A DNA stretch of 64,000 bases. Source: Planctomycetota bacterium (GTDB taxonomy: Bacteria > Planctomycetota > UBA1135 > UBA2386). The notes beneath the pieces are model-generated. The model saw only the letters and a list, made by a program, of their open reading frames with translations. It had not been told where the DNA came from and ran no database searches. Shown here piece after piece: positions 1-64,000 of this stretch (position 1 is the stretch's first letter; each line of letters starts with the position of its first letter). The translations under genes and the position numbers were made by a program. The stretch spans positions 768,001 to 832,000 of the forward strand of contig JBKAGP010000001.1 in assembly GCA_046290465.1 (NCBI GenBank). The letters are read 5' to 3'.

Positions 1-2
1 GC

Positions 3-698
3 CTCTACGAACAGGGGCTGCTGCGCGAGCCCTACGGCACGCCGCTGGCAGAGGCCGCGTCGCTCGGCATCCACGAGAGCCAGTCGCGGCTGTGGGAGAA
101 CCACGTCGGTCGCAGCGAGGCGTTCTGGCGCTGGTGCTGGCCGGTCGCGCAACAGCACCTCGGCGATGCGTGCGATGGCCAGACCCGAGACTCGGTCTAC
201 CGGCTGAGCAACCTGGTCGCGCCGAGCCTGATCCGGGTCGAGGCCGACGAGGCGACCTACGACCTGCACGTGATGGTGCGGTTCGAACTGGAGACCGACC
301 TGATCGACGGCGCGATCGAGGTCGCCGACGTGCCGGCCCGCTGGAACCAGCTGTATGCCGACTACCTGGGCGTCGACGTGCCCGACGACGCGCGCGGCTG
401 CCTGCAGGACGTGCACTGGTCGTGCGGCCTGTTCGGCTACTTCCCGACCTACACGCTCGGCAACCTGTATGCGGCGCAGTTCGCGGCGGCCGCAGCGTCG
501 GCGCTCGGCGACCTGGACGCGTTGCTCGGCCGCGGCGAGTTCACGCCGCTGTGCGAGTGGCTGCACGAACACGTGCACCGTCACGGGCGCCGCTACTCCC
601 CCGCCGAGCTGTGCGAACGCGCGACCGGTCGCCCCTTGAGCAGCGAGCCGTTCCTCGCCTACCTCGAACAGAAGCTCACCGACGCCTACCGACTCTGA
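3..698 (+). CDS. Carboxypeptidase M32 (Taq-type), 5'-truncated by window edge
   Basis: Frame 3 open from base 3: LYEQGL...SLGIHESQSRLWEN, LIRVEADE, GCLQDVHWS, YFPTYTLGN, all M32 signature motifs. Confidence 0.93.
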   Translation, partial: LYEQGLLREPYGTPLAEAASLGIHESQSRLWENHVGRSEAFWRWCWPVAQQHLGDACDGQTRDSVYRLSNLVAPSLIRVEADEATYDLHVMVRFELETDLIDGAIEVADVPARWNQLYADYLGVDVPDDARGCLQDVHWSCGLFGYFPTYTLGNLYAAQFAAAAASALGDLDALLGRGEFTPLCEWLHEHVHRHGRRYSPAELCERATGRPLSSEPFLAYLEQKLTDAYRL

Positions 699-3600
699 TG
701 CGCACCGCCCTCGCCACGTTGCTGCTGTCCGTCGCCGCCGTCCCGGCCCAGCAGCGCATCTCCCTCGACGGCACCTGGCAGGTCCGCGACGAGGCCGCGC
801 AGGACTGGCGCGCGGTGCACGTGCCCGGTGCGTTCGAGGCGGTGCTGGGTGACGACTTCGACGGTCGCGCCCGCTACCGGCGCACGCTGCCGCTGCCCGA
901 GCGGCGCACGCCGCGCACGTTCGTCGAGTTCGACGCGGTCGCGACCTACGCCGAGGTGCTCGTCAACGGCCACCGCGTCCACGACCACCTCGGCGGCTGG
1001 ACGCCGTTCCGCGCCGAGCTGACGCGGCACCTGAAGTGGGACGGCAGCGACACCCTCGAGGTGCTCGTCGACGAACGCGTCGGCCACAACACGCAGGGCT
1101 TCCTGCCGATCATCCAGCCGCACTTCGGCGGCATCTGGCAGTCGGTGACGCTGTGCTGTGGCGACCGGCCACAGCTCGACCGGCACGACCTGTTCTGCTA
1201 CGCGCGCCTGCTCGATGACGGCAACGGCGAACTGACCGTGCGCGCGTCGATCGTGCCCGGCGATCGCAACCGGCGTGGCGACGCGCTGCACGTGCAGCTG
1301 CGCGACGGCGACCGGGTCGTGCTCGACGAACGCCGCGGCTTCGGCGGCTTCGCCGAGCCCTGGCGCGTGCCGCAGGTGCGGCGCTGGCGACCCGGCGCGC
1401 CGGAGCTCTACACGCTGCGCGTCGCGCTGCTCGAGCGCGGCAAGGAGGTCGACGTTGTCGAACGGCGCGTCGGGTTCCGCTCGCTGCGTACCGACGGCAC
1501 GCGCGTGCTGTGGAACGGCCAGCCGTTCCAGATGCGCGGGGTGCTGCACTGGGGCTACTCGCCGCCGAGCCTGGCACCACCGAGCGATCCAATGCACTGG
1601 CGGCCGCAGCTCGAATACTTCGCGAGCCTTGGCTTCAACACGGTCAAGTGCTGCCTGTGGATCCCGCCGCGCGGCTTCTACGAGCTGTGCGACGAGCTCG
1701 GCCTCGCCGTGTGGCAGGAGTACCCGACCTGGCATCCCACGATGGACCAGGCGCACAAGCAGGAGCTGCTGCGCGAATACCGCGAGTTCTTCCGGCTCGA
1801 CAAGAGCCACGCGTCGGTCGGGTTCCGCAGCATCACCTGTGAGACCGGCCAGGGCGCGGACCTGGACGTCGTGCGCACGCTCTACGACGCCTGCAAGAGC
1901 AGCGTGCCGGACACGCTGGTCGTCGACGACAGCTCGTGGATCGGCTGGCAGCGCGTCACCGACTTCTGGGACGAGCACCCGTACGGCAACAACTCGTGGT
2001 TCCCTGGTCGTCTGCAGGACTTCTTGAAGCACATCGACGAGAAGGGCGCGAAGCCGCTGCTGCTCGGCGAGTGCCTGGCGGCGGACACCTGGGTCGATCG
2101 GGACGCTTGGCTCACGACCCACGGCACGCAGGACCTGTGGTGGCGGCCGTGGTGCTGGGATGCGCAGGCAGAGGCGGAGCAGTGGCTGGCCGCATCGTTC
2201 GGCAGCGACCTGCTGCGGCAGCTCGAGCCGACCGCACGGGCGTTCGGCCTGCGCAACCGCCAGTTCCAGATCGAACAGCTGCGCCTGAAGATTCCGGACG
2301 CGGGCTACGTCGTGTCGGTCGCGCGCGACTTCACCAAGGCGCGCATGGGGCTGATCGACGACCTCGACCGGCCCAAGTACGACGCCGACGCGTGGCGCTG
2401 GCACCGCGACACGATGATCTGCCTGGACCTGCCGTGCCAGGCACGTTCCCGGACCGAGATGGACCGCGAGGTGCGCGTGCGGGTCAGCCACTTCGGTGCC
2501 GAGCCGCTGCGTGGCGCGCTGACCTTGTCGTGCGAAGAACTCGGCGTGCGCACCGAGGTGCCGCTGCAGGTGGCTGCCGGTGGCTGCAGCGAGGTCGTGA
2601 CGCTGGCGCTGCCGGCGCCGCGCGTCCGTCCACGTCGGGTCCTGGTGCGGGCCGAACTGGCCGGCTCCCACCCGGCCCGCAACGCGTGGCCGCTGTGGAA
2701 CGTGCCCGCAGCGAGCCAGCCGTTGCGCAGCGAGGTGCTGGTCACGGACACGCTGACCCCGGAGCGCATCGACGCGATGCTCGCCGGCCAGCGAGTGCTG
2801 CTGCTGTGTGGCGACCGGAAGGGCACGCTGCGCAACGACAAGCTGTGGTTCTTGAAGGGCGCGCCGTTCGCGCCGCCCCATCCGATCCACCAGCGGCTGC
2901 CCACGCAGCTGCTGCTCGACACGATCGCGTTCGACCTCGAGTCCGAACGCGTGATCCCGCTCGCCGGGCTGCGCGACCAGGTCGACCCGATCCTGGCGTT
3001 CTGGGACACGCACGACGTGCGCGACGTGAAGTTCCACCTGCACGCGTTCGACACGCGGGTCGGCGAGGGCCGCCTGCTGGCGACTTCGATGAACCTCGAC
3101 GGCCCGCGGCACAGCCTGCCGTTCTGGGTGCGCCAGCAGCTCGTCGCGCACCTGGCCGACGGCCCAGCACCCGAGCGCGCGCTGCGCGACGAGACCATCG
3201 AGGCGCTGCGGGCGAAGCTGGTCGAGCGCACCATCGACCTGCCGATCTGGCGCTTCTGCACCGACCCGCAGGACCAGGGTCGCAACGCGCGCTGGTTCGA
3301 TCCGGCGCACGAGGTCGACGGCGACGGTTGGCGGGATCTGAAGGCCGGCTCGCACTGGGAGAACCAGGCCGACGACCTGCGGCACTACACCGGCGTCGCG
3401 TGGTACCGCATCGACGTCGACGTGCCTGCCGACTGGCGGGGCCTCGACGCACGCGCGGTGTTCGACGGGGTCGACGACAGCTTCCACTGCTGGCTCAACG
3501 GCGAACTGGTCGGCACGTTCGGCGACGAGGCGAGCCGCACCACGATCTGGCTCGAACAGCAGGTCTGCGAACTGGGACGCAAGCTTCGGCCGGGGCAGCG

Positions 3601-3709
3601 CAACACCCTGGTCCTGCGGGTCGTCGACCACGCCGGCGCCGGTGGCCTGTGGAAGCCGGCGCGCCTGACCACGGGGCCGGTCGGGACCGCGGGCGACCTG
3701 CTGCGCTGA
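698..3709 (+). CDS. Secreted glycoside hydrolase family 2-like protein with an extra C-terminal sugar-binding domain
   Basis: ATG at 698 overlaps the M32 stop (TGATG); signal peptide MRTALATLLLSVAAVPA; SLDGTW, VNG..HLGGWTPF, GGIWQSV, RVGFRSL, FYELCDELGLAVWQE; second galactose-binding-like domain at the C-terminus (GVAWYR..FDGVDD..WLNG). Confidence 0.85.
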   Translation: MRTALATLLLSVAAVPAQQRISLDGTWQVRDEAAQDWRAVHVPGAFEAVLGDDFDGRARYRRTLPLPERRTPRTFVEFDAVATYAEVLVNGHRVHDHLGGWTPFRAELTRHLKWDGSDTLEVLVDERVGHNTQGFLPIIQPHFGGIWQSVTLCCGDRPQLDRHDLFCYARLLDDGNGELTVRASIVPGDRNRRGDALHVQLRDGDRVVLDERRGFGGFAEPWRVPQVRRWRPGAPELYTLRVALLERGKEVDVVERRVGFRSLRTDGTRVLWNGQPFQMRGVLHWGYSPPSLAPPSDPMHWRPQLEYFASLGFNTVKCCLWIPPRGFYELCDELGLAVWQEYPTWHPTMDQAHKQELLREYREFFRLDKSHASVGFRSITCETGQGADLDVVRTLYDACKSSVPDTLVVDDSSWIGWQRVTDFWDEHPYGNNSWFPGRLQDFLKHIDEKGAKPLLLGECLAADTWVDRDAWLTTHGTQDLWWRPWCWDAQAEAEQWLAASFGSDLLRQLEPTARAFGLRNRQFQIEQLRLKIPDAGYVVSVARDFTKARMGLIDDLDRPKYDADAWRWHRDTMICLDLPCQARSRTEMDREVRVRVSHFGAEPLRGALTLSCEELGVRTEVPLQVAAGGCSEVVTLALPAPRVRPRRVLVRAELAGSHPARNAWPLWNVPAASQPLRSEVLVTDTLTPERIDAMLAGQRVLLLCGDRKGTLRNDKLWFLKGAPFAPPHPIHQRLPTQLLLDTIAFDLESERVIPLAGLRDQVDPILAFWDTHDVRDVKFHLHAFDTRVGEGRLLATSMNLDGPRHSLPFWVRQQLVAHLADGPAPERALRDETIEALRAKLVERTIDLPIWRFCTDPQDQGRNARWFDPAHEVDGDGWRDLKAGSHWENQADDLRHYTGVAWYRIDVDVPADWRGLDARAVFDGVDDSFHCWLNGELVGTFGDEASRTTIWLEQQVCELGRKLRPGQRNTLVLRVVDHAGAGGLWKPARLTTGPVGTAGDLLR

Positions 3710-3782
3710 ATCGGCCCCTTGCGCCGGACGGCACGCGATCCCACACGCGTTGGTCGCGCCAACCTGTTATCCTGCTCCCCCC

Positions 3783-4352
3783 ATGAACGTCACCAGCATC
3801 CAGCCCACCCCGAATCCGAACGCGTTCAAGTTCCTGATGGACAAGCCGATGGCCAAGCCCGGCCAGACGCAGGCCTACGCGAAGCCGGAGCAGGCCAAGG
3901 ACGACGTGCTGGCGCAGAGCATGTTTGCGGTGCCGGGCGTCGAGACGCTGTTCTTCTGCGATAACTTCGTGACCGTCAGCATGACCGGGGAGGCCGACTG
4001 GCGCGCGGTGGCCGGGCAGATCTCGAAGCTGCTCGAGAGCCACGAGGCGCCCGAGATTGGCGAGGCCGACGTCGCGCCGAAGGACTCGGACGATCCGCTG
4101 GCGTCGATCCCGAAGGGCGGCGATCCGGAGATGCTGTCGAAGATCAACGCGCTGCTCGACGACCGGGTGCGCCCGGCGCTGGCCGGCGACGGCGGTGGCC
4201 TGCAGGTGATGGGGCTCGAGGGCAAGACGCTCTACATCCGCTACGAAGGCGCGTGCGGCAGCTGCCCGAGCTCGACGTCGGGCACGTTGATGGCGATCCA
4301 GAACCTGCTGCAGAGCGAAGTCGACGAGGACCTCGTCGTCACGATGAGCTAG
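3783..4352 (+). CDS. NifU/Nfu-family Fe-S carrier (Nfu N-terminal scaffold + NifU-C)
   Basis: PTPNPNAFKF N-terminal motif; VRPALAGDGG and GACGSCPSS C-terminal motif. Confidence 0.92.
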   Translation: MNVTSIQPTPNPNAFKFLMDKPMAKPGQTQAYAKPEQAKDDVLAQSMFAVPGVETLFFCDNFVTVSMTGEADWRAVAGQISKLLESHEAPEIGEADVAPKDSDDPLASIPKGGDPEMLSKINALLDDRVRPALAGDGGGLQVMGLEGKTLYIRYEGACGSCPSSTSGTLMAIQNLLQSEVDEDLVVTMS

Positions 4353-4356
4353 GTCG

Positions 4357-4755
4357 ATGGCCCCCGCCGCGCCAACCCCGTGCCCGTGGTGCGGCTCGAT
4401 GCGCGGCGTCGTGCACGTTCATGGCCACGCGCAGTGCGTGACCTGCGGCACCAACGTCGACCCGTGCTGCAGCGGCGACACCGGCAACGACGCCGCGACC
4501 CGCACGACGACCGACGAGCAGGTGCACGTCGCACCCGAGCTGTTTCCGCTGGTGTTCGACGGCCTGGGCGGACGCGCGATCACGGTGACCACCGATGCGC
4601 TGCTGTTCGCGCTGTGCAACCGGCTGGGCAGTGATCTGGCCGAAGCGCGCATGGTGCTCGAGGCGGCCGAACGGGTCGGCGTCGTCGAGACGGCCAGGCC
4701 GGGCCAGCACCGCCTGCGCGAACTGCCGCCGCCGAACGTCGATCGTCGCGGTTGA
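4357..4755 (+). CDS. Hypothetical protein with N-terminal Cys/His zinc-ribbon
   Basis: CPWC..VHVHGHAQCVTC....PCC; starts 4 nt after the nfu stop; typical codon usage. Confidence 0.65.
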   Translation: MAPAAPTPCPWCGSMRGVVHVHGHAQCVTCGTNVDPCCSGDTGNDAATRTTTDEQVHVAPELFPLVFDGLGGRAITVTTDALLFALCNRLGSDLAEARMVLEAAERVGVVETARPGQHRLRELPPPNVDRRG

Positions 4756-4780
4756 TTGCAGCGCGCGCCGCCCCTAGGCT
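4752..4780 (+). promoter_or_regulatory. Putative sigma70 promoter of tRNA-Leu
   Basis: TTGATT (4752-4757), 17 nt spacer, TAGGCT (4775-4780), 13 nt before the tRNA. Confidence 0.55.
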
Positions 4781-4793
4781 CCGCGCACCACGA

Positions 4794-4878
4794 GCCGGAG
4801 TGGCGGAATCGGCAGACGCACAGCTTTCAAAAAGCTGCGAGGCAACTCGTGCGGGTTCAAGTCCCGCCTCCGGCACCA
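4794..4878 (+). tRNA. tRNA-Leu (CAA)
   Basis: Acceptor GCCGGAG/CTCCGGC, anticodon stem CAGCT/AGCTG with loop TTCAAAA, long variable arm CGAG-GCAA-CTCG, T arm GCGGG-TTCAAGT-CCCGC, encoded ACCA end. Confidence 0.96.
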
Positions 4879-4890
4879 TTCGTTGCGCCC

Positions 4891-4957
4891 GGTCCGAGAG
4901 ATTGGCGGTCCGAGAGATTGGCGATCCAAGAATGGGTTCCGGGACGAATCTCACGGA
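4891..4957. repeat. Short tandem repeat (GGTCCGAGAGATTGGC x2 plus a degenerate copy)
   Basis: Exact 16-mers at 4891-4906 and 4907-4922; related cluster at 45276-45351. Confidence 0.75.
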
Positions 4958-5112
4958 TCGAGCCCCCTCCCCTCCCGCGACCCGACCAGACCGTGGCAGG
5001 CGGCCGTCGAGAAGACCCGCCCCCCGAACTGGACCTGCGAACCGGTGCGGTTGACAGGATGCGTTCGGGGCGGGACAAGGGTTGGGCCTGCCCTGCCACC
5101 ATGCGGCATCCC

Positions 5113-7473
5113 ATGAACCGAATCCTGTTCGCCGTCGGCGCCACCGTTCTCGGCGGCTTGCTCGTTGCCCAGTCTCCCGGCCCGCAGCTGCAGCTGCGCT
5201 TCGAGGTGTTCGATCCGCTCGAGGCGACGCCGGCGGTGCCGGCAAGCCTGCAGGCGAACGCGACCGCGCAGCTCGGGATCGTGCAGTTCGCCGGCACCCC
5301 GACGCAGGCGGATCGCGAACGGCTGGCCGAGGCCGGCCTGCGGCCGCTGTGGTACCTGCCCGACGACGCCTACGTCGTGTGCGGGCCGGCCGACGCGCGC
5401 CGCGGTCTGCGCAACCGCGCGGGCGTTCGCTGGGTCGGGCCGTTCCATCCGGCCTACAAGCTCGCGGCCGAGCTGCGGCCGGACCTGGTCGGCGACCGCA
5501 CGCAGGGCGAACGCTACGTCGTCGTGATGGCCGATCCGAAGCACGACGAGAACGGGCTGGTGCAGCGCATCGAACGGCTCGGGGGCAGCATCTGGCGCTA
5601 CGCCGCCGGCAACCTGCTGCTCGAGGTCGACCTGACGCCGCCGCAGTTGCAGCAGGTGCTCGCCGACGACGCGGTGCTGTGGGTCGAGCGTGCGCAGCCG
5701 ATCGAGCACGACATGGACAACGCCCGCATCCAGGGCGGCGCCGACTACCTCGAGGCGCAGGGCGGCACCGCCGGTGGCTTCACCGGCAAGGGCGTGCGCG
5801 GCCACATCATGGAGGGCATCTTCCCCAACCACCCCGAGTATGCAGCCAACAGCTGGCGGGTGGTGCCGGCGTCGGTGTTCAGCGGCCAGGCGACCAACCA
5901 CGGCCAGTCGACCTTCGGGATCGTGTTCGCCAACGGCGTCGACCCGATGGCGCGCGGCATGTGCCCGGACGGCCAGGGCTTCTTCACCGACTACAGCTGG
6001 CTGATCAGCACGCCGGCGATGCAGACCGGCAACAACAGCCGCTACGGCGTCGTGCGCGAGATCACCGACCCGGCGCAGCCGTGGCAGTGCATGTTCCAGA
6101 CGGCGTCGTGGGGCTACCCGCGCACGCTGTTCTACGACGCGCGTTCGGCGGAGATGGACTGGATCATCGCCGAGTTCGACCTGCCGATCTTCCAGAGCCA
6201 GTCGAACTCCGGCAACCAGATGTCGCGGCCGCAGGCGTGGGCGAAGAACATCGTCTCGGGCGGCGCGATCTTCCACAACGACACCGCGACGCCGGCCGAC
6301 GACAGCGCCAGCGGCACCAGCACCGGGCCCGCGACCGACGGGCGCATCAAGCCGGACCTGTGCGGCTACTACGACAGCATCTACACGACCTCGGGAGCGA
6401 GCGGCTACACGTCGGGATTCGGTGGCACCTCGGGCGCGACGCCGATGATCGCAGGACACGCGGCGATGATGCTCGAGCTGTTCACCGACGGCGCGTTCGG
6501 CCTCGAGCTGCAGCCCGGAGACGACTGGACCAACCGGTTCGCCCGCCGGCCGCACTTCAGCACCACCAAGGCGCTGCTGATCAACACCGCGCGCCAGTAT
6601 CCGCACGCGCAGGTCGGCGGCCGCTACCGCCAGGGCTGGGGCTTCCCGTCGCTCGAGGACCTGTGGGACCTGCGCGAGCAGATGCTCGTGCTGGACGAAC
6701 AGGACGTGCTGCAGCAGGGGCAGCAGCGCGTCTACACGGTGTTCGTCAAGCCGGGCACGCCGCAGCTGCGCGCGACGATGACGTTCGCCGATCCGGCCGG
6801 CAACCCGGCGGCGGTGCTGCACCGCGTCAACGACCTCGACCTCGAGGTGACGGCGCCCGACGGCACCGTCTACCACGGCAACGTCGGTCTGGTCAGCGAC
6901 GTGTTCTCGTCGCCGGGCGGCGCCCCCAACGACCACGACACGGTCGAGAACTGCTTCGTGCAGAACCCGATGCAGGGCCTGTGGACCGTGCGCGTGTCGG
7001 CCCCCGAGATCGTCGTCGACCAGCACGTCGAGACGGCGGCCACCGACGCGGACTTCGCGCTGGTGGTGAGCGGCATCGGTGCCGGCCGCGACGCGACGGG
7101 CGCGGTGCTCGACGTGGTCTCCAGCGCGCCGGGCAGCATGGTCACGACGCTGAGCAACCTGCCCGCCGGCGTCGCCGAGGGCTACGTGCTCTACACGCTG
7201 GCGACCGCGCGCGATCGCGGCATGGGCAACTTCCTCGGCCTCGAGGTCGACGACCTGTCGCTGCTGAGCGTCACCACGCCGGCGAGCGCCGGCCACCCGC
7301 TGCACTTCACCGGCAACGCCGGCGCCACGCAGTTCCCCAACGCGCCGTTCGTGTGGCCGGCGCTGGTGCCGACGCTGCTGCAGGGCCAGCAGCTCGACGC
7401 GGTCGCGGTGTTCGTCGACGCCAACGGCGCCTTCTTCGCGGCGTCGAACGTCGCACGCGTGACGGTGCAGTAG
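5113..7473 (+). CDS. Secreted S8 (subtilisin-like) serine peptidase with propeptide, jelly-roll domain and C-terminal domain
   Basis: Signal peptide; NHGQSTFG (His), QSQSNSG (oxyanion Asn), GPATDGRIKPD, GGTSGATP (Ser), QGWG, VNDLDLEV. Confidence 0.9.
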   Translation: MNRILFAVGATVLGGLLVAQSPGPQLQLRFEVFDPLEATPAVPASLQANATAQLGIVQFAGTPTQADRERLAEAGLRPLWYLPDDAYVVCGPADARRGLRNRAGVRWVGPFHPAYKLAAELRPDLVGDRTQGERYVVVMADPKHDENGLVQRIERLGGSIWRYAAGNLLLEVDLTPPQLQQVLADDAVLWVERAQPIEHDMDNARIQGGADYLEAQGGTAGGFTGKGVRGHIMEGIFPNHPEYAANSWRVVPASVFSGQATNHGQSTFGIVFANGVDPMARGMCPDGQGFFTDYSWLISTPAMQTGNNSRYGVVREITDPAQPWQCMFQTASWGYPRTLFYDARSAEMDWIIAEFDLPIFQSQSNSGNQMSRPQAWAKNIVSGGAIFHNDTATPADDSASGTSTGPATDGRIKPDLCGYYDSIYTTSGASGYTSGFGGTSGATPMIAGHAAMMLELFTDGAFGLELQPGDDWTNRFARRPHFSTTKALLINTARQYPHAQVGGRYRQGWGFPSLEDLWDLREQMLVLDEQDVLQQGQQRVYTVFVKPGTPQLRATMTFADPAGNPAAVLHRVNDLDLEVTAPDGTVYHGNVGLVSDVFSSPGGAPNDHDTVENCFVQNPMQGLWTVRVSAPEIVVDQHVETAATDADFALVVSGIGAGRDATGAVLDVVSSAPGSMVTTLSNLPAGVAEGYVLYTLATARDRGMGNFLGLEVDDLSLLSVTTPASAGHPLHFTGNAGATQFPNAPFVWPALVPTLLQGQQLDAVAVFVDANGAFFAASNVARVTVQ

Positions 7474-7506
7474 CGGTGCTGGCCGAGATCGCCACGAAAC
7501 GCGTGC

Positions 7507-7535
7507 TTGCACCGCGTGGCGAGATCGGCTAAGCA
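7507..7535 (+). promoter_or_regulatory. Possible promoter upstream of the riboswitch
   Basis: TTGCAC (7507-7512), 17 nt spacer, TAAGCA (7530-7535); the -10 match is weak. Confidence 0.3.
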
Positions 7536-7544
7536 ACTCCGCGT

Positions 7545-7692
7545 CCCCAGCGGGGAAGTCCGGTGCGATGCCGGCGCTGTCCCGCAGCTGTGACCGAGGA
7601 CGAACGTGACCACGAACCACTGGCTCGCCGCGAACGGCGGGTCGGGAAGGGGGTCACCAGTAGGACGATCCGGAAGCCAGAAGACCTGCTGA
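7545..7692 (+). promoter_or_regulatory. Cobalamin (B12) riboswitch
   Basis: GGGAAGTCCGGTGCGATGCCGGCGCTGTCCCGCAGCTGTGA core, CCACTGG...GGGAAGG, B12 box AGCCAGAAGACCTGC; 5' of a coupled 4-gene operon. Confidence 0.93.
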
Positions 7693-7756
7693 GGACCAGC
7701 GCCGAGAGGGCGCTGCCGCAATCGCTTCGCGCGGCGCGAGTGACGCCGCTAGATCC

Positions 7757-8791
7757 ATGAACCGTTCCTCGATCGAGGTCCGTACCCAGCGTGGGTTCGG
7801 CACCTTCCTGGCCACCGCCACCGGCGCCGTGGCCCTTTGCGCGGCACTGCCCGCGCAGTTCTTCGCCGACACCGTCGTCGCCCACCAGTCCAACGCCCAG
7901 GCCGGCGGCGGCATCTTCCAGCCCGGCAACGCGCTCGGTGCGCCCGCGGGCGGCAGCGACGTGCACAGCCTCGGCATCCAGGGCTCGCTGACGCTCGGCT
8001 TCAGCAACGCGATCACCAACGGCCCCGGCGCCGACCTGATCGTGCACGAGAACCCGTTCCGTTCGACCAGCAACCTTGGGAACACGTTCGCGGAGGTCTG
8101 CTTCGTCGAGGTCAGCACCGATGGCGTGCACTTCGCGCGCTTCCCGTCGCGCTACTACGGCCCGATGCAGAGCCCGGGACCGTTCTCGTTCGTGCCGGTC
8201 GGCAGCTACTCGGGCCTCGCCGGCGTCACGCCGTCGTTCGTCAACGACCCGACGGTCGATCCGCGCGACCTGGTCGAGGCCGGCGGCGACGCATTCGACC
8301 TCAACGACCTTGCCAGCGACCCGTTGGTCGTGCAGGGACTGGTCGTGCTCGACCTGATCCACCAGGTCCGGCTGGTCGACGTGCTCGACGGCATCGACGT
8401 CGATTCGACCGGCACGCCGATCCAGGACCCCGGCAGCGGCAGCGCCGACATCGACGCGGTCACCGCGATCCACCAGATCCAGACGCTGACGCTCGACAAC
8501 CCGACCGTCGACCTGCAGATCCAGAACGACGGCACGATGACGCTGCGCATCGAGGACCCCAACGGTCGCGGCGATCTCGACCCGCTGAGCCTGCGCGCGG
8601 CGCTGTTCGGCCTGCCGGTCGATGCCGGCGGCCTGCTGGCGACGTTCACGCTGCAGAGCGTCGACGCGACCGGCTACACGCTGGTGCAGCCGGTGCCGCT
8701 GCCGCAGTCGATGCGGTTCTCGCTGGCGTTTTCGATCCGTGACCTCGCCGGCCACCACAGCGGTTCGACCAGGACGCGGCCGACGCCCTGA
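7757..8791 (+). CDS. Secreted/cell-surface protein, probable B12-binding (BtuH-like) domain plus C-terminal Ig-like domain
   Basis: First gene after the riboswitch; signal peptide; motifs SLGxxGSLTLGF, NGPGADLIVHENPF, VEVSTDG, GGDAFDL, DIDAV resemble riboswitch-linked cell-surface proteins. Confidence 0.6.
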   Translation: MNRSSIEVRTQRGFGTFLATATGAVALCAALPAQFFADTVVAHQSNAQAGGGIFQPGNALGAPAGGSDVHSLGIQGSLTLGFSNAITNGPGADLIVHENPFRSTSNLGNTFAEVCFVEVSTDGVHFARFPSRYYGPMQSPGPFSFVPVGSYSGLAGVTPSFVNDPTVDPRDLVEAGGDAFDLNDLASDPLVVQGLVVLDLIHQVRLVDVLDGIDVDSTGTPIQDPGSGSADIDAVTAIHQIQTLTLDNPTVDLQIQNDGTMTLRIEDPNGRGDLDPLSLRAALFGLPVDAGGLLATFTLQSVDATGYTLVQPVPLPQSMRFSLAFSIRDLAGHHSGSTRTRPTP

Positions 8792-9561
8792 TGGCTCTGC
8801 CTCGCGATCCGTGCAACCCGGAGCGTCGCCGCCGCGACCCGGCCGAACGTCCACCGCCGCCGCCTTTGGGCGGGCGGCTGGTGATGTCGTGGAGCGGCGG
8901 CAAGGACAGCGCGATGGCGCTGCACGACCTGCAGCGCGACCACGACTACGAAGTGGTCGGGCTGATGACCACGCTCAGCGCCGAACACGACCGCGTCAGC
9001 CACCACGGCGTGCGCGAGTCGCTGCTCGACGACCAGGCGCGCGCCATCGGCCTGCCGCTGCACAAGCTGCGCTGGCGCCAGCCCGACGGCGTCGACGAGG
9101 CGGCGGCGATGGCGTCGTTCGAGCTTGCGATGGAGCAACTGCTGCAGGAGCTGCGTGCCGACGGCGTGCACCACGTCGGCTTCGGCGACATCTTCCTCGA
9201 GCGCACGCGGCGCTACCGCGAAGAACGGTTGGCCGACGTCGGCATGCGCCCGGTGTTCCCGCTGTGGTCGTGCGACACCGAAGCGCTGCTGCACCGCTTC
9301 ACCGACGACGGCTACGAGGCCGTCGTCACCTGTGCCGAGCCGGTCGCGGCGGCGCTCAACGGCGTCGACCTGTCGAGCCGGCTGCTCGCCGATGGATGGC
9401 CCGCCGGCGTCGATCCGTGCGGCGAGCACGGCGAGTTCCATTCGTTCGTGCACCAGGGCCCCGTGTTCCGACGCCCGGTGCCGTTCGTGCGCGGCACGCG
9501 CGTGGTGCGCGACGGCCGCCACTACACCGACCTGATCCCCATTCCCCACCTGACTCCATGA
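8791..9561 (+). CDS. DUF71/COG2102 (Dph6-like) PP-loop ATP pyrophosphatase, copy 1
   Basis: SWSGGKDS, FGDIFLE, PVFPLW, DPCGEHGEFHSFV; TGATG coupling to the upstream gene. Confidence 0.9.
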   Translation: MALPRDPCNPERRRRDPAERPPPPPLGGRLVMSWSGGKDSAMALHDLQRDHDYEVVGLMTTLSAEHDRVSHHGVRESLLDDQARAIGLPLHKLRWRQPDGVDEAAAMASFELAMEQLLQELRADGVHHVGFGDIFLERTRRYREERLADVGMRPVFPLWSCDTEALLHRFTDDGYEAVVTCAEPVAAALNGVDLSSRLLADGWPAGVDPCGEHGEFHSFVHQGPVFRRPVPFVRGTRVVRDGRHYTDLIPIPHLTP

Positions 9562-10103
9562 CCCCCACCCTTCCCGATCGACGCGCCCGGCTGGTCGCCA
9601 CCGCGCTGGTCTGCGCCGCCGCCTGGTCGCGGCTGGTGCCGCACTGGCCCAACTTCACCGCCGTGCCGGCGATGGCACTGTTCGGCGCGGTCGCGCTCGG
9701 CCGTCGCTTGGAGGCGTTCGCGCTGCCGCTGCTCGCGATGCTGGTCAGCGACCTCGCGCTGGCGGCGTTCGTCTACGGCACCGACGCGTTCGTGATGATG
9801 CCCGCCGTCTATGCCGCGATCGCGGCAACGGTCTGGATCGGCTGCCTCGCCGGGCGCCGGCCATGGTCGCTCTTGCTGGCCGGCGTCGGCGCCACCGCGA
9901 CGTTCTTCGTGACCGTCAACTGCTACGTCTGGCTGGTCTCGGATCTCTACCCGGCGACCGCCGCCGGCCTGCTCGCGTGCTACCTCGCAGCGCTGCCCTA
10001 CGCCGGCAACATGCTGCTCGGAACGCTCGTCTACGGCGGCGCCCTGCTGGCCATCTGGCAGCTGGCCCGCTCGCCTTCCTCCGCCCAGCCGAACGCCACG
10101 TGA
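9558..10103 (+). CDS. DUF6580-type small multi-TM membrane protein (ECF S-component-like putative vitamin transporter)
   Basis: RLVPHWPNFTAVPAMALFGA, PLLAMLVSD, FFVTVN..VW...YP..AGLLACY.AALP; about 5-6 TM segments; ATGA overlap. Confidence 0.75.
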   Translation: MTPTLPDRRARLVATALVCAAAWSRLVPHWPNFTAVPAMALFGAVALGRRLEAFALPLLAMLVSDLALAAFVYGTDAFVMMPAVYAAIAATVWIGCLAGRRPWSLLLAGVGATATFFVTVNCYVWLVSDLYPATAAGLLACYLAALPYAGNMLLGTLVYGGALLAIWQLARSPSSAQPNAT

Positions 10104-10759
10104 ACGACCCGATCTGGGCCGCTTCGTGGAGCGGTGGCAAGGACTCGTGCCTGGCGCTGCAGCTGGCGATCGAGTCGGGAGGCGAACCGTACGCGCTGCT
10201 GACGGTGCTCGACGAACACGGCGAGCGCTCGCGCTCGCACGGTCTCCGGCCCGAGGTCCTGCACGCCCAGGCCCGCGCCTGTGGGCTGCCGATGCGCGAG
10301 GCGTGGGCGTCGTGGCAGACCTACGAGGAGGCGTTCGTCGCGGCGCTGCGGGCGTTGCGCGACGAGGGCGTGACCGACTGCGTGTTCGGCGACATCGACC
10401 TCGAGGACCACCGCATCTGGGAGCAGCGCGTCTGCGAACGGGCCGGGCTGCGCGCGTCGCTGCCGCTGTGGCAGCGCGACCGCCGCGAGGTGCTCGACGA
10501 ACACTGGCGCCGCGGCTTCCGCTGCCACGTCGTCGCCGTCGATGCCCGCAAGCTCGACCGCGACGTGCTCGGCGCCGAGCTGACGCCGGAGCTTGCCAGC
10601 CGCTTCGAACGCGACGGCGTCGACGCCTGCGGCGAGAACGGCGAGTTCCACACCGTCGCCGTCGACGGCCCGCTGTTCCAGCGACCGCTCGAGCTCGCGT
10701 TCGGCGAGGTCGTCGAACGCAGCGGCTACCTGGCGATCGACGCGCGACCGCGCGGCTAG
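10100..10759 (+). CDS. DUF71/COG2102 (Dph6-like) PP-loop ATP pyrophosphatase, copy 2
   Basis: GTG start overlapping the previous stop (GTGA); SWSGGKDS, RSRSHG, VFGDIDLEDH, DACGENGEFHT. Confidence 0.9.
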   Translation: MNDPIWAASWSGGKDSCLALQLAIESGGEPYALLTVLDEHGERSRSHGLRPEVLHAQARACGLPMREAWASWQTYEEAFVAALRALRDEGVTDCVFGDIDLEDHRIWEQRVCERAGLRASLPLWQRDRREVLDEHWRRGFRCHVVAVDARKLDRDVLGAELTPELASRFERDGVDACGENGEFHTVAVDGPLFQRPLELAFGEVVERSGYLAIDARPRG

Positions 10760-10760
10760 C

Positions 10761-12023
10761 TCAGCGCTGCGGCGACAGCAGGCGCGCCACCGTCTGCTCG
10801 CGCAGCAGCTGGGCCTTCGCCTGTTCGCCGAGCAGGTCGAGCACCTCGGCCAGCACCGCGCACACGGTCGGCGTCGGGCCGAGCGCGTCGGCAGCCACGC
10901 GGGCGGCGCGCTCGGCGCGGGCGTGTTCGCCGGCGCGCGCCAGCTCGCGCGCGACCAGCAGCAGCGCGCCCTGCATCGGGCAGCTCGCCAGCAGTTCGCG
11001 CGGCTCGACCGCGCCCGGGTGTTCGCCGAGCAGCTCGGCGATGCGGTCCAGTCCGATCGGCGAACGGGTCGCTCCGTAGACCTGCACCGCCTTGCGGTGC
11101 TCGCCGAGCGCTCGGTGCACGTCGCCGAGCAGCAGGCTGCCGGACGGCCCGTCGGGGTCGGCCTTTTGCAGCCGCTTGCCGAGCCTGCGGGCGCGGTCGT
11201 GGTCGCCGGCAGCGAGCGCGCGTTCGCCGGCGGCGACCAGCATGTCGACGAACCGCTGGCGCTCGCCGGTCGCGCTGGCCGGCGGCGCGTGCTTGACGAC
11301 CTTGTCCTGCCATTCGACCGCTTCGTCGAGCGCGCCTTCGGCCTCACACAGCTCGCGCAGCACGCGCAGCATCGCGACGTCGCCCCCGAACCGCTGCACC
11401 GCGGCCTCCGCTTCGCGGCGCAGCGTGGCGGGCAGCACCTGGCCCTGGCGGCGTAGCGCCTCGAGGCGCAGCTGCAGCAGCGTGCGCTGCAGTTCCTTGG
11501 GCAGGCCCGGCTCGACGACGCGCGTCAGCCAGCCCATCGCCTCGTCGACGTGTCCGTCGGCCAGGGCCAGCCGCGCCAGCTTGAGGTTGGCGTCCTGGAC
11601 CACGTGCGGGTAGCGCTCCGGCAGCGGTCCGCGGTAGCGAGCGACCTTGCGGAAGCGTTCGCGGCTGGCGCGTCGATCGAGGCCGACCAGCGCGGCGGTC
11701 GCGTGCAGGTGCCGGCCGAGCGTCGCCTCGGCGCGCATGTCGCGCACGCGCTGCTTGAGCAGCCAGAACAGCACCATGCCGAGCACCGCGAACGTGACCA
11801 GCAGCAGCAGGATCCGCCCGACGGTGGTCTCGAGCATCGGCTCGAGCACCCGCACGAACAGGTCGACCAGCTTGAGCACGACGTCGAGCGCCGGCCCGAA
11901 CAGCGCCAACAGCAGCACGAACGGCAGCGCGTAGACCAGCACGCGCAGCCACGGGTTCTTCGGCAGCAGCGCCTTGATCGGCGCCAGCAGGCCCTTGCGC
12001 ATCACGTCGCCGACCCTACCCAT
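10761..12023 (-). CDS. Membrane-anchored TPR protein
   Basis: Two N-terminal hydrophobic helices followed by TPR-like repeats (e.g. SLLLGDVHRALGEHRKAVQVY); overlaps the upstream stop. Confidence 0.7.
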   Translation of the reverse strand: MGRVGDVMRKGLLAPIKALLPKNPWLRVLVYALPFVLLLALFGPALDVVLKLVDLFVRVLEPMLETTVGRILLLLVTFAVLGMVLFWLLKQRVRDMRAEATLGRHLHATAALVGLDRRASRERFRKVARYRGPLPERYPHVVQDANLKLARLALADGHVDEAMGWLTRVVEPGLPKELQRTLLQLRLEALRRQGQVLPATLRREAEAAVQRFGGDVAMLRVLRELCEAEGALDEAVEWQDKVVKHAPPASATGERQRFVDMLVAAGERALAAGDHDRARRLGKRLQKADPDGPSGSLLLGDVHRALGEHRKAVQVYGATRSPIGLDRIAELLGEHPGAVEPRELLASCPMQGALLLVARELARAGEHARAERAARVAADALGPTPTVCAVLAEVLDLLGEQAKAQLLREQTVARLLSPQR

Positions 12024-14208
12024 CGACGCCTCCCGCACCGTGCAGCGCGCGCTCGAGGTGCAGCCGCAGGTTGTCGTCCTTCTCGCGTTTGAGCAGCGTC
12101 TTCAACGCGCGCGTCGCCGGCCGCGTCGCCAGTTCGCCGAGCGCGCGCGCGATCTGCACGCGGCGGTTGTTGTGGCGGCGCAGCAGGCCGGCGCTGACCT
12201 TCTCGAGCCAGCCCGAACGTTCGTAGGCGCCGAGCATCGCGTCGACCGCGTCGTCGCCGATGATCACCAGCAGTTCGCGCAGCCGGTCGTCGAACATGGT
12301 CGGCTCGGGGCCGAAGCCGTCGGTGATGTGGCCGGCCGCCGCGCCGCCGCCGCGCACCAGCACGCGCGCCAGCCGTTTGCAGGCGTCCTCGGAGGCCTCG
12401 GGGCTGGCGTAGGCCGCGAGCACGTGCTCGAGCACCCGTTCGCCGAGTTCTTCGAGCACGCGCATCGAGGTCGCTGCCAGGCGGTCGTCGGCGACCCCGG
12501 CGATCAGGCTGGTGGTCAGCTGGCGGCTGGCGCCGCGACGCAGCATCACCGCGATCAGCACCTCGGGATCCTCGGCGTCGGGCACCGCTGCCAGCAGCGC
12601 CTCGTCGCGGTAGAAGGTCGGCTCCAGCAGCAGCGACTCGACCAGGAAGTGGCCGCGCGGGATCGACGCCAGGAACGCCTGCAGCACGTCGCGCGCGGCG
12701 TTGTTGAGCCGGTGCAGGATCTCCATCGGCGGGAACCGTTCGAGCACCGACTGGAACGCCTCGACGTCGCCGAGGCCGAGGAAGTAGTCGATCAGGATCC
12801 GCCGGTGGTCCGGGCGCGTCGACGTGAACAGTTGCTGCACGTGCGGCAACGCCTCGCGGTCGAACCGCTGCACCACCTTGCCGACGATCGCCGCCGGCCC
12901 CTCGCCGACGCCCCAGATGCGCGCCTGGCCGAGCGCGTCGCTGGCGGCGAACAGCGCCGGCGCGATCTGCGGCCCCATCGCGTGCAGCGCGTCGATGGCC
13001 TGTTCCTGCACCCGGCCGCTGTTCTTCCACGCCGTGCGCAGCAGTTCGTGCACGGCCGCCTCGCCGACGGCGACCAGTTCGCCGGCGACGCTCTGGTCGC
13101 CGTCGACGAACCGCCGCACCAGCCGGCGCACGTGGGCTTCGTTGACGTCGATGCGGTCCATCGCCTCGGTCGCCGATTCGATCCCCGCGACCAGCGCGGG
13201 TTCGACCAGGTCGCCGGGCGCCGCGATGCCGCAGCGCGGGCACTGCACGACCTCGCGCAGAAGCGGCGCCTCGCAGGCGCGGCAGCGCCAGCGCGCCGGC
13301 TCGAGCAGGCCCTCGAACGTCGCCATCGGCAGCCGTTCGACGGTCTCGGCGGGCAGCTGCGCACTCGTCACCGCGAGCGCGCGTTCGGCCGTCGGTGCGG
13401 CGAGCCGCCGGGCGAGCTCGGCGGCGCCGTGTTCGTCGGCGTCGAGGCGTGCGCGCAGCAGCGGCAGCCGCTGCTGGCCCTCGTCGAGCGCCTGCGCCTC
13501 GCGCAGCGCGGCCCGCGCGGCCTTGGCGTCGCCGTCGCGCCACGCGCGCGTGCCGAGCTCGGCGAACGTGCGGGCGAGGTCCAGCTGGGCGCGCTGGCGT
13601 TCGCCGCTGTCGCGCAGCAGCAGGATGCGCTTGCGGCCGGCGCGGGCGGCGGCCCGGTGGTCGCCCTGCTGCAACCGCGCCCGATACAGGAAGTCCCAGC
13701 CCGGCCCGTGCTGCGGCATGCGCGCCATCGCCTGCTCGGCGACGTCGGCGGCCTCGCACGGCATGCCGGCCGCCAGCAGGCTCTGGGCCAGCAGCAGGTC
13801 GTTCTCGCCGCTGTCGACCGCGAACGCCTTCTGCAGGTAGAGGTGCTGCTGGTGCGCCTGCTCGGCCTGGCCGAGGTCGCCGAGCACCTTGCCGAGCATC
13901 AACCGCGCGAAGTGGTTCTCCGGGTCCTTCTCGAGCACGCGCCGCAGCCGCTTCTCGGCGCCGGCGAGGTCGCCCTGCAGCGCCTGCTCGACGCCGAGCA
14001 GGTAGTCGGCGAGCGCCTCGCGGGCGCGCGCATTGCGCACCAGCGCCGCCAGCCGCCACCAGACGAACACCACCGCGGCCACCAGCGCGACCGCCAGCAC
14101 CACCTCGAGCACGCCCGGCTCGCTGACGAACGCGACCAGCCGCTGCCAGAGCGTCGGCGCTTCGGCGACGGTCGCGGGTTCGTCCTGCAGGTCGGCGGCG
14201 GCAATCAT
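12016..14208 (-). CDS. LapB/YciM-like protein (TM + TPR + rubredoxin-like CxxC..CxxC) with long helical-repeat C-terminal extension
   Basis: N-terminal TM; YLLGVEQAL...DPENHFARLMLGKVLGDLGQAEQAHQQH matches the LapB first TPRs; WRCRAC...QCPRC; HEAT-like tail. Confidence 0.65.
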   Translation of the reverse strand: MIAAADLQDEPATVAEAPTLWQRLVAFVSEPGVLEVVLAVALVAAVVFVWWRLAALVRNARAREALADYLLGVEQALQGDLAGAEKRLRRVLEKDPENHFARLMLGKVLGDLGQAEQAHQQHLYLQKAFAVDSGENDLLLAQSLLAAGMPCEAADVAEQAMARMPQHGPGWDFLYRARLQQGDHRAAARAGRKRILLLRDSGERQRAQLDLARTFAELGTRAWRDGDAKAARAALREAQALDEGQQRLPLLRARLDADEHGAAELARRLAAPTAERALAVTSAQLPAETVERLPMATFEGLLEPARWRCRACEAPLLREVVQCPRCGIAAPGDLVEPALVAGIESATEAMDRIDVNEAHVRRLVRRFVDGDQSVAGELVAVGEAAVHELLRTAWKNSGRVQEQAIDALHAMGPQIAPALFAASDALGQARIWGVGEGPAAIVGKVVQRFDREALPHVQQLFTSTRPDHRRILIDYFLGLGDVEAFQSVLERFPPMEILHRLNNAARDVLQAFLASIPRGHFLVESLLLEPTFYRDEALLAAVPDAEDPEVLIAVMLRRGASRQLTTSLIAGVADDRLAATSMRVLEELGERVLEHVLAAYASPEASEDACKRLARVLVRGGGAAAGHITDGFGPEPTMFDDRLRELLVIIGDDAVDAMLGAYERSGWLEKVSAGLLRRHNNRRVQIARALGELATRPATRALKTLLKREKDDNLRLHLERALHGAGGVDG

Positions 14209-14221
14209 GGACGGCTCGGGT

Positions 14222-15337
14222 TCAGGCCTCCACGGCGGCGCTGGCGTCGCCGTCGAGGTCGCGCGGCGCGTCGGCGTCGGGCGCCTGGTGCCGCGCCAGT
14301 CCCAGCTCCAGCAGCCGGTCGAGCAACCGCGGGAAGTCGAGGCCGGCTGCCGCTGCCGCGCGCGGCAGCAGGCTGTTGCTGGTCAGGCCGGGAATCGTGT
14401 TGGTCTCGAGCACCACGGGGCCGGTATCGGTGACGATCATGTCCGTACGCGACATGCCGTCGCAGACCAGCAGCCGGTGGCAGCGGAGCGCGAGCTGCTG
14501 CACCTGCTCGATCTGCGACGGACTCAGGCCGCGCGGCGGGACGATCTCTTCGGTCGCGCCGGGCCGGTACTTCGCATCGTGCGTGAACCAATCGTCGTCG
14601 ACCGGGTAGATGCCCACCGGCGGCAGCGCCTCGTGCCGGTCGCCACAGTTGCCCAGTACCGGAACGGTGATCTCCTCCCCGCGCACGGCCCGTTCGGCGA
14701 ACCAGCGGCGGAAGCGGCGGCCGTAGCCGTCGAAGAACTGCTGCAGGTCGGCCTCGCAGGTGATCCGGCTGACCCCGACGGTGCTCCCGGACACGTCGAC
14801 CTTGGCGAACGCCGGGGTGCCGACGGCGCGCTGCAGCCGGGCGAACTCGACGGCGGCGTCGAACGGCCCGCGCTCGGTCGCAACCAGATCGCCCGGCAGG
14901 TAGGCCTCCGCCACCGGCACGCCCGCCGCCAGGTAGACCTCGCGCGTGCGCAGCTTGTCCATCGCCACCGCCGACGCGGCGCAGCCGCTGCCGACGAACG
15001 GCACGCCATACAGCTCGAGCAGGCCCTGCACGGTGCCGTCCTCGCCGAACGGTCCGTGCAGCACCGGGAACACCAGGCCGACGCCACAGCGGTCGAGCAG
15101 CCAGTCCATCGCCGCGCCCGGGCGCATGCTGGCCTGCTTGCCGTCCGGGTCCCCGGCGCGCCAGGTCTGCCCCCGGGCCAGCGGCCGCGACGCCGGGCGC
15201 CAGCCGCCGCTGCGTTCGAGCAGCACCGGCCAGACGTTCCAGCGGTCGCGGTCCAGGTGCTGCAACACCTGGCTCGCCGACGCGAGGCTGATGTCGTGCT
15301 CGGGAGAACAACCGCCAACCAGTACCGCTACATCCAT
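14222..15337 (-). CDS. ddl: D-alanine--D-alanine ligase
   Basis: GGCSPEHDISLAS, FPVLHGPFGEDGTVQG, AVAMDK, AKY omega loop, ETNTIPG. Confidence 0.95.
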   Translation of the reverse strand: MDVAVLVGGCSPEHDISLASASQVLQHLDRDRWNVWPVLLERSGGWRPASRPLARGQTWRAGDPDGKQASMRPGAAMDWLLDRCGVGLVFPVLHGPFGEDGTVQGLLELYGVPFVGSGCAASAVAMDKLRTREVYLAAGVPVAEAYLPGDLVATERGPFDAAVEFARLQRAVGTPAFAKVDVSGSTVGVSRITCEADLQQFFDGYGRRFRRWFAERAVRGEEITVPVLGNCGDRHEALPPVGIYPVDDDWFTHDAKYRPGATEEIVPPRGLSPSQIEQVQQLALRCHRLLVCDGMSRTDMIVTDTGPVVLETNTIPGLTSNSLLPRAAAAAGLDFPRLLDRLLELGLARHQAPDADAPRDLDGDASAAVEA

Positions 15338-15460
15338 AACCCTAGATCCAGGGACCACCCTCGCGGCGGGCGCGCCTGACCGGGTCGCGCGAGCCGACGC
15401 CGGCGAGCATAGGGCAGAGCGCCCCTTCGACGCGACCATACGACCGAGGATCGCGTCGCT

Positions 15461-16393
15461 TCAGCCGCGTTCGTGCCAAAGCGCACCGGTCGCCGCCGCA
15501 GCACCCCACAGGATCGCATCCGATCCGCCGAGGCTCTCGACGAAGCTGAGGTCCTCGTGGAACAGCGTGTCGGTGTCGCGCCGCACGCTGGTGATGATGC
15601 GGTTGCGCAGGCCCGGCCAGCCGGCCAGCACGCCGCCCCCGAGCACGATCGCGCCCGGGTTGAGCAGGATGGTCGCGTTGGTGACCAGCGTGCACGCGGC
15701 GTTGGCGGCCTCGTCGAGGATCGCCCGCGCCCGTTCGTCGCCGCGGTCGGTCGCGGCGACCACGTCGCCGACGGTCCACGGCCCGTTGCCAGACGAGCCC
15801 AGTTCGTTGGCGGCCCGTTCGGTGATCGCGCGGCCGCCGCAGTAGGCCTCGTAGTGGCCGGGGCGTCCGCACGGGCACATCCGGCCGCCGGGCTCGAAGA
15901 TGGTGTGGCCGATCTCGCCGGCCGCGTTGTTGGCGCCGCCGTACGGCGTCCCACCTTCGATCAGGCCGATGCCGATGCCGGTGCCGAAGAACAGGCACAG
16001 CAGCGGGTCGCGCCCGCTCGCATGCCCCTTCAAGAACTCGCCCCACGCGCTGGCGCGGCCGTCGTTGAGCAGGGTCACCGGCAGGTCGACCTGCTGCTGC
16101 AGCCAGCTGCGCAGCTTGAAGCCGCCGAGCGGCAGGTTCGGCGGGTCGCCGAGGCTCTCGCCGTCGGGGCCGACGACGCCGGCGGCGCCGAGACCGGCCG
16201 CGCTCGGCGCGTCGAGGCCCTTGGCCTTGCCGTCGACGAGCACCTGCTCGATCGCCTGCTGCATGCGCTGCAGGAACGGCTCGCGGTCACGGATCGTGTC
16301 GACGCGCTGGGCGCAGTGCACGCCGTAGTCTTCGCTGACCAGCGCAAAGCGACACTTGGTCCCGCCGAGATCTCCTGCCAGAACGGTGCGCAA
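15461..16393 (-). CDS. ROK family sugar kinase (glucokinase-like)
   Basis: DLGGTK, NDG, GTGIG, AGEIGH..CPCG; TTG start. Confidence 0.92.
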   Translation of the reverse strand: MRTVLAGDLGGTKCRFALVSEDYGVHCAQRVDTIRDREPFLQRMQQAIEQVLVDGKAKGLDAPSAAGLGAAGVVGPDGESLGDPPNLPLGGFKLRSWLQQQVDLPVTLLNDGRASAWGEFLKGHASGRDPLLCLFFGTGIGIGLIEGGTPYGGANNAAGEIGHTIFEPGGRMCPCGRPGHYEAYCGGRAITERAANELGSSGNGPWTVGDVVAATDRGDERARAILDEAANAACTLVTNATILLNPGAIVLGGGVLAGWPGLRNRIITSVRRDTDTLFHEDLSFVESLGGSDAILWGAAAATGALWHERG

Positions 16394-16729
16394 TCAGTCC
16401 TCCGATAGGGCTTCCATCAGCTCGTCGAGCAGCCGGATCATGCTCTTGTTGGTGTGTTCGAGCACCGTGATGCGGCGCATCAGCTTCTCGACCACCGGCG
16501 GCAGGATCGTCTCCAGCGCCACCGACTTGATCATCTGGAACGTCTCGACGCGATGCGGGTTGACGTCCGTGCCTTCCTTGAAGTGGAAGTGGTAGGCGTT
16601 GTCGAGCGCCTCCGCCGTGCGCGCAAGGATTTCCTGCGCGACGTCCTGCTGCTCCTCCGCACCGTGGTGCGACATCTTGAAGGCTTCGACTTTGAAGCTG
16701 TGCAGGGCGTCCTTGAGTTTCTGCTTCAC
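16394..16729 (-). CDS. Small hypothetical protein (helical)
   Basis: GTG start with AGGAG SD; typical codon usage; abuts the ROK gene. Confidence 0.7.
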   Translation of the reverse strand: MKQKLKDALHSFKVEAFKMSHHGAEEQQDVAQEILARTAEALDNAYHFHFKEGTDVNPHRVETFQMIKSVALETILPPVVEKLMRRITVLEHTNKSMIRLLDELMEALSED

Positions 16730-16880
16730 GGCAATCTCCTGGGTTCCGGGAACGGGGAATCGAACGCCTCAGGCGTATCTCCTCGCCGCGATTCCGGCAA
16801 TGGGCCCAGGTGATCAGACGCCGCGGGGCGGGGTGCCCGACCCCGCGATCGGGCGCCGCGCGGATCGGGACTTGCATGGC

Positions 16881-16900
16881 GCGCGCGGTTCGCCGCGCGC
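16881..16900 (-). terminator. GC hairpin after fabF (possible terminator or processing stem, no U-tract)
   Basis: GCGCGCGG-TTCG-CCGCGCGC immediately past the fabF stop. Confidence 0.4.
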
Positions 16901-16903
16901 CGA

Positions 16904-18148
16904 TCAGTCGACGTAGCGACCGATCGCCAGGCTGGTGTTGTGGCCGCCGAAGCCCAGCGAGTTGCTGATGCAGTTGTCGACCTTCAGCTCGCGCGCGGTG
17001 TTCGGCACGTAGTCCAGGTCGAGCTCCGGATCGGGCGTCTCGTGGTTGATCGTCGGGTGCACCTTGCCATCGCGGATCGACATCGCGCATGCCGCGAGTT
17101 CGATCGCTCCGGACGCACCGAGCAGGTGGCCGACCATCGACTTGGTCGACGACACGCTCAGCTTGCCGGCGTGCTCGCCGAACACGCGCTTGATCGCGGC
17201 GGTCTCGATCTTGTCGTTGAGGTAGGTGCTGGTGCCGTGCGCGTTGACGTACTGCACGTCCTCGGGGTTGAGGCCGCCGTCCTTCAGCGCCTGCGCCATC
17301 GCCCGGGTCGGGCCGTCGGCGTCCTCGTTGGGCGCCGTGATGTGGAAGGCGTCGTCGGTCGAGCCGTAGCCCTTGACCTCGGCGATGATGTTGGCGCCGC
17401 GGGCCTTGGCGTGCTCGAGCTCCTCGAGCACCAGCGCTGCCGCACCCTCACCCATCACGAAGCCGTCGCGGTCCTTGTCGAACGGGCGCGATGCCTTCTT
17501 CGGGTCGTCGTTGCGCGTCGACACGGCCTTGAGCGCGCAGAAGCCGGCGAGACCGAGCTCGGTCGTCGCCGCCTCGGAACCGCCGGTCAGCACCACGTCG
17601 GCTTCGCCGTACTGGATCGTGCGCAGCGCGATGCCGATCGCGTGGCTGGCGCTGGCGCAGGCCGACGAGGTCACGAAGCACGTGCCCATCGTGCCGAAGC
17701 GGATCGCCGCCTGGCCGGCCATCGCGTTGGCCATGATCTTCGGGATGAAGAACGGGCTGACGCGGTTGGCGCCGCGGTTGACCTGCAGGACCTTGCTCTT
17801 CTCGATCTCGTCGATGCCGCCGATGCCGGTGCCGGTGATGCAGCCGACCCGCGTGCGGTCCTCCTTGTCCATGTCGATGCCGCTGGTCTTCATCGCCTCG
17901 TCGGCGGCGACCAGGTAGTACATCGTGAACCGCTCGAGGCGCTTCGACTCGGTCTTCGGGAAGTGGTCCTCGTCCTTCCAGTCCCACACCTCGCAGGCGA
18001 ACTTCGCGGTGTGGTTCTCGGTATCGAACTTGGTGATTAGGCCCGCCCCCGACTGACCCTCGAGCAGGTTGCCCCAGATGGTCGGCAGGTTGAGACCGAG
18101 GGACGAGACCGCCCCTACGCCGGTGATCACGACGCGACGTCTACTCAT
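16904..18148 (-). CDS. fabF: 3-oxoacyl-ACP synthase II
   Basis: RRVVITG, SACAS (Cys), [27 protein letters not shown]. Confidence 0.97.
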
Positions 18149-18397
18149 CAGTGTGTCCTCGCTGCAAAACCGGTAGACGCCCGCAGCGCGAGCGTCGATG
18201 CCGGAAGGAATCCGACGGTCGGAGACCGACGGAAGAACCGCCTGCGTCGGGTCGCGGCTGCGCCGCCCGCACCACAGGCCGTGTCATCATCGAGCCGGGC
18301 GATCCCGACAGGAAACGAGCCAGCTTCGGCTTGTCCAGCTGAGCGCACCCAGCTGAGCGAACCCAGAGGGGGCGGCCCAGCCGAGCCAGCAACCTTG

Positions 18398-18643
18398 CTA
18401 GCTGAGCTTGCCGGTGATGTAGGTCACCGCGTCGCCGACGGTCTGGATCTTCTCGGCGTCCTCGTCCGGGATGTTGATCTCGAACTCGTCCTCGAACTCC
18501 ATGACCAGCTCGACGGTGTCGAGCGAGTCGGCGCCGAGGTCGTTGATGAACGACGTCTCGGCCGAGATCTTGTCGCGGGTCGTGCCCAGCTGCTCGCAGA
18601 CGATGTTGTGGACGCGCTCTTCGATGTTGTCGGTCTTCGACAC
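18398..18643 (-). CDS. acpP: Acyl carrier protein
   Basis: [23 protein letters not shown] start at 18643. Confidence 0.97.
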
Positions 18644-18826
18644 TTTCTTTGCCTCTTGATGTTTTGGGTACACGACCGTGGCACAGGTCACGGTCAGGAA
18701 CTGGGAACGAGTGCGCCGTGGATACATCGTCCACGGTCGCGAGAGGCGGAAGAGAGAGCCGCCGAAGGAGTATCGAGGCCGCGATCTTAGCCCAAGACGG
18801 GCCCACGACCAAAGGGTTTGCGATCG

Positions 18827-19573
18827 CTACATGGTCATGCCGCCGTCCACCACCAGCGTCTGGCCGGTGATGTAGGCGCCGGCGTCCCCCGCGAGGAAGG
18901 CGACCGTGCGGGCGATGTCGGCCGGCGCACCGAAGCGCGCCAGCGGGATCTGTTGCAGCATCGCGGCCTTGTGGTCGTCCGGGATCGCCGCGGTCATGTC
19001 GGTCTCGATGAAGCCCGGCGCGACCACGTTGGCGGTGACGCCGCGGCCGGCCAGTTCGTGCGCGAGCGACTTGGTCAGGCCGACCAGGCCGGCCTTGCTG
19101 GCGGCGTAGTTGACCTGCCCGGCGTTGCCGGTCAGGCCGACGACCGAGCCGACGTTGACGATGCGGCCGCCGCGCGCCTTGGCCATCGGCCGGGCGAACG
19201 CGCGGCAGACCAGGAAGGCGCCGCGCAGGTTGGTGTTGACGACGTCGTCGAAGTCATCGTTCGACATCCGCATGAACACGCCGTCCTTGGTGATGCCGGC
19301 GTTGTTGACCAGGATGTCGAGCCGGCCCTTGTCGTCGAGCACGCCCTTCTGCAGCGCCTCGACCGAGTCCGCGTCGCTGACGTCGCAGACCAGCGCGTGC
19401 GCCGCCGCGTCGTTCTCGAGCGCGGCGATCTCCTCGAGCGTCGCGTCGCAGCCACCCGCGCGGGTCGACGTGCAGAAGACCTCGGCGCCCTGGCGAGCCA
19501 GTTCGACCGCGATGGCGCGGCCGATGCCGCGGGATGCGCCGGTGACCAGCGCCACCTTGTCCGTGAGAGTCAT
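18827..19573 (-). CDS. fabG: 3-oxoacyl-ACP reductase
   Basis: [31 protein letters not shown]. Confidence 0.96.
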
Positions 19574-19655
19574 GCTCGAGTCGTTGGTTGCAGGGTTGCA
19601 GGTGCCGGTCGGCTGCGGGGCTTGCTCCGGCCCGCGCTGCCGTGCCCGGCGGTGG

Positions 19656-20645
19656 TTACCAGCGGAACAGCGTGTGGCCCCAGGCCATGCCGGCGCCGAA
19701 CGCCGGCATCACGACCAGCTTGCCCTTCTGCAGGCGGCCGGCTTCGTAGGCTTCGCGCAGCGCGATCGGGACCGACGCCGCCGACGTGTTGCCGTAGCGG
19801 TCGATGTTGCTGAACACCAGGTCCATCGGCAGGCCGACCTGCTCCATCGCGGACTCGATGATCCGCTGGTTGACCTGGTGCGGGATGATCACGCCGATCT
19901 CGTCGGCGCCGTACTTCTCGACGACGTCGCGCACCAGCTTGGCGAACACGCGCACCGCGAAGCGGAACACCTTGGTGCCCCCCATCTTCATGAAGTGCAG
20001 CCGCTGCTCGATGCTCTCCGGCGAGGCCGGGTGCCGGCTGCCGCCGCCGGGTTGCGCCAGCACGTTCTCGGCGCCGCCCTCCATCGAGATCGAGCCGCCG
20101 AGGAACTCCCCCTGCTTGCAGAACTCGTGCGGGGTCAACACCGCGGCGCCGGCGCCGTCGCCGAACAGCACGCACGTGTTGCGGTCCTCGTAGTCGAGGA
20201 TCCGGCTGAGGATCTCGGCACCGCAGACCAGCACGCGGTCGTAGGCGCCGCTGGCGACCATATTGGCCGCGACCTGGCTCGCGAACACGAAGCCGCTGCA
20301 GGCCGCCGCGATGTCGAAGCCGCCGGCGTCCTTGGCGCCGAGGTCGTAGCCGATCCGGCAGGCGGTCGCCGGGAACGGCTGGTCGCCGGTGACGGTCGCG
20401 CAGATGATCAGCTGCAGGTCCTCGGGCGCGACGTTGGCGTGCTCGAGCGCCTGCCGCGCCGCGTTGATCGCGAGCGTGCTGGTGACCTCGTCGTCGGCCG
20501 CGATGCGACGCTCCCGGATGCCGGTCCGCTGGACGATCCACTCGTCCGACGTGTCGACCATCTTCTCGAGGTCCTGGTTCGTCAGCTTCTTCTCGGGCAC
20601 GTACCGGCCGAGACCTGCGATGCCGACGGGGCGCGTAGCTGCCAT
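19656..20645 (-). CDS. fabH: 3-oxoacyl-ACP synthase III
   Basis: DTSDEWIVQRTGI, AACSGF, PHQVN, YGNTSAAS, AFGAG. Confidence 0.96.
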   Translation of the reverse strand: MAATRPVGIAGLGRYVPEKKLTNQDLEKMVDTSDEWIVQRTGIRERRIAADDEVTSTLAINAARQALEHANVAPEDLQLIICATVTGDQPFPATACRIGYDLGAKDAGGFDIAAACSGFVFASQVAANMVASGAYDRVLVCGAEILSRILDYEDRNTCVLFGDGAGAAVLTPHEFCKQGEFLGGSISMEGGAENVLAQPGGGSRHPASPESIEQRLHFMKMGGTKVFRFAVRVFAKLVRDVVEKYGADEIGVIIPHQVNQRIIESAMEQVGLPMDLVFSNIDRYGNTSAASVPIALREAYEAGRLQKGKLVVMPAFGAGMAWGHTLFRW

Positions 20646-20727
20646 CACCGATTCTCCTCGCCCCACCGGGGCTCACTGATGGACGCGGTCGCCGCGTCCG
20701 GATGTCCCGGCACCGCCCTCGGGGTCG

Positions 20728-20762
20728 GTGCCGCCATGTGGATCCGTGCCGCCATGTGGATC
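20728..20762. repeat. 17-bp direct repeat between plsX and fabH
   Basis: GTGCCGCCATGTGGATC at 20728-20744 and 20746-20762. Confidence 0.8.
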
Positions 20763-20771
20763 ACGGCTGCG

Positions 20772-21809
20772 TCACGCTTGGGGTTGGCCGCTGGCGCTCT
20801 GGTCGCCGGACTCGCTGAGGTTCAGCGACTTGGCCGCCTGCACGATGTGTTCGTTGACCTTGCCTTCGAGCGCGCGGTTGGCGAACCGCAGCGCGTTGGC
20901 GAACGCCGGCGCGCGCGAACGGCCGTGGCAGATCGTGACCACGCCTTCGACGCCGAGCAGCAGGGCACCGCCGTACTCGCTGAAGTCGACGCGCGGCAGC
21001 ACGGCCTTCTGGACCATGTGGATCTGCTCCTGCGGGATGCCGGCCTTGGCCATCTCCTTGAAGGTCGTGCGCAGCAGGTATTCGGCGACGCCTTCGCTGG
21101 TCTTCAGCAACACGTTGCCGCTGAAGCCGTCGGTGACGACGACGTGGCAGTCGCCCGAGAACACCTCGACCCCCTCGACGTTGCCGTGGAAGCAGATCGG
21201 CATCTGCTGCATCATCCCGCGCGCCTCGAGCACCAGCGGGTTGCCCTTCTTGTCCTCGCTGCCGATGTTGAGGATGCCGACGCGCGGCTCCTCGATGCCG
21301 AACTGGCAGCCGTAGTAGGCCGAGCCCATCAGCGCGAACTGCGCCAGGTGCTGCGCCTTCGGCATCGGGTTGGCGCCGACGTCGAGCACCAGGAACGGGT
21401 GCTTCTCGCCCTCGATGATCGCTCCGATGCAGGCCTTGCGGATGCCCTCGAGGTAGCGCAGGCCGACCGTCGCCGCCGCCACCACCGTGCCGGTCGAGCC
21501 GGCGCTGACGAAGCCACCGGCGCGGCCGGCCTTCACCAGGCCGATGCCGACCGCGATGCTGTTGTTGCGCTTCTTGCGCAGCGCGTCGGTCGGCGTGTCC
21601 GAGCAGGTCAGCACGTCGGGCGCATCGACGACCTCGATCGAGTCCGGCAGTCCCGCTGCTGCGAGCGCCTCGCGGACCTGCTGCTCAGGACCGGTCAGGA
21701 CGACCTCGTCCGCCTTGACGTAGCCCTGCTGCAGCGCCAGCGCGACTCCGGCGATGGCTTCGGTCGGGGCGTGATCGCCACCTACTGCGTCGAGGACGAT
21801 TCTGCTCAT
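20772..21809 (-). CDS. plsX: Phosphate acyltransferase
   Basis: IVLDAVGGDHAP, SAGSTG, LDVGAN, LNIGSEDKKG, DGFSGNVLLK, YGGALLLG, CHGRS. Confidence 0.95.
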   Translation of the reverse strand: MSRIVLDAVGGDHAPTEAIAGVALALQQGYVKADEVVLTGPEQQVREALAAAGLPDSIEVVDAPDVLTCSDTPTDALRKKRNNSIAVGIGLVKAGRAGGFVSAGSTGTVVAAATVGLRYLEGIRKACIGAIIEGEKHPFLVLDVGANPMPKAQHLAQFALMGSAYYGCQFGIEEPRVGILNIGSEDKKGNPLVLEARGMMQQMPICFHGNVEGVEVFSGDCHVVVTDGFSGNVLLKTSEGVAEYLLRTTFKEMAKAGIPQEQIHMVQKAVLPRVDFSEYGGALLLGVEGVVTICHGRSRAPAFANALRFANRALEGKVNEHIVQAAKSLNLSESGDQSASGQPQA

Positions 21810-22131
21810 GTCTTGGGACCGGTGCGGCGAGCTGGGATGCGGGTCAAAAGCGGCGCGCCGGTGCGCCGCACGGATCCGCGGGACACCACGGGATCGCCGC
21901 GGAAGGAGGCACGTGCCGTTCGCGTGCGCCGTCGTCCGGGGTCGGGACGCCGGGGCCGCGGCAGGCCACGGGAGGGAGAGAGAACGGGTGCTCGGCCACG
22001 TCGGACACAACGGGACCGGGCCAGGCCGTGCGTCAGGATTCCGTCGTGCCCCGGCCTCGGAACCGGGTCCGGAGTGATGGCTCCGGAAGGCGTGCGGACG
22101 GAGACCGCGACGGGCGGGCCGAACCGCGAGC

Positions 22132-22320
22132 CTAGTTGCTCGGGTTGTTCGCGACCATGACCTGGCGGCCGCGGTAGTGGCCGCAGGCCTTGCAGATCGT
22201 GTGCGGCCGGATCATCGAGCCACAGTGCGTGCAGCGCACGAGTTGCGTGCGGGCGAGCGCCTGGTGCGAGCGGCGGTTGCCGCGCTGCGAGCGGCTGATT
22301 TTGCGCTTCGGAGTTGCCAT
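22132..22320 (-). CDS. rpmF: 50S ribosomal protein L32 (Zn-binding CxxC form)
   Basis: MATPKRKISRS..RRSH; CTHC...PHTICKACGHYRG. Confidence 0.96.
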   Translation of the reverse strand: MATPKRKISRSQRGNRRSHQALARTQLVRCTHCGSMIRPHTICKACGHYRGRQVMVANNPSN

Positions 22321-22472
22321 GGGAAGTGGTTGCTTGCGGCCCGCTCGGACGGGCGCGAACCGCCGCGCCGCCCCTCGGGCTGATTTGAAGGGGAAGGCAG
22401 GTTACGGACCGTTCTCGCGAAGTCAACGGCCGACCGGATCCAGATGGCCGCCCCCCGGCCCCCTGGGCGGGG

Positions 22473-25160
22473 CTACGGCCGCAGCCCGGCAGCCTGCAGC
22501 GCCGCCTGGGCGGCCGCGACCGCCTGGTCCTTCTTGCCGACGTCCTTGCCCTTGCCCTGGGCGCCGTCGGGCCGGCCGCCGCCGCCGCCGCCCATCAGGC
22601 CGGTCAGCTCCTTGACCAGGGCGCCGGCCTGGACCTTGTCGGTCAGGTCCTTGGCGACCGCCACCACCACCAGCACCGAGTCCGCGCTGCGGCTGACGAC
22701 GACGCCGGCCAGCGGGCCGTGCTTCTGCTGGGCTCGGTGCAGCAGCTCCTGCGCGTCCTTGGTCTGCAGGCCGGGCCGATCGTAGACGACCGTGTGCACG
22801 GCCGATCCGCCGACCTCGTGCGCGACCAGCTGCTCTTCGAGTCTGGCGATCTCGACGTCGAGGTCGGGAGCGAGCGCCTTCTCGAGCTCCTTGCGGGTCT
22901 TCTTGAGCTCCTGGGCCAGCTCCTGCACGCGGCCGGGCACTTCGGCGCCCGGGACCTTGAGCTGCGTGGCGACCGCCGCCAGCTGCTCGCGCTCGGCGCG
23001 CGCCAGTTGCAGCGCGACGCGGCCGGTGACCGCCTCGATGCGCCGCGTGCCGGCCGCGACCGCCCCCTCGCTGACGATCCGGAACAGGCCGATGTTGCCG
23101 GTGTTGCGCACATGGGTGCCGCCGCACAGCTCCTTGCTGAACTCGCCGACCTGCAGCGTGCGGACCTCGTCGCCGTACTTCTCGCCGAACAGCGCAACGA
23201 AGCCGTTGCTGCGCGCGTCGTCGAGCTTCTGCACGCAGGCGGCGACGTCGGTCGCGGCCAGGATCTGTTCGTTGACGAGCTCTTCGACCTGCTGCAGCGC
23301 GTCGGCCGACGGCTTCTCGGGCTGCGTGTAGTCGAAGCGCAGGCGCTCGGGGGCGACCTCGGAGCCGGCCTGGCTGACGTGGTCGCCGAGCACCTGCTTG
23401 AGCGCCGCGTGCAACAGGTGGGTCGCGGTGTGGTTGCGCTCGGTCGCGCGGCGGGGCTCGGCGGCGACCTCGAGCTGCGCGGGCTGGCCGGCCTCGAGGT
23501 GGCCCGACTCGACCTCGGCCTCGTGCAGGTGGAAGCCGTCGAGCGCGGTCGTGTTGCGGACCACGGCGACGCCGGTGGCGGTCTTGACGCGGCCGTGGTC
23601 GCCGACCTGGCCGCCGCCCTGCGCGTAGAACGGCGAACGGTCGAACACCAGCACGACCTTGGCGCCGGCATCGGCGCGCGGCAGCAGCTGGTCGCCGTCG
23701 CCGATCGGTGCCAGCAGCTCGCCGTCGGCGGCCACGTCGGTGTAGCCGACGAACGACGTCGGGCGGTGGCCCGCCTCACGCAGCTTGACCGCGACGCTGG
23801 CGGTGAAGACCGCCTCGGAGGTCGACGCGCTGGCGCGCGCACGCTCGCGCTGCGCCTCCATCGCCGCGTGGAAGCCACCCTCGTCGAGGCCGTAGCCGCG
23901 CTCCTCGATGACCTTCTCGGTGATGTCGATCGGGAAGCCGTAGGTGTCGTGCAGCTGGAACGCGAACTCGCCGCTGCCCGGGATCACGGCGCCGCGCGAA
24001 TGCGCGCCGAGGTTCTTGGCCAGGAACTCTTCGAGGCGCGCCATGCCCTGGCGGTAGACGCCGAGGAAGTTCTCTTCCTCGCCGCGGATCACGGCGCGGC
24101 ACTGGGCGGCGTTCTCGAGCACCTCGGGGTACTGCTTGCCCATCATCCGGCCGACGACGTCGACCATGTCGCACAAGAACGGCTTGTCGAAGCCGAGTTC
24201 GTAGCCGTCGCGCGCCGCGCGGCGCAGGATCTTGCGCACCACGTAGCCGCGCCCTTCGTTGCTCGGCAGAGCGCCGTCGGCGATGCAGAACGTGACCGCG
24301 CGCACGTGGTCGGCGATCCGTCGCATGCGGATGTCCTTGTCGGCGTCCTGGCCGTATTCGGTCCCGCACAGCTTGCCGACGTGCTCCAGGTACGGACGGA
24401 ACAGGTCGGTCTCGAAGTTGTTGGCGGCTCCCTGCAGCACGGCAGCGATGCGCTCGAGGCCGAGGCCGACGTCGATGTTCTTCTGCGGCAGAGGCTCGAG
24501 CTTGCCGCCGTCCCTGCGGTCGAACTGCGTGAACACGCAGTTGCCGATCTCGAGGAAGCGCGGCGCCGGCAGGTCCTCGAGGCCGGCGTTGCCCGGCAGG
24601 GCCTCACCCGGCGCGTTGTCGAAGTAGACCTCGCTGCACGGACCACAGACGCCGTTCGGCCCCTTGCTCGGCGCCTCGGCCGGCCAGAAGTTCTCCTTCT
24701 CGCCAAACCGGTAGACGCGCTCGGGAGCGAGGCCGATGTGCCGGGTCCAGATGTCGTGCGCCTCGTCGTCGTCGCGGTAGATCGTGACGACCATCTGGTC
24801 CTTCGGGATGCCGCAGACCTCGGTGAAGAACGCCCACACCCACGCGATGCAGTCCTTCTTGAAGTAGTCGCCGAACGAGAAGTTGCCCAGCATCTCGAAG
24901 AACGTGTGGTGGCGCGGCGTCACGCCCACGTTGTCGAGGTCCGGAACGCGCAGGCACTTCTGCGCCGTCGTGGCACGCCTGGTGTCCAGCGTGCCCTTGC
25001 CGAGGAACATGTCCTTGAACTGGTTCATCCCGGCGCCGGTGAACAGCAGCGTCGGGTCGTTCGCGGGCACGAGCGAATCCGACTTCATCACCTTGTGCCC
25101 TTGGCGGGTGAAGAACTCGAGGTAGCGCGTGCGGATCTGGTCGGCAGTCAGGCGATTCAT
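22473..25160 (-). CDS. alaS: Alanine--tRNA ligase
   Basis: DPTLLFTGAGMNQFK, HHTFFEMLGNFSFGDYFK, NHTATHLLH, ELCGGTH, GGGGGRP. Confidence 0.98.
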   Translation of the reverse strand: MNRLTADQIRTRYLEFFTRQGHKVMKSDSLVPANDPTLLFTGAGMNQFKDMFLGKGTLDTRRATTAQKCLRVPDLDNVGVTPRHHTFFEMLGNFSFGDYFKKDCIAWVWAFFTEVCGIPKDQMVVTIYRDDDEAHDIWTRHIGLAPERVYRFGEKENFWPAEAPSKGPNGVCGPCSEVYFDNAPGEALPGNAGLEDLPAPRFLEIGNCVFTQFDRRDGGKLEPLPQKNIDVGLGLERIAAVLQGAANNFETDLFRPYLEHVGKLCGTEYGQDADKDIRMRRIADHVRAVTFCIADGALPSNEGRGYVVRKILRRAARDGYELGFDKPFLCDMVDVVGRMMGKQYPEVLENAAQCRAVIRGEEENFLGVYRQGMARLEEFLAKNLGAHSRGAVIPGSGEFAFQLHDTYGFPIDITEKVIEERGYGLDEGGFHAAMEAQRERARASASTSEAVFTASVAVKLREAGHRPTSFVGYTDVAADGELLAPIGDGDQLLPRADAGAKVVLVFDRSPFYAQGGGQVGDHGRVKTATGVAVVRNTTALDGFHLHEAEVESGHLEAGQPAQLEVAAEPRRATERNHTATHLLHAALKQVLGDHVSQAGSEVAPERLRFDYTQPEKPSADALQQVEELVNEQILAATDVAACVQKLDDARSNGFVALFGEKYGDEVRTLQVGEFSKELCGGTHVRNTGNIGLFRIVSEGAVAAGTRRIEAVTGRVALQLARAEREQLAAVATQLKVPGAEVPGRVQELAQELKKTRKELEKALAPDLDVEIARLEEQLVAHEVGGSAVHTVVYDRPGLQTKDAQELLHRAQQKHGPLAGVVVSRSADSVLVVVAVAKDLTDKVQAGALVKELTGLMGGGGGGRPDGAQGKGKDVGKKDQAVAAAQAALQAAGLRP

Positions 25161-25326
25161 GGCTTGGCCCCCCGATCGGGAGGACGGCCGGCATGGCCGT
25201 CGCGGGGACTTCGGGGGCAAGCGTTGTAGCGAATCCCCCGGTCGAGCCCAAGATGCGACCTCCTAACGTCGCCACTGGCCATGTCCTCTCGCCATGGCGT
25301 CTGGCGAGGTCGTCTGGCCGCGTCGC

Positions 25327-26490
25327 CTAGGAGGCGCTCGCGGCCTTCTGGCCCCGCCCGCCGGCCCGGCCCGACGACTTGCCGTCGGCCGCCGTGCTCT
25401 TGGCCGAGCCCGCGCCGTCCGCAGGCTCGTCGCCGTCGCCCGGCTCCTCCTGCGGCTTCGGCATCATCTTGTCGAGCAGCTTCGTCTCGATCTCCTCGGC
25501 CATCTCCGGGTTCTCCTTCAAGAACTCGCGGGCGCGCTCGCGGCCCTGGCCGAGGCGCGTCTCGCCGTAGCTCATCCAGGTGCCCGAGCGGCGGATGATG
25601 CCCTGGTCGACGCTCAGGTCGAGCAGCTCGCCGAGGCGGTTGATGCCCTCGTTGAACAGGATGTCGAACTCCGTCTTGCGGAACGGCGGCGCCACCTTGT
25701 TCTTGACGACGGTCGCCTTGGTGCGCGCCCCGACCGGCATGTCGCCGTTCTTGATCGTGCCGATGCGCCGGATGTCGATGCGCACCGACGAGTAGAACTT
25801 CAGCGCGCGGCCACCGGTCGTGGTCTCCGGGCTGCCGAACATCACGCCGATCTTCTCGCGGATCTGGTTGATGAAGATCAGCGTCGTGTTGGTCTTGGCG
25901 GTGACGGCGGTCAGCTTGCGCAGCGCCTGGCTCATCAGGCGGGCCTGCAGGCCGACGAAGGTGTCGCCCATCTCGCCCTCGATCTCGGCCTTCGGCACCA
26001 GTGCGGCGACCGAGTCGATGACGATCAGGTCGATCGCACCCGACTTGGCCAGCGTCTCGCAGATGTCGAGCGCCTGTTCGCCGTGGTCCGGCTGCGAGAT
26101 CAGCAGCGAGTCGAGGTCGACGCCGAGGCGGCGGGCGTACTGCGGATCGAGCGCGTGTTCGGCGTCGATGAACGCGCAGGTGCCGCCCATCTTCTGGCAG
26201 TTGGCGACCACGTGCAGGGTCAGCGTGGTCTTGCCGGAGGACTCCGGACCGTACACCTCGATGACGCGGCCGCGCGGGAAGCCCTTGCCACCGGTGGCGA
26301 GGTCGAGGCCGAGCGAGCCGGTCGAGATGCCGTCGATCGGCGCGAGCGTGCGCTCGCCGAGGCGCATGATCGACCCGTCGCCGTAGTTCTTGTGGATCGA
26401 GGCCAGCGCGTCGGAGAGCGCCTCCGCCTTCATGGCCTCCTGCTTGCTCGCCTTGCCGTCCCCGGCCCTATCAGCTGCCTTCGATTTCAT
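25327..26490 (-). CDS. recA: Recombinase RecA
   Basis: [54 protein letters not shown]. Confidence 0.98.
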
Positions 26491-26680
26491 CGTAGATGGT
26501 CCCTCCCACGGGATCGTCGGTGGTATCGCGCCCTCGGGCGCATGATCGGGAGCCTGACAGGAACCCGAACAAAGTCCAAACATCTTTTCTCGGCGCACCG
26601 GCCACGGGATTGGGGCCCGGGATCCGCCGCGGTGGCAGGGAATCGTGCCGAGGCGGTGCTGGGCTGCCCTGACCGGTGGC

Positions 26681-27334
26681 TCAGGCGCGCAGCCAGCCGA
26701 CGAACGCGTCGACCGCGCTGGCGGCCGGCCCGGTGATGCCGCCCTCGACCTGGCTGAGGCCGAAGAACACCAGCAGCAGCACCCCGAGGAACACCATCGG
26801 GTCGCGGATCGAGTGCAGCCAGCGCCGGTACGGCGGCACCAGGCCCGCCAGCACGTGCGCCCCGTCGAACGGCGGCAGCGGGATCATGTTGAACATCGCC
26901 AGCGCCAGGTTGACGTAGCTGAACACGAACAGGAACTGGCCGAGGTTCTCGCGCAGGTTGGCGTCGAACCCGCCGCCGAACGACAGCCACGTGGTCAGCA
27001 GCAGCGAGCCGAGCAGCGCCAGCAGCAGGTTGCTCAGCGGCCCGGCCAGGCCGACCAGCGCCTCGGCGTAGCGGCCGCGCAGCCGCGTCGGGTCGACCGG
27101 CATCGCGCCGAACGCGATCCCGAACAGCAGCAGCATGACCAGCGACGGCAGGCCCATGTGCACGACCGGGTTCCAGGTCCAGTGGCCGCTCTGCTTCGGC
27201 GTCGGATCGCCGCAGCGCAGCGCCACCAGGCCGTGCGCCAGTTCGTGCAGCGTGATGCTGACCACCACCGTCACCACGACGTAGACGAAGAAGTGCGGGT
27301 CGCTCTGCAGCCTGGTCAGGAAGATCCCGAGCAC
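26681..27334 (-). CDS. Site-2 protease family (M50) membrane metalloprotease
   Basis: [21 protein letters not shown]. Confidence 0.92.
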
Positions 27335-27335
27335 G

Positions 27336-29156
27336 TCAGTCCTCCTGCTGTTCCTGCTGCAGGGCCCGCAGCTCCTTCAGCTTCTTGGTGTAGGCGCGGT
27401 TGATCGCGCGACGCCGCAGCTGGCCGAGCACCCGGTCGGGATCGTCGCCGTCGACCACCGGCAGCTCGTCGATCCAGATCGAGTCGAACGTCTCGAGTGC
27501 CTTGTGCAGGTCGTCGTCCGGGCGGACCACCACCGGCGGCGTCGACATGATGTCGGACGCGATCGCCAGCCGGTAGATCTCCTCGTCGAAGGTGTGCTCG
27601 CGCACGTCGTGCGCCGACACCATGCCGACGAACGCGCCGTCGTCGATGACCGGGAAGTAGTCCTGCCGGCTGGCCGCGATCACCCGCACGATGTCGCGCA
27701 GCGGCATCGACGACGTCACCGTCGTGACCACGCTCGGTTCGAATACGTCGGCCACCGTCATGTCGGCGAGCAGCGCCTCGACGTACTCGCCCTTGTGCGC
27801 CGGCGACAGCGCCCGGTTGCGCACCTGCTTCTGGTAGAGCGCGACCCGCCGCGACAGCAAGAACGTCAGGCCGCACACCCACACCGCCGGCAGCAGCAGC
27901 TGGTAGCTGCCGGTCATCTCGGTGACCATGACGATCGTCGAGATCGGCGTCTTGGCGGCGCCCGCGAAGAAGCCGCACATGCCGACGATGCACAGGCTGG
28001 CCGGGTTCTCGACCAGGCCCCACTGGTGGCAGACGATGCCGACGGCGCCGCCGACGCTGCCGCCGATCACCATGCTCGGCCCGAACACGCCGGCGCTGCC
28101 GCCCCCGCCGATCGTGAACGAGGTGGCCATCACCTTGCCGACCGCGACCAGCAGCAGCAGGCCGACGCCGCTCCAGCCCATCACGTCGCCGTCGAGCGTG
28201 CGCTGCAGCACGCCGTAGCCGCTGCTCAGCACCGCCAGCGCGCGCTCGTCGTCGACCAGCGCCCACGCGCCGAGCGCGATCGCGCCGGTCAGCAGGCCGC
28301 CGAGCGCCGCGACCGCGGGCCGCGGCAGCGGCAGCCGGCCGAACAGCCGTTCGGTGCCGTAGAAGAACCGCACGTAGAACCACGTCGCCGGCAGCAGCAG
28401 CAGCGCCAGCGCCGTGTACGGCAGCATCTCGAGCACGTTGCGGAACACGAACCCGTCGCCGAGCTGGAACAGCGTGCCGAACTCGCCGAACCAGCCGCAG
28501 AACACGCAGTAGGCGGTCGCCGACGACAGGAACGCCGGGATCACCACTTCGCTCTCGAGCTCGGCGTCGCGGTAGAGGATCTCGGCGGCGAACAGCGCGC
28601 CGGCGAACGGCGCCCGGAAGATCGCGCCGACGCCGCCGGCCATGCCGGCCGCCAGCAGCGTGCGGCAGGCCTTGTCGCCGAGGCCGAGCCGCTGGGCCAG
28701 GAACGAGCCGAAACCGGCGCCGATCTGCGCGATCGGGCCCTCGCGGCCGCCGCTGCCGCCGCAGCCGAGCGTCAGCGCGCTGCAGATGCCCTTGAGCACC
28801 GGCACCCGGCCGCGCACCTTGCCGCCCTTGTGGTGGTAGCTGTCGATCGCCGCGTCGGTACCGTGGCCCTTGGCCTCGGGGGCGAACCACTGCGACAGCA
28901 GGGCGCTGAGCAGGCAGCCGACCGCCGGCAGCACCAGCAGCCACCACCACGCGATCGTGTGCTGCTGGTGGTCGGCGAACAGCTCGACCTCGCCGCGCGG
29001 CCCCTTCGGCGCGTAGCCGGCGACGTCGACCAGCGCGAAGCGGACCACCGCCGCCGCCCCGTACTCGAACAGCAGCGCACCGATGCCCGACACCGCGCCG
29101 ACCACGATCGCCAGCAGGTAGATCGTCGGGCGGCTGCGCAGCGTGAGTTTCGGCAT
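27336..29156 (-). CDS. ClC chloride channel/H+ antiporter with two C-terminal CBS domains
   Basis: GHGTD, GSGGREGPIAQ (gating Glu), AIFRAPFAG, GVFGP, then a CBS pair; true start MPKLTL at 29156. Confidence 0.93.
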   Translation of the reverse strand: MPKLTLRSRPTIYLLAIVVGAVSGIGALLFEYGAAAVVRFALVDVAGYAPKGPRGEVELFADHQQHTIAWWWLLVLPAVGCLLSALLSQWFAPEAKGHGTDAAIDSYHHKGGKVRGRVPVLKGICSALTLGCGGSGGREGPIAQIGAGFGSFLAQRLGLGDKACRTLLAAGMAGGVGAIFRAPFAGALFAAEILYRDAELESEVVIPAFLSSATAYCVFCGWFGEFGTLFQLGDGFVFRNVLEMLPYTALALLLLPATWFYVRFFYGTERLFGRLPLPRPAVAALGGLLTGAIALGAWALVDDERALAVLSSGYGVLQRTLDGDVMGWSGVGLLLLVAVGKVMATSFTIGGGGSAGVFGPSMVIGGSVGGAVGIVCHQWGLVENPASLCIVGMCGFFAGAAKTPISTIVMVTEMTGSYQLLLPAVWVCGLTFLLSRRVALYQKQVRNRALSPAHKGEYVEALLADMTVADVFEPSVVTTVTSSMPLRDIVRVIAASRQDYFPVIDDGAFVGMVSAHDVREHTFDEEIYRLAIASDIMSTPPVVVRPDDDLHKALETFDSIWIDELPVVDGDDPDRVLGQLRRRAINRAYTKKLKELRALQQEQQED

Positions 29157-29245
29157 CGGGCCGACCACCTTTCCGCACCGGCGCCCCGAGCGCAAGCCTG
29201 CGGACCGGTCCCGGCCTGGGCCCGCGCCGACCGCGACCCGATCCG

Positions 29246-30769
29246 CTACTCGATCACGAGCGACAGCGCGTCGCTGGCGACCAGCCCGGCTGGGTTGGCC
29301 GCGCCGTCGAGCACCAGCCACTGGGCGACGTGGCGGCTGCCGCGCAGGCTCGGCGCGACCGGCACGTCGAGCGCGACCCGCGCGCAGCCGGCGACGTCGG
29401 TCACCCGCGCCTCGAACAGCTGCGGCATGAGCAGCAGCGCGCAGCCCGGCGCCGCGACGCCGACGCTCGCCGCCATCAGCGGCAGGGGCAGCGCCGCGAA
29501 CTGGTCGCGCTCGGCACCGAAGCCGAGCAGGGCGATCTGGCCGGAGCCGGCCGCGAACAGGTCCATCGAGAACGGCGCGCCGATCACCGCGCCCTGGCGC
29601 GCGCCGATCTTCGGCCGGCGGCCGTGCGCGCCGACGCAGCCGCGGCCGAACGTGGTCGGCCGCGCGCCGACCAGCAGCTGGCCGCGCAGTTCTCCCTGCC
29701 GGTAGGTCGACGACGCCACGGTCACGTACCAGTTGCCGGCGAGCAGGTCGTTGAGCTGCGGCTGGGTCGGCGTATGGGTGCCGGTGAAGCTCGCGCCGGC
29801 GAGCGGCACCGTGAACACCAGCGGCCCGTTGGACAGCGGCGGCGCCTGCCGGACCTCGACCGCGGTCGGGGCCCCGACCAGCGTCGTGAACGAGCCGTCG
29901 ATGCGCACCGCGCCGTCCGGCCGCACGGTCACCTGCACGCCGCCCACCGCCGTCGACGGCGTCGCGGGCACCACCTGAGCGCCCGACAGCGCGCCGACGA
30001 ACGGGCCGATGTCGCGCTCGAGCTGGCCGCGCAGTTCGCCGGTCGGCGTCGCCGCGGTGCGCACCTGCAGGTAGCAGTCGTTGCCGAGCAGCGCCGCGGT
30101 GTCGGCGGCCCCGAGCCGCCCGGTGGCGCCACAGAAGTCGACGCCGTTCTGGGCCTGGCCGTCGAGCGCTGCCACCAGCGGGCCGTTGTTGCCGATCGCG
30201 GCGCGGCGCAGGTCGGCGCCGAGCACGGTGCCGACGCCGGCGTTGCTCAGGAAGTAGACCAGCCGCCGTTCGGGTTCGTAGAAGATCGCCTCGAGCTGCC
30301 CGGTCGCGGTGGTCGTCACCGGCGGAACCACCTGCGAGCCGCCGAGTGCGGCCCGGAAGCGGTTGGCGCGCGCGGCGACGATCTGGCCGCGCACTTCGCC
30401 GAGCGGCAGCAGGGTCGTGCGCACGTCGAGGTAGAGGCCGGCGCTGGCCAGCGCCGCCGCCACGGTGGCGTTGAGCAGCTTGCTGCCGGTCCAGGCGCCG
30501 GCGCCGGCCGCAGCGAGCGGCAGCACCACCGGGCCGTTGGCGGTGCTGGCGCCGAGCCGGACCGCGGCGGACTGCACCGGGCTCTGCAGGCCTTCCAGGT
30601 GGGCGAAGCAGCGCAGCTGGCCGCTGGTCGGCTGGTAGCGCAGCACCGCGAAGCCCGCCGCGGGCCCGGTCGCCGCGGGCACGACCTGTTGTCCATCGAG
30701 TGCCGCGGAGTAGTAGTCCTGCGCGAAGCACGGGAGGACCAACGACAGGCAGAGCAGGGCTCGGATCAT
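29246..30769 (-). CDS. Secreted protein with three CHRD domains and a shared C-terminal domain
   Basis: Three repeats of LxGxQVVP...GE(V/L)RGQ; signal peptide MIRALLCLSLVLPCFA. Confidence 0.85.
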   Translation of the reverse strand: MIRALLCLSLVLPCFAQDYYSAALDGQQVVPAATGPAAGFAVLRYQPTSGQLRCFAHLEGLQSPVQSAAVRLGASTANGPVVLPLAAAGAGAWTGSKLLNATVAAALASAGLYLDVRTTLLPLGEVRGQIVAARANRFRAALGGSQVVPPVTTTATGQLEAIFYEPERRLVYFLSNAGVGTVLGADLRRAAIGNNGPLVAALDGQAQNGVDFCGATGRLGAADTAALLGNDCYLQVRTAATPTGELRGQLERDIGPFVGALSGAQVVPATPSTAVGGVQVTVRPDGAVRIDGSFTTLVGAPTAVEVRQAPPLSNGPLVFTVPLAGASFTGTHTPTQPQLNDLLAGNWYVTVASSTYRQGELRGQLLVGARPTTFGRGCVGAHGRRPKIGARQGAVIGAPFSMDLFAAGSGQIALLGFGAERDQFAALPLPLMAASVGVAAPGCALLLMPQLFEARVTDVAGCARVALDVPVAPSLRGSRHVAQWLVLDGAANPAGLVASDALSLVIE

Positions 30770-30864
30770 GGCGGAACGCGGAGAGAGAGAGAGAGGTGCC
30801 GACGAGGCCGACGCAACGATACGCAAGGGTGGGCGAACGCCCACGCGCGTGCGATAGTGCCGGC

Positions 30865-33800
30865 ATGGTTCGGAGGATTCCGAGTGGGCCGCGCGGCGCG
30901 TCGCGCCGGACAGGCCTGGCCCCCCTTGTCGCCGCCGCGTTGCTGGTCACCGCATGCAAGGAGGATCGCCCTGCATTCGGACCGGGCGGGCACCAGATCG
31001 AACCGCTGCGCCCGGCAGAGTCCGCCGAGGCCGGACAGAGCCGGTTCCGCCGGGTGCCGGCCTCCGAGTCGGGGCTCTCCTTCCGCAACGAACTTCGGCC
31101 GGAGAACCGCTACACGTATCTGACCAACGGCGCCGGCATGGCGGTCGGCGACTACGACGGCGACGGCCTGCTCGACGCCTACCTGATCTCGCAGGACGGG
31201 CCCAACAAGCTGTTCCGGCAGACCGCCCCGCTGCGCTTCGAGGACGTCACGGCCGCGGCCGGCCAGGTGCACGGCGGCGATGCCTGGGGCAGCGGCGCCT
31301 GCTTCGCCGACGTCGACGGGGACGGCGACCTCGACCTCTACGTGTGCAACGTCGAGGCCAGGAACCTGCTCTACCAGAACCAGGGCGACGGCACGTTCGT
31401 CGAGAACGGCGCCAGCTTCGGCCTCGACCTGGTAGCGGCGTCGACGATGGCGGCGTTCGCCGACTTCGACCGCGACGGCCAGCTCGACCTCTACCTGCTG
31501 ACCAACCGCGCGCTGCACGCCGGCTGGGCGCTGACGCCGGAGGTGCTCGACGGCTTCCGGCCGCCGCAGGACACCGTTCGCTCGCCGCGGCAGATGGTGC
31601 CGACGGCGCAGCAGTTCGCCGCTGCGCAGCAGGCCGTGCGCCCGGACGACGAGCACTTCTTCGCGTTCCGCGGCAGGCCCTACACGGCCGGCCAGCCGGA
31701 CCGCCTGCTGCGCAACGTCGGCAACCGGTTCGTCGACGTCACCGACAGCGCCGGCATCCGCGATCGCGGCATGGGCCTGTCGGCGACCTGGTTCGACTAC
31801 GACGACGACGGCTACCCCGACCTCTACGTCGCCAACGACCTCGAGACGCCGGACTTGCTGTACCACAACCAGCGCGACGGCACCTTCCGCGAGGTGTCCC
31901 GCGAGGTCGTGCCGCACACCGCCTACTACGGCATGGGCTCCGACGCCGCCGACGTCGACGGCGACGGCCGCCTCGACCTGATCGTCGCCGACATGAGCAT
32001 GACGACCCACGAGAAGGCCAAGGTGCTGATGGGCGACATGGACGAAGAACGGCCGGTGCTGATGCACAGCGACCCGCCGCAGGTGATGCGCAACGCGCTG
32101 CTGCTCAACACGGGCATGGGCCGCTTCCAGGAGGCGGCCAGGCTCGCCGGGGTCTCGAGCACCGACTGGACCTGGTCGGTGCTGTTCGGCGACCTCGACA
32201 ACGATGCGCGCGTCGACCTGTTCGCGACCAACGGCATCGCGCGCTTCGACACCGACCCGGACCTCAAGCTGCGCGTCGCGGAGCTGTGGGAACAGGGCCA
32301 GCAGCAGGCCGCGATCCAGCTGATCCAGAACGTCGGCAAGGTGCCGGAGCAGAACCTCGCGCTGCGCAACGTCGGCGGCCGTGATGTGAAGTTCGAGAAG
32401 ACCGGTGCGGACTGGGGCCTCGACCTCGAAGCGGTCTCGCACGGCGCCGTGCTCGCCGACTTCGACGGCGACGGCGACCTCGACGTGCTGGTCAACAACT
32501 TCGAGTCGGAGTGCGCCCTCTACGAGAACCGCACCGGCGATGGCCGCGCGCTCGTGGTGCGGCTGCGCGGCCAGCACAGCGAACGGTTCGGCGTCGGCGC
32601 CCGGGTCGTGGCGGAGCTGCCCGACGGCACCCGCCTGTTGCGCGAACTGTCGCTGTCGCGCGGCTACCTGTCGGGCCAGCCGGCCGAACTGCACTTCGGC
32701 CTCGGCAGTGCGGCCTCGGCGGCGCTGTCGGTCTACTGGCCTTCGGGCCACGTCAGCCAGGTGCAGCAGGTCGACGCCGGCCAGCGGGTGACGATCACCG
32801 AACCGGGCGAGGCGCCCCCGCCGGCGCGGGACGTCGAAGCCTCGATCCGGCCGCCGCGCTTCGTGCCGGCTCCGGCCCCGGCGTTCCGCCACCGCGAGAA
32901 CGCGTTCGACGAATACGAAGCGCAGCCGCTGCTGCCGGCCCAGGTCTCGCGCCTCGGCCCGGCGCTGGCCGCGGCCGGCGAACTGGTCTACGTCGGCGGC
33001 GCCCGCGAGCAGGCCGGCGCGCTGTTCCGCCGCGACGGCGAACGCTGGCTGCGGATCGACGGTCCGTGGCAGCAGGACGCCACCAGCGAGGACGTCGGCG
33101 CCTGCTTCGTCGACCACGACGGCGACGGCGACCAGGATCTCGTCGTGACCAGCGGCGGCGCCGAGGTCGCGAGCGGCGACCGCACGCTGCGCGACCGTCT
33201 CTACCGCAACGACGGCGAGCACCGCTTCGCGCGCGTCGCCGACGCGCTGCCGGACGTGCGCGACTCGTCTGGCTGCGTCGTCGCCGCCGACTACGACGGC
33301 GACGGCGATCCGGACCTGTTCGTCGCCGGCCGGCTGGTGCCGGGCGCCTATCCCGACGCGCCGCCGAGCCGCCTCTACCGCAACGACGGCGGCCGCTTCG
33401 TCGAGGTCACCGCCGAGGTCGCGCCGGCGCTGCGCACGGCCGGCATGGTCACCGACGCGCGCTTCGCCGACCTCGACGGCGACGGCCGACTCGACCTGCT
33501 GCTGGCGGCGCGCTGGCAGCCGCTGCGGCTCTTGCGCGGCGACGGCCAACGCTTCGTCGACGCCACTGCGGCCGCCGGCCTGCAGGACCGACCGGGCTGG
33601 TGGCGTTCGCTGTGCGTGCTCGATGTCGACGGCGACGGCGACCTCGACGTCGTCGCCGGCAACCAGGGCTGGAACACCAAGTACAAGGCCAGCGCCAGCA
33701 AGCCGGCGCGGCTCTACTTCGGCGACTTCGACGACGACGGCCGCCGCGACCTGGTCGAGGCCAAGTACGAGGGCGACCGGCTGCTGCCGGTGCGCGGTCG

Positions 33801-34284
33801 CAGCTGCAGCAGCGGTGCGATGCCGATCCTGAAGGAGCGCTTCCCGACCTACGAGGGCTTCGCGAAGTCGCTGCTGAAGGACATCTACACCGAGGAGAAG
33901 CTCGACGCCTGCGGCGAGCTGGTCGCCACCGAGCTCGCCAGCTGCCTGCTGCGCAACCAGGGCGACGGCACCTTCGCGTTCGAGCCGCTGCCGCGGCTGG
34001 CGCAGATCGCGCCGATCCACGCGATGGTCGTCGTCGACGGGCTGCTGGTCTGCGCGCAGAACGACTTCAGCCCCGAGCCCGAGACCGGCCGGCACGACGG
34101 CGGCACCGGCCTCGTGCTCGAGGTGCGCGACGGCCGCCTGCGGGTGCTGCCCCCGCACGAGCACGGCATCTCGGCGTTCGGGGACCACCGCCAGCTGCGG
34201 CAGCTGCCGACGCCCGACGGGCCGCTGCTGCTGTTCGGGCGCAACGACGCCGCGGTGCACGCCTACCGACCGGCGAAACGCTGA
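30865..34284 (+). CDS. CRTAC1/ASPIC-UnbV FG-GAP repeat lipoprotein
   Basis: Lipobox LVTAC; many DxDGDGxxD repeats; GVGARV..SRGYLSGQ...LHFGLG (UnbV). Confidence 0.9.
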   Translation: MVRRIPSGPRGASRRTGLAPLVAAALLVTACKEDRPAFGPGGHQIEPLRPAESAEAGQSRFRRVPASESGLSFRNELRPENRYTYLTNGAGMAVGDYDGDGLLDAYLISQDGPNKLFRQTAPLRFEDVTAAAGQVHGGDAWGSGACFADVDGDGDLDLYVCNVEARNLLYQNQGDGTFVENGASFGLDLVAASTMAAFADFDRDGQLDLYLLTNRALHAGWALTPEVLDGFRPPQDTVRSPRQMVPTAQQFAAAQQAVRPDDEHFFAFRGRPYTAGQPDRLLRNVGNRFVDVTDSAGIRDRGMGLSATWFDYDDDGYPDLYVANDLETPDLLYHNQRDGTFREVSREVVPHTAYYGMGSDAADVDGDGRLDLIVADMSMTTHEKAKVLMGDMDEERPVLMHSDPPQVMRNALLLNTGMGRFQEAARLAGVSSTDWTWSVLFGDLDNDARVDLFATNGIARFDTDPDLKLRVAELWEQGQQQAAIQLIQNVGKVPEQNLALRNVGGRDVKFEKTGADWGLDLEAVSHGAVLADFDGDGDLDVLVNNFESECALYENRTGDGRALVVRLRGQHSERFGVGARVVAELPDGTRLLRELSLSRGYLSGQPAELHFGLGSAASAALSVYWPSGHVSQVQQVDAGQRVTITEPGEAPPPARDVEASIRPPRFVPAPAPAFRHRENAFDEYEAQPLLPAQVSRLGPALAAAGELVYVGGAREQAGALFRRDGERWLRIDGPWQQDATSEDVGACFVDHDGDGDQDLVVTSGGAEVASGDRTLRDRLYRNDGEHRFARVADALPDVRDSSGCVVAADYDGDGDPDLFVAGRLVPGAYPDAPPSRLYRNDGGRFVEVTAEVAPALRTAGMVTDARFADLDGDGRLDLLLAARWQPLRLLRGDGQRFVDATAAAGLQDRPGWWRSLCVLDVDGDGDLDVVAGNQGWNTKYKASASKPARLYFGDFDDDGRRDLVEAKYEGDRLLPVRGRSCSSGAMPILKERFPTYEGFAKSLLKDIYTEEKLDACGELVATELASCLLRNQGDGTFAFEPLPRLAQIAPIHAMVVVDGLLVCAQNDFSPEPETGRHDGGTGLVLEVRDGRLRVLPPHEHGISAFGDHRQLRQLPTPDGPLLLFGRNDAAVHAYRPAKR

Positions 34285-34329
34285 GTCCAGCACCGCGTTA
34301 CCGGCGGCCGTTGGTGGGATACTGGCGGC

Positions 34330-35409
34330 GTGAGAAGGACCCTGCTCCCGTCCGCGGCCCTGGCACTCGCCGCCGCGATCCCCGCCCAGTCCACCCTGAC
34401 CGTCGGCCCGGCCGGGTTTCCGAGCGTGCAGGCCGCGATCGACGCAGCCTCGGCCGGCGACGAGATCGTCGTGCAGCCGGGCAGCTACGCCAGCTTCGCG
34501 ACGTCCAAGGGCGTCACCATCCGCGCCGAGGTGCCCGGCACCGTCGACATCGCCGGCGGCGGCTTCTTCGCGCTGATCGCCGCGCCGCCGAGCGAGCCGG
34601 TGCGCCTGCAGGGCCTGCGGCTCGGCAGCTACAACATGCTCAACGGCCGCATCACGATCGAGGACTGCACGTTCACGAGCCCCGGCATCGTGCTCGGCCT
34701 GACGTTCGCGACCGCGCACCTGGAGCGCGTCACGATCGAGGGCCAGCCGTTCCTGATCGGCGCCCAGGCGGCACTGGTCGTCAACGACTCGGTCGTGACG
34801 ATGAACGACTGCACGATCACGCCCGAGCCCGGCGGTCCCGGCTCGTCGGGCACCCCCGGCATCGACGTCAACAACGCGACGCTGCTGGCCAGCAACTCGA
34901 CGATCTCCGGCGCGCTCGGCCCGACCGCGCTGCCGGCGCTGCAGCTCGACGCGCTCAGCACGGCGCGGCTGACCGACTGCACGATCGTCGCCGGCGCCAA
35001 CAGCTGCGGCGTCGTCGGCGGCGACGTCGTCTGCTCGCGCTGCACGCTGCCGGCGTCGTGCGCGCTGCCCACCACCACGTTGCTCGGCGCCCGCGCCAAC
35101 GGCAACGTCGTGCGCGGCCAGACCTACAGCGTGACGTTCACGGGCGCGCCGAACGAGTTCCTGCTGGTGTTCGGCAGCAACGAGATCGACGCGACCGTCG
35201 CGGCGACGTTGCAGCAGCCGTTCCTGCTCGACGAGGTCGGCTGCTTCCCGGCGGCGGCGCTGCTGACCGACGCCAACGGCGCGGCGACGCTCGACGTGCC
35301 GGTGCCGAACATGCTGGTGCCGCCCGGCATCGGCGTCTACCTGCAGGGCGTCAGCGGCAGCGCGTTCCCGCTGCTGACGAGCCCGCTGGTCGGCGGCGTG
35401 ATCCTGTAA
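34330..35409 (+). CDS. Secreted beta-helix-like protein with shared C-terminal domain (paralog 1)
   Basis: VGPAGFPSVQAAIDAASAGDEIVVQPGSY beta-helix cap; repeated xDCTI/F strands. Confidence 0.75.
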   Translation: MRRTLLPSAALALAAAIPAQSTLTVGPAGFPSVQAAIDAASAGDEIVVQPGSYASFATSKGVTIRAEVPGTVDIAGGGFFALIAAPPSEPVRLQGLRLGSYNMLNGRITIEDCTFTSPGIVLGLTFATAHLERVTIEGQPFLIGAQAALVVNDSVVTMNDCTITPEPGGPGSSGTPGIDVNNATLLASNSTISGALGPTALPALQLDALSTARLTDCTIVAGANSCGVVGGDVVCSRCTLPASCALPTTTLLGARANGNVVRGQTYSVTFTGAPNEFLLVFGSNEIDATVAATLQQPFLLDEVGCFPAAALLTDANGAATLDVPVPNMLVPPGIGVYLQGVSGSAFPLLTSPLVGGVIL

Positions 35410-35442
35410 CCTGCCACCCGGTCCCCCTCGAGAACCGACGCC

Positions 35443-36531
35443 ATGCAACCGATCCTGATTGCCGCCTCCCTGCTCGCGCTCGCCGCGGCCGCATCGGCCC
35501 AGACCACCTGGCTGGTCGGCCCCAACGGCATCCCGGACCTCCAGAACGCGATCGACGGCGCCGCCGCCGGCGACGAACTGGTGCTGGAGCCCGGCACCTA
35601 CCCGCCGTTCAACCTCGACAAGGCGCTGACGATGCGGGCCGAGACGAACGGCACGGTGCAGATCACCAGCGGCGGCTTCGTGCTGCCCTTGGCGACCAAC
35701 ACGTCCGGTCGCACGCAGTTCGTCGGCCTCGACTTCCAGGAGCTGAACTGCTTCGGCGGCGACTTCTCGATCATCGACTGCACGTTCGCGTGGACCGGCA
35801 GCGTACTGTCGCTCGCCAACGGCACCGCGCACGTCGAGCGCACCACCGTACTCGGCCTGCCGTCGCTGCTCGGCAACGTCGGCCCGCTGTTCCTGAGCGG
35901 CGCCTATGTCACCATGGTCGACTGCGAGGTCGAGGGTTCGGCCCCCAGCCCGTTCGGCGTCAACGGCCCGGCCGTCGACCAGCAGGCCAACTCGACCCTG
36001 GTCGCCAGCGGCTGCACCTTCCGCGCCGGCACCGGCCCGGTCCTGCAACCGACGATCGTGTCGCAGAGCAACACCGTGGTGCGGATCAGCGACTCGACCT
36101 TCGCCCACGACGCGTCGGTCTGCACCGTGACCGGGCCGGCCGACGTCGTGCTCAGCCGCTGCGTCGTCCCGTCGAGCTGCCCCAACCAGGTCGTCGCCCC
36201 GCTGCTCGGCATCGGCGCGAACGGCGCGATCACGCGCGGGCAGGTGTGGTCGGCGACGTTCCGCGGCGAACCGAACGAGCCGCTGCTGGTGTTCGGCAGC
36301 GACGACCTCGACGGCGGCCCGGCGATCGAACTGGACGGGCCATTCCTGCTGGCGGCGGCCGGCTGCTTCCCGGCGGCCGCGATCCTGCTCGACGGCAACG
36401 GCGACGCGCAGCTCGACGTGCCGATCCCCGGGGTCGCGATCCCGGTCGGCCTCGCGGTGTTCGTGCAGGGGGTCAGCGGCAGTTCGTTCCCGCTGCGCAC
36501 GAGCCCGGTCGTCGGCGGCCTCGTGCGCTGA
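35443..36531 (+). CDS. Secreted beta-helix-like protein with shared C-terminal domain (paralog 2)
   Basis: VGPNGIPDLQNAIDGAAAGDELVLEPGTY; collinear with 34330-35409. Confidence 0.75.
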   Translation: MQPILIAASLLALAAAASAQTTWLVGPNGIPDLQNAIDGAAAGDELVLEPGTYPPFNLDKALTMRAETNGTVQITSGGFVLPLATNTSGRTQFVGLDFQELNCFGGDFSIIDCTFAWTGSVLSLANGTAHVERTTVLGLPSLLGNVGPLFLSGAYVTMVDCEVEGSAPSPFGVNGPAVDQQANSTLVASGCTFRAGTGPVLQPTIVSQSNTVVRISDSTFAHDASVCTVTGPADVVLSRCVVPSSCPNQVVAPLLGIGANGAITRGQVWSATFRGEPNEPLLVFGSDDLDGGPAIELDGPFLLAAAGCFPAAAILLDGNGDAQLDVPIPGVAIPVGLAVFVQGVSGSSFPLRTSPVVGGLVR

Positions 36532-36623
36532 GCGCCGGCCGCGATCGCACCGGCGCAAACCGGGTCCCGGACCCGGCATGTGCGCCGCGGCGCACGACGC
36601 GCTAAGCTCTGCGCTCGCGGACC

Positions 36624-39600
36624 ATGCTCAGCGCCCTACGCCACAAGCTCGCCGTCGCGACGACGGCCGTCGTCGCCCTCGTCACCGGCAGCGCGTTCGT
36701 CCCGGACGCGTCCCCCCAGGACCCCCAGCCGGTCGACTACCACAAGGAGATCGAGCCGCTGCTCGCCAAGTACTGCTTTCGCTGCCACGGCGACCGCAAG
36801 CAGAAGGGCGACATGCAGTTGAACGTGCTCGACCCCGAGATGAAGACGCCCGCCGACGGTGAGGGCTGGCACGCGGCGCTCGACGTCATCAACGCCGGCG
36901 AGATGCCGCCCGAGGACGAGGACCAGTTCTCCGCCGAGGAGCGCCGCAAGGTCGTCGCGTGGATGACCGACTCGCTGAAGCGCGCCGCCGACCGCCAGAA
37001 GGGCGAACGCACGGTGGTGCTGCGCCGGCTGACGCGCGAGCAGTACACCAACAGCCTGCAGGACCTGCTCGGCGTCTCGATCGACTTCGCGCAGACGCTG
37101 CCCGAGGACGGCAAGGCCAAGAACGGGTTCTCCAACAACGGCGAGGTCCTGCAGGCCTCGCAGCTGCACCTCGACAACTACCAGCAGATCGCGCGCCAGG
37201 GCCTCGCGCAGGCGATCGCGCGCGAGAAGCCCGAGGTCACCCACTACCGCGTCACGTTCGGCAAGGGCCGCGGTCGCGGCAAGGTCGCCGGCCGCACCGG
37301 CGGCTACCAGTCGGTCCCGCTCAATCCCGAGGACTTCACGGTCGAGATCCTGCGGGATGGCCGGCCGATCGAGGGCGGCAGCGACGCCGAGCAACAGCAG
37401 CGCGAACGGATCCAGAAGAAGATCAGCGTCGGCCTGCGCGGCTCCGGCCAGGACCGCTTCCGCGCCGTCGACGAGGGCATGATCCTGCTGTCGGCGCTGC
37501 CGCACCGCGAGAAGGTGCCGAAGTCGTGGCAGGGGCCGTCGCCCAACCTCAAGCTCGAGATGCAGCGCGTCTGGCCGGAGCAGGGTGACTTCGTGATGCG
37601 CGTCAAGGCATCGCGCGGCTACCTGCCGCCGCTGCGCAAGCAGCTGCTGGTCGCGGTCGACGACGACCTGCCGCAGGCGAGCTGGCAGCAGAACCGGCTG
37701 GTGACCGCCGACGGCGCCCAGGTGGTCGCAGCCGAGCAGACCGACCAGCACAAGAACCTGCGCAAGGACGGCGACTTCCTGCGGCCGGTCGACGTGCCCA
37801 AGGACAGCAAGGCGCGGATCCGCATCCAGCTGCCGCGCGACGGCTTCTACCAGGTCGACCTGGTGCACCCGCCGGTCAACCCCGACGCGATGCCGTCGGT
37901 GCGGCTCAAGGCGGCGCGCCACCATCTCGACCAGCGGCCCGAGCTGACCGAGGAGCAGCTGCAGCAGCCGCGCCTGACGACCGCGCTCGGCGTGATCGGC
38001 ATGCGCAAGGGCGGCCACCACATCGAGGTCGGCGGCAAGTTCTTCGTCGGCTTCTCGCACGTCGTGATCACGCCGCTCGACGCCTCGCACCCGCAGGTGC
38101 AGCGGCTGGCCCAGCAGGGCAAGGCGCAGGAGCAGAAGGTGCGCGAGCTGACCCCGTCGATCCGCACGCTGATCGGCACCCGCACCGACGACGGCATGGA
38201 CTACACGACGTTCGGCGAGGCCCAGGACGTCGACGCGCCGCTCGGCCGGGCACAGACCTACGAGTTCTTCGGCCGCCTCGAGAACCTGCCGATCCCGGAG
38301 CCCGAGTCCGGCGACAAGGAGGTGCTGTCCGGCTTCCTGCTGCTCGGGGTCTGGAACGACCACCTGGTCAAGTCGGCCCGCGAGACCGGCCCGCCGCTGC
38401 TGGTCGAGTCGATCGAGTTCGAGGCCCCCTACCTGCCGAGCTGGCCGCCGAAGTCGCACACCGACATCTTCTTCGACAGCGACACGCGCTCCGACGACGA
38501 GGCCTACACCCGCGAGGTGCTGCGCCGGTTCGTGTCGCGCGCGTTCCGTCGCCAGGCCAACGACGACGAGGTCGAACGCTACCTCGGCTTCTGGCGTCAG
38601 GTCCGCGGCGAACACGAGCGCTACGAGGACTCGGTCACCGAGGTGCTGGTCGCGATCCTGTGCTCGCCGGAGTTCCTGTACCTGTGCGAGCCGCTCGACG
38701 AGCTCGGCGACGGCGGCGCGCTGCCGGACTGGATGCTCGCCAACCGCCTCAGCTACTTCCTGTGGAACGGTCCGCCCGACGACGAGCTGCACCAGCTGGC
38801 CAGGGACGGCCGGCTGCGCGAACAGCTGCTGCCGCAGACCGAGCGCATGCTCGACGACCCACGCACCGACCGCTTCCTGCGACGGTTCGCCTACGAGTGG
38901 CTGCGCCTCGACCGCCACGACGGCATGACGATCAACGTCGACATGCACCCGGACTACACGCGCTTCGTCAAGCGCGACATGCGCGAGGAGACGTTCGCGT
39001 TCTTCGCCACGGTGTTCGGCGAGGACCTGCCGCTGTCGACGTTCGTCGCGGCCGACTTCGCGATGCTCAACCAGAACCTGGCCGAGTTCTACGGCGTCGA
39101 CGGCGTCTACGGCGCGCACTTCCGCAAGGTGCCGATCCCGGCGTCGATGCCCGAACGTCGCTGCGGCCTGCTGTCGCACGGCTCGTTCCACGTCGGCCAC
39201 TCGGACGGCAACGAACCGCACCCGATCAAGCGCGCGGTCTGGCTGAAGGCGCGCCTGCTCGGCGACGAGCCGCCGCCGCCGCCGCCGAACGTGCCGGACC
39301 TCGACCCCGAGACCCCGGGCTTCGACAAGATGACGTTGAAGCAGAAGATCGAATCGCACCGCGACAAGGACAGCTGCCGCGACTGCCACGCCGGCATCGA
39401 CCCGTACGGGTTCGTGTTCGAACGCATGAACGCGGTCGGCCGCTTCCAGGCGCGCCGCAAGGGCATCGACGTCGATGCGACCTCGACGCTCCCGGACGGC
39501 ACCGCCGTCGACGGCCTGCCGGGCATCCGCGCCTACCTGGTCGCCGATGCGAAGGACGCGTTCGCGCGCTCGGTGATCGAGCACCTGTTCGCCTACTCGC

Positions 39601-39731
39601 TCGGCCGCGAGGTCGGCTTCGCCGATGAGGAGGAGATCGACCGGCTGCTGTGGCAGGTCAAGGTGGGCGGATATCGCGCCCGATCGGTCCTCCGTAGTAT
39701 CGTGACCTCGCCTTCGTTCCTGTCGAAGTAG
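36624..39731 (+). CDS. DUF1592-type planctomycete cytochrome c protein (DUF1587/1595/1592/1588/1585)
   Basis: CFRCHG and CRDCH heme motifs; LRRLTREQY, RAFRR, LSYFLWNGPPD, HPIKRAVW, YSLGR. Confidence 0.9.
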   Translation: MLSALRHKLAVATTAVVALVTGSAFVPDASPQDPQPVDYHKEIEPLLAKYCFRCHGDRKQKGDMQLNVLDPEMKTPADGEGWHAALDVINAGEMPPEDEDQFSAEERRKVVAWMTDSLKRAADRQKGERTVVLRRLTREQYTNSLQDLLGVSIDFAQTLPEDGKAKNGFSNNGEVLQASQLHLDNYQQIARQGLAQAIAREKPEVTHYRVTFGKGRGRGKVAGRTGGYQSVPLNPEDFTVEILRDGRPIEGGSDAEQQQRERIQKKISVGLRGSGQDRFRAVDEGMILLSALPHREKVPKSWQGPSPNLKLEMQRVWPEQGDFVMRVKASRGYLPPLRKQLLVAVDDDLPQASWQQNRLVTADGAQVVAAEQTDQHKNLRKDGDFLRPVDVPKDSKARIRIQLPRDGFYQVDLVHPPVNPDAMPSVRLKAARHHLDQRPELTEEQLQQPRLTTALGVIGMRKGGHHIEVGGKFFVGFSHVVITPLDASHPQVQRLAQQGKAQEQKVRELTPSIRTLIGTRTDDGMDYTTFGEAQDVDAPLGRAQTYEFFGRLENLPIPEPESGDKEVLSGFLLLGVWNDHLVKSARETGPPLLVESIEFEAPYLPSWPPKSHTDIFFDSDTRSDDEAYTREVLRRFVSRAFRRQANDDEVERYLGFWRQVRGEHERYEDSVTEVLVAILCSPEFLYLCEPLDELGDGGALPDWMLANRLSYFLWNGPPDDELHQLARDGRLREQLLPQTERMLDDPRTDRFLRRFAYEWLRLDRHDGMTINVDMHPDYTRFVKRDMREETFAFFATVFGEDLPLSTFVAADFAMLNQNLAEFYGVDGVYGAHFRKVPIPASMPERRCGLLSHGSFHVGHSDGNEPHPIKRAVWLKARLLGDEPPPPPPNVPDLDPETPGFDKMTLKQKIESHRDKDSCRDCHAGIDPYGFVFERMNAVGRFQARRKGIDVDATSTLPDGTAVDGLPGIRAYLVADAKDAFARSVIEHLFAYSLGREVGFADEEEIDRLLWQVKVGGYRARSVLRSIVTSPSFLSK

Positions 39732-39752
39732 CAGGCCCCGCTCCCAGCCGTC

Positions 39753-41099
39753 ATGCGCAAGACCTGGCAACTCGATCGTCGCTCCTTCCTCCGCGGTACC
39801 GGAATCGCCGCTTCGCTGCCGCTGCTGGACGCGATGCAGCCGCTGCTCGGCGGTGGCGACCGCCCCGGCGAACCGGTCCGTCGGATGGTCTACGTCTACT
39901 TCCCGAACGGCGCCGCGATGCCGCAGGAGCACGACCAGAAGTGGGGCCAGTGGCGCTGGCTGCCGCACGACGAGGGCAAGGACTACCGGTTCACCAACGT
40001 GCTGAAGTGCCTGGAGCCCTACCGCAGCAAGATGACGCTGCTCGGCGGCCTCAGCCACCCGCTGTCGCGCAACCTGCTCGGCCACCTCGCCGGCGACACC
40101 TGGCTGACGGCCGGCGACCTGCGCGGCGACGTCTACAAGAACCGGATCTCGGTCGACCAGGTGGCGGCGCTGCAGCTCAAGAAGCACACCCGCTACCCCT
40201 CGCTGGTGCTCTCGACCGACGGCGGCGTCGGCTACAAGTCGCGCACGTCGACGCTCAGCTTCGACCACGCCGCGCGGCCGATCCCGTCCGAGCACAAGCA
40301 GCGGCTGATCTTCGAACGCTACTTCTCGCCCGGCGGCGGCGTGCCGACCGAGCAGCGCAAGAAGGCGCTACAGCAGGGCAAGAAGGTGGTCGACCTGATC
40401 CTCGAGGACAGCAAGCGCCTGCAGCAGCGCCTCGGCAGGAAGGACCAGGAGAAGCTCGACCAGTACCTGCAGTCGCTCGACGCGGTCGAGGAGCAGATCC
40501 GCCGCAACGAGGCCTGGCTCGACCGGCCGCTGCCGCAGTTCGACAGCAGCCACCTCGACCTCGACATCACGCCGGACGTCAACCCGGCCAAGTACCTGCG
40601 CTCGATGTACGACCTGATCGTGCTGGCGCTGCAGCTCGACCTGACCCGGGTGATCACCTACATGACCGGCCGCGAGGACGGCATGGGCTTCGCCGACTCG
40701 TTCCCGAATCGGGCGCTCGGCATCAAGCGCGGCCACCACACGATCAGCCACGACGGCCACGAAGGGCACTGGGAGCAGTGGGGTCGCTACGACCGCTGGC
40801 ACGCCGAGCAGTTCGCCTACTTCGTCGAGAAGCTCGACCAGACCAGGGACGAGCGCGGCTCCCTGCTCGACCAGACCCAGATCCTCTACGGCTCCTGCTG
40901 CAGCACGACGCACAACGCGCGCAACCTGCCGCTGGCGCTGGTCGGCGGCGAGAAGCTCGGACTGAAGCACGGCTGGTACCGGAAGTACGACGAGGCGACG
41001 CCGTTCAGCAACGTGTTCGTCGGCATGCTCAACGCGGTCGGGGTCGAGACCGAGGCGTTTGCGGATTCGACCGGCGGGATGCCCGAGATCTTCGGGTAG
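39753..41099 (+). CDS. DUF1552 domain protein (Tat substrate)
   Basis: DRRSFLRG Tat motif, YFPNG, SVDQVAA, DLTRVIT, HHTISH; canonical partner of DUF1592. Confidence 0.9.
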   Translation: MRKTWQLDRRSFLRGTGIAASLPLLDAMQPLLGGGDRPGEPVRRMVYVYFPNGAAMPQEHDQKWGQWRWLPHDEGKDYRFTNVLKCLEPYRSKMTLLGGLSHPLSRNLLGHLAGDTWLTAGDLRGDVYKNRISVDQVAALQLKKHTRYPSLVLSTDGGVGYKSRTSTLSFDHAARPIPSEHKQRLIFERYFSPGGGVPTEQRKKALQQGKKVVDLILEDSKRLQQRLGRKDQEKLDQYLQSLDAVEEQIRRNEAWLDRPLPQFDSSHLDLDITPDVNPAKYLRSMYDLIVLALQLDLTRVITYMTGREDGMGFADSFPNRALGIKRGHHTISHDGHEGHWEQWGRYDRWHAEQFAYFVEKLDQTRDERGSLLDQTQILYGSCCSTTHNARNLPLALVGGEKLGLKHGWYRKYDEATPFSNVFVGMLNAVGVETEAFADSTGGMPEIFG

Positions 41100-41186
41100 G
41101 TCGGTCGCGCGAAACCGGGTTAGGAGCTTGTAACGTCGTCGCCACGACGTGGCCGCAGGCACGACCAACGAGACAATGCGGGTCGC

Positions 41187-44100
41187 ATGATGCGTCCGCA
41201 GTTCCTGTTGTCTCTCCTCCTCGCGGTGCCGGCGTTCGCGCAGGACCGCACCATCCGCCTGCCGCGGGATCCGCGGCTGTCGCCGGACGGCAAACAGATC
41301 ACCTTCGCCTGGCGTGGCGACATCTGGGTCGCTTCGTCCGACGGTGGCGCCGCGTTCCGGCTGACCACGCATCCGAGCGACGACGGCTCGCCGTGGTTCA
41401 CGCCCAAGCAGGACGCGATCCTGTTCCAGAGCAGCCGCGGCGGCAGCCGGCAGATCTACCGCGTGCCGCTGGGCGGCGGGGCGCCGACGCAGCTCACCCA
41501 CGACTCCAACGGCAAGACCATCTACGGCTTCTCGGCCGACGGCAGCGAACTGCTGGTCGGCATGCGCACGGACCGCGGCTTCCACTACTCGGAATCGACG
41601 CGGCTGTTCGCGATCGACCTCGCGGGTGAGAAGCCCAAGCGCATGCTGCTCGACGTCGGCCTGTCCCAAGCGGCGCTGTCGCCCGACGGCAACCACCTGC
41701 TGTTCGTGCGCGGCCGGCCGATGTGGTCGCGCAAGGGCCACCGCGGCACGCAGTCGGCGCAGCTCTGGCATGCCGACCTGCGCCAGACGCCGGCCACCAT
41801 CGAGCGCCTCGACGAGGACCAGAAGGACTTCCAGAACATCGCCTGGCAGAACCCGGTCTGGGCGCCCGACAGCAAGACCTACTACTACGTCAGCGACCCG
41901 GACGGCACGTTCGACGTCTACCAGCGCCGGCTCGGCAGCGACGCGGTGCGCCGGGTGACGCGCGTCGGCGCGCTCGACCGCAGCGACGACGGGGTGGCGT
42001 TCCCGAGCATCAGCAAGGACGGCACGACCATCCTGGTGCGCCGTCGGTTCGACCTGATGAAGGTCGACACCAACTCCGGCCAGGTGCAGCCGCTGGCGCT
42101 GCGCGCGACCGGCGACGACCACGCGGTGGCGCTCGAGCGTCGCACCGAGACGTCGGCCGAGAACGTCGCGTTCACCGCCGACGGCAAGCAGATGGCGTTC
42201 GTGTCCGGTGAGGACGTCTGGGTGATGGACCGCATCCTGAAGGAACCGCGCCGCGTCACCGACACCCCCCACAACGAGACCAGCGTGGCGTTCAGCGAGG
42301 ACGGCAAGCGGCTGTTCTTCGTCAGCGACGTCAGCGGCGAGTTCGACATCTGGGAGGCGACCATCGACCGCGAGGACGGCATCTGGTGGCTGGCCGACTC
42401 GTTCGCGCTGCGCCAGGTGACCGACGACCGGGCGGTCGAGGGCAACCTGCGGCGCAGCCCGAAGGGCGACCACATCGCCTACACCAAGCAGAGCGACATC
42501 TTCGTCATGGACGGCGACGGCAGCGACCACCGCAAGGTCGTCGACGCGTGGTCGATGCCGCAGTTCGACTGGTCGCCGGACGGCCGCTGGCTGACCTACG
42601 CGACGCAGGATTCCGACTACAACTCGGACGTCTGGATCGTGGCGCTCGACGGCACCCAGCAGCCCTACAACCTGTCGCGCCATCCGGACTTCGACGGCAG
42701 CCCGGCGTGGTCGGGCGACGGCAAGCGGATCGCGTTCACCAGCCGGCGCGACGGCGACGAGTCGGACGTCTACTACGTCAACCTGACGGCCGAGACCGAG
42801 GAGAAGACCAGCCGTGACCGCACGCTCGAGAAGGCGCTGGCGGCGATGAAGTCCGGCAAGGGCAAGGGGGACGGCAAGGCCAAGGGCAAGGGCAAGGAGA
42901 AGCAGGCGGCGGAGGCCGGCTCCGACCGGGCGAAGGGCAAGCCGACGGACGAAAAGCACGCCGACGACAAGGTCGTCGTGCACCTCGACGGCATCCGCGA
43001 CCGCCTGCACCGGATCTCGATCCGCAACAGCCGCGAGGGCGGCCTGATCTGGTCACCGGACGGCAAGACGCTGGCGTTCTCGGCGACGGTGTCGTCGCAG
43101 TCGGGCTTCTACGGCGTGACGTTCCCCAACCCGGGGGCTCCGAAGAAGCTCGCGGCACGCGGCCTGCGGCGCGCGACCTGGCAGCAGCAGGGCAACGAGA
43201 TCGTCGGCCTCAGCAGCGGCAAGCCGGCGGTGCTCAAGAAGGGCACCAGCCTCGAGGTGTTCCCGTTCTCGGTGCGGCGCACCCGCGATTGGTCGGCCGT
43301 GCGGCAGATCTCGTTCGACCAGGGCTGGCGCGCGATGCGCGATCGCTTCTACGACCCCGACATGAACAACCGCGACTGGGACGCGATCCGTCGCAAGTAC
43401 CGCCCGGTCGCCGCGCAGTGCCTCGGCCAGCGGGAGTTCACCGACCTGATGAACATGATGCTCGGGGAACTCAACGCGTCGCACATGGGCCACCGTGGCG
43501 GCAGCGACGCGCTGCCGTCGACCAGCAGCACCAGCAGCTGGGCGCCGACGACCCACCACCTCGGCCTGCGCTTCGCGCTGGATCGGCCGGAGAAGGGGCT
43601 GGTCGTGACCAGCGTGATCCCGGGCAGTCCGTGCGACCTGGTGCGCAGCAAGGTGCACGTCGGGGAGGCGCTGCTGGCCGTCGACGGGGTCGCGATCACG
43701 CGCGACGTCGACCTCGACGACCTGCTGACGATGGACCAGACCCGCGACGTCGAGCTGACCATCGGCGGCGAGGACGGCAGCGAGCACAAGATCACGGTGC
43801 GCCCGACCCGTTCGGTCGCCGGGCTGCTCTACGAGGAGTTCGTCGAGGGCAACCGCAAGAAGGTCGACGAGCTGTCGGACGGCAAGCTCGGCTACCTGCA
43901 CATCCGCGGCATGAACATGTCGAGCTTCCGGCAGATGGAGGAGGACCTCTACCACGCCGGCGCCGGCAAGGACGGCCTGATCATCGACGTGCGCTTCAAC
44001 GGCGGCGGCAGCACCACCGACCACGTGATGACGGCACTGACCCAGCCGGTGCACGCGATCACCAAGTCGCGCGGCAGCGGCGAGGGCTACCCGCAGGATC

Positions 44101-44525
44101 GCAAGATCTACGCGTCGTGGACCAAGCCGATCATCCTGATGTGCAACGAGCACTCGTTCTCGAACGCCGAGATCCTGAGCCACGCGGTCAAGCAGGTCGG
44201 TCGCGGCCGGCTGGTCGGCATGCGCACGGCCGGCGGCGTGATCTCGACCGGTTCGGTGGGGCTGCTCGACGGCAGTTCGGTTCGCATGCCGATGCGGGGC
44301 TGGTACCTGGTCTCGACGGGCGAGGACATGGAGCTGAACGGGTGCCTGCCCGACATCGCGATGTGGAACGACCCGATGGGTCCGGATGCGCAGCTGGCGC
44401 GGGCGGTCGAGGAGCTGCAGGCCGACGTCGCCAAGGAGCAGGCCAAGGGTGCCGTCAAGATCCTGCCGGCGGCGACCCGGCGGCGCATGGAGAAGCGCGC
44501 CAGCGACGCCAGCGGCGGCCGATAG
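41187..44525 (+). CDS. Tricorn-like S41 peptidase (beta-propellers, PDZ, S41 domain)
   Basis: PD40/SPDG repeats, GELNASH, GYLHIRGM, IDVRFNGGG, SFSNAE, RTAGGVI. Confidence 0.92.
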   Translation: MMRPQFLLSLLLAVPAFAQDRTIRLPRDPRLSPDGKQITFAWRGDIWVASSDGGAAFRLTTHPSDDGSPWFTPKQDAILFQSSRGGSRQIYRVPLGGGAPTQLTHDSNGKTIYGFSADGSELLVGMRTDRGFHYSESTRLFAIDLAGEKPKRMLLDVGLSQAALSPDGNHLLFVRGRPMWSRKGHRGTQSAQLWHADLRQTPATIERLDEDQKDFQNIAWQNPVWAPDSKTYYYVSDPDGTFDVYQRRLGSDAVRRVTRVGALDRSDDGVAFPSISKDGTTILVRRRFDLMKVDTNSGQVQPLALRATGDDHAVALERRTETSAENVAFTADGKQMAFVSGEDVWVMDRILKEPRRVTDTPHNETSVAFSEDGKRLFFVSDVSGEFDIWEATIDREDGIWWLADSFALRQVTDDRAVEGNLRRSPKGDHIAYTKQSDIFVMDGDGSDHRKVVDAWSMPQFDWSPDGRWLTYATQDSDYNSDVWIVALDGTQQPYNLSRHPDFDGSPAWSGDGKRIAFTSRRDGDESDVYYVNLTAETEEKTSRDRTLEKALAAMKSGKGKGDGKAKGKGKEKQAAEAGSDRAKGKPTDEKHADDKVVVHLDGIRDRLHRISIRNSREGGLIWSPDGKTLAFSATVSSQSGFYGVTFPNPGAPKKLAARGLRRATWQQQGNEIVGLSSGKPAVLKKGTSLEVFPFSVRRTRDWSAVRQISFDQGWRAMRDRFYDPDMNNRDWDAIRRKYRPVAAQCLGQREFTDLMNMMLGELNASHMGHRGGSDALPSTSSTSSWAPTTHHLGLRFALDRPEKGLVVTSVIPGSPCDLVRSKVHVGEALLAVDGVAITRDVDLDDLLTMDQTRDVELTIGGEDGSEHKITVRPTRSVAGLLYEEFVEGNRKKVDELSDGKLGYLHIRGMNMSSFRQMEEDLYHAGAGKDGLIIDVRFNGGGSTTDHVMTALTQPVHAITKSRGSGEGYPQDRKIYASWTKPIILMCNEHSFSNAEILSHAVKQVGRGRLVGMRTAGGVISTGSVGLLDGSSVRMPMRGWYLVSTGEDMELNGCLPDIAMWNDPMGPDAQLARAVEELQADVAKEQAKGAVKILPAATRRRMEKRASDASGGR

Positions 44526-44564
44526 CGGCGCCGCCGGGCGTGCCGGTGCGGCTAGCATGCCCGC

Positions 44565-45275
44565 ATGCTGTCCATGCGGTTGCTGTCCGACAACTACCGG
44601 CACGCCTACCTGCTCGCGGCCCTGTTGATGCTGGTCGCGCTGCGGCCGTTCGTGACCCCGGACGGCGGCGGCTTCGGCCTGATCGACGGCTTCCTGGGCC
44701 TGGCGCTGCTGACCGCGGTTGCCAACTCGGCGCACGGCCGGGGGACCCGCTACGTCGCGATCGCGCTCGGCCTGCTGGTCATCGGCTTCCGGGTGCTGTC
44801 GATGCCGGCCGACTCGCCGCTCGCCTACACGCACTTGTTCTTCGCGACGATGGTGCTGTTCTGCGGGCTGTCGGCGGTGCTGCTGCTGGTGCACCTGTTC
44901 GAGCCGAAGGCGTGCATCACCACCGACACGATCCTCGGTGCGGTCAACGCCTACCTGCTGCTCGGGATCGGCTGGGCGTGCGGCTACTCGCTGCTCGAGT
45001 GCCTGGAGCCGGGCTCCTTCGACTTCGGCGAGCGCGTCGTCGAGGCGTCACGCGACCAATTCTGGACGTTCATCGGCTTCAGCTACACGACCCTTACGAC
45101 GCTCGGCTACGGCAACATCTCGCCGATGAACGCCCGCGCCGACGCGCTGGCGACCTGCGAAGCCATGCTCGGCCAGTTCTACGTCGCCATCCTGGTCGGC
45201 CGCCTCGTCGCCCTGCAACTCAACCAACGCCACACCCACGACGTCGTCACCGCCGCGCGCAAGGCCCCCCGCTAA
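44565..45275 (+). CDS. Ion channel (potassium-channel pore) membrane protein
   Basis: FSYTTLTTLGYGNISP pore motif; several TM helices. Confidence 0.88.
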   Translation: MLSMRLLSDNYRHAYLLAALLMLVALRPFVTPDGGGFGLIDGFLGLALLTAVANSAHGRGTRYVAIALGLLVIGFRVLSMPADSPLAYTHLFFATMVLFCGLSAVLLLVHLFEPKACITTDTILGAVNAYLLLGIGWACGYSLLECLEPGSFDFGERVVEASRDQFWTFIGFSYTTLTTLGYGNISPMNARADALATCEAMLGQFYVAILVGRLVALQLNQRHTHDVVTAARKAPR

Positions 45276-45351
45276 TCCGAGAGTCTGGCTCCGAGAGTCT
45301 GGTTCCGAAGTCTCGTCCCGAACGTCTGATTCCGGGAGCAGACCTCACCGA
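45276..45351. repeat. Degenerate 13-14 bp tandem repeat (TCCGAGAGTCTGG)
   Basis: Units at 45276, 45290, 45304, 45317, 45331. Confidence 0.7.
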
Positions 45352-45527
45352 GCACGGCGCTGCCCCCGACGCCTGCCGCGCTGGTGGGCAAAGCCCCGTC
45401 CGCACGCGTACACGCCGCTTCCGCGATCACGGTCGGCAGCGCGTCCACTACATGGACGCGCTCCTGGCGACGGCGTCGGGGCCAGGTGGCGCAGGATGAA
45501 CCCGGTTCAGTATGCGGCACTTCGGGG

Positions 45528-48500
45528 TCAGCGGTGGTAGGCGGCGGCTTCGGCTTCGTCGCGGGCTTGTTCTTCGAGGAACTCGTGCAGCTCGGCCTGT
45601 TCTTCGTTGGTGATCCAGCTCGGGTCGGGGTGGTCCGGGTCGATCTCGACGCGGATCTTCTGCACGAACGGCTCGCCGTCGACGGTCAGGCGCGCGGTGT
45701 AGGTGCCCGGGCCGACCCGGCTGCCGCCGCGTCGCATGTAGAACTGGCGCGCGCGCTCGCTGGCGCCGTCGGGGATGTTGACCGGGCCGCGCAGGTTCCA
45801 GGTGACGCGGTGCAGGCCCTTGTCGCTGCTCGCTTCCAGTTCGCGCACCGCCTTGCCGCTGCTGTCGAGGATCTCGAGCTGCACCGAACGGGCGCGCTTG
45901 TGGATGTGGTACGCGAGGTGTGCGCCGTCGCGCGGGTTCTCGGCGGCGAAGCGGCGGTTGGTGCCGCCGGTCGACATGCCCGACCGCCAGATCACGGCCG
46001 ACACCGGCTTGTAGAAGTGCACGTCCTTGGCCATGACCTCCTTGGTCATCTGCCGGATCTCGTTGACCGACGCGATCCACAAGCTGCGGCCGTGGGTGCC
46101 GGCGACGACCTCACCCGACGGCACGTTGAGCGCGAACGCGTGCACCGCGACCGTCGGCAGGTCCCCGTTGAACCGGGTCCAGTGCTCGCCGCGGTCCAGC
46201 GTCACGAACGTCTGGAACTCGGTGCCCAGGTAGAGCACGTTCTCGTTGACCGGGTCCTCGGCGATCGTGCGCGTCGAGCCCGCACCTTCGGGCAGCGTCG
46301 CCGTCAGCGAACGCCAGGTCTTGCCGCCGTCGTCGGTGGCCAGCGCGTAGGCGGCGTCGTCGTCGCTGCGGTGGCCGTCGAGGGTCACGTAGGCGCGCTT
46401 GGCGTCGAACCTGGACGCGACCAGCTCGCTGACCCAGCGCGGGCCGGGCACGAGGTGCTGGATCGGGCGCGCCGCGGCCGGCTGCGACCCGGCGTTGGGG
46501 CCGCGCGGCGGCTGTTCGCCCTCCGGCGCTTCGCCAGCCGGCGCTTCTTCGGCGACCTCGAAGCAGTCGATCCAGTTGTCGCCGCCGTCGTGCGTGACCC
46601 ACAGCGCGCCGTCGTCGGTGCCGACGTAGACGATGTCGTCGTCCTTCGGCGACTCGGCCAGCGCCGTCGCGGCGCCGCGCTCGGTGTTGGTGATCACCGG
46701 CGAGATCGTCTGCATGTTGGCGCCGCGGTTGAGCGACTTGAACACGCGGCTGCCGGCCGTGTAGACGATCTTGCTGTTGTGCGCCGACAGGATGTACGGC
46801 GTCTCCCAGTTGTAGCGGATGCGTTCGCCCTTGTCGCCGCGGCCGCCCCGCAGGCTGCCGCGCTCGCTGTTGGCGAGGTTGCGCCAGCCCGGAGGCCCGT
46901 TCTGGCTCTGGCTGTAGACGACGTGCTTGTCGTCCGGGTCGACCAGGCAGCGGAAGCCGTCACCACCACCGACGCGCACCCAGTCGTGGTTGCGGGCGCC
47001 GGTGCCGGCGGTGCGGCTCGGGCCGCCCCACGAACCGTTGTCCTGCAGGCCGCCGTAGACGCGGTAGTTGCGGTCCGAGCTGACGCCGACGTGGTAGAAC
47101 TGGCCGATCGCCACGTGGTTGAGGTGGTCCCAGTTCTTGCCGGCGTCGTAGGTGACGTAGATGCCGCCGTCACAGCCGTGGATGATGTGGTTGCCGTCGT
47201 TGGGGTCGATCCACTCGGCGTGGTGGTCGACGTGCATGCCGCTGCCGGCGCCGCGATCGAACGTCTTGCCGCCGTCCGTCGAACGGTAGAGCGACGTGCC
47301 GAGCACCATCAGGTTGTCGCTGTTGCTCGGATCGATGCGGATCTGGCTGTAGTACATCGGCCGAGGGTTCAGCGTGTTGATCCGCGTCCAGGTGTCGCCG
47401 CCGTCGGTCGACTTGTAGATGCCGCCGTACTCGTGGCCGGCCTTGCCCTGCAGGTCGGGCGAACCACCGGACTGGCCGCCGAGCGTGCCGATGAACGGCG
47501 AACGCGCGTTCTTCGGGAACGTGCCGAACGTCAGCGTGATCTCGAGGTCCTTGCGGTCGCGCACGACCGACAGCACCGCTTCGTCGCCGGCCCGGAACTG
47601 CCGGCAGGCGCGGTCGAAGTCCTGCTGCGAGTTCACCCGCTTGCCGGCGACCGCGAGGATCACGTCGTCCTTCTTCAGCCCGGCCTTCTCGGCGGGCGTC
47701 GGCTCGGCCTTCTGCTGCGCTTCCTCCTGCTCGCCCGAGCGCGTGCCGCGACGGCCGCCGCGACGCGACGGCTTGACCGCGTTGATCTTGACGCCGGCGT
47801 CGGCGCTGGCGACCGAAGCGCCGTGGTAGGCGGCGTCCTCGGGCTGCTTGGCGATCATCTCGCTCTCGACGATCGCCATCAGCACGTTGGGGTCCTTGCG
47901 GTAGTAGTCGATGCCGACGCGGCCGATCTGGCAGCTCGGCAGGCCGGTCTTGATGCGCATCCAGTTGACGCCGCCGTCGGTCGTCTTCCAGATGCCGCCA
48001 CCCGGCCCCCAGCGCTTGGCCGGATCGTTGGTGTCGAAGCCGTCGCGGGCGCGCTCGTAGGTCGCGACCATCAGCGTGTCCGGCTCGTTCGGGTGCATGT
48101 CGATGTCGATCACGCCGGTCTGGTCGTCGACGTAGAGCACCTTGGCCCAGGTCTTGCCGCCGTCGGTGGTCTTGTAGAGGCCGCGATCCTCGTTGGGGCC
48201 GTAGAGGCGGCCGAGCGCGCCGACGTAGACGATGTCTGGGTTGGTCGGGTGGATCGCGATGCGACCGGTCTGGAACGTCTTGGCCAGGCCCATGTGCGAC
48301 CAGGTCTTGCCGCCGTCGGTCGACTTGTAGACGCCGTTGCCGTAGCTGACCGAGTTGCGCGGGTTGGCCTCGCCGGTGCCGACCCAGACGATGTCCTTGT
48401 TGGACTGCGACACCGCGACGTGGCCGATCGACACGACCTTCTCGCGATCGAACTGGTGTTCGAACGTCATGCCGTTGTTGGTCGTCTTGACCAGCCCACC

Positions 48501-48701
48501 CGACGCGGTGGCCGCCCACCACGTGCTCGGCTCGGCCTCGTAGACCGCGAGCGAGATGATGCGGCCGCCCATCGTCGACGGACCGATGCTGCGCCAGTGC
48601 AGCGCGTTCGCCCAGGCCTCGGGCAGTTGTTGGCAGGTGAGGGACGAGGCGGCGACCAGCGCGGCGCCGACGAACAACGGGCTACGAAGCATTCTTTGCA
48701 T
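45528..48701 (-). CDS. Secreted VPS10/BNR-repeat (sortilin-like) beta-propeller protein with inserted PDZ domain
   Basis: WRSIGP..GGRI, many S/TxDGGxTW Asp-box repeats, GGLQDNG, THGRS; PDZ (PAEKAGLKKDDVILAV...LSVVRD). Confidence 0.88.
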   Translation of the reverse strand: MQRMLRSPLFVGAALVAASSLTCQQLPEAWANALHWRSIGPSTMGGRIISLAVYEAEPSTWWAATASGGLVKTTNNGMTFEHQFDREKVVSIGHVAVSQSNKDIVWVGTGEANPRNSVSYGNGVYKSTDGGKTWSHMGLAKTFQTGRIAIHPTNPDIVYVGALGRLYGPNEDRGLYKTTDGGKTWAKVLYVDDQTGVIDIDMHPNEPDTLMVATYERARDGFDTNDPAKRWGPGGGIWKTTDGGVNWMRIKTGLPSCQIGRVGIDYYRKDPNVLMAIVESEMIAKQPEDAAYHGASVASADAGVKINAVKPSRRGGRRGTRSGEQEEAQQKAEPTPAEKAGLKKDDVILAVAGKRVNSQQDFDRACRQFRAGDEAVLSVVRDRKDLEITLTFGTFPKNARSPFIGTLGGQSGGSPDLQGKAGHEYGGIYKSTDGGDTWTRINTLNPRPMYYSQIRIDPSNSDNLMVLGTSLYRSTDGGKTFDRGAGSGMHVDHHAEWIDPNDGNHIIHGCDGGIYVTYDAGKNWDHLNHVAIGQFYHVGVSSDRNYRVYGGLQDNGSWGGPSRTAGTGARNHDWVRVGGGDGFRCLVDPDDKHVVYSQSQNGPPGWRNLANSERGSLRGGRGDKGERIRYNWETPYILSAHNSKIVYTAGSRVFKSLNRGANMQTISPVITNTERGAATALAESPKDDDIVYVGTDDGALWVTHDGGDNWIDCFEVAEEAPAGEAPEGEQPPRGPNAGSQPAAARPIQHLVPGPRWVSELVASRFDAKRAYVTLDGHRSDDDAAYALATDDGGKTWRSLTATLPEGAGSTRTIAEDPVNENVLYLGTEFQTFVTLDRGEHWTRFNGDLPTVAVHAFALNVPSGEVVAGTHGRSLWIASVNEIRQMTKEVMAKDVHFYKPVSAVIWRSGMSTGGTNRRFAAENPRDGAHLAYHIHKRARSVQLEILDSSGKAVRELEASSDKGLHRVTWNLRGPVNIPDGASERARQFYMRRGGSRVGPGTYTARLTVDGEPFVQKIRVEIDPDHPDPSWITNEEQAELHEFLEEQARDEAEAAAYHR

Positions 48702-48979
48702 CTCCTTGCAGGCTCTCCGCGCAGCACGTGCCGGCAGCGGACAGCGGCATTCTGAGGGGGCCGCAGTCTACGCCGACGATCGGCCGCCGGCGCGCGACCA
48801 TCCACGTAGGCACATACCTGTCACAACCTTGCGCGGCCCCGTCCGAGGGCACCGGAACCCGGCATCGCGCACCGGCGCGATTCCGCGCCACGCCTGCGTC
48901 GATCCCGCTACCCTGTGCCCACCCACTGGCGCGCCGCGGACCCCTCCGGCGGCCAGACACCACCACCGAAGGAGCCTTC

Positions 48980-51610
48980 GTGCAGAGTCTGCGACCCTCG
49001 TCCGCCTTCCTGGTCCTCGCCGCGACCGCGGCGACCTCTTCGCTCGCCCACGCCCAGTGGGTCACCTACAGCAACGAAACCGCGACGCGCGTGTCCGCTG
49101 CGCCGGGCCTGGTCGTCAGCGACCAGGAGGAGAAGGACTACGCCTGGGCGGACCTCGACCACGACGGCGACACCGACCTGGTGGTCGCCCGCAAGGAGCC
49201 GTTCACGTCGAGCGGCCACTTCCCCAACGTGCTGCTGATGAACGAAGGCGGCGTGCTGACGGACCGTTCGGGGACGTTGACGACGTCGACCGTGCCCGGC
49301 AGCTCCGGCTTCCTCGACGCCACCAACGACCGCGACGTCGTGATCGCCGACATCAACGGCGACGGCTGGGAGGACGTGATCTTCGCGACCACGCTGACGG
49401 CCAACATGCCGCAGTACATCCGCGCCAACCGGGTCTACCTCAACCTCGGCGAACAGAACGGCGTCTGGCAGGGCCTGCTCTACGACGACCCGGCGCGCAT
49501 CGACGACACCCCGTGGAACGGCGAGCACCGCTTCTGTTCGGTCGCGGCCGGCGATGTCGACGGCGATGGCGACATCGACCTCTACTTCGGCGACTACCAG
49601 CAGGGCGGCACCCGGTCGATGGACATCGACGACCGCCTGCTGATCAACGACGGCACCGGCTACTTCACCGACGAGTCGGCCGCCCGGATGAGCACGACGA
49701 TGCTCGAGTCGTCGTTCGGCATGAAGGTCGCGATCGTCGACATGAACAACGACGGCAAGCTCGACATCATGAAGGACGACGCGCTGAACGCGCCGCAGGC
49801 GGTGTCGATCAGCTACAACGACACCGCGACCGAGGGCGTCTTCGGCAGCTACGACCTGCCCTACGGCAACGCGCCCTACCACTTCAACGTCGGCGACCTC
49901 AACAACGACGGCTGGACCGACTTCATCGTCAGCGACGACGGCCAGGACCAGTACATGCTCAACCAGGGCCCGATCACCCAGGGGGGCCCGACCACGTTCG
50001 CGCCGAGCATCGCGTTCAGCTACACCGGCGGCGGTGGCGACGACGGCTTCGGCGGCAACAACCTGATCGCCGACCTCGACGGCGACGGCTGGCAGGACGC
50101 AGTCGTCGCCGACGCCGACGTCGACATCCCCGGCTGCAACCGGCGCTGCCACATCTTCCGCAACCTCGGCAACGCGCCGAACGTCACGCTGCAGGAACAG
50201 ATCGTCAACGGCCAGGTCGTCGGCGGCATCACTCCGGCGGCGCTGCAGGGCACCTTCGACGTGGCGGTGTTCGACATCAACGGCGACGGCGCGATGGACC
50301 TGGTGGTCGGTCGCTGCACCGGCACCGAGATCTACATCAACGACCCGCCGACCTCGATCTCGTTCAGCTTCGTCGGCGGCCAGCCGGCGATGGTCGCCCC
50401 CGGCGTGCCGACCGACATCACCGTCGACGTGGTCGGCCTCGGCGTGCAGCCGGTGTCGGGCACCGGCGTACTCCACTACGCCATCGGGGCCGCGCCGTTC
50501 CAGTCGGTCGCGATGACCGACAACGGCGCCGGCCAGTACACCGGCACCCTGCCGCTGCTCAACTGCACCGAGACGGTGCGGTACTACGTCAGCGTGCAGG
50601 CGACCGACAGCCAGACCTACAGCGATCCCCCGTCGGCGCCGTCGGGCTACTACGAGGCGCTGTCCGCCTACGGCACCGGCACGCTCTACCAGAACGACTT
50701 CGAGGCCAACGCCACCGGCTGGACGGTGGTCAACGACCCGGCGCTGATCAACGGTGCCTGGGAGCGTGTCGATCCCAACGGCACGGTCTACAACGGCCAG
50801 CTGGCGGCGCCGTTCGGCGACGCGCAGTCGGGTGCGGCCGACCAGTGCTTCGTCACCAAGCAGGGCGCGCTGGTCGAGCCCGCCGGCCTCAACGACGTCG
50901 ACGGCGGCCCGACCGACCTGATCTCGCCGGTGCTCGACTACGCCAACAGCGACGGCAACATCTCGTTCCAGGCGTGGCTCTACTCGTCGGTCAACGGCAG
51001 CGACCCGCTGCAGGTCGACGTCACCAACGACGGCAGCAGCTGGGTCGCGGTGATGCAGATCCAGCCCGAGTACGGCACGCCCGACGCGACCAACCAGTGG
51101 ACGCAGTACTCGTTCAAGCTCAGCGACTACGTGACGCCGACGGCGACCGTGCAGGTGCGCTTCCGGATCGCCGACCTGTTCGCCGGCCAGGTGGTCGAAG
51201 CGGCCATCGACGTGTTCCGCGCCGGCCTGATCGACTGCCGCTACTGCCAGCCCGACTTCGCGCTGCAGACCAGCGGCCCGGCGACGCTGTCGATGTGCGG
51301 CGACGTGCTGTCGGCGGCGACGCCCGACACGACGCTCGAGATCGAGAGCCTGCCGGCCGGCACCAACGGCCTGTTGATCTTCGACGCGATCCCCAACCCG
51401 TCGCCGTGGAACGGCGGGGAGCTGATCTCGCCGGCGCCGCTGGTGCTCAGCCAGTTCTTCGCCAACGGCAACGGCGGCTTCGCCGTGCCGCTGGCGATCG
51501 GTGGCCTGCTGCCGCCGGGCTTCGCGCTCTACGTGCAGGCGGTCTACAGCGACGCGTCGCTGCCCGGCGGCGCCGGCGTGACCAACGCGCTGCGCGTCGA
51601 CTGGAACTGA
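48980..51610 (+). CDS. Secreted FG-GAP repeat protein with Ig-like and jelly-roll domains and shared C-terminal domain
   Basis: GTG start after GAAGGAG; repeated DxDxDGxxD motifs; DVDGGPT.LISP..D jelly-roll. Confidence 0.85.
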   Translation: MQSLRPSSAFLVLAATAATSSLAHAQWVTYSNETATRVSAAPGLVVSDQEEKDYAWADLDHDGDTDLVVARKEPFTSSGHFPNVLLMNEGGVLTDRSGTLTTSTVPGSSGFLDATNDRDVVIADINGDGWEDVIFATTLTANMPQYIRANRVYLNLGEQNGVWQGLLYDDPARIDDTPWNGEHRFCSVAAGDVDGDGDIDLYFGDYQQGGTRSMDIDDRLLINDGTGYFTDESAARMSTTMLESSFGMKVAIVDMNNDGKLDIMKDDALNAPQAVSISYNDTATEGVFGSYDLPYGNAPYHFNVGDLNNDGWTDFIVSDDGQDQYMLNQGPITQGGPTTFAPSIAFSYTGGGGDDGFGGNNLIADLDGDGWQDAVVADADVDIPGCNRRCHIFRNLGNAPNVTLQEQIVNGQVVGGITPAALQGTFDVAVFDINGDGAMDLVVGRCTGTEIYINDPPTSISFSFVGGQPAMVAPGVPTDITVDVVGLGVQPVSGTGVLHYAIGAAPFQSVAMTDNGAGQYTGTLPLLNCTETVRYYVSVQATDSQTYSDPPSAPSGYYEALSAYGTGTLYQNDFEANATGWTVVNDPALINGAWERVDPNGTVYNGQLAAPFGDAQSGAADQCFVTKQGALVEPAGLNDVDGGPTDLISPVLDYANSDGNISFQAWLYSSVNGSDPLQVDVTNDGSSWVAVMQIQPEYGTPDATNQWTQYSFKLSDYVTPTATVQVRFRIADLFAGQVVEAAIDVFRAGLIDCRYCQPDFALQTSGPATLSMCGDVLSAATPDTTLEIESLPAGTNGLLIFDAIPNPSPWNGGELISPAPLVLSQFFANGNGGFAVPLAIGGLLPPGFALYVQAVYSDASLPGGAGVTNALRVDWN

Positions 51611-51619
51611 TCCGGGCGG

Positions 51620-51648
51620 CGGTCCCGGCCGCACCCCGGCCGGGACCG
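51620..51648 (+). terminator. GC hairpin after the FG-GAP gene (no U-tract)
   Basis: CGGTCCCGGCCG-CACCC-CGGCCGGGACCG. Confidence 0.45.
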
Positions 51649-51722
51649 GAACGTCACACGCGCCCGCTGGGACGAGCCCGGCGAGGCCGTAGACTCCAGC
51701 GTCCATCGCAACCCTGGAGTCC

Positions 51723-53723
51723 GTGATCTTGGTCCCCCACATCCGTTCCGCATCCGCGCTGGCCTTCGTGCTGGCCGCGGCTCCCGCGCTGCTCGCCCAG
51801 AACGAGAAGCCCGCTGCCGGTGGCAGCATCCGTGTGACCCCCGCCGAGCTGACGCTGCCGATCGGGCAGAGCAAGCAGCTCGAAGCCGAGATCCTCGACC
51901 CGGGCGGGCGCCCGGTCGACGGGCGACTGCTGTTCTTCAGCCGCGCGCGCCGGGCGTTGCGCTGCAGCCGCGACGGCGAGTTGACCGCGGTCGCCGCCGG
52001 CAGCCACGAGGTCGTCGTGCGCGCCATGTTCGGCGCGCAGCGCGGCCCGGAGACCACCGTGGTGGTCACCGTGCCGCACCCGACCCCGGCGGCGATCACC
52101 CTCGAGGGTGCGCCGAAGCGCCTCTACACCGGCACCACGGTGCGGGTCACCGGCGCGGTCGTCGACAAGGACGGCGTCGCGCGCAAGGACCTCGACGTCG
52201 CGTTCGCGACCACCGACCTCGAACGGCTCGCCGTCGACGCGTTCGGCTTCGTGCGCGCCTTGGCCCCGGGCAAGGCCGAGCTCAGCGTCTCGGGCGGCGG
52301 CCTCGAGAAGGAGCACGCGTTCGAGATCGTCGCCAACCCGGTGCGCGGCGTCGAACTGCTCAGCTCGCACCAGCGCGCTCGCACCGGGGACGTGGTGACG
52401 TTCGACGTGCGCCTGCAGGACAGCGACGGCCAGCCGATAGCCGACGTGCCGGTCGAGTACACGTTCCGCGCCATGCCGGACGACACGCTCGGCAACGCCG
52501 CCACCGGCCAGATCCAGGCGGACGGCCGCTTCGTCGCCGAGAAGCCCGGTCTCTACACGATCATCGCGACCTGCGGGGCCGCCAGCGACCAGTTCACGCT
52601 GCGCTGCGACGAACGCTTCGAAAAGAAGCGCAAGCTGGTCAAGGTCGGCCACGGCCCGGTGCTCGACGTGCACACGTCGGACCTGTGGGTCTGGGAGGGC
52701 GCGGACGGCCGCGACTACTGCGTGACCGGCACCTGGGGCGCCAACGGCGACGCGATCTTCTGGGACGTCACCGACCCGGCGCGGATCGAACGCATCGCGA
52801 CCGTGACCGTCGATGCGCGCACCGTCAACGACGTCAAGGTCAGCGCCGACGGCCGGCTGTGCATCATCAGCCGCGAGGGCGCCAGCAACCGCAAGAACGG
52901 CATCGTCGCGTTCGACGTCACCGACCCGCGCAAGCCCGAACGGATCAGCGAGTTCGACGACGAGCTGACCGGCGGCGTGCACAACCTGTTCATCCACGAG
53001 AACTACGCCTACGCGCTCAGCGCCGGCCGCCGCTACGACATCCTCGACATCAAGAACCCGCGCGCCCCGACCCGCGTCGGCAGCTACCAGGTGTTCGAGC
53101 CGGGTGCGTCGATCCACGACGTCTGGGTCGTGGACGGCATCGCCTACTCGTCCAACTGGCGCTACGGCCTGCACCTCGTCGACGTCGGCAACGGCATCAA
53201 GGGCGGCTCGCCGTCCAACCCGGTCAAGATCGGCAACTACGCCTACCCGAGCGGCTGGAACCACGCGGCGTTCCCGTGGCGCAGTGAGGACACCAACAAG
53301 TTCTACGTGATCGCCGGCGACGAGGCGTTCCCGTACGGCCTGTCGGTCAAGGACAACCCCACCTACCCGCGCGGCTGGATCCACTTCGTCGACTTCAGCA
53401 ACCTCGACGCGCCGCAGGAGGTCGCCCGCTACGAAGTGCCCGAGGCCGGCACGCACAACCTGTGGGTCGAGGGCAACACGATGTACGTCGCCTACTACAA
53501 CGGCGGCCTGCGCGTGGTCGACATCTCCGGCGACCTGATGGGCGACCTGTATCGTCAGGGCCGCGAGATCGCCTGGTTCCTGCCGACGCACCCGAAGGGC
53601 GTCGTGCCGAACGCGCCGATGGTCTGGGGCCCACAGCCCTACAAGGGCCACATCTTCTTCAGCGACTGGAACAGCGGCCTGTGGGCCGTCAAGCTGGTCG
53701 AGGACCGGGGACGCCGCCGATGA
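51723..53723 (+). CDS. Secreted Ig-like + LVIVD-repeat beta-propeller protein
   Basis: N-terminal Big2-like domains; FWDVTDP, FDVTDP, YNGGLRVVDIS, SDWNSGLW. Confidence 0.82.
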   Translation: MILVPHIRSASALAFVLAAAPALLAQNEKPAAGGSIRVTPAELTLPIGQSKQLEAEILDPGGRPVDGRLLFFSRARRALRCSRDGELTAVAAGSHEVVVRAMFGAQRGPETTVVVTVPHPTPAAITLEGAPKRLYTGTTVRVTGAVVDKDGVARKDLDVAFATTDLERLAVDAFGFVRALAPGKAELSVSGGGLEKEHAFEIVANPVRGVELLSSHQRARTGDVVTFDVRLQDSDGQPIADVPVEYTFRAMPDDTLGNAATGQIQADGRFVAEKPGLYTIIATCGAASDQFTLRCDERFEKKRKLVKVGHGPVLDVHTSDLWVWEGADGRDYCVTGTWGANGDAIFWDVTDPARIERIATVTVDARTVNDVKVSADGRLCIISREGASNRKNGIVAFDVTDPRKPERISEFDDELTGGVHNLFIHENYAYALSAGRRYDILDIKNPRAPTRVGSYQVFEPGASIHDVWVVDGIAYSSNWRYGLHLVDVGNGIKGGSPSNPVKIGNYAYPSGWNHAAFPWRSEDTNKFYVIAGDEAFPYGLSVKDNPTYPRGWIHFVDFSNLDAPQEVARYEVPEAGTHNLWVEGNTMYVAYYNGGLRVVDISGDLMGDLYRQGREIAWFLPTHPKGVVPNAPMVWGPQPYKGHIFFSDWNSGLWAVKLVEDRGRRR

Positions 53724-54841
53724 TGCGGACCGCGGTGCTGCTGCTCGGCCTCGCGCACGGCCTCGCCGCGCAGGCTCCGTACACCGCCTACGTGGCGTGC
53801 GAGTCGTCGGACGAGGTCTACGTGGTCGACTTCGACGGCAAGGCCGCCAGTACGCGCGCCGTCGTCGAGGTCGGCTACCAGGCCACCGAGATCGAGGGCC
53901 CGCACGGGCTGACGGTCGGGCCGAACGGGGACTACTGGTACTGCTCGATCGCGCACGGCAAGCCGTTCGGCCTGCTCTACAAGTACCGCGTCGACAGCAA
54001 CGAGCTGGTCGGCGAGTGCGAACTCGGCATGTTCCCGGCGACGATGCAGATCAGCCCGCTGACCGGGCTGCTCTACGTCGTCAACTTCAACCTGCACGGC
54101 CGCATGCTGCCGAGCACGGTGTCGATCGTCGACCCCGACGCGATGGTCGAGGTCGGCCGCACCGTCACCGGCGCAATGCCGCACGGCTCGCGGCTGACCC
54201 GGAAGGGCGACCGCCACTACTCGTGCGCGATGATGTCGGGCGAACTGTACGAGATCGATGCGACCACGTTCGACGTGACCCGCAACATGCAGCTCGACGT
54301 CAACCTGCCGGAGAACCACGCGTCCGAGGCCAAGCCGACCTGGGTGTCGCCACACCCGACGGCCCCGCGGATCTACGCGGCGCTCAACGGCAAGGCGACG
54401 ATCGTCGAGGTCGACACCGACAAGTGGCTGGTGACGCGTCGGTTCGCGACCGGCAAGGGCCCCTACAACCTCGACCTGACGCCGGACGGCAAGCTGCTGG
54501 TCGCGACCTACAAGACCGACGGCGCGATCGGGATCTGGGACCTCCAGACCGGCAAGGAACGCGCCCGCATCGCCTCGTCGCGCAAGGTCACCCACGGCGT
54601 CGCGATCAGCCGCGACGGCCGCTACGCGTTCGTGACCTCGGAGTCGAAGAACGCCGACCCGGGCGTGCTCGACGTCGTCGACCTGGGACAGGACAGGATC
54701 GTGGCGACGGTCGTCGTCGGCCTGCAGGCCGGCGGGATCGCGCTGCTCGAGCCGAGCGCCGCCAGCACGAGGCAATCCCAGGACGGCAAACAGCAGCCCG
54801 GCAAGCAGAGGGCCGGCAAGCAGAAGGCCGGCAAGAACTGA
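53720..54841 (+). CDS. Secreted YncE/YVTN-type beta-propeller protein
   Basis: ATGA-coupled to the LVIVD gene; GPHGL, MPHGS, GKGPYN, THGVA blades; basic GKQ-repeat tail. Confidence 0.82.
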   Translation: MMRTAVLLLGLAHGLAAQAPYTAYVACESSDEVYVVDFDGKAASTRAVVEVGYQATEIEGPHGLTVGPNGDYWYCSIAHGKPFGLLYKYRVDSNELVGECELGMFPATMQISPLTGLLYVVNFNLHGRMLPSTVSIVDPDAMVEVGRTVTGAMPHGSRLTRKGDRHYSCAMMSGELYEIDATTFDVTRNMQLDVNLPENHASEAKPTWVSPHPTAPRIYAALNGKATIVEVDTDKWLVTRRFATGKGPYNLDLTPDGKLLVATYKTDGAIGIWDLQTGKERARIASSRKVTHGVAISRDGRYAFVTSESKNADPGVLDVVDLGQDRIVATVVVGLQAGGIALLEPSAASTRQSQDGKQQPGKQRAGKQKAGKN

Positions 54842-54898
54842 CCGAACCTTCACGGTAAGCCCCGCACGGGTCCGATGCCGCTCGGGACGCTGCGGTGC

Positions 54899-57800
54899 AT
54901 GATGCAACGGTTGCCTCGCCTGTTCCTGCTGCTGGCCCTGCTGGTGCCGGCCTTCTGCGGTCTCTTGCGCGCGCAGCTGCCGACGCACGGCCAGATGGTC
55001 GGCGAGGTCACCGCGACCGGCGCCGTCTACTGGACGCGCGCGTCGATCCCGGCGCTGGTCAGCGTGCAGTATTCGACCGATCCGACGCTGGCCAACTTCG
55101 CCGAGACCCCGCAGCAGGCCGCGCTGGTGTCGCGCGACCTGACCGTGCGGATCGAGCTGTCGGGCCTGCAGCCCGCGACGCGCTACTACTACCGCGCCCG
55201 CCTGACCAACCAGCCCGGACCGCTCGGCAACTTCGGGGTCGTCGGCACGTTCCGCACCGCGCCGCAGAGCGGCCAGGACCTGCCGGTGTCGATCGCGTTC
55301 TCTGGCGACGCCAACGACCTGGGCCAGTTCGGCGTGTTCCCGACGATCCTCGCCGACGCACCGGACCTGTTCCTCAACCTCGGCGACTTCCCGTACTGCG
55401 ACGGCGCGACCACGCTCGCCGACTACTGGGCCGAGCACCGCGCGATCCGCGACTCGGCGGCGCTGCACATGCTGTGCGACCAGGTCCCGTGGGTCGCGAT
55501 CTGGGACGACCACGAGGTCGTCAACAACTGGGACGCCCAGACCAGCACGACGCTGGTCGGCAACGGCACGCAGGCCTTCCGCGACTGGTTCCCGCTGCCG
55601 GACGGCCCGCTCGAGGCCTACCGTCGGTTGCGCCACGGCGCCGGCGTCGAACTGTTCGTGCTCGACACGCGCCGCTACCGCGACCTCAACAACGCCCTGC
55701 CGGCGCCGCAGAAGACACTGCTCGGCGCGACCCAGCGCGCCTGGCTCGAACAGGCCCTGCTGCAGTCGACGGCGAAGTGGAAGGTGGTCGCGACCTCGGT
55801 GCCGACCTTCTACGGCGGCACCGATTCGTGGGACGGCTACGTGCACGAACGGGAGTCGCTGCTGCAGTTCCTCGTCGACCACGACCTGCACAACGTCGTG
55901 TTCGTCGCCGCCGACCAGCACATCGCAGCGATCCGCGAGCTGCGCTCCGGCCTGCTCGAGGTCCAGGCGGGGCCGCTGGCGCAGTTCGTCGGCAGCAACA
56001 CCCACCGCCGCGAACCCGAACAACGCTGGCATGGCACCGTGCGCAACTTCGGCGTGATCGACTACGACCCGTCGACGACGCCGAGCACGCTGCGCATCCG
56101 CTTCCACGACGCCAGCGGCGCGATCCTGCGCGAACACGTCGCCACCGAGATCGTCGCGCCGGCGCGCCTGGCGGTGCACAGCGACGTGCCCGAGGCCGGC
56201 TTCGTGCTCGCCGACGGCCCGCACCTGGTGCGCGACGACGGCACCCGCGCAACCCGCGAACGGCTGCATCCCGGCAGCTACCACCTGCACGCCCGCGACC
56301 TCGCCCACGGCGACACGCCCGCGAGCTTCGAAATCGACGTGCCGCAGGGTGCCGACGTGCGGATCGCGACTTCGTACGAGGACCTGCCGGGCCCCCACCC
56401 GGTGCTGTTCGAGGAGCACTTCGACCAGCCGTTCGGCGCGCCCTGGGGCTGGACCCTGGTCGACCTGGGCACGTCGGGCCCGTCGGCGTGGCTGGTCGTC
56501 GACCGCCAGCTGAGCCAGCGCAGCAACATCGGCGGCAGTGCGCCCGCCTACGCCGGCAGCCTGGCGATCGCCGGCCAGGCGACGTGGACCGACGTCACGC
56601 TGCAGGCGCGCTTCTACTCGCGCGACAACGACTCGTGCGGCGTCGTGTTCCGCTACCGCGGTCCCGGCGACTACTACCGGGCGCGTTTCGACGCCGAGCG
56701 GCAGGTGACGCAGCTGACCCGGTTCGTCTCCGGCCAACCGACGGTGCTCGCCGAGCGCAGCAACGAACCCGGCTACGCACAGACGTTCTGGCACGACGTC
56801 ACCGTCACGGCGATCGCGGATCGCCTGCGCGTCTGGCGCAACGGCGAACTGCTGTTCGACGTCGTCGACGCAACGCACCCGGACGGCCGGATCGGCCTCT
56901 ACACGTGGGCCGATCAGCTGGTGTCGTTCGACGACGTCGTCGTGCGCGCCGGCGACGCGACCACGCGCAGCCGCCAGCAGCTGTTCGAACACGACTTCGC
57001 CAGCGGTTCGCTGGCCCCGATGACCGTCGTCGACGTCGGCACCGTCAGCGGTCCGTCGCAGTGGAGCGTGCAGAACGGCGAGGCGGTGCAGACCAGTAAC
57101 ATCGAGGACGGGGACGGCTCGCGCGCGGGGCTGCCCAAGGCCGGCACGCTGCTGCTGGCGCCGACGTTCGCGATCGACCAGGAGGTCCGCGTGCGGTTGC
57201 GCAACGACGACAACGATGCCATCGGCGTGGTGTTCCGCTACCAGGACGTGGACAACCACTACCGCTTCTCGCTCGACGCCCAGCGCCACTACCGCCGCCT
57301 GGTCAAGGTCGCGCAGGGGCAGTGGACGACGCTGTGGGAGTCCGACGACGACTATCCGCCGAGCGTCTGGCACCAGGTCTCGGTGGCGGCGCGCGGCGAC
57401 ACGCTGCGGGTCGGCTTCGACGGCCTGACGCTGTGCGAGGTCGAGGACGGCAGCCTGTCGATCGGCCGCGCCGGCGTCTACTGCTGGGCGAGCACCGGGG
57501 CGCGCTTCGACGACTTCTTGATGCAGGTGCCGCCGGCGCCGCGAGCCGTCACCGCGGCGGTGGCGACGCCGGGCCAGGAACGGATCGAGCTGTGCGCGCC
57601 CGCGAGCGCCGGTCGTCTCTACCTGCTGGCGCTGTCGGCCGCGACCACGCCCGGCATCCCGCTGGCGACGCTGCAGCCCGGCGACCTGCGCACGTGGCGG
57701 CTCAACGACGACCCGTTCTTCCAGTTCAGCCTGCAGCCGAGCTCGATCCTGGCCGGCTTCCAGGGCACGCTCGGCGCGGACGGCCGTGCGACCGCGGTGC

Positions 57801-57931
57801 TGACCTGGCCGCCGGTCGCCTCGCAGCTGCTCGGCGGCGGCACGTTGTTCTGCGGCGGCATCACCTACGATCCCAACCAGGGCACCTGGGGCGAGCTGTT
57901 CCCGACGCTGCCGTTGACGATCCCGCGCTGA
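54899..57931 (+). CDS. PhoD-type alkaline phosphatase fused to two ConA/DUF1080-like domains and a C-terminal domain
   Basis: GLQPATRYYY, LGDFPYCD, WDDHEVVNNW, LDTRRYR, LLGATQRAWL, DSWDGY, ADQH; two D.D..GVVFRY....YR domains. Confidence 0.85.
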   Translation: MMQRLPRLFLLLALLVPAFCGLLRAQLPTHGQMVGEVTATGAVYWTRASIPALVSVQYSTDPTLANFAETPQQAALVSRDLTVRIELSGLQPATRYYYRARLTNQPGPLGNFGVVGTFRTAPQSGQDLPVSIAFSGDANDLGQFGVFPTILADAPDLFLNLGDFPYCDGATTLADYWAEHRAIRDSAALHMLCDQVPWVAIWDDHEVVNNWDAQTSTTLVGNGTQAFRDWFPLPDGPLEAYRRLRHGAGVELFVLDTRRYRDLNNALPAPQKTLLGATQRAWLEQALLQSTAKWKVVATSVPTFYGGTDSWDGYVHERESLLQFLVDHDLHNVVFVAADQHIAAIRELRSGLLEVQAGPLAQFVGSNTHRREPEQRWHGTVRNFGVIDYDPSTTPSTLRIRFHDASGAILREHVATEIVAPARLAVHSDVPEAGFVLADGPHLVRDDGTRATRERLHPGSYHLHARDLAHGDTPASFEIDVPQGADVRIATSYEDLPGPHPVLFEEHFDQPFGAPWGWTLVDLGTSGPSAWLVVDRQLSQRSNIGGSAPAYAGSLAIAGQATWTDVTLQARFYSRDNDSCGVVFRYRGPGDYYRARFDAERQVTQLTRFVSGQPTVLAERSNEPGYAQTFWHDVTVTAIADRLRVWRNGELLFDVVDATHPDGRIGLYTWADQLVSFDDVVVRAGDATTRSRQQLFEHDFASGSLAPMTVVDVGTVSGPSQWSVQNGEAVQTSNIEDGDGSRAGLPKAGTLLLAPTFAIDQEVRVRLRNDDNDAIGVVFRYQDVDNHYRFSLDAQRHYRRLVKVAQGQWTTLWESDDDYPPSVWHQVSVAARGDTLRVGFDGLTLCEVEDGSLSIGRAGVYCWASTGARFDDFLMQVPPAPRAVTAAVATPGQERIELCAPASAGRLYLLALSAATTPGIPLATLQPGDLRTWRLNDDPFFQFSLQPSSILAGFQGTLGADGRATAVLTWPPVASQLLGGGTLFCGGITYDPNQGTWGELFPTLPLTIPR

Positions 57932-57955
57932 CCGGCGGGGTCCGGCCGCGGCGCG

Positions 57956-59206
57956 CTACTGCCAGGCTTCGAGCAGTCGCCGGCACTCGCCGAGCAGCCA
58001 GTCCGACTGCTCGAACGGCCGTTCGCTGATGTCCTGCCACAGGATCCGGCCCTTGCCGTCGACCAGGAACGTGCCGTGCAGCGCTTCGTTCTGGAACTGG
58101 TCCCAGACGCTCCACTGCCGGAACACGTCGCCCTTCGGATCGCACAGCACGTCGAAGTGCAGCGGGTCGACGCCGTTCTCCTGCGCGGCCTGCTGTGCGG
58201 CCTTGACCTGTTCGATCGAGTCGGTGCCGACCGACACCACCTCGATGCCCGCAGCGCGGAACCTGGCGGCCTTCGGGTCGAGGTCCTTCAGCTGCGCGAC
58301 ACAGTGCGCGCAGCCGAAGCCGAGGAAGAACACGACCAGCGTCGGCTTGCCGGCCTGCGGATCGAACGTCGCCTTGCCGCCGAAGCCGTCGGGCAACGTG
58401 AAGCCGGTCGCCTCGCGCGGCGCCCACAGGTCGGTGCCGACCTGCTCGAGTCCGGGCAGCGCCTGCACCGCGCGCTTCTCCCGGACGTCGGGGTGCCGCG
58501 GCAGCCGCGCCAGCTGCCGTGCGCGCTCGGCCTCGTCCGTGACGTAGCGGGCGACCAGCGCCGCGTAGCCGGGGATCTCGAACGGCATCGCGCGCCACTG
58601 CTTCAGGTAGGCGTGGTGGCGTCGCAGCACCCCCTCGACCTCGTCGTCCTTGGGCAGGTGCGTGTCGCCCAGCCGGGCGCGCTCGACCTGGATCAGATCC
58701 AGCGGCAGCACCTCCTCGTCGGGGTGCGCGCGCGCGATGTTGCGGAGGTCGCGCACGTACTGCAGGTTGCGCACCCGCGGCGGCAGCTCGGCGAACCGTT
58801 CGTCGACGATCTCCGGCTGCGCGTCGACCCCGAAGTAGCGCTGCAGCGCGTCGACCAGCGCCTGCACGCCGGCGGAGCCGTGCTGCTTGCGCAGCACCGC
58901 CTCCCAGCAGTGCCGGGCCGCGCGGTTGGGATCGTGGCGCATGCCGAGCGCCAGCAGCGCGTGCGGCAGGGGTGCCTTCTCGTCGGCGACCATCAGCTCG
59001 CGGCACAGCCGCGCCGCCTCCCAGTCCCAGCCGGCGTAGAGCCGCATCGTGATCTTCTCGACGACCTTGGCGTCGGCGGCGGCCCCCGGCGCGCGCAGGT
59101 GCGGCAGGTCGAGCCCCGGATCCTGTGCCGAGAGCGAGGCCGGCAACGACGTTGCCAGCGGCACGAGAGCGACGAGTGCGAGCAGGGGCGGCGCGATCCG
59201 GAGCAT
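57956..59206 (-). CDS. Secreted redoxin (AhpC/TSA-like) with N-terminal helical region
   Basis: LVVFFLGFGCAHCVAQL, VSVGTD, LHGTFLVDGKGRILWQ; signal peptide. Confidence 0.82.
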   Translation of the reverse strand: MLRIAPPLLALVALVPLATSLPASLSAQDPGLDLPHLRAPGAAADAKVVEKITMRLYAGWDWEAARLCRELMVADEKAPLPHALLALGMRHDPNRAARHCWEAVLRKQHGSAGVQALVDALQRYFGVDAQPEIVDERFAELPPRVRNLQYVRDLRNIARAHPDEEVLPLDLIQVERARLGDTHLPKDDEVEGVLRRHHAYLKQWRAMPFEIPGYAALVARYVTDEAERARQLARLPRHPDVREKRAVQALPGLEQVGTDLWAPREATGFTLPDGFGGKATFDPQAGKPTLVVFFLGFGCAHCVAQLKDLDPKAARFRAAGIEVVSVGTDSIEQVKAAQQAAQENGVDPLHFDVLCDPKGDVFRQWSVWDQFQNEALHGTFLVDGKGRILWQDISERPFEQSDWLLGECRRLLEAWQ

Positions 59207-59295
59207 GCCCGGGAATATACCGGCGCAAGCCGCCGTCGCGAACCGACCCGCTGCTGCCGGGAATGCGGCGGCGCCGGGCTCGTCTCAAAGCTGCA

Positions 59296-60510
59296 ATGCA
59301 CACCATCGAGCGCCGGTCCGGCAGCGCCGGCTTCACCCTGATCGAGCTGCTGATCGTCACCGCCATCCTCGGCCTGCTCGCGGTGTTCGCGAGCCACGCG
59401 CTGGTCGGCCTCGCCGACGACGTGGTCGTGCCCGCCGCCGGCCCCGCGACCGTCGACGTCGCGGCGTCGCAGGCGGCACGGCTGGTCCAGCTCGCCGGCG
59501 TCGCGGTGCTGCTGTTCGGCGCCGGCTTCTGGTATCTGGCCAACCTGCATCGTCCCGGCCAGCTCGACCGCTTCCGGCTCGGCCACTTCCTGCTGGTCGC
59601 GCTGACCTACTCGCTGTTCTTCGTCGCGTTCGCGGTGCTCGACGGGCGCGGCTGGTCGATGGCCGCCGCCGTCTCGCTCGCCGCTGCGGTGTCGTATCCG
59701 CTGGTCACGCTGCACGTCGCAACGATCACCGGCTGGCGCTTCGCGCTGCTCGCGGCCCTGCCGCTGACGGCGTGGACCACCGGCATCGTCGTCAACGGCG
59801 TCTACGGCGGCGAGCTGCGCAGCCTGATCTACCTCGGCATGCTGGCCACGGCCGTCGCCTTCTTGACCTGGACCTACCCGCGCCTGATGCGCGGCATCGA
59901 GGGCCATCGCGAACAGCTCCAGCAGCGGCTGCTGCGCGAGGCCGACGAGGTCGCCGACTTGGCCGCCCAGCTGCGCGAACGGCTGGTGGCGGCCGAAGTG
60001 CTGCTGCGCACGCCCGACCACGACGAAGGCCACGGCCTGCGCCGCTGGCTCGAGCAGCGCGTCGAGCACGGCCAGCGCACGCTCGAACTGGCCCAGGGCC
60101 TGGCCCGCACCTCCGAACGGGTGCGCTACCTGACCGGCCGGATCGAGCGGCACCAGGCCTGCCTCGACGGCCTGACCAGCTCGCGCCAGCTGCGCGAACG
60201 GATCCCGCCCGCGATCGAGTCGCTGCAGGCCACCACCGCCCACCTGGCCAGCCACCGCGAGCAGCACGCGCCACCGCCGCCGCCAGCCGCCGACGTCGAT
60301 CGGCGCCACTGCATCGGCTGCGGCCACGGCAACCCGGCCGACGCCCGCTTCTGCGCCAACTGCGGTCGGCCGAGCACCGAGCGGCGCGAGTGCCGCCGCT
60401 GCGCGCACGTGCTGCACCTGCCGCCGCACCTGCTGCGCGAACGAGCCGAGGACGAGGCCGCGGCGACCTACTGCCACTGCTGCGGCGAGCGGCACGCCGA
60501 GGCTGGCTGA
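59296..60510 (+). CDS. Prepilin-type N-terminal motif + multi-TM (CreD-like) segment + coiled region + Zn ribbons
   Basis: G|FTLIELLIVTAILGLLA; about 5 further TM helices; CIGC..CANC..CRRC..CHCC. Confidence 0.7.
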   Translation: MHTIERRSGSAGFTLIELLIVTAILGLLAVFASHALVGLADDVVVPAAGPATVDVAASQAARLVQLAGVAVLLFGAGFWYLANLHRPGQLDRFRLGHFLLVALTYSLFFVAFAVLDGRGWSMAAAVSLAAAVSYPLVTLHVATITGWRFALLAALPLTAWTTGIVVNGVYGGELRSLIYLGMLATAVAFLTWTYPRLMRGIEGHREQLQQRLLREADEVADLAAQLRERLVAAEVLLRTPDHDEGHGLRRWLEQRVEHGQRTLELAQGLARTSERVRYLTGRIERHQACLDGLTSSRQLRERIPPAIESLQATTAHLASHREQHAPPPPPAADVDRRHCIGCGHGNPADARFCANCGRPSTERRECRRCAHVLHLPPHLLRERAEDEAAATYCHCCGERHAEAG

Positions 60511-60612
60511 CCTTGCTCGGCAACCTGCCAAACCCTCTTCACCCAAGCGGGGCGGAGTCCTATCCTGTTCGCCCCGCAAGCCGGCAGTCCCGGCGCGCGC
60601 CGCACCCCGCCC

Positions 60613-63489
<2,877 letters not shown>

Positions 63490-63536
63490 GCGCGCGGGTT
63501 AGGCCTGTGCGGCGAACTGCGGTAGCATTGCCGCGC

Positions 63537-64000
63537 ATGCGCAAGGTCCTCTCTGTCGCGTGCGTGCTGCTGCTCGGCCTGCCGGCGGTGGCGCAGGTCC
63601 ACTACCATCCCGACGGCCGACCCTGGAAGCAGAAGGCCAACGACGGACCGGACCAGGTCGTCGACGGCTGGTACTACAACCTCGGCGTCACCGGCATCCG
63701 CGTCGAGCTGATCGAGGCCGCGCCGACGCACCTGGTCGTGCGGCACGTGTTCGACGGCTCCCCCGCCGCCCGCCGGCTGCGCGTCGGGGACCACATCGTC
63801 GGCGCCGCGGGCAAGCCGTTCGTCGAGCCGCACCGCAACGGCTACGGCATGAAGGTGTTCGGCGCCCACGGCCCGATCCGCGACTTCGCTGACGCGCTGG
63901 AGGCTGCGCTCGGCGGCAAGGGTCGCGCCAAGGGCCGCCTGCAGCTGTCGCTGCTGCGCGACGGCAAGCCGATCGACGTCACGCTCAAGCTCGGGGCGAA
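63537..64000 (+). CDS. Secreted PDZ-like protein (DUF6288-type N-terminus), 3'-truncated
   Basis: Not in the ORF track; MRKVLSVACVLLLGLPAVAQ..., YNLGVTGIR, VFDGSPAARRLRVGDHIVGA; open to the window end. Confidence 0.7.
   Translation, partial: MRKVLSVACVLLLGLPAVAQVHYHPDGRPWKQKANDGPDQVVDGWYYNLGVTGIRVELIEAAPTHLVVRHVFDGSPAARRLRVGDHIVGAAGKPFVEPHRNGYGMKVFGAHGPIRDFADALEAALGGKGRAKGRLQLSLLRDGKPIDVTLKLGA

Follow-up and report, generated by a model that had tools for sequence, protein, structure and literature searches.

The window, a 64,000-nucleotide stretch of a Planctomycetota genome (contig JBKAGP010000001.1, positions 768,001 to 832,000), contains a four-gene operon that begins with a cobalamin riboswitch aptamer (7531..7707, + strand). 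The Rfam covariance model RF00174 matches this element over its full length (model positions 1–189) with 74.3 bits, where the gathering score is 31.5, and with an E-value of 1.9e-16; it is one of only two such matches in the 6.59-Mb genome. Directly downstream and on the same strand lie g1 (7757..8791), which encodes an exported protein of 344 residues; g2 (8791..9561), a DUF71-B12 PP-loop ATP pyrophosphatase of clade A (PF01902, 92.8 bits); g3 (9558..10103), a DUF6580 membrane protein of 181 residues (PF20221, 142.7 bits against a gathering cut-off of 27); and g4 (10100..10759, GTG start), a second DUF71-B12 PP-loop ATP pyrophosphatase, of clade B (PF01902, 137.9 bits). Each gene overlaps the next, by one base between g1 and g2 (TGATG) and by four bases both between g2 and g3 (ATGA) and between g3 and g4 (GTGA), and the gene after g4 (10761–12038), which codes for a TPR protein, runs convergently. 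A scan of 7300–11100 gave no terminator-like or promoter-like site, and a fold of 7680–7775, where an expression platform was sought, was no better than shuffles (z −0.27). The preliminary description had read the locus as a B12 riboswitch followed by four translationally coupled genes, encoding an exported protein and two DUF71 copies on either side of DUF6580, with no btuB, btuFCD or ECF ATPase in the operon; the covariance-model search, the Pfam matches, the g1 signal sequence and the list of open reading frames bear out each of these points. The complete g1–g2–g3–g4 set was found in only three related genomes (G000, L006 and G119), and in G119 a transposase sits between g4 and the remaining operon genes.

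In the g1 protein, a signal sequence at the N-terminus is followed by a BtuH-like jelly-roll domain (residues ~30–240) and an Ig-like domain (residues ~245–344). It matches no Pfam family, and its match to NF033170 is weak (46.5 bits, cut-off 120). Its AlphaFold model (pLDDT 91.3), compared with known structures using VIA-align, superimposes on two proteins of Bacteroides thetaiotaomicron: the H-domain of BtuG1 (PDB 8BLW, chain B residues 388–660; Z 13.1, rmsd 3.4, 167 aligned residues, 21% identity) and BtuH2 (BT1956, PDB 7BIZ, chain B residues 317–593; Z 13.0, rmsd 3.0, 157 aligned residues). In both cases the aligned part of the model is residues 30–240, which thus share the fold of a B12-binding domain, and the next, unrelated matches follow at Z 10.9, 8.9 and 7.6. 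In BtuH2, the globular domain is described as the B12-binding part, with Tyr510, Trp511, Trp577, His476, Asn399 and Gln333 contacting the vitamin (PMC8941943). Like these proteins, g1 is exported and encoded in a B12-regulated uptake locus. Unlike them, it is only 17–21% identical over the aligned parts and has no HMM-level match, as a profile of 51 homologues searched against PDB sequences at E ≤ 10 returned no BtuH or BtuG chain. It also differs from these Bacteroides lipoproteins in having no lipoprotein cysteine, with neither a conserved lipobox nor an N-terminal Cys in the 51-sequence alignment. The domain order is reversed as well, as g1 has its putative binding domain at the N-terminal end, ahead of a single Ig-like domain, while BtuH2 carries PKD domains there; and g1 comes from a planctomycete, with no BtuB or BtuG partner in its operon. 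A total of 404 g1 homologues were found at E ≤ 0.001, the named ones from Planctomycetota MAGs. The fold supports the capture function that had been suggested for this protein, and g1 probably binds cobamide through its BtuH-like domain. As a separate lead, the structural neighbors of g1 in the Atlas include Bacteroidota clusters that also contain DUF4430 or DUF4465; DUF4465 proteins are reported to bind B12 (10.1101/2025.08.21.671476).

The g3 protein is the sole DUF6580 member encoded in the genome. Its model (pLDDT 92.8) has as its best structural match BtuM from Thiobacillus denitrificans (PDB 8OVV and 8C7P; Rempel et al. 2018, PMC6072759), with a Z of 13.9, an rmsd of 3.2 and a TM of 0.61–0.66, and the two share the same small six-helix S-component fold over 164–165 of 175–179 residues. 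Below the BtuM matches come 18 entries for ECF S-components (Z 12.5–9.3), after which the score drops to 7.6; CbiM (5x3x_M) is among the matches, at Z 9.3. The likeness does not extend to sequence: DUF6580 is a separate Pfam family with a much wider phyletic spread than BtuM, and a profile of 102 DUF6580 sequences searched against PDB sequences at E ≤ 10 returned no match, though the library includes BtuM entries. BtuM is reported to ligate cobalt through an invariant, essential cysteine, Cys80 (PMC6072759). DUF6580, unlike BtuM, has no conserved counterpart of this residue: in alignments of 25 and 102 sequences, no column that is invariant or at least 90% conserved holds a Cys. The invariant DUF6580 residues are R25, N32, W125 and G137. 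Like the hosts of BtuM, which are reported to be without EcfT or an ECF module (PMC6072759), the host of g3 gave no match to EcfT (PF02361) in a genome that forms one contig and is 94% complete. On this ground g3 was rejected as a canonical ECF S-component. ECF-CbrT, which is also of the S-component type, is reportedly dedicated to cobalamin and dependent on an EcfT/EcfAA' module, and the g3 genome differs in its lack of an EcfT match; CbrT was not among the matches listed in the g3 structure searches.

The genomic context of DUF6580 was surveyed at 80 loci from many phyla, with up to 6 kb on each side. A cobalamin riboswitch adjoins the gene at 33 of these loci, upstream on the same strand at 25 and on the opposite strand beside the gene start at 8 more. 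TonB-dependent receptors are present in 29 of the 80 loci, and other partners are DUF71 (13 loci), BtuF-type binding proteins (5), TonB (4) and CobS (3), placing DUF6580, like BtuM, near btuB-type receptors and in B12-regulated contexts. At 46 loci there is no riboswitch within 6 kb, and 22–24 of these are Bacteroidales loci with housekeeping synteny. Within a Planctomycetota sample, DUF71 lies directly upstream of DUF6580 in 8 of 27 DUF6580-positive genomes; the two genes share a strand there, and the gap between their matched parts is below 150 bases. The S-component fold closest to BtuM, the missing EcfT match and the cross-phylum link to riboswitches and TonB-dependent receptors support the earlier proposal of an import function, and fold, context and genome inventory together point to g3 as a candidate solitary, S-component-like cobamide importer. 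Only about half of B12-auxotrophic bacteria are predicted to have the classical inner-membrane transporter BtuCDF (PMC6072759). DUF6580, widespread and so far unstudied, may fill part of this gap, and the operon ties it to a capture protein and two enzymes in one transcription unit. B12 exchange shapes microbial communities, and the identity of the uptake parts therefore carries ecological weight.

The two DUF71 proteins are 35% identical to each other and contain the motifs SWSGGKDS and CGEHGEFHS in g2 and SWSGGKDS and CGENGEFHT in g4. The start of g2 is ambiguous, as SGGKDS begins at residue 34 of the 256-aa reading and the GTG at 8872 or the ATG at 8875 would serve equally well; among close relatives, some are annotated with 256 aa and others with 231 aa. 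Both copies have the intact PP-loop (SGGKD) and the E-x-G-E-F/Y-H motif of the DUF71-B12 subgroup (DUF71/COG2102/PF01902), whose signature is given by de Crecy-Lagard et al. (2012, PMC3541065) as ENGEF/YH, with His in place of Dph6 Glu188. Of 112 aligned relatives, 108 carry this His. Also like the subgroup, g2 and g4 cluster with B12 uptake genes in a genome with no CbiZ match; unlike it, they represent two deep clades within a single operon and have DUF6580 instead of BtuCDF between them. The background on which the preliminary description drew, that Dph6 amidates EF-2 and that DUF71 proteins have been proposed to act in B12 salvage, agrees with the account in PMC3541065. Dph6, the diphthine-ammonia ligase (PF0828, PDB 3RK1; yeast YLR143W), is of the same fold family, and the best PDB sequence matches of the DUF71 copies are 3rjz/3rk0/3rk1 (E 3.6e-19) and 2d13. 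ATP-dependent carboxylate adenylation followed by amidation is the likely common chemistry; however, the EGGE/DxE motif of Dph6 is replaced in g2 and g4, and its substrate, EF-2 diphthine, is absent from bacteria. Identification of g2 and g4 as Dph6 equivalogs was rejected: apart from the replaced motif, their TIGR03679 scores (63.6 and 102.8 bits) fall short of the cut-off, 197.3.

One earlier point did not hold, namely that GEHGEFHS versus GENGEFHT distinguishes the two enzymes. Both motifs are present, yet the H/N position is variable among 112 sequences (N in 44, H in 13, Y in 12, R in 9, and others) and is not diagnostic. The true difference between g2 and g4, seen in their phylogeny, is membership of two deep clades. 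In the tree, g2 falls in clade A (SH-aLRT 100), which also holds 10 of 12 DUF71 genes from other, one-copy DUF6580 loci, and g4 falls in clade B, where P0281 and the downstream L006 copy join it (SH-aLRT 99). Clade-specific HMMs agree, giving g2 350 bits with clade A versus 168 with clade B, and g4 320 bits with clade B versus 165 with clade A. Pairs of one clade-A and one clade-B copy occur at four loci (G000, L006, G119 and G107), and P0283 is a natural fusion in which a clade-B domain is joined to a clade-A domain. The recurring pairs and the fusion lend indirect support to a g2/g4 heterodimer. Clade-B relatives also occur in fusions with other proteins, namely corrinoid adenosyltransferases of the PduO and CobA types and a CobC-like phosphatase.

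The gene content of the host bears directly on what such enzymes could do. With eight B12-binding domains and a PduO-type adenosyltransferase, the host uses B12, while its genome has no match to CbiB and CobS, two proteins needed to complete or rebuild B12, nor to CbiZ. A single FecCD and Peripla_BP_2 pair elsewhere in the genome could be BtuCF. As no CbiB or CobS match was found, only a complete cobamide would be useful among the cargoes considered. The host differs in this respect from the setting of the 2012 proposal, and the basis of the DUF71 function proposed there is removed. A CbiB match is likewise seen in 4 of 87 DUF71-positive versus 41 of 314 DUF71-negative genomes of the Planctomycetota sample, many of which are incomplete MAGs, so that no CbiB was seen in 83 of the 87. 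The twelve-year-old DUF71 prediction is thereby sharpened: if DUF71-B12 proteins reside mostly in genomes without CbiB, they could not feed cobinamide salvage, and the reaction to look for is one on complete or damaged cobamides.

We propose, at about even odds for the scheme as a whole, that this is a riboswitch-repressed cobamide scavenging operon for capture, import and corrinoid treatment. When cobamide is scarce, the aptamer would be unliganded and the four coupled genes expressed. The exported g1 would then bind cobamide through the BtuH-like domain suggested by its fold, and g3, as a stand-alone S-component-like carrier working without an ECF module, would bring complete cobamide across the cytoplasmic membrane. 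Capture and import by the operon are the parts that we hold with good confidence. In the cytoplasm, g2 and g4 would receive the corrinoid and act as a pair, possibly a heterodimer; that they act on imported corrinoid at all is probable. They may use ATP to adenylate a free carboxylate on a side chain and then amidate it, so that cobamides that are deamidated or not fully amidated would become usable cofactor ahead of adenosylation. Side-chain amidation is the most economical chemistry, though we assign it only tentatively and would sooner bet against it than for it. Because intact cobalamin has no free carboxylate, amidation would depend on a supply of cobamides that are damaged or incomplete. 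More speculative still, and on balance rather unlikely, is a full import-and-repair unit in which a clade-A/clade-B DUF71 heterodimer and DUF6580 import cobamides, including deamidated antivitamin forms, and re-amidate them with ATP at differing positions, making uptake one-way. If true, such a unit would be an undescribed cofactor-repair pathway that rescues damaged cofactor and an ATPase-free drive for vitamin import in B12 auxotrophs.

Two alternatives concern what DUF71 does to the corrinoid. In the 2012 proposal, DUF71 proteins are CbiZ-like amidohydrolases that cut the nucleotide loop from unsuitable cobamides, pseudo-B12 being an example; the adenosylcobyric acid so formed is then rebuilt by CbiB, CobU, CobS and CobT. 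DUF71-B12 is reported there to be strictly anticorrelated with bacterial CbiZ and to adjoin cbiB in 18 of 102 cases (PMC3541065). Our data agree in part, with no CbiZ match in the host, a DUF71 gene 2.3 kb from CbiB in one genome (G049) and CobS near DUF6580 at three of the 80 surveyed loci. However, the cleavage product would be unusable in a host with no CbiB or CobS match, the sample-wide scarcity of CbiB beside DUF71 (again with many incomplete MAGs) points the same way, and PP-loop enzymes are known to act as ATP-dependent ligases and amidotransferases and not as hydrolases. We regard this reading as very unlikely here, and the same missing matches make re-amidation more attractive, as cleavage feeding CbiB would be useless to this cell. 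Alternatively, DUF6580 may be equilibrative, with an ATP-consuming modification of the corrinoid by DUF71, not necessarily amidation, making import one-way and replacing an ABC ATPase. Such trapping was raised for BtuM in the BtuM paper itself (PMC6072759), and it would suit the overlap of g2 with g3, the close same-strand spacing of DUF71 and DUF6580 in the 8 of 27 genomes, the lack of an ECF module and the adenosyltransferase fusions, which put DUF71 at the first cytoplasmic step. On the other hand, DUF71 is missing from 67 of the 80 surveyed stretches around DUF6580 (up to 6 kb to either side), so the carrier does not need it, DUF71 lies away from DUF6580 in 79 of 87 DUF71-positive genomes, and no PP-loop enzyme is known to modify intact cobalamin. 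We hold trapping to be improbable, if less so than cleavage.

The identity of the cargo and the need for two enzymes can also be questioned. Cobalamin riboswitches are reported to control cobalt and precursor transporters as well (PMC3766115), and the S-component fold is common to CbiM and many vitamin carriers, so that DUF6580 might carry cobalt, cobinamide, a lower ligand or alpha-ribazole, or might merely anchor the enzymes at the membrane. We give this little credence, as none of these precursors would be usable by a cell without CbiB and CobS, BtuM is the best structural match of DUF6580, and the usual corrinoid-uptake partners, TonB-dependent receptors and BtuF-type proteins, are found near it; import of complete cobamide by g3 remains our preferred reading. 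It is similarly doubtful that only one DUF71 copy is catalytic, with the second being a redundant duplicate or else a subunit that is degenerate or regulatory. That g2 scores below g4 against PF01902 would fit such a division, as would the pair in G379, which is A+A and in which Gln replaces the motif His of one copy. Nevertheless, both copies in the window retain SWSGGKDS and C-G-E-x-G-E-F-H, and their clades are separate, large and conserved, with 7460 proteins at E ≤ 0.001 for g2 and 4609 representatives for g4.

The operon opens with a cobalamin riboswitch (RF00174, window 7531–7707, forward strand), a full-length Rfam match at 74.3 bits against a gathering score of 31.5 (E = 1.9e-16), and its end lies 50 bases from the start of the first gene. 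Four genes follow on the same strand: g1 (7757–8791), which belongs to no Pfam family; g2 (8791–9561; PF01902, 92.8 bits), the first DUF71 copy; g3 (9558–10103; PF20221/DUF6580, 142.7 bits); and g4 (10100–10759, GTG start; PF01902, 137.9 bits), the second DUF71 copy. The g1/g2, g2/g3, and g3/g4 junctions are TGATG, ATGA, and GTGA overlaps, and the riboswitch and four overlapping genes of the preliminary description are thus borne out. Translation of g2 may begin at ATG 8791, or at GTG 8872 or ATG 8875 immediately ahead of the PP-loop. Against NCBIfam, g2 and g4 match Dph6 and related models below threshold, and g1 is a weak match to the LIC_13355 lipoprotein model. No terminator-like or sigma-70-like promoter site was found in 7300–11100, and hence none within the operon, and no expression platform stood out in the predicted fold of 7680–7775 (z −0.27). 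A subtilase gene lies ahead of the riboswitch, and a convergent TPR-protein gene follows g4. Upstream of this secreted subtilase (PF00082) is an 82-nt tRNA gene (4794–4875, forward strand, 56.2 bits) whose variable arm is long; the ORF at 4756–7473 covers the tRNA, and the peptidase must therefore begin further downstream than this ORF does.

The g1 protein carries a signal sequence and has no conserved cysteine in an alignment of 51 homologues, which rules it out as a BtuH-like lipoprotein. Its predicted structure (pLDDT 91.3) consists of a jelly-roll domain (residues ~30–240) followed by an Ig-like domain (~245–344). VIA-align places the jelly-roll closest to the C-terminal domain of BtuG1 (8blw_B 388–660; Z 13.1, rmsd 3.4, 167 residues aligned, 21% identity) and the B12-binding domain of BtuH2 (7biz_B 317–593; Z 13.0, rmsd 3.0, 157 residues aligned, 17% identity), with the next rows at Z 10.9, 8.9, and 7.6. 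The BtuH2 domain binds B12 and was reported to be without structural homologues (PMC8941943). A g1 profile searched against PDB sequences returned a single chance-level row, PhnH (E 0.93), and Pfam at E≤1 over the 51 homologues gave weak Ig-like matches in four members and nothing else. There are 404 homologues at E≤0.001; among the best 120 of these, identity to g1 beyond the three closest is 49–65%, no Pfam domain was found, and the six with NCBI labels are Planctomycetota. Structural neighbours in the Atlas are unannotated exported proteins from several phyla, and some nearby clusters also carry DUF4430 or DUF4465, which we treat as a lead only. Genes resembling g1 occur in 35 of 401 Planctomycetota genomes, and they adjoin DUF71 in the host genome and its sister genome (G119) only.

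The model of g3, built from a 102-sequence alignment (pLDDT 92.8), has ECF S-components and BtuM as its top Foldseek matches, with a TM-score to BtuM of 0.61–0.66. VIA-align likewise ranks BtuM first (8ovv/8c7p; Z 13.9, rmsd 3.2, 164–165 residues aligned), followed by 18 S-component entries at Z 12.5–9.3, after which the rows fall to 7.6; the DUF6580 profile has no match among PDB sequences. In BtuM, Cys80 is reported as invariant (PMC6072759), whereas DUF6580 has no conserved counterpart of this residue. Its alignments instead show R25, N32, W125, and G137 as invariant and H29, D65, and Y85 as nearly so. By fold and context, DUF6580 may then be likened to BtuM in how it works, yet it is not itself a BtuM. 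The name DUF6580 does not occur in the literature searched, and NCBI names one member a 'putative transport protein'.

The host genome, a single 6.59-Mb contig that is 94% complete, contains one DUF6580 gene, no PF01902 copies besides g2 and g4, and two RF00174 matches. It encodes eight B12-binding domains and one PduO-type adenosyltransferase, so the organism uses B12. Across this 94% complete genome there was no match to EcfT (PF02361), CbiB (PF03186), CobS (PF02654), CobA/BtuR (PF02572), or CbiZ (PF01955). As CbiB and CobS have no match, the last amidation/attachment and nucleotide-loop assembly steps are missing, and from these gaps we infer that the host would require external complete cobamides. 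A complete cobamide should also be the cargo of g3 here, because cobalt-for-corrin, cobinamide, and lower ligands would all be of no use to this genome. The four TonB-dependent barrels are all distant from both riboswitches, and the one FecCD and Peripla_BP_2 pair, at 4.109 Mb, is far from either. Together, the BtuG1/BtuH2-like domain of g1, the BtuM-like fold of g3, the riboswitch, and this inventory lend good support to a model in which g1 captures cobamide and g3 imports it, in line with what had been proposed from sequence for these two proteins.

The second riboswitch (G000:C1:2442356–2442487, or L086:557–688; 77.7 bits) precedes a downstream stretch (L086:912–5411) with genes for a 434-aa protein without a Pfam family and a 1055-aa protein of CarboxypepD_reg-type repeats. 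A comparison of the 434-aa protein with g1 gave no similarity (E 0.46), and this locus may be a further B12-regulated envelope system.

A search seeded with an 11-sequence alignment confirmed 425 relatives of DUF6580 among 600 pattern matches, and genomic context was surveyed in the 80 best-ranked loci, which span many phyla. Scanned with Rfam at gathering thresholds, 25 of the 80 loci have RF00174 upstream on the same strand, eight have it on the opposite strand adjoining the gene start, one has a weak and distant match, and 46 have none within 6 kb. At two matches per 6.6 Mb, chance alone would put an RF00174 within 6 kb of far fewer than 1% of loci. Neighbouring genes were annotated from crude ORF calls seeded with phmmer hits and clustered, with one representative per cluster scanned against Pfam, and on this basis TonB-dependent receptors (29/80) and DUF71 (13/80) lead the list, followed by DUF5074 proteins (6/80), BtuF-type binding proteins (5/80), TonB (4/80), and CobS (3/80). 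All five loci with a BtuF-type Peripla_BP_2 protein (L008, L018, L021, L029, and L050) also contain a DUF71 gene of clade A, the deep group to which g2 belongs; this trio is absent from the window. The eight opposite-strand loci (L009, L017, L028, L032, L033, L052, L061, and L080) are alphaproteobacterial and Sphingomicrobium, and in them the aptamer drives a divergent TonB-dependent receptor while DUF6580 has no aptamer of its own. Four loci (L040, L045, L064, and L066) carry two same-strand aptamers ~1.1–1.3 kb apart upstream of DUF6580 with a TonB_C gene between them, and here TonB and the receptor/DUF6580 genes seem to be under separate switches. The 22–24 Bacteroidales loci (e.g., L013, L020, L023, L049, and L071) are riboswitch-free within 6 kb and share a conserved synteny, with an amidohydrolase upstream on the opposite strand and mutL, rhomboid, and Exo_endo_phos-family genes downstream, which suggests a subgroup expressed constitutively or under different regulation.

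The paired DUF71 proteins g2 and g4 are 35% identical, and both keep SWSGGKDS and C-G-E-x-G-E-F-H. The latter is the DUF71-B12 signature of de Crecy-Lagard et al. (PMC3541065). Of 112 aligned DUF71 sequences, 108 carry the motif His and 89 the Cys that precedes it; the residue that is H in g2 and N in g4 varies, so the earlier use of that contrast as a specificity marker does not hold. A quick maximum-likelihood tree (LG+G4, with SH-aLRT support and no bootstraps) places the two proteins in different deep groups. Clade A (support 100) unites g2 and all 24 of its sampled homologues with the upstream member of the pair in both L006 and G119; it also takes in 10 of the 12 DUF71 genes from other DUF6580 loci that have a single DUF71. 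Clade B is the remainder of the tree, in which g4 and the downstream member of the L006 pair group together (support 99), near the downstream copies of G119 and G107. Pairs of the A+B type occur in the host genome, L006, G119, and G107, and an A+A pair in G379. A natural single-chain fusion of 458 aa (P0283) joins a clade-B domain to a clade-A domain; its N-terminal half scores 147 bits with the clade-B HMM and 91 with that of clade A, and its C-terminal half 263 bits with clade A and 189 with clade B. Other relatives of g4 fuse DUF71 to PduO-type or CobA/BtuR adenosyltransferases, a CobC-like histidine phosphatase, GNAT domains, a methyltransferase, or Cys-rich domains. In the operon copy of G119, insertion of a DDE transposase gene (L088:6595–7926, reverse strand) separates DUF6580 from the clade-B DUF71.

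Enzymes of the PP-loop superfamily activate a carboxylate or carbonyl by adenylation and then transfer it to an amine, and Dph6 amidates a carboxylate. Given this chemistry, the most economical reading is that g2 and g4 would amidate damaged or incomplete cobamides at their free side-chain carboxylates, with the two clades acting on different side-chain positions or as a single heterodimer. A complex prediction for g2 (33-row alignment) with g4 (36-row alignment), run without controls, scored 0.00 against a mark of 0.32, which bears on binding in neither direction. A contact between cobalt and the conserved Cys and His on either side of the DUF71 motif is speculation. A serious rival to side-chain amidation is metabolic trapping of the imported cofactor by g2 and g4, and the two may coincide. 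The titles, abstracts, and text passages covered contain no report of a DUF71-B12 enzyme assay.

A 2012 proposal (PMC3541065) is that DUF71-B12 acts as a CbiZ-like hydrolase feeding CbiB. Such remodelling cannot serve this genome and is rejected for it, as neither CbiB nor CobS has a match there. The proposal also misfits the phylum sample, 401 Planctomycetota genomes of which many are incomplete and mutually related, so that the figures are counts rather than tests: CbiB occurs in 45 genomes, and only four of these also have DUF71. DUF71 is found in 87 of the 401, with two full copies in 11, adjacent or at most 3 kb apart in four of those 11; DUF6580 is found in 27, with a same-strand DUF71 directly upstream in eight.

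Precedents exist for all three protein types, in BtuM (2018), BtuH (2022), and the DUF71-B12 prediction (2012). Measured against the titles, abstracts, and text passages covered, what is new is the union of an exported BtuH-like g1, DUF6580, and both DUF71 genes in one operon; the published list of BtuM homologues and the subsystem tables for DUF71 may already include DUF6580-type neighbours. Also new are the A/B clade assignment, backed by the natural fusion, and the argument from the gene inventory against a CbiZ-like model. Finally, apart from the possible source sample, six sequencing runs contain at least half of the sampled words from window 7500–10800, comprising two marine metagenomes, one aquaculture metagenome, and three with coded organism names, and these labels hint at a marine habitat.
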